Source: Promethearchaeota archaeon (GTDB lineage Archaea; Asgardarchaeota; Lokiarchaeia; Sigyniarchaeales; SOKP01). Taken from it: 34,941 bases of DNA. This document shows, in pieces, positions 1 through 34,941 of the stretch (positions are counted from its first letter, which is position 1; every line of letters begins with the position of its first letter). A program made the translations under genes and the position numbers. A model generated the notes under the pieces. It was not told where the DNA came from, made no database searches, and was given only the letters and a program-made list of their open reading frames with translations. The DNA is taken from the NCBI GenBank assembly GCA_019058245.1, contig JAHPZJ010000007.1, positions 1 to 34,941 of the forward strand. Direction: 5' to 3'.

Positions 1-305
1 ATTGTAATAGGCATTGTTTTGAGATCTTCAATTTTATTTATAGAATCGCAGTTCCAGAAGTTATCTTTATTTGTTTTAAAGTTGGAAAATTTAGGTTCAG
101 AAGCAATTTTAATATAAGCATCATGTGGTTTACATCTTCCAAATGCTGATGTATCATATTCTAGGAAAATACCGCAATTCCACTTTTGCGTTGTATTTTC
201 ATTTATACATTCTAGTTTACTATGTATTGATTTATCTTCACAAACTCGGCATATTTTTCTATCATAATGATATTTTTCTCCACACTTGGGACATTTTAAT
301 AACAT
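1..305 (-). CDS. Zn-ribbon-containing hypothetical protein (partial, runs off the left edge)
   Basis: Manual translation from ATG at 305: MLLKCPKCGEKYHYDRKICRVCEDKSIHSKLECINENTTQKWNCGIFLEY...; open to position 1; N-terminal CPKC-x10-CRVC pair. Absent from the ORF track because it has no stop in the window. Confidence 0.75.
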   Translation of the reverse strand, partial: MLLKCPKCGEKYHYDRKICRVCEDKSIHSKLECINENTTQKWNCGIFLEYDTSAFGRCKPHDAYIKIASEPKFSNFKTNKDNFWNCDSINKIEDLKTMPIT

Positions 306-340
306 TTTTAAACACTTTTTTTATTTTTTATACTATTTGA

Positions 341-356
341 AGGGAATAAATTCCCT
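341..356. promoter_or_regulatory. Perfect inverted repeat AGGGAAT-AA-ATTCCCT, candidate operator
   Basis: 7-bp arms with a 2-nt spacer; relatively GC-rich in a very AT-rich spacer between divergent genes; 36 bp upstream of the ATG at 305. Confidence 0.4.
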
Positions 357-554
357 CATTTTTTATTCTATAAATATAATTATGATCACTTATATATAAA
401 TCTTTACTTTTTCTATTTCATATGTTTATAAATATAGAAGAAATGATCAGTATATGATATATAAATATCCTCAATTAATGAACAATTAATCTTACTAACA
501 ATTTTTCTCGTACTTTTAAATAATATTTATCAAATGTAAGTTAAGATAATAATA

Positions 555-743
555 ATGCAAATCAAAGGATTTCCAAAGATGTATTATCATTGTCCAAATT
601 GTTCTTCAATGAAAATACCTCAGGTCTTAAATTATTTTCCCCCAAAAACTGTGAAATGTATGGATTGTGGTTATATTAACACCGAGACTAAATTTATAAA
701 GGAACAAGATAAAAAATTTACACCACTTCATTATACACATTGA
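555..743 (+). CDS. Small Zn-ribbon protein (62 aa)
   Basis: CPNC...CMDCG knuckle pair; divergent from the 1-305 gene. Confidence 0.7.
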   Translation: MQIKGFPKMYYHCPNCSSMKIPQVLNYFPPKTVKCMDCGYINTETKFIKEQDKKFTPLHYTH

Positions 744-860
744 AGTCCAATATATTCTAATTTTTTTAAATTTTGATAAATTATTAATTAATTTTAAATA
801 GAATTTAAAATATCGAAAAAGAGATTGAAAGCGGTAATAATGAAATTTTTCTTTTTATTC

Positions 861-1037
861 TTATTTTAGTGCATAATAGCAACGCTTAGGAGAAAATATT
901 TTGCCTTCCTCACGCAATTTTTTTATGATTTTAGATACTTCTTTAGATTCAACACCAATTTGGTCAGCAATTTCGCCCGGACGTAAAGGCTTAGAAGTAC
1001 TTTTAAAAACACTTAACACCTTATCTCTATCTGACAT
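861..1037 (-). CDS. Stand-alone winged helix-turn-helix protein (58 aa)
   Basis: Manual translation MSDRDKVLSVFKSTSKPLRPGEIADQIGVESKEVSKIIKKLREEGKIFSPKRCYYALK*; classic wHTH pattern (PLxPGEIA..G...EVSK..K.L..EGKI..). Below the ORF-track length cutoff; the 901-1092 + ORF is its shadow. Confidence 0.85.
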   Translation of the reverse strand: MSDRDKVLSVFKSTSKPLRPGEIADQIGVESKEVSKIIKKLREEGKIFSPKRCYYALK

Positions 1038-1310
1038 GAATAATCATATACAAAATTCTAAGTTATGCTATAAAATGATACTTAATATTTGAACATAATC
1101 TAAGTACATACTTTTGGTACTATGAATTGCTGAAATTTTCATGTTTTTGAATTTAATCCACTTTTATAATTTCTTGAATGTTTGGTATTTTGAAATTGGA
1201 ATTTGTTATTATTTCTTGGGTAGAATTATCATAAAAGCATTTCATAGAAATAAATAATAAAAACAATATTTAGAGATAAAATAAATAACTTAATCCTTAA
1301 ATCAAATGAA

Positions 1311-1922
1311 TTATTTTCTTATCATTCCACAAAGACGTACATCTGTATTGGGAATTATAGTGTCTTCAAGGATTTCAAACCCACAATGTTCATAAATAGA
1401 TATATTTTTTTCCGTGTTTGTTTCAAGGTAAATTGGTAAATTCTCCTTTTCAACTCTTGCAAACATCGCTTTTAGTAAAGTATCCGCATGACCCTTTCCT
1501 TGGAATTCAGGTTCAACCCCAAGAGGGGCTAAATACCAATGTTTGAAAGGAGCATTACGTTTATGAACTAAATCCGTATATTCTTCAATCTTTTTTGATC
1601 TTTTATAGAATTCTATTCCTAATTTTTCAACGACTTTCTTTCCACCACTCCGTACTTTTGCTTCGTATGTTTTATAAATATATTCAAAGGGGATCCATCC
1701 AGCAATCCCCTCCAAATCAGCGCTAGGTGAATACACTTCTCCATATAAAACGTCATAACGTATTACATATTCAAAGATATACTTTAGTTTTTCTTTTCTT
1801 TCAAAATCATCAGGAATGGTGTAAATAAAACCTGGATTGTCATAAAAAGCTCGAGATAAAACTTCACTGGCTTTTTTAACATGATCTTCTGTTATACGGA
1901 AAAGTTCTTTTAAATCGAACAT
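1311..1922 (-). CDS. GNAT-family N-acetyltransferase
   Basis: HWYLAPLGVEPEFQGKGHA (acetyl-CoA motif A) and YLET..NISIYEHCGF. Start placed at MFDLKELF (1922) rather than 1973. Confidence 0.9.
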   Translation of the reverse strand: MFDLKELFRITEDHVKKASEVLSRAFYDNPGFIYTIPDDFERKEKLKYIFEYVIRYDVLYGEVYSPSADLEGIAGWIPFEYIYKTYEAKVRSGGKKVVEKLGIEFYKRSKKIEEYTDLVHKRNAPFKHWYLAPLGVEPEFQGKGHADTLLKAMFARVEKENLPIYLETNTEKNISIYEHCGFEILEDTIIPNTDVRLCGMIRK

Positions 1923-2110
1923 AATTGATATTAAATATAACAAGATGTACGTTAAAAGCTTTTTTGTTTTCATTTATCCAGATTTTAATTACGGGTGTAT
2001 TTTTAAATACTCTTTTGATAAACTAATGAATTTTTGGAAAATAATCTAAGATTAGAATGAAAAATGATGATTTAAATATACTTTTTAGTACAACAAATAT
2101 TAGAAAAAAA

Positions 2111-3586
2111 CTAATAACTTTTAGCAATATAGACAGTACATCCTGCGGGTTTCCCACAGATTATGCAGGTTGCAAACTCGTGTTTTTCTTCATCAAACCT
2201 TCTACCACGAACAAATCCACCAATTTCTTTTTCAACCACTTCAGCGCAAGGATACGCATCCATATCAATTGAGCAGAAACCACAGCACACAATTTTACCA
2301 TTGTTAATTGCTTCAATTGCTGCATCTTTTTCATAAGTAACTTCGATTTGAGATTCAAAATCAATTAAAGATTTCTCTTTAATCTCTTTAGTATAATTTT
2401 GAGCAAGCTCATCGATTTTAATTTTCAGATCCTCTTTTTTTATAGTCAGCTTTTTTCCATCATGCCTTTTTACAACTATTACTTTATTATTTTCGATATC
2501 TTTTGGTCCAATCTCAATTCTTAATGGAACTCCTTTTAATTCCCAATAGTAAAATTTGTTTCCAACTGAGAGATCAGAATCATCAAGTTTGACTATATAT
2601 TTATCTTTTAATTCTTCATATACTTCCTTAGCTCCTTTTAGAACTGCTTCTTCTTTCCCCTTATATAATATTGGAATAATCACTATTTGAACTGGTGAAA
2701 TATCAAAAGGTAAAATTAATCCTTGATCATCACCCAAATATGCTATTATTGCTCCATAAATTCGACTTATTGCAGGACCATAACACGTTTGATATCCATA
2801 CTTTTCCTCACCATCTTTATCTACAAACTTTATATTGAATGGTTTTGAAAAATTTTGTCCAAGTAGATGTGTTGATGGCTGTTGCATCACTTTTCCTGAA
2901 CCCATTAACACATCGGCTGCAAACGTGGATACAGCCCCAGGAAATTTATCCCACTGAGGCCTTTCAAAAAAGATAATTGGAATTGCAAATTCCTCTTGAA
3001 GCATCTCATATGCCATTTCCATATCTTCTTTTACCTGATCCATAGCTTCTTCCATTGTGGCATATACATTATGAGCTTCTATCCAATGGAATTCTCTGCC
3101 TCTAAAAAAGGGTCTTGTCATCTTTGTTTCATATCGCCAAACTTGACATGATAAATACCTTTTGAAGGGGAGATCTTTATAACTATGAATCCAAAAAGGA
3201 TACATTTTATATAATGCCGTCTCACTTGTAGGACGTAAAGCTAACTTTTCAGTAAGTTTACCCGAACTACCTGCTTCGGTTACCCAAAAAACTTCAGGAG
3301 TAAATCCCTCAACATGCTGTGCCTCTAAATGAAAATTAGATTCGGGAATTAAAGAGGGCATAGTGAGTGGTAAATGACCATTCTTTTCCAACAATGTTTC
3401 ATACTTGGCATACATTTTTTTAATTGTAATCGTAGCCCATTCTCTATAAACCACAAACCCTTTAACATTATATCTGATATCTGCTAATTCTGCTTTATTT
3501 AATATTTCTGTATACCATGCGGAAAAATCCTCTTCCTTCGAAACTGTAATTCCTGTTATAGGTGCTTCTTTTTTCTTTTTTCCCAT
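2111..3586 (-). CDS. proS: Prolyl-tRNA synthetase, archaeal/eukaryotic type
   Basis: FSAWY..ILNKAEL, HVEGFTPEV, LRPTSET, WRYETKMTRPFFRGREFHWIEAH, anticodon domain WELKGVPLRIEIGPKD, Zn-binding C-terminus ending in AKSY. Confidence 0.97.
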   Translation of the reverse strand: MGKKKKEAPITGITVSKEEDFSAWYTEILNKAELADIRYNVKGFVVYREWATITIKKMYAKYETLLEKNGHLPLTMPSLIPESNFHLEAQHVEGFTPEVFWVTEAGSSGKLTEKLALRPTSETALYKMYPFWIHSYKDLPFKRYLSCQVWRYETKMTRPFFRGREFHWIEAHNVYATMEEAMDQVKEDMEMAYEMLQEEFAIPIIFFERPQWDKFPGAVSTFAADVLMGSGKVMQQPSTHLLGQNFSKPFNIKFVDKDGEEKYGYQTCYGPAISRIYGAIIAYLGDDQGLILPFDISPVQIVIIPILYKGKEEAVLKGAKEVYEELKDKYIVKLDDSDLSVGNKFYYWELKGVPLRIEIGPKDIENNKVIVVKRHDGKKLTIKKEDLKIKIDELAQNYTKEIKEKSLIDFESQIEVTYEKDAAIEAINNGKIVCCGFCSIDMDAYPCAEVVEKEIGGFVRGRRFDEEKHEFATCIICGKPAGCTVYIAKSY

Positions 3587-3678
3587 CGAAAATCACCAAA
3601 TATAATTAACCAAAAATTATATAGTTTATGAGAATCTTAGATAAGATATCTAAACTAATACAAATTAAAAACTATTGT

Positions 3679-4425
3679 TTAATTTTTATCAGAAAGCAGT
3701 AAAGCATTAGTTATAATTAATCCTGGTTTTACTATAACATCATACTTCTTCGCTTCTAAAAACCCTTGGACTTCTTTTGCTACATTTTCTATTTTCTTTA
3801 TATCATGCTCATCAGGAACTGAATAACTAATGACTGATTGGGCGGATTCTAATTCTATTTTACCTACTTCGTCAGCTTTTTCTATTGAAACATGATTTGC
3901 ACCAGCTAATGTTGCAATTTTTTTAATTTCTTCCTCTAAAGAGCCAAATGTAAAATACTCTTTACTTCTCGACAGGAATTTTTCTGATATAATCTTTTCT
4001 AAATGTGCCCGGGAGGTTGGATCATAAAAAGCAGTTAATTCTTGAGCACATATAGTTTTATACTTCCCTTGAATTAGTTCTTCTTTACTATTTATAAACT
4101 CAATTAATTTTTCATAATATTCTGGGTCTATCTTTTGAAAGTTTTCTATATTTCTAACTAAATCCGTCAATTTATCAATCAAATCATAATAAAATTTTAA
4201 GATAGACTTAATTTCCAATTTATCCTTCATCTCTTTTATTTCAGGATAATACTTTTTAAGAATTAGGTTAATACTCTTATTAAATTTAGCACAAACATTG
4301 GCAATATCATCAACAACTTGAATAGAATTTCTATTTAATAGTTCAATTAAATGAATTTCTAAACTTGGTAAACCTTCAAAAATTTCGGTGATCTTAAGTC
4401 TGTATTTTTTTTCAATATAACTCAT
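3679..4425 (-). CDS. Hypothetical protein (helical N-terminal part, small alpha/beta C-terminal part)
   Basis: 248-aa ORF with genome-typical composition, co-oriented upstream of proS; no motif recognised. Confidence 0.8.
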   Translation of the reverse strand: MSYIEKKYRLKITEIFEGLPSLEIHLIELLNRNSIQVVDDIANVCAKFNKSINLILKKYYPEIKEMKDKLEIKSILKFYYDLIDKLTDLVRNIENFQKIDPEYYEKLIEFINSKEELIQGKYKTICAQELTAFYDPTSRAHLEKIISEKFLSRSKEYFTFGSLEEEIKKIATLAGANHVSIEKADEVGKIELESAQSVISYSVPDEHDIKKIENVAKEVQGFLEAKKYDVIVKPGLIITNALLLSDKN

Positions 4426-4512
4426 TAGATTATAAAAAAGATAGAAATTTTCCTATATAATGTTATTTTTATGATAAAAAAACAAAATTCTTGATTTATA
4501 GATGAAATAATT

Positions 4513-5721
4513 CTACAAACCCGAGAATATTTTTACTACAGTCATTATTACCCCTGAAACTAAAGGAACAGTAAGATTATCATCCACTCCAAATGAAAAG
4601 AGTTCAATTAAAGGTGCTACGGCACCTCCACATATAAGGATAAGTAAAGGAATATCCAAAAGAAAGAATAAAAAATATCCACAAATGAGAACACAACCTA
4701 AGTAAGCTAATGTTCCTTCAACTGTTTTGTCATAAATCTTATGCTTACCAAATGCTAATCCAAATATTTTTCCAAAAATATCTCCAAATATAAGAAATAC
4801 TAATGAAGCTATAGCTATGGTTTTTTCAAATAGTAAAATGCTAATAAAGGCAGCAACTAGAAATATTGTCATTGATGAAAACTTGCTAACCTCACTTTTT
4901 TTAAAAATTGCTTTCACTTTTTCAGTTAGAATAACATTTGTTTGTTTATTTAAGAATCGCACTAATTCTAATAATATAAAAGCTAATGCAACTGAACCAA
5001 TGAATATAAGTGAAGGTAACCATGGATTAAAAGCATAAAAAATAACAAAAATTATGGCAAAAGGTCTCATCGCTACTCGCCACCAATGAGCTTTAAATGT
5101 CTCATCCTCGATTATGATTTTTTTTTCTGATATTACTTTATAAAGTCCTATTGACGCTATGTGAATAAGAATTAATATAAAGAATAAATTATACGCACTT
5201 GTAGGATAGATTTGAAAAACAGCAAAACCAAGAATAGGAAATGTAATAAGAGATAAGAGAGAGCCAACCCTACATATATAAACAAAAAGAACAACTAAAA
5301 TTATCAAATATAGTATTACAAAGAAAATCTCTAAACTTATAGCCATATAACTAACCAAATAAAAAAGTAATAAACCTGTCGATGTAGCTACACCCTGACC
5401 TCCACGAAAATTAAGATAATAAGGGAAAATGTGTCCGATAATAGCGACAATTCCACATAATTGTATTATAAAAAAGTTTCGATTCAATCCATAAGCCATT
5501 AACATTACTGCTAATCCTTTTAAAGTATCATATATTGCTGTCGGAATTGCATATTTGAGTCCCAAAACTCGAAACGCATTTGATGTTCCAGGATTCTTTG
5601 TACCTTCCTCCCTTAAATCAATTCCTTTTATTTTTCCAAAAATATACGCTGGTAAAATTCCCCCGATTAAATAACTTAAAATAACGCATAAAATATCTAA
5701 AAACAGTTCAATAAGATCCAT
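4513..5721 (-). CDS. plsY: PlsY-like glycerol-3-phosphate acyltransferase fused to a CTP-dependent dolichol/phytol/diacylglycerol kinase-like membrane domain
   Basis: N-half: SYLIGGI, GTKNPGTSNAFR, DTLKG, GHIFPYYLNFRGGQGVAT (PlsY motifs 1 and 2). C-half: FGDIFGKIFG..FGKH, KTVEGTLA, DDNLTVP (dolichol kinase/Dgk1/VTE5-type signature). Confidence 0.85.
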   Translation of the reverse strand: MDLIELFLDILCVILSYLIGGILPAYIFGKIKGIDLREEGTKNPGTSNAFRVLGLKYAIPTAIYDTLKGLAVMLMAYGLNRNFFIIQLCGIVAIIGHIFPYYLNFRGGQGVATSTGLLLFYLVSYMAISLEIFFVILYLIILVVLFVYICRVGSLLSLITFPILGFAVFQIYPTSAYNLFFILILIHIASIGLYKVISEKKIIIEDETFKAHWWRVAMRPFAIIFVIFYAFNPWLPSLIFIGSVALAFILLELVRFLNKQTNVILTEKVKAIFKKSEVSKFSSMTIFLVAAFISILLFEKTIAIASLVFLIFGDIFGKIFGLAFGKHKIYDKTVEGTLAYLGCVLICGYFLFFLLDIPLLILICGGAVAPLIELFSFGVDDNLTVPLVSGVIMTVVKIFSGL

Positions 5722-6037
5722 TAATCCTCACTTATTTTGATACTATATATACTTGAGAGGAATATATATTTATACTTTTTTAACAGTGTTTATGAACCTG
5801 CTAAAAATATGTGAGAATAGTATATAAATATCTAGAAATTAACCACCGTGAAATATCAATTCCAAAAAAAGAAAAAATAGAACTCTAAAAAAGTAATTTT
5901 TTTTATGGATGATGAAATTAATTGATATTGAATTTTTTATTTACATTTTTAACAAACTTTTCTTTTAGAAATATTTATATAACTTTTTTATGACTAAATT
6001 ATCAAATAACTAATTTTCAATACTTTAGGCATTTTCT

Positions 6038-6415
6038 ATGAGTAAAGAAATGATAAAGTTTAAAGAAAAATCATTAAATAATGCTGAAACATATTATAAA
6101 CAACTTCATTTAACGCGAGAACAGAGAAGGAAAGTCCGTTTAGTCTCAAAATTAGCAACTCATTATATCCCAATAAACGAATATGCTATGAGTGGTTTTG
6201 CATTTATGGCAATCCGTGATTATCAAGTTGATAATAAAATAGAGATGACAGAATTTGAAAATATGCCTGCTGAAGCGAAACTTGAGATGTTTTCTGACTT
6301 ATTAAAAAGAATTAGAAATAGATTATTACAGGCAATAGTAAAACCAGAACAAACTTCGGTTTTAGATAATGCGATAAAAGAAGTCTATAATTTTTATAAA
6401 AATAATCTCGTATAG
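6038..6415 (+). CDS. Hypothetical alpha-helical protein (125 aa)
   Basis: Clean ORF with ATG start; TATA-like TTTATATA about 60 bp upstream; T-rich tract downstream. Confidence 0.75.
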   Translation: MSKEMIKFKEKSLNNAETYYKQLHLTREQRRKVRLVSKLATHYIPINEYAMSGFAFMAIRDYQVDNKIEMTEFENMPAEAKLEMFSDLLKRIRNRLLQAIVKPEQTSVLDNAIKEVYNFYKNNLV

Positions 6416-6638
6416 TTTCAATCTTTTTTAATTTGTATTTAATAGACTAATCTAGTGAAGAAATTTCTCAGTTTTTATTTTTAAATCTTATTTCCCATAC
6501 TATAGACTCGAATAAAATTCTCAATTTTAAAATTATATCAAAATTGGTGTATATAGTATCATATTATTTACTTTATTAACAAGAATTAAAAAATAGAAAA
6601 AAAAAATAAATCTCCTTGTCCGAGATTGGAAATCTTTT

Positions 6639-7571
6639 TTACTGTAATTTACTTTTTATCTGTTTGGAACGACTTCTCAAAGTAACTTCAGTAACTTTTG
6701 CCACTTCTGAGACTTCTGCTTGTGTTTTTCTGCAATTTCCAGCTTTTGCCGCCATGTATATAACACTTGCAGCTAAACCCTTTGGATCTTTTCCTGTTCG
6801 TAATAATCCATTTTTAGAAGCTTCAACAAGCATATTAATTGCGTGTTTCTGTGTTTCCATTGGTAAGCCAAGGTCATTCCCGAACCGAAATACCAATTGC
6901 TCAGCAGTAATTGGTTTATATTTTAAATTTAGCTCAGGAAGAACTTCCTTAACAATCATACCTAAGGAACGGTGTACAGTCCTTCTTGGAGTCATAGAGG
7001 CTTCACATACTTCTTCAAGTAATCTTGGAAATTCATGTACTCTAATTGCTGCGTATAAAGCAGCTGCGATAAATCCATCAATTGATCTTCCCATTGTTAA
7101 TTTCTTCTTTGCTACAACGGAATAAATCTTCCATGCGGTCTCTTTTATGTATTCTGGTATATTCATTTTGCTTGTTAACATTTTAAGCTTAGGCTTCGCT
7201 TCCCAGAAATTTCTCTCGATGCTTGAGATCAATGAATTTTGGATTTTAGATAATCTTGAAAATAATGTTTTTCCTCGGGCATTTATTAATCTACCTTTTG
7301 AATCGATTTTAGAATTTGGCAACATCGTTCGTGGACCAAACTCACGCCATCTTGGTTCAGTTCTACGCCTTTTGTTGACTTCTTCGACAGTATAAGCTCT
7401 TCTTTCATTTCCAACGAGATTGCGACCAAAACTCATTCCACAATTCAAACATACATTATCTCCATCCCGAGATTCAATACAAGGATTATTACAACATTGA
7501 GCATCTGAACTGCAGCTTAATCCTTCCTCTGTAGTGGCTTTTGTTGAACGTAGTCTATCTTTATAACTCAT
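6639..7571 (-). CDS. tfb: Transcription initiation factor IIB (TFB) family protein
   Basis: N-terminal CC...CLNCG ribbon; two cyclin repeats with GRSIDGFIAAALYAAIR and GKDPKGLAASVIYMAA; C-terminal HTH TQAEVSEVAKVTEVTLRSR. Confidence 0.95.
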   Translation of the reverse strand: MSYKDRLRSTKATTEEGLSCSSDAQCCNNPCIESRDGDNVCLNCGMSFGRNLVGNERRAYTVEEVNKRRRTEPRWREFGPRTMLPNSKIDSKGRLINARGKTLFSRLSKIQNSLISSIERNFWEAKPKLKMLTSKMNIPEYIKETAWKIYSVVAKKKLTMGRSIDGFIAAALYAAIRVHEFPRLLEEVCEASMTPRRTVHRSLGMIVKEVLPELNLKYKPITAEQLVFRFGNDLGLPMETQKHAINMLVEASKNGLLRTGKDPKGLAASVIYMAAKAGNCRKTQAEVSEVAKVTEVTLRSRSKQIKSKLQ

Positions 7572-7770
7572 TTATGTTCACTTTTTATTATATTATTCTT
7601 TTCCTGCGGGTTCTATAATAATCAATAAGAATATTGATCAACGCATTATACTTTCTGTATTGCTAATGATCAGTTTTATTTATATTTTTTTTGTTTTTAT
7701 AACATAAGTATTATTTTTTTATTATAGAAGGTGTCTATTTATTGTGTTATGACATAAATTGTTAACCCAC

Positions 7771-7787
7771 TATATAAAAGCTTTTCT
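7771..7787 (-). promoter_or_regulatory. Candidate BRE-TATA promoter for tfb
   Basis: Minus strand reads AGAAAAGC-TTTTATATA: a purine-rich BRE followed by an archaeal TATA box, 200 bp upstream of the tfb ATG. Confidence 0.45.
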
Positions 7788-7908
7788 ATGCAAATTTGTT
7801 ATCTTACTAGGAACAGACGAAAAGTGGGTATTTTGTGGGTAAATTATAAATTATAAGTATGTGAAAGGAATTAATTGTTAAATAATAATAGGGATTAATT
7901 CAATGATA

Positions 7909-9639
7909 TTAATGATATAGAAACAAAAAACGTTCCATATAGTATAAGAAAATCTGATTATAATAACCATTAAAATAGAAGTCTGAAGCATGACCAGCAA
8001 GAGGCATCCATAATATAGTACACTTTCTATTTCCTTTAGCGTAATATGTATTTTGTATATTTTGTGAGATACTAAAATAATTAAGTATATCATGGGTACC
8101 TTGAAAAATAAGGCAGGGTGGACTATCACGTTCAACTAATTTCTCTGGATTTTTGAATACATCAGAACCACTAACTCCAAAAAACCCCATTTGTCCATTT
8201 GCCGGATAAAATGGAACTAAACCTTTGATTTTTATACTCGTACTAAAAATATCCGTATAATTTCCACTCGCAATAGCTAAAGCTACAGCACAAGTCAGAT
8301 GTCCTCCAGCGGAACCTCCACTTATAAATACAGAATCTAAATTAGCACCATAAATTTCCGTATGATTAGTAATATAACTAGTAAAGACACCAATATGTCG
8401 GATCATATCATCTATATTGAAATTCCCTTTTTTATAATTTGGAGTTAGAGGATCAAGGGCATATAAAGGATTTTCATCTATCCCATATTGTATATCAAAA
8501 ACATTATAACCTTGAGCTGCAAAATACTTATTCATCTGCATCATATTCATTAAACCTTTATCACCAGAGACCCAACCCCCTCCATGGATTCGGATGATTG
8601 TTGAATTAACACCAGGAAGATCATTTGTTTTAATCAAGGGCATATAAGCATCAAAATAGAGTTTAATATCTTCATCATCATAGAATAATGTATTTTTTTC
8701 AATTTTACAGTCCTTAGGAGGGATTCCTAAAAAATAATTTGATAACGAAAATGGAGTTTCTATAAAGTGTCGATTTACCTCTTGAGGGATACTTTCCTTC
8801 CAATTTGACTCAAACATATTCGAAAAGTTCCTTTCGATGGTAATAGTCGTGTTATGTGTTAAAAACAGAGGTACCATTAATAATCCAGAAACTATAATAC
8901 CAATTGTTATATTTCTATAAACTTTTTTATTGTTCCATTTACGATGTTTTAATTTCAAGAGTAAGATTGTATTTGCAAAAAAGATTAGTGAAAAGAATAG
9001 ACCAAATTGCCCTGAAATAATTGCTATAAACGTGCTGACAATTTCAAAAGATCCAAAAATACAGACTATTCCAAAGAGGATTCCTATAATGAAAGTTATT
9101 CTAGATATAATTGTTAGAACCTTTTTTAAGAAATATTTAGTTTTTATAAATTTTATTGAATATTTCCTCTGGACAATTTGATTCTGCAACCTTAGGTTAT
9201 ATTGTTCACTAATTCTAATCCCAAAAATAGCATAAAAAATTCCAAAAGCCATTGTTCCAAAATAAAAAAGATAAATTAACATATAGGCTCCTAAATTATC
9301 AATTAATCGATTAGAATAAGTAACTGAAATCAGTAAATTCCCTAGCATCAAGCATACTATAGCAATAATAATAAAAATCAAATAAATATAACTCAACAAG
9401 TTCCACTTCGGGAATATAAAATGATTATTCCTTTCCTTTATTGAATTTATAAAAATCAATATAATATTTTCAAAAAGAGCTATTAATAAAATAACCCCAA
9501 AATAATCCCATAAGGTAGAATAAATTGGAAATAATATATAGATAATTCCTAAGAAGATACAGCATGAATTCAAGATAACTGTTAAGTAGCTTACAATTTT
9601 AGATGGAGGAAATTTTAACCATTTATTATTAGTATTCAT
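7909..9639 (-). CDS. Polytopic membrane-anchored alpha/beta hydrolase (HSL-like esterase/lipase)
   Basis: About 7 N-terminal hydrophobic segments, then IHGGGW oxyanion motif, GGSAGG nucleophile elbow, QGTHD (Asp) and AGH (His). Confidence 0.9.
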   Translation of the reverse strand: MNTNNKWLKFPPSKIVSYLTVILNSCCIFLGIIYILFPIYSTLWDYFGVILLIALFENIILIFINSIKERNNHFIFPKWNLLSYIYLIFIIIAIVCLMLGNLLISVTYSNRLIDNLGAYMLIYLFYFGTMAFGIFYAIFGIRISEQYNLRLQNQIVQRKYSIKFIKTKYFLKKVLTIISRITFIIGILFGIVCIFGSFEIVSTFIAIISGQFGLFFSLIFFANTILLLKLKHRKWNNKKVYRNITIGIIVSGLLMVPLFLTHNTTITIERNFSNMFESNWKESIPQEVNRHFIETPFSLSNYFLGIPPKDCKIEKNTLFYDDEDIKLYFDAYMPLIKTNDLPGVNSTIIRIHGGGWVSGDKGLMNMMQMNKYFAAQGYNVFDIQYGIDENPLYALDPLTPNYKKGNFNIDDMIRHIGVFTSYITNHTEIYGANLDSVFISGGSAGGHLTCAVALAIASGNYTDIFSTSIKIKGLVPFYPANGQMGFFGVSGSDVFKNPEKLVERDSPPCLIFQGTHDILNYFSISQNIQNTYYAKGNRKCTILWMPLAGHASDFYFNGYYNQIFLYYMERFLFLYH

Positions 9640-9953
9640 TATTTCTTACTATTTATTTATCCCCTGTTTTAACCTTAGATATAATCGTCAGATCTATTTA
9701 TAAGGAATCTTAAAATTATCTTATTCTCTTATATCTATTGATTCACATAGGAATCATAGTTTAACCTTGAATAAATAGTCAAAAAAGTTATATTAAAATA
9801 TAATTAAATAGATATATTTTTAAATTGGAAGCGGAGAATATTAGGAATTAAGATCTATGTCAAAAAAGAGAATAAGATCTTCTTTTCTTCTCATCTTTTT
9901 ATGTGATAATGACACGTACTTCATTATCATTAAAACAATAGTTACTTATAATA

Positions 9954-11258
9954 TTAGGGTTTAATCTGCGGATCTTTCAATGAAGGAATTATTTGAGGAC
10001 CATTTGGCAATATTAGTATAGAGGCATTATTACCATATTTTTTTAAACACTCTGCAATAGCATCTTCAACAGTTTTAGCATATTTCAATCCAATATTGCC
10101 AATTTCAGCTTCATTTAAACTTGAAATCACATATATATCTACTTTCATAAGAATTCTAGCTAGAATTTGGATTTCCCATTGATCTGGAACAATTAATTTT
10201 TTATCTAAAATTTTTTTATATAATTCATCAGGTTTAAGCCCAGAAAAAATCAAATCCTTAAATTCATTTTGTCCAATCCCTACTCCATCAGCACATTCAT
10301 TGACAGAAATAATCGTTCCTCCTTTTTTTATGACCAATTCCCCAATAGCCATACTCTTTACAGCTTGATACAAATTAAGATCGAGGGGATATCCACCATT
10401 TCCACATATAACAATATCATATGGATTATGTATTTCTCGGAAAATATGTTTTATCTGATAATCTACAAGTTTTTCATGAGCTTTTTCGAAATCCCCAGAA
10501 GCTACTTGTACAATCTCATGTTTTTCATTTATACAGACATTTACAATGAAATCTACTCCAATCATTTTAGACAGTTCTATTGAATTTTTATGTAATGGAT
10601 TATCCTCATAAATTCCAAAACGAGCAAAGGGGGAGGCAATATTTTTTGCAGAGTGATTAAATTGAATAGTATCTGCTCCCGCTATCCCTGGAACTATCGA
10701 TTTACGGCCTCCAGCGAACCCAAAAAAGAAATGAGGCTCAACATATCCAGTTAAAATCTTCACATCTGCTTTATAATATAGTTTATTTACTAAAATTAGA
10801 GAATTATCTTTAGTAGTTCCTAAATTGATCAAAGAGTTTTCATCAGTGGCCACATGATCAATAACATTAATTCTATTTATTAGATTCTGTCCCAAAATTC
10901 GATTCAATTCTTCTTCACGAGAAGTACGATGTAACCCTGTAGCAATTAATATCGTGATTATATCATCATTAATCCCATAGACGTTTAATTCTGCAATCAA
11001 TGCATCTAGAATTAAATGCGAAGGAACAGGTCGAGTTGCATCACTAGCAACAATGCATACGGAGTTTATTTTACTTTTCTTTTTTAGTATTTCTTTAAGA
11101 GTTCTACAACCTATCGGATTTTTAATTGATTCCTTAATTTTTTCAATGGGATTTTCAATAGGCTTTTGTTCTTTAGGTTTGAAGATAGATACATTCCATT
11201 TTGGATCAATATTTATATCAAGACCTAATTTTCCATAATCAAATTTCATGACTTTCAA
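9954..11258 (-). CDS. larA: Nickel-pincer-dependent lactate racemase / 2-hydroxyacid racemase (LarA family)
   Basis: SDATRP, IATGLHR, DH, PHFFFGFAGGRKSIVPG, NHS, GYPLDLNLYQAVK. Start is TTG 11258 (overlapping the upstream TGA) or ATG 11249. Confidence 0.93.
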   Translation of the reverse strand: MKVMKFDYGKLGLDINIDPKWNVSIFKPKEQKPIENPIEKIKESIKNPIGCRTLKEILKKKSKINSVCIVASDATRPVPSHLILDALIAELNVYGINDDIITILIATGLHRTSREEELNRILGQNLINRINVIDHVATDENSLINLGTTKDNSLILVNKLYYKADVKILTGYVEPHFFFGFAGGRKSIVPGIAGADTIQFNHSAKNIASPFARFGIYEDNPLHKNSIELSKMIGVDFIVNVCINEKHEIVQVASGDFEKAHEKLVDYQIKHIFREIHNPYDIVICGNGGYPLDLNLYQAVKSMAIGELVIKKGGTIISVNECADGVGIGQNEFKDLIFSGLKPDELYKKILDKKLIVPDQWEIQILARILMKVDIYVISSLNEAEIGNIGLKYAKTVEDAIAECLKKYGNNASILILPNGPQIIPSLKDPQIKP

Positions 11259-12991
11259 GTATTTTTATGAATTATTTCACGTGCTTTTTCAAAAATCTCG
11301 ATTGTGTTCACTCCAGCAGGACATTTTATTTGACAGAGACCACATAATGTACATGTATGTAAAACTTTCATGATTAAATCATTTAATTTTAAATCCCCAT
11401 ATACCAAACCATTTAAAAGGCTTAAGCGTCCTCTTGGACTGTATGTCTCTATTTGATATTCAATTCTAGAAGGACATGAGATACAAAACCCACATCTCAT
11501 GCATTTTAATTCTAGGAATTTACCCTTTTGTTTTTTTAAGGTACGTGTCGGTTTTTTTTTAATTAATGCCCGTGTATCGCCCTTTCCAATTCCAGGATTC
11601 AAAATCATATTTGGATCAAAAAGTTTTTTGATTTGCGCCATTAATTCAATTACATGTTCATCATGCTCGAGTTTTAGATAGGGTGTTTTAATTTTTCCAA
11701 TTCCATGTTCACCAGTTATAGTTCCCCCTACGGGTATTATAATTTCTCTATATAAATAGTCTATTGCTTTTTCAAAATCCTTAACATCTTCTTCATTATT
11801 CTCATTAAATAGAAAGGTTGGATGCAAATTTCCTTCCATATGGCAAATAATACCGACTAATAAATTCTTAGCATTGATTTTTTTAGGGATTTCCTCAATT
11901 TTTTTAATAACATCAGAAAATTGAGAAATTTGAATGGTACAGTCTTCAACACTTGTATTTGGACGAATTCTTGAAAGAGCTGGGAGGTTAGCTTTCCTTG
12001 CAAGAATTAGCCTTTCTCTTTCCTCTTGGTTCATAGCTACTCTGTTAAATATAGGTTTTTTTTTTATAATAATATCAAACATCGATGCAAATTCATCATC
12101 TACTTCCCTTGCAGAATTTCCATCCACTTCAGCTAATAAGATATATCCATCTGGAAATTCTAAGAACTCTCCACCCAGATATTCAGAAACAGCTTTTAAA
12201 ACCACCTTATCCATGAATTCTAGTAAGTTAGGTACAATTCCACTTCTCCTTATTTCTATAACAGCATCTTTCAAATTATTAATATCATTAAAAATGAATA
12301 CTCCTAATTTTCTTTTCTTTGGCAGAGGTCTAATTCTTAATCCGATTTTAGTAATAACGCCTAATGTGCCTTCAGAACCAATGAATAAGTCTTTTATATT
12401 ATAAGAAGATACTGATTTTAATACTTTTGACCCTAAATTAATAATTTTCCCATGTGGTAAGATTACTTCCATATACATGACATAATTTTTTGTAACTCCA
12501 TATTTGAATGCCTGAATTCCCCCAGCATTAGTCGCAACCATTCCGCCTATAGTAGCAACGGAACTTGAACCTGGATCTGGAGGAAAAAAATATCCAAATG
12601 GTTTTAAAGTATCATTTAATTCATCACAAATTACTCCTGGTTCAACCTCAACATAATTATTTTCAATATTTATTTTAATTATCTTGTTCATCTGGCTTAA
12701 ATCTAATATTATCCCCCCATATGGACTCAATGGGCCAGATGATAAACTTGTCCCGCTCCCTCGAGGAGTAACTGGAATTTTATTTAAATTTGATAATTTT
12801 ATTATTTCAGCAATTTGAGAAGTATTTTGTGGAATTAAAATTAAATCTGGAATCCAATCCTTATTAAAAATTGATCCTCCAAAAGCATATGTCCATCTAA
12901 CTTCAAAATTGTTAAAAAAAAATTTTTCTCCAATGATTTTTTTTAATCTATTTGATAGAGTTTGCGAAATTCTATTATATTTTATATCCAT
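11255..12991 (-). CDS. FAD-linked 2-hydroxyacid (D-lactate/glycolate-type) dehydrogenase with C-terminal 2x[4Fe-4S] domain
   Basis: PRGSGTSLS, FPPDPGS..ATIGGMVATNAGG..KYG, GSEGTLGVIT, HMEGNLHP, GEHGIG, FDPNMILNPG; tail has CMRCGFCISCP and CTLCGLCQIKCP. Confidence 0.92.
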   Translation of the reverse strand: MDIKYNRISQTLSNRLKKIIGEKFFFNNFEVRWTYAFGGSIFNKDWIPDLILIPQNTSQIAEIIKLSNLNKIPVTPRGSGTSLSSGPLSPYGGIILDLSQMNKIIKINIENNYVEVEPGVICDELNDTLKPFGYFFPPDPGSSSVATIGGMVATNAGGIQAFKYGVTKNYVMYMEVILPHGKIINLGSKVLKSVSSYNIKDLFIGSEGTLGVITKIGLRIRPLPKKRKLGVFIFNDINNLKDAVIEIRRSGIVPNLLEFMDKVVLKAVSEYLGGEFLEFPDGYILLAEVDGNSAREVDDEFASMFDIIIKKKPIFNRVAMNQEERERLILARKANLPALSRIRPNTSVEDCTIQISQFSDVIKKIEEIPKKINAKNLLVGIICHMEGNLHPTFLFNENNEEDVKDFEKAIDYLYREIIIPVGGTITGEHGIGKIKTPYLKLEHDEHVIELMAQIKKLFDPNMILNPGIGKGDTRALIKKKPTRTLKKQKGKFLELKCMRCGFCISCPSRIEYQIETYSPRGRLSLLNGLVYGDLKLNDLIMKVLHTCTLCGLCQIKCPAGVNTIEIFEKAREIIHKNT

Positions 12992-13155
12992 ATTCCAAAA
13001 ATCGGAGTTGAGGTCTTATAATATTTAGTTGAACGCTTTTAGATATATTTTATTCTTTTAAAAAAAATAATAAGAATTCTATTTTATCAAACTTTAAATA
13101 AGTGTAGTTTATTATTATATAGACAAAAATTTCATATCGTGAATAGGAAGGTAAT

Positions 13156-13545
13156 ATGGGAAAGATTCTTAGAGATATATGGATTTTACATGAACATGGT
13201 ATAGCAGTATTTAGTCGAGTAATTGATCCAAATATTGCACCACAATTAGTTGGTGGTTTATTTTCAGCATTATTTAAATTTGCAGAAACTCTTTCTCATG
13301 GTGGAATTTCAAATTTTGAATTGAATAGTATTCGTTTTACGATTGAGAAGATAAATCATTTTATTTTCGTTACAGACTCATCCAAAAACGTTAAACCTAA
13401 ACGAGTTATGAATGAATTAAAAAAGATTACCAAAAAATTCTTTGAGCTATATCCTGAAATAGCTATAGAGAATTGGAATAATGACATAAATATATTTAAG
13501 AATTTTGAAGAAAAAATTATTGATTCATTGGTAGAATCAGTTTAA
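13156..13545 (+). CDS. Stand-alone longin-like domain protein
   Basis: Pattern IWIL..HGIAVFSR...QLVGGLFSAL..FAE.L....I..FEL...RF...FIFV...L..I..KF.ELY.....W..DI..F..F matches the longin/sedlin-like beta-beta-alpha-beta3-alpha-alpha layout common in Asgard archaea; SD GGAAGGT upstream. Confidence 0.75.
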   Translation: MGKILRDIWILHEHGIAVFSRVIDPNIAPQLVGGLFSALFKFAETLSHGGISNFELNSIRFTIEKINHFIFVTDSSKNVKPKRVMNELKKITKKFFELYPEIAIENWNNDINIFKNFEEKIIDSLVESV

Positions 13546-13686
13546 AATAGGTCAAAATCTTTAAAGTATTAATTTTTCTAGCACACTTATACATTATTAT
13601 TTAAAATTTATAATAGAAAAAAATTTAAGATTAAGTTGTTTTTATAATAATGAAAAGGAAATTTATTAAGATATTTAAAGGAAAAA

Positions 13687-14013
13687 TTGATGAAACCAAC
13701 TGAAAAGAAGAACACAATCAATAACGATAATAATGAGGAAATTCCACTAATAAATAAACTGCCTTTAGGCGCATCGAATAACTTAGGTAATATAATTAAA
13801 AATCTATCAAAACCACGTTTCTTAGGATCATTTCATATGCAAAAAGATACAAGTTATAATTCTAACCTAGTAGAAAACCTAGTAGAAAGTGAATTAAAAT
13901 CAAAAATAACACATTCAATAAAAAACTCATTAATTAATCCAGTTACAAAAATTTTAATAATATCAGCAATCATCTTTAATCTTCTATGGATATTGTATAT
14001 TTATATTCTTTAA
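13687..14013 (+). CDS. Hypothetical tail-anchored membrane protein
   Basis: Low-complexity N/K/S-rich body with a single hydrophobic helix at the extreme C-terminus (ILIISAIIFNLLWILYIYIL*). Confidence 0.65.
   Translation: MMKPTEKKNTINNDNNEEIPLINKLPLGASNNLGNIIKNLSKPRFLGSFHMQKDTSYNSNLVENLVESELKSKITHSIKNSLINPVTKILIISAIIFNLLWILYIYIL
13864..13887 (+). repeat. In-frame 12-bp tandem duplication AACCTAGTAGAA x2 (NLVE-NLVE)
   Basis: Exact direct repeat read from the sequence. Confidence 0.85.
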
Positions 14014-14192
14014 TCCTTTAATTTGAAGTTAATAAAGATCCAGAAAAACCTAAAAATGATACTATTTTTTAAAAACTATAATAAATTTCTATTTACTAAA
14101 TTTAATAGAATTTTATAATCTTCGAGTCTCGAATTTATTATCAATGACTAATGTTTTCAATGAAACTGATTTTATAGAAAGGTGATGTAAAA

Positions 14193-15665
14193 TTGATTTA
14201 CGACGTTATCATTATTGGAGGTGGTGTTACTGGTTGTTGTATAGCTCGTACACTTTCAAAATATGATTTAAATATTTGCTTATTAGAGAAGGAAACAGAT
14301 ATCGCTTCTGGAACAAGCAAAGCTAATTCTGGTGTTATTCACGCGGGCTATGCATCTCCTAGAGATTATATTAAACGACAATTAGCTATTAGAGGAAATA
14401 AATTATATACTCAAGCAGCAGAGGAACTAAATTTCCCTTTTAAAAGAATTGGTTCGTTTGTCGTAGCTTTGGAGGATAATCAGATTAAGCAACTGGAAGA
14501 GGAAAGAAAAAAGGGGATTGAGGATGGGATTCCAGGATTAGAGGTCATTTTAAATAAAGAAAAAATAAAAAAAATGGAACCAAGACTAACTGATGAGGTT
14601 GTTGGTGTGTTGCATGCACCTACTGGTGGCCTTGCTAGTCCTTATGAATTAACCTTTGCCTTAGCAGAAAATGCTTCTATGAATGGAGTCAAATTTTTTA
14701 GAAATCGTAGAGTTGTCAAAATTACTCATCAAGAATATGTTTTTACTGTACGAACGCTTGCAGGAGAATTTAAGAGTCGAAATATTATCAATGCCGCAGG
14801 ATTGTATGCTGCCCAAATCTCTAGAATGTTAGGTTTAGATTATTTTAGCATAACACCAAGAAAAGGTGAATATATACTTTTTGACCGTAATGCAATTCAG
14901 CTAAATAAAATCTTATTCCCAATGCCCACAAAAATATCAAAAGGAATTTTAGTTTGCCCCACATTACATGGTAATACTTTTATTGGTCCAAATGCTCAAA
15001 ATATACCTGATCTTGAAGATATATCCACAACTACTTCAGGTTTAAAAGAAATCTTAGAAGGTGCCATGAAGTTAGTTCCCAGTCTTCCTGTAAGAAGCTC
15101 GATAAGAAATTTTGCTGGATTAAGAGCAGTCCCAGAGGCTTATGATTTTATCATAGATAATACTGATGTTTATGGATTTATTAATGTTGCTGGGATTTTA
15201 TCACCAGGATTAACAGCAACTTTTGCAATTGCAGAAAAAGTAGTCGAATTTCTTGAATTATTAGGTGAGAAATTAAAAGTGAAAGAGGATTATAATCCTA
15301 GTCGTCCTAAGCCAGAAAGATTTAAAGATTTTACCAAAGAAGAACTTGATAAAAAAATACAAGAAGATCCAACTTGGGGTAGAATCATATGTCGATGTGA
15401 AACCATTCCTGAAAAAGAAATTATAGATGCCATTCATGCCCCAGTTGGAGCTACGACAGTTGATGGAGTTAAATTTCGCTGTAGACCGGGAATGGGTAGA
15501 TGTCAAGGTGGGTTCTGCCGTCCTAGGGTTATTGAAATCTTGTCAAGGGAACTAAAGAAATCATATGAAGAAATTACTAAAAGGGGAGAGGATACCAACA
15601 TTTTAATTGGAAAAACTAAGGACTTTCTATTAAATCAAAAAAGGGAGGGATCTCGGGGAAAATGA
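14193..15665 (+). CDS. GlpA-like FAD-dependent oxidoreductase (glycerol-3-phosphate dehydrogenase-like) with BFD-like [2Fe-2S] domain
   Basis: GGGVTG, GTSKANSGVIHAG, PRKGEY, FAGLRA, GILSPGLTA; C-terminal ICRCE...GMGRCQGGFC. TTG start with GGTGA SD. Confidence 0.9.
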   Translation: MIYDVIIIGGGVTGCCIARTLSKYDLNICLLEKETDIASGTSKANSGVIHAGYASPRDYIKRQLAIRGNKLYTQAAEELNFPFKRIGSFVVALEDNQIKQLEEERKKGIEDGIPGLEVILNKEKIKKMEPRLTDEVVGVLHAPTGGLASPYELTFALAENASMNGVKFFRNRRVVKITHQEYVFTVRTLAGEFKSRNIINAAGLYAAQISRMLGLDYFSITPRKGEYILFDRNAIQLNKILFPMPTKISKGILVCPTLHGNTFIGPNAQNIPDLEDISTTTSGLKEILEGAMKLVPSLPVRSSIRNFAGLRAVPEAYDFIIDNTDVYGFINVAGILSPGLTATFAIAEKVVEFLELLGEKLKVKEDYNPSRPKPERFKDFTKEELDKKIQEDPTWGRIICRCETIPEKEIIDAIHAPVGATTVDGVKFRCRPGMGRCQGGFCRPRVIEILSRELKKSYEEITKRGEDTNILIGKTKDFLLNQKREGSRGK

Positions 15666-16960
15666 AAAAATATGAAGTGGATGTTGTTGTAATAGGTGGT
15701 GGATCGGCAGGATTAGCTGCTGCTATAGTTGTTAAAAAGGCAGATTTGAATGTTTTAATAATAGAGAGAGATAAAGAATTAGGAGGAATAACCCTCCAGT
15801 GCATTCATAATGGTTTTGGTCTTCATGAATTTGAAGAAGAATTAACTGGTCCTGAATATGTTCAAAAATTTATAAACGAAGCTCGAGACTTAAATATTCC
15901 ATATTTGTTAGATACTATGGTAATTGAATTTACACCAAATAAAACTGTATATGCAGTAAATAATAAAGAAGGTTTAATAGAAATTAATGCTAATGCTATC
16001 ATTCTCGCCATGGGATGTAGAGAAAGAACTAGAGGTGCGATTAATATACCTGGTTTTCGACCATCTGGTATATTTACTGCTGGACAAGCCCAAAGATTTG
16101 TTAATATTGAGGGATATTTACCAGGTAGAACCTTTGTTATATTAGGAAGTGGGGATATTGGTATGATTATGGCACGTCGCCTAACATGGGAAGGATGTGA
16201 AGTTAAAGCTGTCGTAGAAATTCAACCTTATGTGAGTGGATTAATAAGAAATCAAGTCCAGTGTCTTGAAGACTATGGAATTCCCTTGATTACTGGTTAT
16301 ACAATTACAAAGATTCATGGAAAAGATCGTATAAAAGGGGTGACAATAAGTAAAGTAGATCATAACTTCGATAGAATCATTGGTTCTGATAAATTTTTTG
16401 AATGTGATACTTTATTATTATCTGTTGGGTTAATTCCAGAAAACGAGTTAACTAGAGAATCTGGGGCAGAAATTTCACAAATGGGAGGTCCTGTCGTAGA
16501 TAATAATCTAGAAACAACAATAGATGGTGTTTTCGCTTGTGGGAATGTTTTGCAAGTTCATGATTTAGTGGATTTAGTTACAGCAGAAGCAAAACGAGCT
16601 GGTTTAAATGCCACTGAATATATTAAAGAAAGATATGGTAAAGAAATAGGGAAAAAGTTACGTATTAAATGCGAAGCAGGTGAGAATGTTAATTATATAA
16701 AACCCGATTTAATAAATAAAACCGATTTATTAAATGACATAATTTTCACCTTCCGAGTAAAAGTACCAGAAAGAAGAATTTTAATTCAGATCAGAGATAA
16801 TAAAAATAAAGTAATCTATAAGAAAAAGAGACGATATGTTATACCCAGTGAAATGATTGAATTAAAATTAAATTTAAACAAATTAAATATAGATTCTGAT
16901 TCCACTAATTTAGTGGTTGAAGTAATACCTCGACCAGAGGTATTGATCGAGAAGGATTAA
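15662..16960 (+). CDS. FAD/NAD(P)-dependent pyridine nucleotide-disulfide oxidoreductase (GlpA partner subunit)
   Basis: GGGSAG, GGITLQCIHNGFG, LTGPEY, AMGCRER, GSGDIG, GNVLQVHDLVD; ATGA overlap with the upstream gene. Confidence 0.92.
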   Translation: MKKYEVDVVVIGGGSAGLAAAIVVKKADLNVLIIERDKELGGITLQCIHNGFGLHEFEEELTGPEYVQKFINEARDLNIPYLLDTMVIEFTPNKTVYAVNNKEGLIEINANAIILAMGCRERTRGAINIPGFRPSGIFTAGQAQRFVNIEGYLPGRTFVILGSGDIGMIMARRLTWEGCEVKAVVEIQPYVSGLIRNQVQCLEDYGIPLITGYTITKIHGKDRIKGVTISKVDHNFDRIIGSDKFFECDTLLLSVGLIPENELTRESGAEISQMGGPVVDNNLETTIDGVFACGNVLQVHDLVDLVTAEAKRAGLNATEYIKERYGKEIGKKLRIKCEAGENVNYIKPDLINKTDLLNDIIFTFRVKVPERRILIQIRDNKNKVIYKKKRRYVIPSEMIELKLNLNKLNIDSDSTNLVVEVIPRPEVLIEKD

Positions 16961-16982
16961 TTAAAACTAGAGGTATTTAGAA

Positions 16983-17381
16983 ATGTCGACTATTAATAAT
17001 GAAAAAAATCTTCCTGAAGGATCTAAGGAAATTAGATGTATAGTTTGTCCTACTGGATGTCTTGTTCATGTGGAAAACGTTAATGGAGAATTAATCATAG
17101 AAGGTCACTCCTGTAAAAGAGGGGAAGAATATGCAAGGGAAGAATTCGTCGCTCCAAAAAGAATCCTTACGACAACAATGCGAGTTGAAAATGGATTTTT
17201 GCCATTAATACCAGTTCGATCTGATAAAGCAATTCCAAAAGAAAGATTAAAGGAGACTTTGAAACTCATAGCAAAGACTAAGCTTAAAGCTCCAATAAAA
17301 ATGGGAGATATACTATTAGAAAAAGTATTAGGCTTAGAAATCAATATTATTGCTAGTAGAGATTTGATTGAAGTCAGATAG
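16983..17381 (+). CDS. DUF1667-family small Fe-S protein
   Basis: CIVCPTGC...CKRGEEYA.EE..P.R.LTTT...PVRS...AP...GD; typical third gene of the GlpA trio. Confidence 0.88.
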   Translation: MSTINNEKNLPEGSKEIRCIVCPTGCLVHVENVNGELIIEGHSCKRGEEYAREEFVAPKRILTTTMRVENGFLPLIPVRSDKAIPKERLKETLKLIAKTKLKAPIKMGDILLEKVLGLEINIIASRDLIEVR

Positions 17382-17476
17382 TATTAGCTTTTTTATAAAA
17401 TCATGATATTTTTTATAAATATGTATCAATAACTTTAGATTTGAATTTTTATTCATTATATTAGTATAATAAAGAG

Positions 17477-18859
17477 ATGAATTATTTGAATAAAGATGAA
17501 ATTCTAACTCAATTAGAAAAAATATCTGGAAGAGATTTTGTATCTAATAAAACTGGAGATCTTTTTATCTATTCCCAAGATCCTGGAGCCTCTGAATCAC
17601 GCCCAGTTGATTTTGTAGTATTACCAAAAACTGTAGAAGAGATTCAAAAAATCGTAAAATTAGCAAATAGTGAAAAAATTCCTCTTATTCCTATGGGAGG
17701 GGGATTGACACTTAGTGGGCTAATAATTCCCGTAAGGGGTGGTATTGTATTAGATCTAAAGAGAATGAATCAGATACTTGAAATAAATGAATTAAACCGT
17801 TATGCTTTATTGGAACCAGGAGTAACTACTGGGATGCTCAAGGCATATTTAAGCGAAAATTACCCTGAATTACAGCCTCCTATTCCCGACGCACCACCCT
17901 CGGCTACTATTGCAGGAAATATGTTAATACACGGTTCAGGGTCGTTATCTCAAAAATATGGATGCCACTCCTCTATGATTAATGGTCTTGAAGTTGTATT
18001 ACCAACTGGAGAAATAGGCAAGTTTGGATCTTGTGCAGTTTCAGAATATTGGTTTTCAAAGGGACCTATTCCTGATTTAATTGGTCTATTTACAAGTGCT
18101 TTTGGAACAATGGGTATTATTACAAAAATATCTATTAAATTATTTCCACGACCAAAATTTAGAGATATGATTTTTGGTTTTACTAAAGGCTTCTCAGACT
18201 TGCCGAAACTCATGTCTAAAATAACTTTTACTGAATTAGCTGAAGATATTATGATCGCTAAAGGTGATGTCCCAGAAGCTTACAAAAATTTTGGAATGTT
18301 AATGGTTTATTTTGCTGGAAATTCCAAAGATGAAATGGAATTTAAGAGAAAAACGATAGAAAAGATTTTTAAAGATCATAAAGCTCAAGTTGTTCCACTA
18401 GTAGGAAAAGCTAGAGAGCGACTGATGGCAGAACCACAATACGGAGCAGCATTAGCAGCAGATTGGAGGAAAGGCGGTGGATTTGAATATGTTGGATCAT
18501 TTATTCCATTAGAAAAAATTCCAGAAGCTATTGAGAAAGGCACAACAATATCTAGAAAATATGGGCTTTTAACTTCTCTTCTCTTTAGGTTAATTGGTAG
18601 AGGCCATGCTGTAATGTTTTCTGTGACTTTCCCCTTTAATCGTTCAGATTCTAAAGATATGATAAATACAAGGAAAGGATTGGAGGATGCTGATAAAATG
18701 ATATTGGAAATAGGAGGAATCCCCTGGAAGGCAGAACTAACTGGTCAAAAATTAATACTGGAGAAAATGGATCCTAACTTTAAAAAATTATTTAACAATA
18801 TTCGAAATATATTTGATCCTAACGGGATTATGAATCCTGGGAATTGGGAGGTACAGTAA
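17477..18859 (+). CDS. FAD-binding oxidoreductase (VAO/GlcD superfamily, divergent cap domain)
   Basis: PMGGGLTLSG, LDLKRMN, EPGVT, PDAPPSATIAGN, GLEVVLPTGE, FDPNGIMNPG. Confidence 0.9.
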   Translation: MNYLNKDEILTQLEKISGRDFVSNKTGDLFIYSQDPGASESRPVDFVVLPKTVEEIQKIVKLANSEKIPLIPMGGGLTLSGLIIPVRGGIVLDLKRMNQILEINELNRYALLEPGVTTGMLKAYLSENYPELQPPIPDAPPSATIAGNMLIHGSGSLSQKYGCHSSMINGLEVVLPTGEIGKFGSCAVSEYWFSKGPIPDLIGLFTSAFGTMGIITKISIKLFPRPKFRDMIFGFTKGFSDLPKLMSKITFTELAEDIMIAKGDVPEAYKNFGMLMVYFAGNSKDEMEFKRKTIEKIFKDHKAQVVPLVGKARERLMAEPQYGAALAADWRKGGGFEYVGSFIPLEKIPEAIEKGTTISRKYGLLTSLLFRLIGRGHAVMFSVTFPFNRSDSKDMINTRKGLEDADKMILEIGGIPWKAELTGQKLILEKMDPNFKKLFNNIRNIFDPNGIMNPGNWEVQ

Positions 18860-18861
18860 AA

Positions 18862-20034
18862 ATGACATCTGAAGTTAGTCAGGATTGGAAAAGTATTGTA
18901 CATAGATGTTTTCGATGTGGCTATTGTAAATTCACTCATAGTTATTCTGATTTTAATTGCCCTAGTTATAAAGAATACAAATTTGAAACATACAGTACAG
19001 GAGGACGTATGTGGTTAATTTATGGATTAATCAATAATGATCTTAAATGGAGCCAGGATTTAGCAAACGTTCTATATGCATGTCCTACATGTGGTAATTG
19101 TACAGAAAATTGTAAATTTGAAAAATTTAAGGGTTTTCTTGTAGATATTATTGAAGCAGCGCGTGCGGAAGCATTTAACAATGGTTTTTGCCCAGAAAAT
19201 CAAAAATTTTTACTAGAACGTACCAGAAATTCAAATAATTATAATCCATATGGTGAGAAGAATTCAGATAATAGTGAATTAAAAAAGAAATATAATTTAC
19301 CAGAAAAGGCAGAATGGGTATACTATATCGGATGTACATCTAATTATCGTCAACAAGATCTTAGAGATGCTACTTTACGATTATTGAAAAAAGCTGGAAT
19401 TGATTTTACTCTTATAGATGAACATTGTTGTACAAGTCCCTTAATTAGAACTGGTCAAAATGAAATAGTCCCTGATTTTATAAATTATAATATAAATCAA
19501 ATTCGAAATGCCGGAGCATCTAAAGTAATAACTTCCTGTGCAGGATGTTATAGAACATTAAAAAAAGATTATGAAAAGTTTGGAGCAGATCTAGGATTTG
19601 AGGTGTTTCACACAGGTGAATTAATTAAGAAATTATTGAAAGAGGGAAAAATTAAAATTCTATCGAATTATGAGAATATTGTAACCTATCATGATCCTTG
19701 TCATTTAGGAAGACATATGGATATGTATGAAGTACCAAGAGATATAATTAAATCAATTCCAGGAATAAAATTTATTGAGATGAAACGGAATCGGGAAAAT
19801 GCTTGGTGTTGTGGTGCGGGAGGAGGGGTGAAAATAGGTTATCCAGATTGGTCCGTAGAAATATCAAAAGAACGCTTAGAAGAAGCCAAAGAAACCGGAG
19901 CAACAGTTCTTACATCAATGTGTCCATTTTGTAGAACTAATTTATCTGATGCGAATAAGAAATTTAATATGGGTTTTGAGATCATTGATTTAATTGAGTT
20001 AATAGATCAATTAGAAATAGAAGTTAATGACTAA
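18862..20034 (+). CDS. GlpC/GlcF/HdrD-like Fe-S protein with CCG domains
   Basis: CFRCGYC...CP, CPTCGNCTENC, GC, EHCC, SCAGC, YHDPCHLGR, CCGAGGG, CPFC. Start placed at ATG 18862, just after the upstream stop. Confidence 0.92.
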   Translation: MTSEVSQDWKSIVHRCFRCGYCKFTHSYSDFNCPSYKEYKFETYSTGGRMWLIYGLINNDLKWSQDLANVLYACPTCGNCTENCKFEKFKGFLVDIIEAARAEAFNNGFCPENQKFLLERTRNSNNYNPYGEKNSDNSELKKKYNLPEKAEWVYYIGCTSNYRQQDLRDATLRLLKKAGIDFTLIDEHCCTSPLIRTGQNEIVPDFINYNINQIRNAGASKVITSCAGCYRTLKKDYEKFGADLGFEVFHTGELIKKLLKEGKIKILSNYENIVTYHDPCHLGRHMDMYEVPRDIIKSIPGIKFIEMKRNRENAWCCGAGGGVKIGYPDWSVEISKERLEEAKETGATVLTSMCPFCRTNLSDANKKFNMGFEIIDLIELIDQLEIEVND

Positions 20035-20408
20035 AAATTATTATTTTATATATAAAAACCTTAAATTAACAATAAAGTGTTAAAAACTAAGCAACCAATA
20101 ATTAAAAGAGATAATAAACCTTGTAATACTTCACCCAAATATTATAAGAATCTTTATTATCATTAATTTCTTTTTTTTTGGATATAATCTTTCATATATC
20201 ATTCTTTTTAAAAGAAGATATAAAAGTAATAATATAAATCAAGAAATTACTAATTCTTTATTCAAAATAATGAAAAATTTTAATTACGGCATAGCACTTA
20301 AAAACTGATAATTTTTCATTTTACTAAAGTATATAAAACAAAACTAAGATTAAATTCTTAATAAAAATTACATTAAATTCAAAAAAAATCTCTTAGAGGA
20401 GAATTATT

Positions 20409-20753
20409 CTGTCAGAATTTGAACAAAAAGTTTTAAAATTACTTGAAGATATTAACGGTAAATTAGATAAATTATTGATGTCTGAACCTACTCAAGTGAG
20501 TTCTGCACCTGCAACTTCAACTACACCTACTCCCATGGCTACTACAGTTAAACCATCTGAAATTGTGGATAGGCAAGAGGAAGAAGCACGTATGGAAGAA
20601 AAACCTCCAGTTGAAGGGCGTAGAGTATGTCCAGAATGTGGTGGTACTACATTTTCTACACTGGAAGATAAAAGTCAAGTACTACACCAAATGGGTGGTG
20701 TAAAGATATATGCGAAAAAATATGTCTGCAAGCAATGTGGATATGAATACTAA
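20409..20753 (+). CDS. Coiled-coil / Pro-Thr linker / Zn-ribbon protein (probable CTG start, 114 aa)
   Basis: SD GAGGAG at 20396-20401, then CTG TCA GAA...: (M)SEFEQKVLKLLEDINGKLDKLLMSEPTQVSSAPATSTTPTP...EGRRVCPECGG...KKYVCKQCGYEY. In-frame TAG at 20394. Confidence 0.8.
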   Translation: MSEFEQKVLKLLEDINGKLDKLLMSEPTQVSSAPATSTTPTPMATTVKPSEIVDRQEEEARMEEKPPVEGRRVCPECGGTTFSTLEDKSQVLHQMGGVKIYAKKYVCKQCGYEY

Positions 20754-21074
20754 TGAGTATATACCAAAATTTTTTTAAATTTTTTTTAATATATGTAAAG
20801 AATTAAGATTGAAGAATTTACACTCTTCTATTTGCTGCCCTACATAATAATAATTTTTTATCTTTTTACTATCTAGTTTCTAACCTTTTTTAAAAATCAT
20901 TATTAAATGAATATACTTCTAATATTTTTTTGGTTTTAACAGATAAAAATTATAATTTGATCTTTATAACTTAGCATTAGTGTATTTATTATAATTCCTT
21001 TCAGTTAGATTTTTAACCAGACTATAATTTAAATTCTTAATTAAAAATTTTATAAGGTATTTGCGGTGTAATAT

Positions 21075-22160
21075 ATAATTCCTCAATGGAGAATTAAAAA
21101 ATATATTCAATATGTTAAAAACTTCATTTTAAACAATTTTACTGACCGTAAGATACCTTATTCTGCTCAGATAGAATTAACCTTACGTTGTAATGGTAAA
21201 TGTTCATTTTGCTCAATTCATTCTTTACCTGAATCTATAATAGGTAATGACATGACAACAGCACAAATAAAATATCTTATTGATGAAATTGTGGATTTGG
21301 GTATATTGGCTCTCTCTTTCACGGGTGGTGAACCAACATTAAGAAATGATCTTCCTGAATTAATTAGATATACCGGCATAAAACATGGATTATTGAATGG
21401 AATTGCAACAAACGGATATTTATTGCCTAAATTGTTTAAAGAAAATAAAATTGAAGGATTAGATTATATTCTAATCTCTTTAGACTACCCTACTGCAGAA
21501 TTACACAACAAAATGAGAGGCATAAAAGTTTTTGACAAAGTTATCGAATCTATCAATTTAGCAAATAAGCATGATATCAAGACTATTATAAGTACTGTAG
21601 TTATGAAAAATAATATTCTCCTCTTAGAGGATATTTGCCAATTAGCTGAAAGATTAGGATCGTCAGTAGAGATATATCCATGTGAAGATATTATCCGAGA
21701 TTTCTCAAATATTAGCTATCAAATCAGTAATATTGAAGAAATAATGCCTGATGTATCTCAATGGGCAAATCAAATTAGAATTTTGAAAAAAAAATATCGC
21801 AATATTTTAACAGATCCAGTGAGTATTGAGGTAACTCAGAAAGGATTTGGTGGATATCCGAATTATCATCAAAAAACATTGCGTTGTCATGTAGCTGAAG
21901 CTTATTTATTTATAAGCCATGATGGATTCATTAGTTATCCATGTAAAATACACCCTATTAAGAGATTCAATGCTTTAGAATATCCTGTTTCTACAATTTA
22001 TAATTCATATGAGGTAAAAGAAATAATGAAATTGCATGACAATTATAGTTTCTGTGATAAATGTCGTTTAGGTTGTGCGATAGCATCCTCAATACCAACT
22101 CGTTGGAAAACGCTTTATGCTAAATATATTAAAGGGTTTATAGATGGGGGTTTAAGATAA
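21075..22160 (+). CDS. Radical SAM protein with SPASM/Twitch-like C-terminus (probable ATA/ATT start)
   Basis: ELTLRCNGKCSFC (CxxxCxxC, codons 21189-21212) lies in frame upstream of the first ATG (21252); FTGGEPTLR, IATNG, ISLD; C-terminal CH...PC...CDKCRLGC. Confidence 0.88.
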   Translation: MIPQWRIKKYIQYVKNFILNNFTDRKIPYSAQIELTLRCNGKCSFCSIHSLPESIIGNDMTTAQIKYLIDEIVDLGILALSFTGGEPTLRNDLPELIRYTGIKHGLLNGIATNGYLLPKLFKENKIEGLDYILISLDYPTAELHNKMRGIKVFDKVIESINLANKHDIKTIISTVVMKNNILLLEDICQLAERLGSSVEIYPCEDIIRDFSNISYQISNIEEIMPDVSQWANQIRILKKKYRNILTDPVSIEVTQKGFGGYPNYHQKTLRCHVAEAYLFISHDGFISYPCKIHPIKRFNALEYPVSTIYNSYEVKEIMKLHDNYSFCDKCRLGCAIASSIPTRWKTLYAKYIKGFIDGGLR

Positions 22161-22274
22161 AAAAGGGTTTTCTAAATCTCAATAATTTCATAGTATATAA
22201 TTCATTGTTTATTAGTAGATACAATTCATAAAATTTAATTTTAAATGCGCTTTTCATAAAGTAGTGATATAATA

Positions 22275-22913
22275 ATGTCAAATGTTGCTGTTATAATTCA
22301 AATTTTATTCATAACTATATGTATGATAATCTTTGGCATGATTCTTAATTATGTTTTAGGAGCAAGGAAAGATGCATTAAGTGACTTAACGAATAAGGCA
22401 ATGAATCTTCAAGAACGTATGAGAAATGCTCAACATTTAGGTGATTATCAATTAATGGTAAAACTCCAACAAGAATCAGTTCAGTTGATAAAACAGATGA
22501 TGAAAAAACAAATAATTCCCCTATTTATTAGATGTGCTATTTTTCTTGGAATTTTTGCAATACTAACAATAATATATTCAGATTATAGATCTGGGTTATT
22601 ATCGTTTCCAGTTCTCTTTTTTGGAAGTGGTTGGGTTGCAGTTTATTTTCTTTTCTCAATTACTATTTCCTTAATAATATATCTTGGAAAGAGATTATAT
22701 AGGAAAATCACTGGGAAAGGAAAATCATCACAGAGTTATTTATCAAATCTTATAAAGATGATCTCACCCACTCAGCAAGATTCAAGTGAACCTTTCCAAA
22801 TTTCTACTAAAGAACAATATCAAACAACAAATTATAATAAAACCACAAAGAACCACCAAGTAGAAGACTTATCAACTAAAAAAGACGCTTGGAAAGATCG
22901 CTTAAAAGACTAA
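22275..22913 (+). CDS. EMC3/TMCO1/Get1 (DUF106, Oxa1-superfamily) membrane insertase-like protein
   Basis: TM1, then a cytosolic coiled-coil hairpin (LQERMRNAQHLGD...LQQE...QMMKKQIIP), TM2 and TM3 with GWVAVYFLFS; polar C-terminal tail. Confidence 0.8.
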   Translation: MSNVAVIIQILFITICMIIFGMILNYVLGARKDALSDLTNKAMNLQERMRNAQHLGDYQLMVKLQQESVQLIKQMMKKQIIPLFIRCAIFLGIFAILTIIYSDYRSGLLSFPVLFFGSGWVAVYFLFSITISLIIYLGKRLYRKITGKGKSSQSYLSNLIKMISPTQQDSSEPFQISTKEQYQTTNYNKTTKNHQVEDLSTKKDAWKDRLKD

Positions 22914-22958
22914 AATAAATAATTTATTCTGTAAATTGATTTGTATAACAAAATAAAA

Positions 22959-23273
22959 ATGAATCGAAATTTAGTTTTAAATCTAATATTTATTGGATTA
23001 TTTATACTATTTTTAACTTTATCTTTAATGGTTGATTTCTTTTTTTTTATACCTATACTTTGTTTTTTACCCTTTTCATATAGAACAAATACTCGAAAAA
23101 AAATAAATTTTGAACAAAGGGTACCAGAAAATTCCTCTAAACAGAATTTTAAAAGAATAAAAGTAAAATATTGTCCTAAATGCGGAGGAGAAATAAAACA
23201 ATCAATTGCTAAATTCTGCTATCATTGTGGAGAAAAATTAAATAATATACAAGATGAAGTAAGCTATGGTTGA
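22959..23273 (+). CDS. Membrane-anchored zinc-ribbon protein
   Basis: N-terminal hydrophobic hairpin; YCPKCGGEI...AKFCYHCGEKL. Start at ATG 22959 (or TTG 22941). Confidence 0.8.
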   Translation: MNRNLVLNLIFIGLFILFLTLSLMVDFFFFIPILCFLPFSYRTNTRKKINFEQRVPENSSKQNFKRIKVKYCPKCGGEIKQSIAKFCYHCGEKLNNIQDEVSYG

Positions 23274-23775
23274 AAAAAACGATATAAAAAGGCAAATGAC
23301 ATTATATTTTGTGTTTGCTGGAGTAATGATAGGTCTGAATTATTTAATTCAAAAATTAAATGAATTAGTTATTGCTCCTTTCGTTTGTCAAAATTATGGG
23401 ACAATTGAGTTTATCCACGTGTTTTATTGTTCAGTTGACCCATTTAATATGTCAGAACTAATTGGTTCTATAATTGCGGTTGGTATTACTTATATCATTA
23501 AGTTCTTTTTAGATAAATATATAGTTTTTAAAAAAACAGGGACTGGTATTAAACAAACCTCTACGGAATTTATGAAATATTTTGGTTCCGCTATATTAAC
23601 TACAATTGAAAATATTGGAATCCAATTTTTATTAACTAATTTCCTAAATTCACCTCTAGAAATAAGCTTTATTATAGCATTATCTATTGGGTACCTAACA
23701 AAATTTTTCTTAGATAAACGATATATTTTTAATGATAAATTACAAATTGAAAAATCAAAAGATTTAATAGATTAA
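23266..23775 (+). CDS. GtrA-like membrane protein
   Basis: Four hydrophobic helices in two internal repeats ending KFFLDKYIVF and KFFLDKRYIF; EFMKYF motif. Confidence 0.8.
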   Translation: MVEKNDIKRQMTLYFVFAGVMIGLNYLIQKLNELVIAPFVCQNYGTIEFIHVFYCSVDPFNMSELIGSIIAVGITYIIKFFLDKYIVFKKTGTGIKQTSTEFMKYFGSAILTTIENIGIQFLLTNFLNSPLEISFIIALSIGYLTKFFLDKRYIFNDKLQIEKSKDLID

Positions 23776-23792
23776 ATGGTGTTTTTAATCAT

Positions 23793-24893
23793 ATGTCTAA
23801 TGAACGTGAAGGTCATGAAGAAGATAATGATCAATCAATTGTAGACGCACTCTCAACACTTGGTTGGGTAGAAGAAAAGAATGAGAAAGAGGAAACTCTA
23901 CAAACTGAAGATAATCTCAAAGAAAAAATTAAATACTTTATGGAAGAAAATAAACGATTGATTGGAGAAATGCATGAAAAAAATGAAAAAATTCAAAACT
24001 TAGAAGATCAAATCAAGAATTTTTCTCAAAAAGCAGAATATGAGGATGTTCAAACCCAAGCAGTTCAAAATTTATATGATGCTATAGAGAATAAAGATAC
24101 TGAGATTCAAAATTTGACCTCTCGTTTGAATGAGGACACAACAAAATTAAATAAAATAATCAATGATCAAATTGAAAAAATCAAAAGTTTAACTGCAGAA
24201 ATTGAACAAATTAAGTCTAATCAAACGGACAATCAAGAACTAATTAATGAACTAAATGAAAAAGAAGTAATAATTAAAGAATTGAAAGAACAAATAAACT
24301 ACATAGAATCAGATTCAATTCAAAAGTCTAAATTTGAAAAAGTAGAAGTCCTTTTAGAAAAAAAAGATGAAATTATTACAGAAAAAGAGAAAGTAATTTT
24401 TAACCTTGATAATGATTTAAAAACAGCTAATCAAAAAATACATGATCTCCAGCAACAATTGGAGACCTTTAATTTGGTAAAAAAAGATCTGGAGAAAAAA
24501 TCAGAACGAAATAAAGACTTAGTTGTAGAAATCGAAGAATTAAAGCAAAAAAATATTGCAGTCCAAGAATTAGTAGGGCATTTAGAGGAAAAATTAGAAG
24601 AAGCTCACAAAAAATCAGGAAATCTCACTGGTAAATTTGAATTAGAATTAGGAAATATGCGAAGTATGCTTGATGGAAGTGAAGAGGAGATTAAGAACTT
24701 AAAAGAAAAGATGAATGAATTACTTAACTCTAAAGATGAAATAGAACAAACAGCAGAAAAGATGTTAAGTGAAATTCAACTAATTGAAGATGAAAAACTG
24801 CAAATTGAATCAGAACTCCAAGAAAAAGATAAAGAAATAATCGAATTAAAGAAAAGAATCAAGTTAATGCGTAGGGATATGCAAAAATCATAA
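23793..24893 (+). CDS. Long coiled-coil protein (366 aa)
   Basis: Continuous E/K/Q/L heptads over about 320 aa with no Pro; no Walker motifs or TM; GGTG SD upstream. Confidence 0.85.
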   Translation: MSNEREGHEEDNDQSIVDALSTLGWVEEKNEKEETLQTEDNLKEKIKYFMEENKRLIGEMHEKNEKIQNLEDQIKNFSQKAEYEDVQTQAVQNLYDAIENKDTEIQNLTSRLNEDTTKLNKIINDQIEKIKSLTAEIEQIKSNQTDNQELINELNEKEVIIKELKEQINYIESDSIQKSKFEKVEVLLEKKDEIITEKEKVIFNLDNDLKTANQKIHDLQQQLETFNLVKKDLEKKSERNKDLVVEIEELKQKNIAVQELVGHLEEKLEEAHKKSGNLTGKFELELGNMRSMLDGSEEEIKNLKEKMNELLNSKDEIEQTAEKMLSEIQLIEDEKLQIESELQEKDKEIIELKKRIKLMRRDMQKS

Positions 24894-24963
24894 TTTTAAT
24901 CTTATTAACTAAGTAAATATTTGTAATTATTAAAAAAAGAGAAAAAATAAATAAATTAAATTC

Positions 24964-25971
24964 TTATTTTTCACGCCATTCCATACCACACTCGCCGCAA
25001 CGGTATTTTTTTCCGTACATGCGAGGATAGTCGAGGATTATATTTCCTTTATCAACACTTTCATGAATCATAAGAGGATTATCATTCCCACATTCGGGAC
25101 ATTTTCTACGTCCTTCTATATGATCCACAGTTAAAATTGAACTGTCTGTTTTTCCAGGTATACCCGGAGCGGCTCCTGAAGCCCTTACTTCAGAAATCTC
25201 CTCTTTAACTTCTTCTGGAGTAACTTCTTTAACCTCTGATTTAAATTCGGGTTGGATTGCTTTCGCCACTCTATCATCTTCATCTTCTCCCTCTAAGATC
25301 GATTCAGCTTTTAATTGGACAGCATCTGATTCCTTATAATCCACACCTCTTTCTAGCGCAGCTTTAAACTCTGCGTCATCACCCTCTTCAAAAATTGTTT
25401 CTTGCTGCAATCCCGCTCTATCAGCATCAATATTACGTGCCCATTGACCTGCTTTAACTTTTTCAGTAACACTACATGCGTTTCCTTGCCAGATATAAAC
25501 TTTATTTCCTAGATCAGCAACAAAGCAATCTTCAGAAGCAAGTGATTCTTTTTTAAAGGGAACTTGAATCATCTTCATAGCATTAATATCCTCAAATTCT
25601 TCAGATGAAACACGATAAAGAACATTTTTCCATTCATTAAATTGTGCGAAATCACCAGTAGTTACATCCTTAAGTAAAGTTTTTGCATAATTTTTTTCTA
25701 CTACTTTCATAGCACCCAATGGGTTAATTATTTTCATAAATTCTCCGGATTCTTGCCCTTGATCAACAGTAATTATTTTAGCAGCACCACCACGTTGCTG
25801 ATCGAGCGATCTTGCTTGAGCAGCACCCGCAGTTTTTTCATCAACAGAACATTTATTTCCTATCCACACGTAAATAGTCCTTTCATCGTCTAATAAGTAT
25901 ACATCTCCACTAGAAAAGATTAGTTTATTGATTTCCTTTAAATTCCCTTGGTCAATTAGATATAGCTTCAA
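24964..25971 (-). CDS. Two-domain gelsolin (Asgard 2DGel-like) with acidic linker and C-terminal Zn ribbon
   Basis: G1: FSSGDVYLLD...IYVWIG..CSVDEK..GAAQA..LD...VDQGQESGEF. G2: LASEDCFVADLG.KVYIWQG..CSVTEK..A...EEGDD.EF. Tail: CPECG...CGECG. Confidence 0.93.
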   Translation of the reverse strand: MKLYLIDQGNLKEINKLIFSSGDVYLLDDERTIYVWIGNKCSVDEKTAGAAQARSLDQQRGGAAKIITVDQGQESGEFMKIINPLGAMKVVEKNYAKTLLKDVTTGDFAQFNEWKNVLYRVSSEEFEDINAMKMIQVPFKKESLASEDCFVADLGNKVYIWQGNACSVTEKVKAGQWARNIDADRAGLQQETIFEEGDDAEFKAALERGVDYKESDAVQLKAESILEGEDEDDRVAKAIQPEFKSEVKEVTPEEVKEEISEVRASGAAPGIPGKTDSSILTVDHIEGRRKCPECGNDNPLMIHESVDKGNIILDYPRMYGKKYRCGECGMEWREK

Positions 25972-26079
25972 TTAGATCAACCTTTTTTTTATTTAATTGA
26001 AATTTAGTTTTTATAAAATTCTTTTTTTAACTGAATAATAAATTAAGATAATATATATGTATTTATCTTTAGACTCTCT

Positions 26080-27456
26080 TTAAAAATCTTTAAGAGCTAA
26101 ATTTATTCTTTTTACAAGTTCAGGTATTTTATTAATATCTATAGAACAATATGCTATCCTTATACCGTTAATATTCTCATCTGCCTTTTGAATAGGTATA
26201 ACTCCCACCTTATATTCCTTCAATAGGTAATCTGCGAAATCTGTTGCTTTAATTTTGTTTGGATCTAAATTTATAAATAAAAAGAATCCTCCAGAATTAG
26301 GATCTATTGAGATATGGGGATTATTAATTTTTTTAAGCTCTGAATTAATAGCTTCATATCTAAGTTTAAGTAGTTTATTCACTTCTTCTCTTGATTTTAT
26401 AATTTGATCAAACCCATTCTCTTTAAATAACTTATGGACTAGAACTTGGTAAAAGCTATTACAATTTGATATATTTGCTCTGATAAATCCCTCTAATTTA
26501 TTATGTATCTCTTTCTTTAAACTATCTAGCTCTTTATCATCTCCTATCCAAGATGGTTTCAATCCAATTGTAATAAATCCTACACGTCCCCCGTAAATCA
26601 GGAGATCTTTAGTAATACCATCTAATTTAATCGGTATTACATTTTCATCTAATTGATGCAGATCATAGAATATGGATCGGTTTAAAACATCTTTTTCATA
26701 AACGTATGGTTCATATGCATCATCCACAAAAACAATTAGTGGTTTTTTATGAATTCTCTGGCTTTCTTTTAACATTTCAACTAAGCTAAGTGCCTCTTCT
26801 TTTGTAGGTATATATCCCGTTGGATTATTTGGAAAATTCAAAAGTAAGACAATCTTCTCTTGAATTTTAGCAACAGTTTCTATAGCAATTCTCAGTGCTT
26901 CAATGTTCATCTCATTTCCTTTAAAAAATTCAAAAGACTGAGATCTTGCCCCTACCAATTTGCATATTATATTATCATAATTGCCCCATCTCTTATTTGG
27001 CATGATAATATAATCATTTGGATTTAAAAACATTGAGCAGGATTGGAAAATTCCATTTGAAACACCCCCGGTTATAACTGGAGTAGTAATATACTTTTTT
27101 AATCTTGCTAATAATGAACTCTCTTGTTCATTATAAAATGATTTTTTGATAATCCATTCTTTCCAAATCTCTCTTGTTTCAAGGCGACCACCGATGGATG
27201 AATATGGAACTAATTGATTCACAGTAAAATTAGAAAAATCCTTAATTTCTTTGATATAACAAGGGAGCCATTCAGAACTCCCTCCTTCAACAAAATCCTT
27301 TTCATAAGCATAAGCTGATCCGATCGTTCCAATGATTTCAGCCTCCTGCTTTGCTCTTCCAGACCAATAGAATATACCATCAGGAAGAAAAATTCTTTTT
27401 CCAATTTCTGATAAAGCTGTGTATATTGGTGTTTTTTCAATATAATTAAATTTCAT
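26080..27456 (-). CDS. PLP-dependent aminotransferase class I/II
   Basis: WGNY, LNFPNNPTGY, VDDAY, DGITKDLLIYGGRVG (PLP lysine), NSGGFF, GIRIAY. Confidence 0.92.
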   Translation of the reverse strand: MKFNYIEKTPIYTALSEIGKRIFLPDGIFYWSGRAKQEAEIIGTIGSAYAYEKDFVEGGSSEWLPCYIKEIKDFSNFTVNQLVPYSSIGGRLETREIWKEWIIKKSFYNEQESSLLARLKKYITTPVITGGVSNGIFQSCSMFLNPNDYIIMPNKRWGNYDNIICKLVGARSQSFEFFKGNEMNIEALRIAIETVAKIQEKIVLLLNFPNNPTGYIPTKEEALSLVEMLKESQRIHKKPLIVFVDDAYEPYVYEKDVLNRSIFYDLHQLDENVIPIKLDGITKDLLIYGGRVGFITIGLKPSWIGDDKELDSLKKEIHNKLEGFIRANISNCNSFYQVLVHKLFKENGFDQIIKSREEVNKLLKLRYEAINSELKKINNPHISIDPNSGGFFLFINLDPNKIKATDFADYLLKEYKVGVIPIQKADENINGIRIAYCSIDINKIPELVKRINLALKDF

Positions 27457-27571
27457 AATAAAATTAAATATTGTTTAATATTTACTAAAATCTATTTATC
27501 AATAATTAATTAAAGATTGTAACGTTATTTACTTACTGAATTTAAATATTAAAATGGATTAAGAATAAAAT

Positions 27572-28042
27572 ATGAGTGAAGAAAATAATTTAAAAGATTC
27601 TAAAAATGAAAAACAAGATAAAAATCTTCTTTTAAAAGGCTGGAAAAATTTCATTAATAGCGCAAAAGACGGATTTGATAATTTTACTTCTTCTTTAGAA
27701 AAGCAAGCTAAACAAAATGAAGAATTATGGGAAGAAAATAGAGAAAAAGTTGATGGCTTCTTCGATAAAATGAAACAAGATTGGAATAATAAAATTCAAC
27801 AATGGAATCAAGAAATGGAGCAGCGGAATTTAGAAACAAAAGAACAATGGGAAACTCGTAAAGGAAAAATTCAACAAGATATAAAAAGTTGGCAGCAAAA
27901 AACTGAAAAAGAATGGAATGATGGGGTAAAGGCTTTTAGAAAAGGATTTTTTAAAGCTTATATATGGGCGATAATAGTAATTCTACCTATTGTTTTAATA
28001 GTTATTATTGTTTTATATGTTATAAATAAGCTTTTAGGATGA
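27572..28042 (+). CDS. Tail-anchored amphipathic helical protein (Trp-periodic, apolipoprotein-like)
   Basis: Pro-free K/E/Q-rich helix with recurring W/F, a basic-aromatic juxtamembrane segment and a single C-terminal TM. Confidence 0.8.
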   Translation: MSEENNLKDSKNEKQDKNLLLKGWKNFINSAKDGFDNFTSSLEKQAKQNEELWEENREKVDGFFDKMKQDWNNKIQQWNQEMEQRNLETKEQWETRKGKIQQDIKSWQQKTEKEWNDGVKAFRKGFFKAYIWAIIVILPIVLIVIIVLYVINKLLG

Positions 28043-28091
28043 TTTTGTAACTTTTAATTTTCAATTTTTTTTAGACAAAATTTATTCAAAA

Positions 28092-28751
28092 ATGATTGAA
28101 ATACTCACAATTTCTTTCTTAGTAGCTCTTACTGGAGCATTATCTCCTGGACCTGTATTAACTTTCACAATTTATAAATCTCTTGAAAGTAAAATTGGAT
28201 ATTTAGCGGGATTATTAATAACATTAGGTCATGCACTTTTAGAATTTTCATTAATTATCATTTTATTATTGGGAGCTTCTTTATTGTTTCAAAATTTAGT
28301 TTTTCTAATGATTTTAGGAATCATTGGGGGAAGTTGTTTAATAACATTTGGCACTCTCACAATTAGAAATGTATATAAAAAAGAATACTTGGTGAATTTT
28401 GACTTAGATAATCAAAGTATGAAGAGTTTTAAAGGAAATAGTTTTATTGGAGGAATTTTTTATTCGATAACAAATCCCTATTGGGAATTTTGGTGGGCTA
28501 CTGCGGGGATAACAATTATGGTAAATTTAAATATTTCTTTTCAGCAACCATTAGGTCTTTTACTTTTTTTTATAGGACATGAATTAGGTGACTTAGCTTG
28601 GTATGTACCGATTTCATTTTTTGTATATTTTGGAGGAAAATCTCTCAATCCAAAGGTATATAAATATGTGTTAATTGGATGTGGAACATTTATGATCATA
28701 TTTGGAGTTTATCTCACTTTAAATATAATCATATTTCCTCCAACATTTTGA
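28092..28751 (+). CDS. LysE-family translocator
   Basis: ALTGALSPGP, GHALLE, TNPYWEFWW, IGHELGDLAWY; about 6 TM helices. Confidence 0.9.
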   Translation: MIEILTISFLVALTGALSPGPVLTFTIYKSLESKIGYLAGLLITLGHALLEFSLIIILLLGASLLFQNLVFLMILGIIGGSCLITFGTLTIRNVYKKEYLVNFDLDNQSMKSFKGNSFIGGIFYSITNPYWEFWWATAGITIMVNLNISFQQPLGLLLFFIGHELGDLAWYVPISFFVYFGGKSLNPKVYKYVLIGCGTFMIIFGVYLTLNIIIFPPTF

Positions 28752-28784
28752 TCGGAATTATAGCATTCCCTCAGATTTTATTAT

Positions 28785-30872
28785 TTAAAATCTGTCTAAT
28801 TCTTGATCTTCTTCATTCTCAAATAATTCTGAATGTGGTTCAAGAAAATTATTTTGACACATCGGACATGAATTATATTTTGAAAGCCAAAATGCTACAC
28901 ATAAATAATGATAAATACTTCCACAGAAAGGACAAGTAATGACTTTATCTTTAACAAAATCAATATAATTATGACACACTGTACATTGAACATCAGATTT
29001 AGATATTCCCTTTCTTATTTTGACTTTATTAATTAAGATTTTTTCTAATTTTGAAAGTTCTACTTGATATAAACCTAGTGAATTATTTAATTGATTTACC
29101 TTAGATTTTATTTCAGAAATTCTTTCTTTTAATTCTTCTTCGCTTAATCTCTCAGCTAAAAAAGAAGATAATGCAAAATTAAGAGGTAGTCCCTCAAAGT
29201 TCTCTGTTTGCTCAGTTATTTCAGTTATCGTGGCAAATAAGATTCCTTCCTTATCTAGTAATTCTTTGAAACTTTTAAATAATTTATTGAGAATAAGCGA
29301 TATCAGAAATGTTAATTGTTGCTTTTTCCGGTTTAGACTATCTTCCCAATATTTAATTGAATTATAAGCATCGATATCATGTGATTTCATAGAGTCTAGT
29401 TTTTTATAGACCTCATCTTTGATTTTTTGAATTTTTTCATAGTACTCATTTAGCATTTCTCTAATCTTTTTCAATTGAGGGAATTCTTCCTTAATAATTA
29501 AAGAAGCCTCATCTTCGTAAATTCTAATTAAATCATTAACTTCTGATATCTTAATTGATATAAATTTTCTAACTTCAACTCTTAACTCTTCATCTTTGAC
29601 CGTTTTGATAAAGTTCAAATACTCATTTTTTCTACGATAAATTTCAGATGTTAAATTTGAGAACATTTTGCGTAATCCAGATGTTATATTTTCATATGGA
29701 TTAAGTAAATATTCTATACCTAATACCCAGTCTTCTATTTGACTAATTATATTAGCAAAATTATCAATTTTTTGATAATAAAAATTAGCAATTTCTTCAA
29801 ATTTATCTGCATCAATTACATTATGAATTTTCTCTTGGAATTTCTTTTCCAATCCTCCAATATAATAATCAACGATCTTTGGAAAATAATCCTTTATTTT
29901 TTGTTCTAAGAGAATTTTTAAATTAATTTTTGGTTCTTTTTCCTTTTTATCAAATTCTTCAATTTCATTTAGCACATCCTGCAATTTATCCTCAATTAAT
30001 TGTTTAAGCAGAGGTTTAATAAAATTTTGAAGACTTTGTATTATTTCTTTTCTTTCAAGTATGTTTATAAATTCTTCTCCTTGATATTCTTCAATAAATT
30101 TGTTTAAATACAGAAAGTAAAATAAATCAAAAGAAAATTTAATTTTATTTTCATCTAATGATTGAAAAAATTGATAAATTTCATCGAAATGAAATGATAT
30201 TATTGTTTCCTTTTTATCTTTCTTTTTCCTGTTTAAAAAAACCTCATTTAGGCTTCTAATAAAAATAATTAGTTCTTTAATTTCTTTCCAATTTTCTAAA
30301 TGACTGGGAATCTCATTTAACTTAAAATTCAAATTCTTAATTTTATTAATTTCAATCCATAGGAATGTAGTATCATCATAAATGCTCTCAATTTCTTTAA
30401 TTGACTCTTGCAGATTAGATCCTAAATGAGTCATTTCCTTTAAAAGATCTTCTGTTCTTATTAATAGATCCATTAATCCAATACTATTTTTTGTTAATCT
30501 CTTGACATTTCTTACATTTGAACTTACATTTTGCAAATTATTTGTGAGGTGTCTTAATTCCTCCATAATTTCATTTTTCAAAAAATAGAATTTTGAATCC
30601 GATGAAGAAAATAAATTATTCTTCATTAACATTTTTAGGTTATCCAGATAACTTGAATATTTATCTAGTATTTCTGAAGAAAGCTGAATTTTCGATCTTA
30701 AATACTCACTTATTTTGACATCATCTGCATTTTCTGATTTAAACTTGCCAAGCATCTTTTTAATTTCAAGAATATTTTCTTTCGTTAAACCGTGTATTTC
30801 CCTTGTATTGTTAAAAATATTATTAGAAAAATTCAAAAAGAATCTACCCGTTATTAGAATTTGAGTATTCAA
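28785..30872 (-). CDS. Large helical/coiled-coil protein with C-terminal RING-type domain (putative E3 ligase)
   Basis: C-terminal CTVC...CPFC-x4-HYLC...W.....CPMC (C4HC3 with the RING-typical W and CPxC); about 630 aa of helical body. Start position uncertain. Confidence 0.85.
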   Translation of the reverse strand: MNTQILITGRFFLNFSNNIFNNTREIHGLTKENILEIKKMLGKFKSENADDVKISEYLRSKIQLSSEILDKYSSYLDNLKMLMKNNLFSSSDSKFYFLKNEIMEELRHLTNNLQNVSSNVRNVKRLTKNSIGLMDLLIRTEDLLKEMTHLGSNLQESIKEIESIYDDTTFLWIEINKIKNLNFKLNEIPSHLENWKEIKELIIFIRSLNEVFLNRKKKDKKETIISFHFDEIYQFFQSLDENKIKFSFDLFYFLYLNKFIEEYQGEEFINILERKEIIQSLQNFIKPLLKQLIEDKLQDVLNEIEEFDKKEKEPKINLKILLEQKIKDYFPKIVDYYIGGLEKKFQEKIHNVIDADKFEEIANFYYQKIDNFANIISQIEDWVLGIEYLLNPYENITSGLRKMFSNLTSEIYRRKNEYLNFIKTVKDEELRVEVRKFISIKISEVNDLIRIYEDEASLIIKEEFPQLKKIREMLNEYYEKIQKIKDEVYKKLDSMKSHDIDAYNSIKYWEDSLNRKKQQLTFLISLILNKLFKSFKELLDKEGILFATITEITEQTENFEGLPLNFALSSFLAERLSEEELKERISEIKSKVNQLNNSLGLYQVELSKLEKILINKVKIRKGISKSDVQCTVCHNYIDFVKDKVITCPFCGSIYHYLCVAFWLSKYNSCPMCQNNFLEPHSELFENEEDQELDRF

Positions 30873-30954
30873 TAATTAATAAGAATTCACCAAATAAATT
30901 CTTGTTGTTAAGAAGATAGAACATATTAAATTAAAAAATAAATAGTTAAAGAAA

Positions 30955-31557
30955 TTATTCTCCTAATTCAGTAATCTCAATATATTTTTCTTTTGCACCA
31001 TCTTGTGTTATGGTCAATATATCAATTCCATTCCCCGTCATAGCATCACGTTTAATTGCATTTCTGATAGCCTTTTCCACTAGTTTTTCACCAGCTGCCG
31101 TTGTTATATCAGGTTTATATTCTGCTTCTAAAATACCGATTGATAGTAACATCCCTGTTCCAGCAGTTCCATAATCATCTGGCATAAGACTTCCGAGTGC
31201 ATCTAAGGTATAGAGTTTTGGACCATCTTTATCAACTCCAGCAACAACTAAATTTGTATATAATGGCATCATTTTCCTCGAGTATAAATAGTTAGATACT
31301 AATTTTGCCATACTTTTTGTCGAGATCCGTTCCCCTGTTTCAAGTTCATATAGATTTGCTTGAGCTCGTAGGATTCTTACGAGAATCTGAAAATCCCCTA
31401 TTAATCCATAAGCCGTTAAACCTATATATTCAGTAATTTTAAAAACTTTTTGAGTTGATTTATTCGTAACTGTGTAACCCCATGTAGCTCTCCGATCATT
31501 TCCGAGCACAACACTATCTTTACATTTAATTGCTACACCACATGCTCCAGGAACCAT
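30955..31557 (-). CDS. psmB: 20S proteasome beta subunit (lacks the catalytic Thr1; probably non-catalytic)
   Basis: GVAIKCKDSVVLGNDRRAT, KVFKI, GLIGDFQ, AGVDKDGPKLYTLDALGS, GTG, RDAMTGNGID. A possible ATT start lies at 31572. Confidence 0.95.
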   Translation of the reverse strand: MVPGACGVAIKCKDSVVLGNDRRATWGYTVTNKSTQKVFKITEYIGLTAYGLIGDFQILVRILRAQANLYELETGERISTKSMAKLVSNYLYSRKMMPLYTNLVVAGVDKDGPKLYTLDALGSLMPDDYGTAGTGMLLSIGILEAEYKPDITTAAGEKLVEKAIRNAIKRDAMTGNGIDILTITQDGAKEKYIEITELGE

Positions 31558-31662
31558 AATTTGCTGAGAAATTTCATTAACACCTAAATTATTGAATTAT
31601 TTTGTATTTTTGATTTAATAAATAATCAGATTTAATTAAAATTTATGCTTTGAAATTAAAAA

Positions 31663-31834
31663 TTAATTAACTTTTCCAAGAACTTCGAGCCCTTTCTTAT
31701 GTACTTTCTCAAGAATTTCAAAACATTTAGTACAATACTAAGTTTTATCTTTTAGGTTAAAAACACAATCTCCTTCGATGTCTCGATAGATAACACACAC
31801 AACTATCGAAGTTATTGTCTCTTAGTTCTGACAT
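31663..31834 (-). pseudogene. Possible decayed small Zn-finger gene
   Basis: ATG 31834 gives MSELRDNNFDSC; after a frameshift in a GT run it reads CVIYRDIEGDCVFNLKDKT*YCTKCFEILEKVHKKGLEVLGKVN*. Confidence 0.3.
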
Positions 31835-32191
31835 CTTTATTTGATAAATATATTTTAATAATTAATAGATTTCCTAAGAAAAAAAGTATTAATCATTCAA
31901 ATATTAAAAAAACTCCATTTTTATAGTTAAACCTTAAACAGATCTTTTAGTTATGGATTTAAACTTATTTATTTTATTTTCGGAAATTCATATCACTCCT
32001 ATTTTAATTATATTTTACCATGCATTATTTTTTATATCAGAATAAATAAGAAATTAAAACTCAACTAACGAAATCGGTATATTATTTTAGGATTATTAAA
32101 TAAGATCAAGAAATTTAGTTTATTTTTGAGTAATCCTTATATTTATTCACATTAATTTTTATCTTAAAAATCAGATAAGAAATAACGGATT

Positions 32192-32893
32192 ATGCTTAAT
32201 AAACTCAAAAAATCAGAGAAAATCTCTTTTATCGCAACAATCATTTTATTGATAGCATTAATAGGATTTATTCCAATAGTACTCAATATTAAGTCTTTAT
32301 TAGGTATTGGATATTTTAGTTTTGGTAAAAATTATATTTCAGAATATCCTGAAGGAACAGTCGGTATTAATGTTAAGATAACCATTAGACATTTGGAAGG
32401 GAATCGATGCAGAGGCTCTATTTTAGTTAGGCCTATCTCAAGCGGGAATATAGATATATATGGAATTACACAGATACAATACGTAATCAAGAAAAATAAT
32501 CATTATAATAGTGTGGAAAACACGAACGTTAATTCAGCTACTCAAATTTGGAGTAGATTATTTTATATATCTGTTCGGGAGTATGATAATATTTCTTGTA
32601 CTGGTACTACTGAAATTAGATATGGTGTAAATGGTTTGGAACAAACCGCTGCTTATAATTTTGATATAAGTTATATAATTCCTATAAGTGTTTCTAGTAT
32701 ATCTTATTTATGGGATATGCCGTTAATTTGGCTCAACTTTCTGTATTTTATTTTCTTATTTGTTGTGATCTTTTTTCTTGTTAGACAATATAGGCATATA
32801 AAATTTATATACAGGTATAGCGAAGAAATGAAAGAGAGAGATGAGATATTTTTTAAAGCTATCTCTGAAAAAAGGCAATATAAGAAGAAGTAA
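32192..32893 (+). CDS. Hypothetical membrane protein (N- and C-terminal TM, beta-rich extracellular domain)
   Basis: Hydrophobic helices at about aa 11-32 and 176-197; beta-rich middle with two Cys and several NxS/T sequons. Confidence 0.75.
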   Translation: MLNKLKKSEKISFIATIILLIALIGFIPIVLNIKSLLGIGYFSFGKNYISEYPEGTVGINVKITIRHLEGNRCRGSILVRPISSGNIDIYGITQIQYVIKKNNHYNSVENTNVNSATQIWSRLFYISVREYDNISCTGTTEIRYGVNGLEQTAAYNFDISYIIPISVSSISYLWDMPLIWLNFLYFIFLFVVIFFLVRQYRHIKFIYRYSEEMKERDEIFFKAISEKRQYKKK

Positions 32894-33044
32894 TGATACT
32901 TTTTATCTCTCTTTTTTTTAAGGATTCAGATGAAAAACTAAATATAAAAAAAATTAGAAATTAACTTAGTCAGATTAAGATTTATATGTACAAACATTAA
33001 AGCAATATATAAAACTATTTAAATATAAGAGTGATGGAAATTAT

Positions 33045-33842
33045 ATGCCTTATTTTGACAATAAAGGAATAAAAATCTATTATGAAATTGAGGGAAATGG
33101 CCCAGATTTATTGATGATTCATGGATTCACTTCAAGCATAGAATGGAATTGGCGATTAACGAATTGGGATGAATTTTTAAAAAAAGAGAACAGATTAATA
33201 TTGATAGATTGTCGTGGACATGGAAAAAGTGATAAACCATTAACTCCGGATCAATACGGACCAAATATGGTTGATGATATAACAAACCTCTTAAAACATC
33301 TGTCAATAGAAAAAGCAAATTTCTTTGGATATTCTATGGGATCCGGATTGACTTTGAGTGTTTTATTGCAACACCCAAATTTAGTGAATTCTGCGATCTT
33401 AGGAGGTTATGTGGTATCATTTCCAGATGACCCACAAAGAGAATTTGCAAAAAAATCCATGATGACAACTGTTGCTGGCTTTAGATCCGAAAATTCTAAA
33501 GATATTAAAGATCCCACTTCAAAGCGATTCCGATTATTAGCTCAAGCAACAGGGGGTAATTTAAAAGCCCTTGCAGCAGTGATGGAAGGTTTATATACTC
33601 AAACGGATAATATGCCAACTTCTAGGAAGGAAATGGAAAAGGTTTTAAAAAAAATATCTGTACCAGTATTAACAGTAGTTGGGACAGATGATTTTATGCC
33701 AGGTGATAGAACACTAATTGCGCAGTTGGTTCCTAATGCTTGCCATTTTCAAATTCAAGGAAAAGATCACATAACTGTAGTAGCAGATCCTAAGTTTCAT
33801 ATGATTGTGAAAGCATTCTTGAACTATGTAAATAATAAATAA
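33045..33842 (+). CDS. Alpha/beta hydrolase
   Basis: IHGF, IDCRGHGKSD, GYSMG nucleophile, GTDD, DH. Confidence 0.93.
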   Translation: MPYFDNKGIKIYYEIEGNGPDLLMIHGFTSSIEWNWRLTNWDEFLKKENRLILIDCRGHGKSDKPLTPDQYGPNMVDDITNLLKHLSIEKANFFGYSMGSGLTLSVLLQHPNLVNSAILGGYVVSFPDDPQREFAKKSMMTTVAGFRSENSKDIKDPTSKRFRLLAQATGGNLKALAAVMEGLYTQTDNMPTSRKEMEKVLKKISVPVLTVVGTDDFMPGDRTLIAQLVPNACHFQIQGKDHITVVADPKFHMIVKAFLNYVNNK

Positions 33843-34789
33843 AACAATGATTTAACATAAAATATAAAATTCTCTAATAATGAACTAAATTTTCTAGTTA
33901 ATTCCTAAGCATCCACACTTTTTTGGATAATCTAACATCTAATTTGTTATGTAATTTTGGTCTTTTTCTCATCAATTCATGAATGAAGTTTAACCAGGAG
34001 TTTCCCTCAGAAGAACTTGAAAATAAACTTAGAATTAATTATAAATATTGTTCTATTAATAGAGATGCTTTTTAATTATTTAGTTTTGTTTTAATCCTCA
34101 AAAAATAAGTATTTTTTATTCAGACTGATTCTATATTATTTTCAATTCTTTAATTTATCCTATAATCTCCAGATTGAAATTAATTTTTATTTCTTAATTT
34201 GATTATATCTTAATTGATATGATCAGAAGATTGTTAATATAAACTTCTCTGGGGATTATTTTTTTTCATTTAAAATTTTTTATTTTGCCAAAAAATCTCA
34301 GTAAAACCTACATAAAAGAAAGTTTAATCAATATAGATATCAGTATAATTTTAATTCTATAAAAATTAATTCATTTTTTTTGAATGATTGATGAGTCTAT
34401 AATCACATAATTTTTGTTATAATCATTTATATCCAATTACTTTTATTAATTCTATTTTTCTTAATTCACCACTAAATCATAGCCAAACTAAGATAAAAAG
34501 CAAGTTTATCAAACTTAATATTTGAATGATGGTGATAAAAACAAAAACATTTCATATCTTCACTATGATCAACCATTCAATGATCATGGATGGTGGATAA
34601 TTTTTGATAACAAAAATTTTTTGTCGTGATTTTTTTTTCATTTAACTCTTCATAGGCTTCTCATTCGCCATAACATTTAAATAACTCTTCAGATATTATA
34701 TTATCTAAGAAACTTTACTATTAACATTAAAAAAAATTAAAAACTTAAATTTTTAAAAATTTTAGTTAAAAAATTTGGAGGAATAAAAA

Positions 34790-34941
34790 ATGGCTAAAAA
34801 GAAACATTCTTTCGCATGGAGCCCAATTCGCCGATTAATGAAACAACAGGGTGCAAGTATCGTAGCTCGAAATGCTGTTGACTTATTAATTGACCATCTT
34901 GAAAAAACCGCATCTGCTTTAACTGAACAAGCAAGAACTTT
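34790..34941 (+). CDS. Archaeal histone (partial, runs off the right edge)
   Basis: GGAGG SD, then MAKKKHSFAWSPIRRLMKQQGASIVARNAVDLLIDHLEKTASALTEQART...; matches histone-fold alpha1-L1-alpha2 (HMf-like PI.R..K..GA..V...A). Confidence 0.9.
   Translation, partial: MAKKKHSFAWSPIRRLMKQQGASIVARNAVDLLIDHLEKTASALTEQART

Follow-up and report, generated by a model that had tools for sequence, protein, structure and literature searches.

A PlsY-like domain fused to a putative CTP-type lipid kinase in a Lokiarchaeia contig, with a conserved donor site and a degraded glycerol-3-phosphate clamp

The window, which is the whole stretch of 34,941 nucleotides analysed from a Promethearchaeota archaeon, carries a 402-aa ORF that we confirmed exactly at positions 4513-5721 on the minus strand. 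The best homologues align across 99-100% of its length, which indicates that the annotated start codon is right. The AF2 model of the whole ORF, built on a 55-sequence alignment, has a pLDDT of 95.6 and a pTM of 0.89. A preliminary description of this DNA had read the ORF as PlsY joined to a lipid-kinase-like domain; this architecture was confirmed by the PF02660 match and the Aquifex fold of the N-half and by the fold and paralogue matches of the C-half. The features of the locus are as follows.

4513..5721, minus strand: the whole ORF of 402 aa and a stop codon, encoding an integral membrane protein of two domains and about 15 helices
5122..5721, minus strand: N-half, residues 1-200, PlsY-like seven-helix domain (PF02660; 5xj5; 5xj6)
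5569..5604, minus strand: PlsY motif 1 loop, residues 40-51 (GTKNPGTSNAFR), placed by the aaPlsY alignment and residue counts; T41 replaces S35, and N48 and R51 are kept
5386..5436, minus strand: PlsY motif 2 or phosphate hole, residues 96-112; H97 (=H92) and G107/G108/G110 do not vary, and Q109 replaces the clamp residue K104
4516..5103, minus strand: C-half, residues 207-402, putative dolichol/phytol/Dgk1-kinase-like domain of the CdsA/CarS superfamily, from profile, fold and paralogue matches
4714..4785, minus strand: kinase core motif, residues 313-336 (GD...G...FGK...KTVEG); D314 corresponds to Dgk1 D177
4576..4605, minus strand: C-terminal motif, residues 373-382 (E...DDN); D381 and N382 do not vary, and E373 hardly does
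3679..4425, minus strand: 248-aa ORF of no known family, 88 bp downstream of the fusion ORF on the same strand

The gene is native to the contig. Its GC content of 27% is the same as that of the remaining window, its neighbours encode an archaeal TFB and a ProRS, and syntenic loci that are 85% identical occur in other Asgard MAGs, all of which argues against contamination or a chimeric assembly as the source of the ORF. No lipid genes lie within about 3 kb of it in the window, where the ProRS gene, the TFB gene and the 248-aa ORF are found instead. In the related loci, gathered with a 14-sequence alignment of the fusion, the family of the 248-aa ORF stands directly downstream of the fusion gene in 52 of 81 cases. 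This neighbour, which has no match in Pfam or in the atlas, is conserved among Asgard loci only and may therefore reflect inherited synteny; the bacterial fusion loci show no consistent gene neighbours. Elsewhere in the window, an esterase-like gene lies at 7909-9639, and a candidate for a GlpA/GlpO-like G3P oxidoreductase is located at 14193-15665, 8.5 kb from the ORF, so that G3P may be a metabolite in the host organism.

Residues 15-188 of the N-half match PF02660 with 121.6 bits against a cut-off of 24.1 (E 4e-35). The Aquifex PlsY structure 5xj5 was matched by sequence (E 6e-18), and Foldseek aligned 192 columns of the model with 5xj6/5xj7 at E 7e-6, a probability of 1.00 and a TM-target of 0.68-0.69. 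Against the PlsY equivalog TIGR00023, the ORF scored 114.8 bits, below the cut-off of 137.2, and it fell far below the cut-offs of all remaining PlsY equivalog models. Compared with the bacterial PlsY of Aquifex aeolicus (5XJ5-5XJ9; PMC5700162), the N-half shares the Pfam family and the seven-helix fold, but the fusion continues for about 200 extra C-terminal residues that constitute a second enzyme domain. The acyl-phosphate site of aaPlsY comprises His92, the GGxG phosphate hole of Loop3 and Asn42 (PMC5700162), and these donor residues are shared by the fusion. H97, G107, G108, G110 and N48 are all present in the window protein; in the 91 Asgard copies, the H92 equivalent and each glycine of GGxG occur in 91/91 and N48 in 90/91. 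Together with D65 and K68, these residues are invariant or nearly so in the Asgard and bacterial fused copies. Judged by these alignments, the donor site of the PlsY-like half is conserved, while at T41, whose position forms a hydrogen bond with the acyl carbonyl, only 53 of the 91 Asgard copies keep a hydroxyl.

In contrast to the shared donor residues, S35, K104, S142, H177 and N180 of the bacterial enzyme are replaced or unconserved in the fusion. In the Aquifex structures, the G3P pocket consists of a clamp of Ser35, Arg45, Lys104 and Asn180 together with Ser142 and His177, and single mutants of aaPlsY at the clamp sites lose at least 70-95% of the activity (PMC5700162). The S35 equivalent is Thr in 65, Asp in 13 and Ser in 12 of the 91 Asgard copies, compared with Ser in 92 of 96 canonical PlsY sequences, and the K104 equivalent is Gln in 70, Arg in 9, Lys in 7 and Glu in 5, compared with Lys in 95 of 96. 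At the R45 equivalent, the Asgard copies have Lys (30), Arg (24) or His (21). The window protein has T41, R51 (=R45, kept) and Q109 at these positions, and the GGQG in place of GGKG had been correctly noted in the preliminary description. The same description took HIASIGLYK for a reduced motif 3, which we reject since H187 falls in a hydrophobic TM7 column of canonical PlsY. No conserved counterpart of H177, N180 or S142 was found in the alignments of the fused copies; the canonical H177 falls on G192 or on E199, varying with the alignment used, and both of these columns are unconserved. On the alignment evidence, degradation of the G3P clamp extends through the whole fused clade. A Y-N/K motif occurs close to the motif-3 region in many copies and, with the R51 kept here, leaves room for a phosphorylated acceptor.

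Foldseek with the full-length model retrieved PlsY only, and the C-half was therefore folded alone. A wide fold search with VIA-align then placed TmCdsA 4q2e first (Z 10.1, rmsd 5.5, 172 residues aligned) and CarS 5guf second (Z 7.9), followed by unrelated rows with Z of 7.5 or less; the top Foldseek match of the C-half was 4q2g, with a probability of 0.98 but an E of 0.12. By sequence, the C-half alone matched only PF01148 (CTP_transf_1) in Pfam, at 18-18.5 bits and below the cut-off of 24, a model that covers the family poorly, since only 11 of 45 relatives match it at E<0.01. Of the domain search proposed in the preliminary description, the expectation for the N-half was borne out far above the PF02660 cut-off, but the C-half gave only this sub-threshold match. 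No NCBIfam model matches the C-half. A profile of its relatives matches TmCdsA (E 1e-3), and hhalign (A1 profile) related it over about 190 columns to two dolichol-kinase-like paralogues encoded in the same genome (98.4% probability at E 5.5e-15 and 98.1% at E 1.2e-13) but left it unrelated to the CarS encoded there (probability 0.3%). The leads from an ESM-atlas feature search with the C-half all stayed below 0.9 ('phosphatidate cytidylyltransferase family'; one cluster with 14% PF01148), and one relative is labelled 'dolichol kinase' in one source.

The motifs of the C-half agree with this placement. G313, D314, G321, E335 and G336 are invariant or nearly so; D314 hardly varies among 55 fused and 45 relative sequences, the motif can be aligned with TmCdsA, and all residues invariant in the kinase-like family are present in the window protein. 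Like yeast Dgk1, Sec59/DOLK and VTE5 (PF01148 superfamily; PMC2459266), the C-half is a polytopic domain of about 200 aa with the conserved Asp (D314 = D177), the GD...G...G...K-T-x-E-G core and a CdsA/CarS-related fold. This Asp of Dgk1, D177, is the residue to which the published D177A result refers (PMC2459266). However, the R-K-x-x-H/R of the stand-alone relatives reads W-R-V-A-M-R, with loss of the Lys (W214-R215...R219-P220), and the departure from RKxxH to RVAMR had been read correctly before. The C-half also differs in its sub-cut-off PF01148 score, in its fusion to PlsY and in that its substrate may not be an alcohol. The membrane cytidylyltransferases CdsA (TmCdsA, 4Q2E) and CarS (5GUF) are its best structural matches, but the C-half is shorter than CdsA, and in an informal look we did not notice what we take to be the C-terminal signature of CdsA. 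Several weak but concordant lines, none crossing a curated threshold, thus suggest a CTP-type lipid-kinase-like domain. From the sub-threshold Pfam matches, the paralogue similarity, the missing relation to CarS, the domain size and the motifs, we tentatively infer a kinase rather than a cytidylyltransferase.

The fusions make up a coherent family, with members in many Asgard genomes, one Thermoplasmatota MAG and many uncultured bacteria. When the N-half tree is rooted on canonical PlsY, the forward fusions all fall into a single clade on a long stem (SH-aLRT 99). Separate phylogenies of the two halves, as suggested in the preliminary description, recovered the same clade of Asgard and FCB-bacteria both times, with support of 98 and 97; the fusion in Asgard was probably acquired from bacteria, an origin that had been raised there as well. 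In one bacterium (L099), a PlsY-like gene and a kinase-like gene form a translationally coupled split pair with a 4-nt overlap, and fusions in the reverse order also occur (P0225 and P0277). The split pair, the reverse-order fusions and the single clade of forward fusions show that the two domains are functionally coupled. When the two halves were predicted as a complex of separate chains, the median score was 0.31 against a mark of 0.32, a value that favours neither outcome. The fusion gene is present in 11 of 18 genomes of the window's genus and missing in seven, one of which is 99% complete; it is dispensable within the genus. Five of five bacterial carriers tested encode a separate, stand-alone, full-profile PlsY (150-181 bits) and PlsX, and the fusion is a paralogue distinct from canonical PlsY. 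A literature search on PlsY with dolichol kinase, phytol kinase, cytidylyltransferase and fused forms, covering papers outside subscription, returned no description of the fusion. The family is uncharacterised, and the earlier caveat that it might be a well-characterised bacterial family does not apply.

The host lineage lacks the usual partners in the genomes searched. Neither PlsX (PF02504) nor DegV/FakB (PF02645) was found in the window genome, which is 76% complete, and both were found in 0 of 61 genomes of the window's GTDB family, each at least 85% complete. FakA was not found in the lineage, and PlsC was not found in the 76% complete window genome. GGGPS and CarS are present in the organism, together with two stand-alone dolichol-kinase-like paralogues, and searches of the genome for G1P dehydrogenase and GpsA gave threshold-level, non-specific matches only.

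We favour, at a likelihood just short of even, a reading in which the product of the kinase half is a lipid phosphate, with acyl-phosphate the most plausible, from which the PlsY-like half passes the acyl group on to an acceptor not bound like G3P. The kinase half would phosphorylate a membrane lipid at the cytoplasmic leaflet; its likeliest substrate would be a free fatty acid, giving a labile acyl-phosphate that is handed straight to the PlsY-like half. There, phosphate would be released as the acyl group is moved onto a molecule that either is not G3P or is bound unlike G3P. That CTP is used, which lipid is phosphorylated, in what order the two reactions run and what serves as acceptor are proposals of ours. 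That the kinase half supplies the donor, as the preliminary description had supposed, is plausible because neither known source of acyl-phosphate, PlsX or FakB/DegV, was found in the 61 family genomes. The PlsY-DegV fusions of Bellilinea and Thermanaerothrix, interpreted as channelling acyl-phosphate, are a precedent (PMC5700162). They and the PlsX and FakA/FakB systems follow the same logic, in which a module that makes or carries the donor is joined to the enzyme that consumes it, but PlsX, FakA and DegV are unrelated to the module of the fusion, which appears to be a membrane-embedded kinase type of the CdsA superfamily. More tentatively, the C-half could be a membrane-embedded, CTP-dependent kinase for a fatty acid or another lipid acid, a third route to acyl-phosphate besides PlsX and FakAB, with the fused PlsY paralogue acylating a non-G3P acceptor in a self-contained lipid salvage or remodelling enzyme common to Asgard and uncultured bacteria. 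To our knowledge, no member of the dolichol-kinase family phosphorylates a carboxylate, the known substrates being lipid alcohols. The bacterial carriers already make acyl-phosphate via PlsX, so that a private kinase there suggests a special donor and not an ordinary fatty acid.

It is unlikely that the protein is a self-contained, PlsX-independent glycerol-phosphate acyltransferase, in which acyl-phosphate from the kinase half is used by the PlsY half to acylate G3P (or G1P) to lysophosphatidate for ester or hybrid lipids. A PF02660 score far over the cut-off, the intact donor site, the R51 (=R45) kept here and a possible presence of G3P, given the GlpA/GlpO-like candidate 8.5 kb away, would suit such an enzyme, and both G1P and G3P are reported substrates of bacterial PlsY (PMC13400652). 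However, of the six clamp residues, three to five are substituted or lack conservation, the score is under the TIGR00023 equivalog cut-off, PlsC was not found in the 76% complete genome, seven of the 18 genus genomes, including the 99% complete one, are without the gene, and the bacterial carriers retain canonical PlsY with PlsX. The same points argue against the earlier suggestion that the fusion acylates G3P to give bacterial or hybrid phospholipids.

Salvage of isoprenoids seems quite improbable. The kinase half would phosphorylate a free isoprenoid alcohol (geranylgeraniol, phytol or polyprenol), and the PlsY-like half would bind the prenyl monophosphate in the phosphate hole and transfer or process it. 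Lipid alcohols are the substrates of every characterised relative of the C-half (PMC2459266), GGGPS and CarS are found in the organism, and a carbonyl-binding position that no longer has a conserved hydroxyl would fit a donor without a carbonyl. A GGGPS/PcrB homologue also occurs in five of five bacterial carriers tested, but this co-occurrence comes from five related genomes with no control set. In alkyl transfer, a monophosphate leaves poorly, PlsY chemistry is acyl transfer via attack on a carbonyl (PMC5700162), and the genome already has its two stand-alone dolichol-kinase-like paralogues.

A reverse order of the two steps is very improbable: the PlsY-like half would acylate an acceptor that carries no phosphate, for instance glycerol or a monoalkylglycerol, and the kinase half would then phosphorylate the product with CTP as a Dgk1-like monoacylglycerol kinase. 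The lost phosphate clamp suits a phosphate-free acceptor, Dgk1 phosphorylates a glycerolipid alcohol (PMC2459266), and the active site of aaPlsY in 5xj5 holds a monoacylglycerol (PMC5700162), but this order needs an outside source of acyl-phosphate, and PlsX and FakB are found in 0 of 61 family genomes. Least probable of all, and hardly to be expected, is an inert PlsY-like half acting as a membrane scaffold or lipid-binding module of a simple polyprenol or dolichol kinase, for although loss of the G3P clamp and dispensability in the genus would agree with it, H97, G107, G108, G110, N48, D65 and K68 are invariant or nearly so in the Asgard and bacterial fused copies, and the same pairing arose anew as reverse-order fusions and as a split operon.

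PlsY homologues of Loki- and Thorarchaeota have repeatedly been cited as a hint of bacterial-type or chimeric membranes (PMC6737245, PMC6431249, PMC13400652), and a 2022 review regarded the function of those Asgard homologues as still unknown (PMC9385802). The Lokiarchaeia-type PlsY is weaker as evidence for G3P ester lipids because it is a fused paralogue with a rebuilt acceptor pocket and a probable bacterial source, dispensable in the genus and standing beside PlsX and PlsY in bacteria. What is repeatedly cited as a bacterial PlsY in these archaea is probably an accessory enzyme of the activate-and-transfer type rather than the one that opens bacterial-type membrane synthesis. Should acyl-phosphate be the product of the kinase half, it would be a new way of activating fatty acids in membranes, and if the C-half is a fatty-acid kinase, it would bring a new chemistry to the dolichol-kinase superfamily.

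The fusion is encoded by a single ORF, and the features around it that concern us are as follows:

4513-5721, minus strand: fusion ORF of 402 aa, taken from the ORF listing
3679-4425, minus strand: soluble-looking ORF of 248 aa, directly downstream of the fusion gene
7909-9639, minus strand: alpha/beta-hydrolase of 576 aa (BD-FAE / Abhydrolase_3, resembling an esterase or lipase), at a distance of two genes from the fusion
14193-20034, plus strand: run of four consecutive genes, ~8.5 kb from the fusion gene

The nearest database proteins are also 402 aa long and align across 99-100% of the fusion ORF, so the gene model is sound. The gene has the GC content of the remaining window, is flanked by archaeal TFB and ProRS, and has its top relatives (75-86% identity) in Asgard MAGs that carry the labels Promethearchaeota, Odin- and Hodarchaeota. 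The preliminary description had joined PlsY and a lipid-kinase-like domain in one ORF, and this fusion is borne out by the ORF itself, the PF02660 match, the C-half relatives, and the folds of both halves.

The PF02660 match covers residues 15-188 with 121.6 bits, and the protein falls under all PlsY equivalog cut-offs (TIGR00023, 114.8 vs 137.2). The sole solved relative of the N-half by sequence is Aquifex aeolicus PlsY (aaPlsY, E 6e-18), and in an AF2 model built from an alignment of 55 fused homologues (pLDDT 95.6, pTM 0.89), the N-half superposes on 5xj5-5xj8 with a TM-target of 0.66-0.69. In aaPlsY, the backbone amides of K104-A107 and His92 hold the phosphate of the acyl-phosphate, A40/T41 bind the acyl carbonyl, and the G3P site consists of the clamp S35, R45, K104, and N180 together with S142 and H177, where single substitutions cost 70-95% of the activity or more (PMC5700162). 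We aligned the N-halves of fused copies from Asgard (91), FCB-type bacteria (7), and others (46) with 96 canonical PlsYs. The donor site of the fused N-halves is as invariant as that of canonical PlsY, with H97, G107, G108, and G110 each present in 91/91 Asgard copies, and N48, D65, and K68 likewise conserved. The clamp positions are occupied differently in the two groups.

Residues at three clamp positions (aaPlsY numbering), each letter followed by the number of copies
S35 site: Asgard fused (n=91) T 65, D 13, S 12; canonical PlsY (n=96) S 92
R45 site: Asgard fused (n=91) K 30, R 24, H 21; canonical PlsY (n=96) R 81
K104 site: Asgard fused (n=91) Q 70, R 9, K 7, E 5; canonical PlsY (n=96) K 95

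The K104 position is also Q in 7/7 FCB-type bacterial sister copies, and the window's fused protein has T41, S47, R51, H97, and Q109. No conserved counterpart of S142 was found in the aligned fused N-halves, and in the ambiguously aligned motif-3 region neither candidate column holds a conserved His; the HIASIGLYK previously read as a reduced motif 3 is located in TM7 instead, without homology to that motif. Judged by sequence, the Q/R/K/E variation at the K104 position among Asgard copies may be a sign of diversified acceptor specificity. With the clamp substituted, it seems unlikely that the fusion is a genuine G3P/G1P acyltransferase.

The support for the C-half is weaker than that for the N-half but concordant. 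Scanned alone, it has PF01148 as its sole match (18 bits, cut-off 24). A full-library HMMER search returned 2576 relatives, including many ~400-aa proteins with a C-half match and many stand-alone proteins of ~190-220 aa. A profile of 45 relatives matches TmCdsA (E 1e-3) over the D..A...G..FG......K-S/T-x-E-G motif, and among 48,161 representative chains the best match of a separate C-half model (pLDDT 93.4) is again TmCdsA (Z 10.1, 172 residues), followed by CarS (Z 7.9). The same genome encodes two dolichol-kinase-like paralogues, to which the profile aligns over ~190 columns (E 5.5e-15 and 1.2e-13); with the CarS of that genome it gave no alignment. All family-invariant residues are present, namely R215, R255, E277, G313-D314, G321, E335-G336, G365, E373, and D381-N382; D314 is the counterpart of an Asp in yeast Dgk1 whose mutation abolishes the CTP-dependent activity (PMC2459266). 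These concordant lines lead us to accept the CTP-type lipid-kinase-like assignment of the preliminary description as a likeness, kinase as against cytidylyltransferase chemistry being not proven. The two paralogues are stand-alone proteins of 347 and 361 aa on contigs C10 and C30 (L003:1000-2043 and L004:1051-2136), and both contain R-K-x-x-H and D-N motifs and, at the N-terminus, an additional membrane region. With these two in the genome, the fused kinase domain is an extra paralogue, not the only one of the organism. A route through isoprenoid alcohols we consider improbable.

In the N-half tree rooted on canonical PlsY, the forward fusions all fall in one long-stemmed clade (SH-aLRT 99), and a subclade of Asgard plus FCB bacteria recurs in both half-trees (N-half 98, C-half 97), so the two halves evolved together. 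A split form exists in a bacterial genome (G005, contig C30, L099:1477-2636), where a 196-aa PlsY-like gene precedes a 190-aa kinase-like gene with a 4-nt overlap; this genome additionally carries a canonical PlsY, a further short PlsY-like gene, and a fusion. The reverse domain order occurs in marine metagenome proteins P0225 and P0277. In the reverse-order fusion at L108:6001-7296 (TARA marine metagenome; 431 aa), the kinase-like domain comes first and the PlsY-like domain second, and the gene adjoining this fusion has a faint PhyH (phytanoyl-CoA dioxygenase) match. At L039, L041, L042, L045, and 12 further Asgard loci, two to four paralogues of the fusion stand in tandem.

A scan of one genome for each GTDB species gave 376 matching stretches encoding a relative, of which the best 80 are for the most part Asgard and also hold a WOR-3 bacterium, a Latescibacterota MAG, Caldithrix, and several "uncultured bacterium" MAGs. 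The candidate division WOR-3 copy lies on a 340-kb contig with type-IX-secretion cargo genes on its flanks; one relative each is labelled Thermoplasmatota and Bacteroidota. Three deep-branching fused lineages that we examined have bacterial contexts, with neighbors such as SecA, sigma-70, SpoIID, porin, FeoB, and FtsX. In the full-length tree, the Asgard copies make up a single clade (98) that is sister to FCB-type bacterial copies and nested among the deeper lineages, and acquisition from bacteria, which the preliminary description had left undecided, is therefore the more parsimonious reading of these sequences; it is not proven, since the trees are quick or FastTree ones with many unlabelled deep rows, and the N-half tree does not recover Asgard as cleanly monophyletic. 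PF02660 is matched in 93/251 genomes of the Asgard phylum and in 11/18 of the window's genus, where one genome without a match is 99% complete; the fusion gene is thus accessory. Some Asgard genomes have 3 to 11 PF02660 matches, and Asgard families f6, f15, f26, and f28 carry stand-alone PlsY genes (~220-250 aa, whole profile, 146-182 bits), which, by sequence, appear better candidates for canonical PlsY activity than the fused type.

The window's genome (76% complete) encodes GGGPS and CarS; PlsX, PlsC, and DegV were not found in it, and PlsX and DegV occur in 0/61 genomes of the window's family with completeness of at least 85%. Besides the fusion, 5/5 bacterial carriers tested have PlsX, a GGGPS/PcrB homologue, and a stand-alone canonical PlsY that matches the full profile (150-181 bits), so the fused protein is not the housekeeping PlsY where the comparison can be made. 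In the archaeon, the predicted fused kinase is the only candidate source of acyl-phosphate, there being no known source otherwise.

The most economical reading is a three-part scheme, in which the kinase half, working at the cytoplasmic leaflet, would make a lipid phosphate and deliver it into the phosphate hole that the PlsY-like half has kept intact, and the lipid moiety would then be moved onto an acceptor not gripped as G3P is. We put this forward tentatively, a little short of an even chance, with acyl-phosphate as the likeliest lipid phosphate. We know of no C-half relative that phosphorylates a carboxylate, which counts against such an intermediate. An acyl-phosphate derived from free fatty acid would nevertheless be the most plausible one, because it is the natural PlsY donor, is labile, and has a precedent in PlsY-DegV fusions, already interpreted as channelling devices (PMC5700162). 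The opposite order, acylation followed by phosphorylation, is doubtful; least of all do we expect an inert PlsY half beside so invariant a donor site.

The 248-aa ORF has no match in Pfam or the atlas. It lies directly 3' of the fusion on the same strand in 52/81 related loci, every one Asgard, and is absent from the bacterial loci, an arrangement that may reflect co-transcription or simply inherited synteny. The 576-aa alpha/beta-hydrolase is kept in 32/81 related loci and, from its sequence class, could be a candidate for freeing fatty acids. In the four-gene run, the first product, a DAO+BFD protein, scores best in NCBIfam against type 2 glycerol-3-phosphate oxidase (293 bits, cut-off 460) and against GlpA. 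Next come Pyr_redox_2, GlcD-like FAD oxidase, and Fer4+CCG (GlpC/TfrB-like) proteins, and the four together may form a dehydrogenase complex for G3P (or a 2-hydroxyacid).

Asgard PlsY homologues have been described before (PMC6737245, PMC6431249, PMC13400652), with a function that has been called open (PMC9385802); we found no mention of the fusion or the altered pocket in the searchable literature. Li et al. surveyed Pfam for PlsY fusions and reported only DegV (PMC5700162), probably because the C-half escapes Pfam detection. The present analysis adds the canonical PlsY, PlsX, and GGGPS alongside the fusion in bacterial carriers, both the split pair and the fusions of reverse order, the congruence of the half-trees, and the patchy presence inside the genus.

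Follow-up and report, generated by a model that had tools for sequence, protein, structure and literature searches.

The window, i.e., the whole stretch of DNA analyzed here (34,941 nucleotides), comprises two genes whose products both end in a small zinc ribbon. On the reverse strand, a two-domain gelsolin (2DGel; 24964..25971; 335 aa plus stop) consists of D1, D2, a linker and a Zn ribbon, and is an ortholog of Loki2DGel. Pfam detected the gelsolin repeat PF00626 twice (E 1.2e-27, 95.9 bits for a cut-off of 21), and residues 1-335 are collinear with chain G of PDB 7WHG (E 2e-174). Domains D1 and D2 (residues 1-214; 25330..25971, reverse strand) were delimited from these repeats and from the alignment to 7WHG_G and to eukaryotic gelsolins and villins. 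They are followed on the same strand by an acidic linker (residues 215-284; 25120..25329; 18 acidic and 8 basic residues of 70), which matches the 69-aa 'Link' of Loki2DGel (PMC9433394), and by a ribbon of subtype A (residues 285-335; 24967..25119), assigned on the basis of alignments, of a model with a pLDDT of 88.5 and of its placement in clade A. Judging from the alignments, this tail is the published 'Zn' domain of Loki2DGel, for which the Zn construct covers residues 273-335 (PMC9433394).

The second gene, on the forward strand (20409..20753), encodes a small tag protein of 114 aa plus stop made of a helix, a disordered linker, an acidic stretch and a Zn ribbon of subtype B. Its reading frame, open from 20397, has CTG at codon 20409 in the window, which is why gene callers place the start at 20478 and predict a product of 91 aa. 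The start at 20409 proposed in a first-pass annotation of the window is nevertheless correct, as 13 orthologs carry ATG or TTG at exactly this codon, after an AGGAGA-like motif; also, the orthologs match the protein over its whole length. The AlphaFold model (mean pLDDT 70.6) begins with a helix at residues 3-24 (22 residues, pLDDT about 84). This helix, together with the heptad pattern and the conservation, delimits an N-terminal amphipathic segment (residues 2-24; 20412..20480, forward strand) that may form a three-heptad coiled coil. Hydrophobic residues occupy five of the six a/d positions, the hydrophobic moment is 0.48, and the helix is kept in orthologs of three families. The architecture of the subtype-B paralogs, which bear long coiled coils, speaks for the short coiled coil announced in the first-pass annotation, but three heptads are marginal for pairing. 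Between helix and ribbon, residues 25-48 were modelled as disordered (pLDDT below 50). A K-P-S motif and then an acidic stretch follow (residues 47-66; 20547..20606, forward strand), recognized from the conservation in orthologs and from the composition: all of 18 orthologs, taken from three families, have K48, P49, and S50, and the acidic stretch contains 7 acidic and 3 basic residues of 18. The ribbon itself (residues 67-114; 20607..20750, forward strand) was modelled with a pLDDT of about 88. No gelsolin repeat (PF00626) was detected by Pfam in this protein.

Both ribbons are four-Cys domains of about 48 aa located at the C-terminus of their carrier. BLASTP paired residues 46-92 of the small protein with residues 285-332 of the gelsolin (19/50 identical, 28/50 positive, E 5e-9), and a genome-wide search with the gelsolin tail alone recovered the small protein at E 3.5e-6. 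Beyond the four Cys, the two ribbons have in common G-R-R ahead of the first knuckle, the motifs CPxCG, D-K, and Y-x-K-K, and an aromatic residue that follows the last knuckle. These data confirm what had been noticed in the first-pass annotation, namely that the two proteins share a homologous ribbon, that the likeness goes beyond the Cys knuckles, and that the module is C-terminal in both, preceded in the small protein by the disordered linker. The small protein is only the sixth in similarity to the gelsolin tail within the genome, four paralogs being closer. In the tree, the ribbons fell into two clades, each with 100/99 support: subtype A is the gelsolin type and includes the gelsolin tail, and subtype B, that of the coiled-coil carriers, includes the small protein. 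In each lineage, moreover, the gelsolin tail was similar to the tag-only copy.

The shared module itself is already known and is not a discovery of the present work. Akil et al. (2022, Commun Biol 5:890; PMC9433394) described the 'Zn' domain of Loki2DGel (KKK44901.1; PDB 7WHG chain G) and of MKD1-2DGel. They reported it to be widespread in Loki, always C-terminal, and present on unrelated multi-domain proteins as well as in the form of discrete small proteins, and they already published the hypothesis of a docking or targeting role. In the same study, the isolated Zn domain of Loki2DGel did not pellet with rabbit F-actin, a GFP fusion of the tail was diffuse in human cells, and homologs outside Loki could not be detected consistently (PMC9433394). 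The main text of that article contains no mention of adjacency between tag and gelsolin genes, of an operon, of synteny or of a gene cluster. New with respect to this main text are the two deep subtypes, the location of tag genes near gelsolin genes, and the stand-alone homologs outside Loki.

In an alignment of 31 module sequences, three of the four Cys were invariant and one nearly so. Y44 was nearly invariant as well and is followed by K-K, and this Tyr is present in both window proteins. The ribbon model (pLDDT 88.5) had a ribbon topology with long strands at residues 27-38 and 43-50, the invariant non-Cys positions being located on the long hairpin. The two CxxC knuckles are positioned in the model to bind one zinc, and we consider them a predicted zinc site. 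The genome contains 8 intact copies of the module, all at the extreme C-terminus, and about 5-11 copies per genome are found in the Lokiarchaeal order to which it belongs. Among database proteins, 122 of 123 module matches (in 122 proteins) ended within 12 aa of the C-terminus. The module is carried by 1385 clusters of at least 99 aa and by 192 clusters of 29-109 aa. Its carriers include gelsolin, coiled coils and, in sister families, DUF11 beta-sandwich and Pro/Ala-rich proteins, and a tag-only form of 60-70 aa also exists (e.g., G000 C22:93585-93806).

Pfam searches on both window ribbons, on all paralogs and on five distant stand-alone homologs gave only sub-threshold generic Zn-ribbon families, with the exception of one distant stand-alone homolog that reached 22.6 bits for Zn_ribbon_TFIIS (PF01096; cut-off 21 bits), without a qualifying stretch. 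In Foldseek, no PDB entry matched the ribbon model with an E of 0.001 or lower, the best rows being TFIIS / Rpb9 / RPA12-type ribbons (E at least 0.2, TM 0.49-0.56). With VIA-align, run over 48,161 chains, Z did not exceed 4.1, a level seen for NrdR, TFIIS, HVO_0758, and ribosomal ribbons. At the level of the predicted model, these matches are a generic Zn-ribbon resemblance only. As no Pfam family reached its cut-off in a usable way and the fold matches are generic, function cannot be transferred from a relative. A search of the ESM Atlas by features scored only a Promethearchaeota cluster of 62 aa above 0.9.

Outside the order, 47 of the 123 sampled Asgard genomes, belonging to 14 families, contained exactly one stand-alone copy each. 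Stand-alone homologs could be named from Heimdall-, Frey-, Baldr-, Hod-, and Atabeyarchaeia, and across Asgard these proteins measure about 50-65 aa. The presence of single-copy stand-alone homologs in five other Asgard classes indicates that the tag is not restricted to Loki. No stand-alone form turned up in 11 sampled Asgard families, and the neighbours of its gene in five distant Asgard genomes shared no common theme.

Compared with random placement, tag genes are strongly over-represented near gelsolin genes, and this in three arrangements. Past the 3′ end of 2DGel, the small gene is found at a distance of 4-7 kb in 17 of 24 congeners; one more has it at 23 kb, so that the spacing within the genus ranges from about 4 to 23 kb. 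In G026, which belongs to another family, the distance between the ortholog and 2DGel is 2.3 kb. A sister family has, in three of its genera, tag-only genes that adjoin 2DGel or lie 2.4 kb away. Finally, 19 of 24 congeners have a one-domain gelsolin gene and a coiled-coil-tag gene back-to-back, a pair that was not found outside the genus at four sister-family loci or in G012. In the present genome, 2 of the 7 other tag genes are within 5 kb of one of the 3 gelsolin genes (P about 0.0024 under random placement, post hoc), and the neighbours of the other five showed no common theme. A weak module-like match near the third gelsolin gene turned out to be ribosomal protein S27a. The ortholog of the small gene and 2DGel are on different contigs in two sister-family genomes, and G006 (one contig, 90% complete) keeps the small gene, no 2DGel having been found there.

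The small gene and 2DGel are convergent and are therefore not an operon. Of the genes listed between them in the first-pass annotation, the radical SAM gene (Radical_SAM, E 1.8e-18), GtrA (E 2.7e-13), and a coiled coil of 366 aa were recovered as such, but the EMC3-like assignment corresponds to a weak EMC3/TMCO1 match (E 0.005, 17 bits for a cut-off of 27) and the Zn ribbon of the membrane protein is sub-threshold. There is no sign that the five intervening genes belong to a system: the spacing varies, other families have different genes or none at this place, and the pair is convergent.

When a conserved stand-alone protein is repeatedly fused to the C-terminus of others, it is usually a binding module. 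We infer that the tag is probably a portable docking tag for one shared ligand, and we retain this as its candidate function. A single module, present as a stand-alone protein across Asgard, would have been multiplied in the Lokiarchaeal order and fused to varied front ends, always as the outermost C-terminal part and after a flexible linker. The pair of four-Cys knuckles would hold the long beta-hairpin, whose conserved D-K, Tyr, and K-K would bind the shared ligand, and whatever is fused in front of the tag would be brought to the same place. The small protein would then be the minimal member of subtype B (helix, linker, tag), probably dimeric through its helix; at the same ligand, such a dimer would be a bivalent clip or else a competitor. 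Subtypes A and B are deeply split in sequence and might bind different things. The docking role put forward in the first-pass annotation, whose overall interpretation is partly supported, is thus reasonable and coincides with the published hypothesis (PMC9433394).

In the first-pass annotation, the small protein was an oligomeric adaptor or competitor that positions actin severing and capping. On this model it would be the gelsolin's own partner, positioning or tuning these activities, and the gene linkage would reflect the partnership. The proximity of the two genes in most congeners and in G026, the tag-only genes beside 2DGel in the sister family and the post hoc excess of other tag genes around gelsolin genes are consistent with such a partnership. 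The complex prediction between full-length gelsolin and the small protein scored 0.00; run without controls, it weighs neither for nor against binding. We nevertheless consider a dedicated partnership unlikely, and the proposal is not supported as it was worded. The small protein carries one of 8 module copies, its ribbon differs in subtype from that of the gelsolin (B versus A, clades with 100/99 support), and four paralogs are closer to the gelsolin tail. The genes are convergent with unrelated genes between them, they are separated on different contigs in two sister-family genomes, G006 has the small gene without a 2DGel having been found, and common descent alone may account for synteny within a genus. 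In favour of the first-pass annotation, tag genes lie near gelsolin genes above random expectation.

Three other explanations appear more doubtful still. The tag could be an actin-filament-binding module comparable to the villin headpiece, which would bind the filament side on gelsolin and allow dimeric coiled-coil carriers to cross-link or bundle Lokiactin. The villin-like layout, with a module always C-terminal and shared with other proteins, the neighbourhood of gelsolin genes and the basic Tyr/Lys hairpin after an acidic linker would fit. This reading is improbable given the lack of association of the isolated Zn domain with rabbit F-actin (PMC9433394), the absence of any sequence or fold relation to the headpiece and the 11 sampled Asgard families in which no stand-alone form was found, although virtually all Asgard genomes carry Lokiactin, according to a Nature 2026 article (PMC13716822). 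Pairing of the tags with each other, by which gelsolin would be linked to coiled-coil scaffolds while tag-only proteins cap the contacts, would account for the many paralogous carriers per genome, for the tag-only genes beside gelsolin genes and for the resemblance of tag-only copy and gelsolin tail within each lineage. We give it little credence: recent duplication explains this resemblance equally well, and in most Asgard lineages the single stand-alone copy has nothing else to pair with. Nucleic acid binding, or a stabilizing or metal-sensing end-cap that places no protein, is suggested by the basic surface of the module and by its nearest folds, which are nucleic-acid-associated Zn ribbons with weak scores (TFIIS, Rpb9/RPA12, NrdR, Rpp21, ribosomal proteins). 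Such scores (Foldseek E at least 0.2; Z at most 4.1) indicate no more than a generic likeness of fold, and an end-cap would leave unexplained the repeated fusion to cytoskeletal-type front ends and the strongly conserved non-Cys residues of the hairpin, so that the chances of this explanation seem equally slim.

The docking tag could be part of a broader scenario, which we regard as speculative and rather unlikely in its entirety. An ancestral stand-alone Asgard micro-protein would recognize a site, cytoskeletal or membranous, that is conserved. Its fusion in this order to the Ca-regulated gelsolin and to a family of coiled-coil proteins would have given proteins that jointly organize Lokiactin, and access would be controlled, through bridging or competition, by those tag-only and helix-tag proteins whose genes are found beside gelsolin genes. 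Besides the best-studied actin regulator of Lokiarchaea, many coiled-coil proteins bear the tag. Its ligand, if found, would show where gelsolin acts in an Asgard cell and whether these archaea already used shared targeting modules for the cytoskeleton, as eukaryotes do. Our data add two subtypes to be treated separately and a single-copy stand-alone form that is simple as a bait or knock-out target. Also, the recurrent neighbourhoods with gelsolin genes point to candidates for joint study.

Golgins combine a coiled coil with a small C-terminal targeting domain, GRIP, which has a key Tyr and binds Arl1-GTP. The comparison is an analogy only, that of long coiled coils docked at one cellular site by a short C-terminal module: there is no sequence or fold relation. 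The villin-type headpiece is the C-terminal F-actin-binding module of villin, dematin, and supervillin, and is helical and devoid of zinc. Here the analogy is limited to the layout, i.e., gelsolin repeats, a flexible linker and a small C-terminal module shared with non-gelsolin proteins; the folds are unrelated and not homologous, and no binding of the Loki Zn domain to rabbit F-actin was observed (PMC9433394). Like the TFIIS / Rpb9 / RPA12-type ribbons, the tag as modelled is a Zn ribbon of three strands whose two CxxC knuckles flank a long hairpin, but it has no acidic catalytic loop and is found on cytoskeletal-type proteins instead of the transcription machinery; for neither window ribbon did the listed families include PF01096, and the structural scores are low (Foldseek E at least 0.2, Z 3.1-3.5). 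The closest counterparts are those of the Loki proteins themselves. Loki2DGel and the window gelsolin share two gelsolin domains, about 70 aa of linker and a (CxxC)2 domain whose hairpin bears a Tyr, with no difference between them. The discrete Loki Zn protein TFG08877.1 (PMC9433394) resembles the small protein of the window by its size and its module, whereas the latter is not tag-only and possesses an N-terminal helix, a disordered linker, the K-P-S/acidic motif and a ribbon of subtype B.

The gelsolin gene of the window (24964-25971, minus strand) encodes 335 aa, in which two Pfam gelsolin repeats (E 1.2e-27) are followed by an acidic linker of ~70 residues and a four-Cys tail, and residues 1-335 align collinearly with chain G of PDB 7WHG, the "Lokiarchaeota gelsolin (2DGel)" (E 2e-174). 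The first-pass annotation held that a small protein encoded nearby carries the same C-terminal Zn ribbon, and this was confirmed: BLASTP aligned the two tails with 19/50 identical residues (E 5e-9), and the gelsolin tail alone, used as query in a whole-genome search, recovered the small protein (E 3.5e-6). Because the tails have G-R-R, CPxCG, D-K and Y-x-K-K in common, they are true homologs and not unrelated Cys knuckles.

The reading frame of the small protein (20397-20750, plus strand), which ends in this four-Cys tail resembling that of gelsolin, contains no ATG, GTG or TTG from the upstream stop to 20475, and same-genus orthologs match it from its first residues. Of sixteen orthologous loci read over their whole length, 13 are from the same genus, and these have ATG (3) or TTG (10) at the position of the CTG of the window (20409-20411), a few bases downstream of an AGGAGA-like motif. 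The start at 20409 assigned earlier thus corresponds to the conserved position. For this locus, automatic gene callers report 91 aa (P0207), and use of the next canonical starts, TTG 20475 and ATG 20478, would delete the N-terminal helix. The complete protein is 114 aa long and is constituted of a helix with a heptad-like pattern (residues 3-24, pLDDT ~84), a disordered linker rich in Ser, Thr, Pro and Ala, an invariant K-P-S motif leading into an acidic stretch, and the ribbon (pLDDT ~88), a layout that is the same in orthologs from three families of the order. The window's small gene is uninterrupted and carries no insert. In the orthologs of genomes G005 (locus L078) and G006 (L077), the final portion of the sequence encoding the ribbon is interrupted by an insert of ~30 bases that contains stop codons and whose position differs between the two; in G023 (L072) and G024 (L067), divergence of the coding sequence sets in at that point too.

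A profile search of the genome (3.09 Mb, 76% complete) detected eight intact copies of the module and one split copy, all C-terminal. The carriers are the gelsolin, a tag-only form of ~64 aa, a 282-aa protein with no Pfam match and four coiled-coil proteins, given as 160-300 aa with the small protein counted as the shortest. In the protein database, the module is found in 1385 clusters whose proteins have at least 99 aa and in 192 with proteins of 29-109 aa, and 122 of the 123 matches in the 122 proteins retrieved end at most 12 residues from the C-terminus. Other carriers, from loci of the sister family (L080, L081) and the fourth family (L082, L083) of the order, are ~690-aa beta-rich proteins with a DUF11 domain (E 4.7e-12) in the sister family and Pro/Ala-rich proteins of 530-615 aa, whose single open frame encodes two tags. 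The window's own genome also has a 509-aa actin-fold ORF (PF00022, E 1.8e-59; C20:26545-28071, L094); its C-terminal region is rich in CxxC knuckles but is not the tag (module HMM E 0.11 only).

A maximum-likelihood tree separated 31 modules into two clades, with support of 100/99 for each. All the gelsolin tails fall in clade A, together with the tag-only proteins, the 282-aa protein and a single coiled-coil carrier; the remaining coiled-coil carriers and the small protein of the window make up clade B. The small protein is therefore not the nearest relative of the gelsolin ribbon, and four paralogs are closer to the gelsolin tail than it is.

The small gene lies 4-7 kb past the 3' end of 2DGel on the same contig in 17 of the 24 genomes of the genus and 23 kb away in one further congener; in four others each gene sits on a short contig of its own, and 2DGel was not found in two of the 24. 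Beyond the genus, an ortholog of the small gene is located 2.3 kb from 2DGel in one genome of the third family. In three genomes of the sister family, representing three genera, a tag-only subtype-A gene either directly adjoins 2DGel or is separated from the 3' end of 2DGel by 2.4 kb; one case among the three carries a PEPVQV-repeat linker, as described for MKD1-2DGel (PMC9433394). No such tag gene was present near 2DGel in three assessable genomes outside the genus, two sister-family genomes have the small-gene ortholog and 2DGel on different contigs, and the fourth-family gelsolins have no tag. A second association occurs at C28:73606-75174 of the window's own genome, where a 191-aa coiled-coil protein with a subtype-A tag (L056:5607-6179, minus strand) and a 293-aa one-domain gelsolin with a 200-aa extension (L056:6297-7175, plus strand) are encoded divergently, 118 bases apart. 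This pair is kept in 19/24 congeners; the loci of the sister family that were checked did not show it. Under random placement, a test chosen after the data had been seen, P is ~0.0024 for at least 2 of the 7 other tag genes falling within 5 kb of any of the 3 gelsolin genes; the remaining tag genes of the genome share no common neighbour theme.

Based on these repeated neighbourhoods in several lineages and on the random-placement value, the association of tag genes with gelsolin genes is real and recurrent. The arrangements vary by lineage, however, and in the window the two genes converge and those separating them are not conserved; the actin-associated gene system proposed in the first-pass annotation is not established. 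Among the separating genes, the "EMC3/Get1-like insertase" (22275-22913) gave a weak match to EMC3_TMCO1 (E 0.005, 17 bits against a cut-off of 27.1) and is kept as a lead only. The radical SAM gene (21072-22160) has its CxxxCxxC motif upstream of the first ATG (21252), and its conserved N-terminus starts at ATT 21078, immediately after a stop. The codon at 21087 is TGG here and in G019 and G002, and ATG in G006, G009 and G023, so that half of the orthologs seen have no canonical start for this gene.

Across the phylum, 151 genomes were sampled, 28 of the order and 123 outside it. Within the order, each of the 28 gave 5-11 module matches. Outside the order, exactly one match was detected in each of 47/123 genomes, belonging to 14 families, and eleven families gave none among the genomes searched. 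The five single matches that were read are stand-alone proteins of ~50-65 aa in which the D-K, Tyr and K-K positions and the last aromatic one are conserved; named records of this form come from Ca. Heimdallarchaeum aukensis, Freyarchaeia, Baldrarchaeota, Hodarchaeota and Atabeyarchaeia. No conserved context of the stand-alone gene was found in the other Asgard classes (L114-L126). According to the 2022 paper, consistent detection of the Zn domain outside Loki was not possible (PMC9433394); these homologs widen the range given there. A single-copy stand-alone form across Asgard classes suggests that the stand-alone small protein came first, and was multiplied and fused later in the order of the window's genome.

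We consider that the module is probably a docking tag for a single shared ligand, fused C-terminally behind a flexible linker, since a conserved stand-alone binder would repeatedly have become such a fusion. A dedicated partnership of the small protein with gelsolin, to which their linkage within the genus might be ascribed, appears unlikely next to the separate clades of their ribbons; also, genome G006 (single contig, 90% complete), in which 2DGel was not found, has retained from this block just the small gene and, next to it, the radical SAM gene. Direct binding of the module to Lokiactin, by analogy with the villin headpiece, might fit the gelsolin neighbourhoods and seems quite improbable; the isolated Zn domain (residues 273-335) showed no association with rabbit F-actin (PMC9433394).

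Pairing of the tags with each other, for which the several carriers within one genome could provide partners, is very unlikely when set beside the single copy of the other Asgard genomes. We find it similarly hard to believe that the module binds nucleic acid or is a mere end-cap: its closest structural matches are generic ribbons at weak scores, and an end-cap would not account for the strong conservation of non-Cys hairpin residues.

None of the window ribbons or their paralogs reached the cut-off of a Pfam family; one distant stand-alone homolog is 1.6 bits over that of Zn_ribbon_TFIIS, without a qualifying stretch. The module was modelled with confidence as a Zn ribbon (pLDDT 88.5) that has an elongated beta-hairpin, and the nearest solved structures, TFIIS, Rpb9/RPA12, NrdR, Rpp21 and HVO_0758, matched with weak scores (Foldseek E at least 0.2; Z at most 4.1). 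The core of the shared-ribbon finding and its main inference are already in print (Akil et al., 2022; PMC9433394). That study described the extended, conserved loop of the Zn domain, with its tyrosine, and reported small proteins made up of the Zn domain alone; in human cells, its fusion of GFP to the tail was distributed diffusely (PMC9433394). The useful additions here are the recurrent gelsolin gene neighbourhood and the Asgard-wide stand-alone form of the tag. The module is a known one; the small protein belongs to its other subtype and is itself undescribed.
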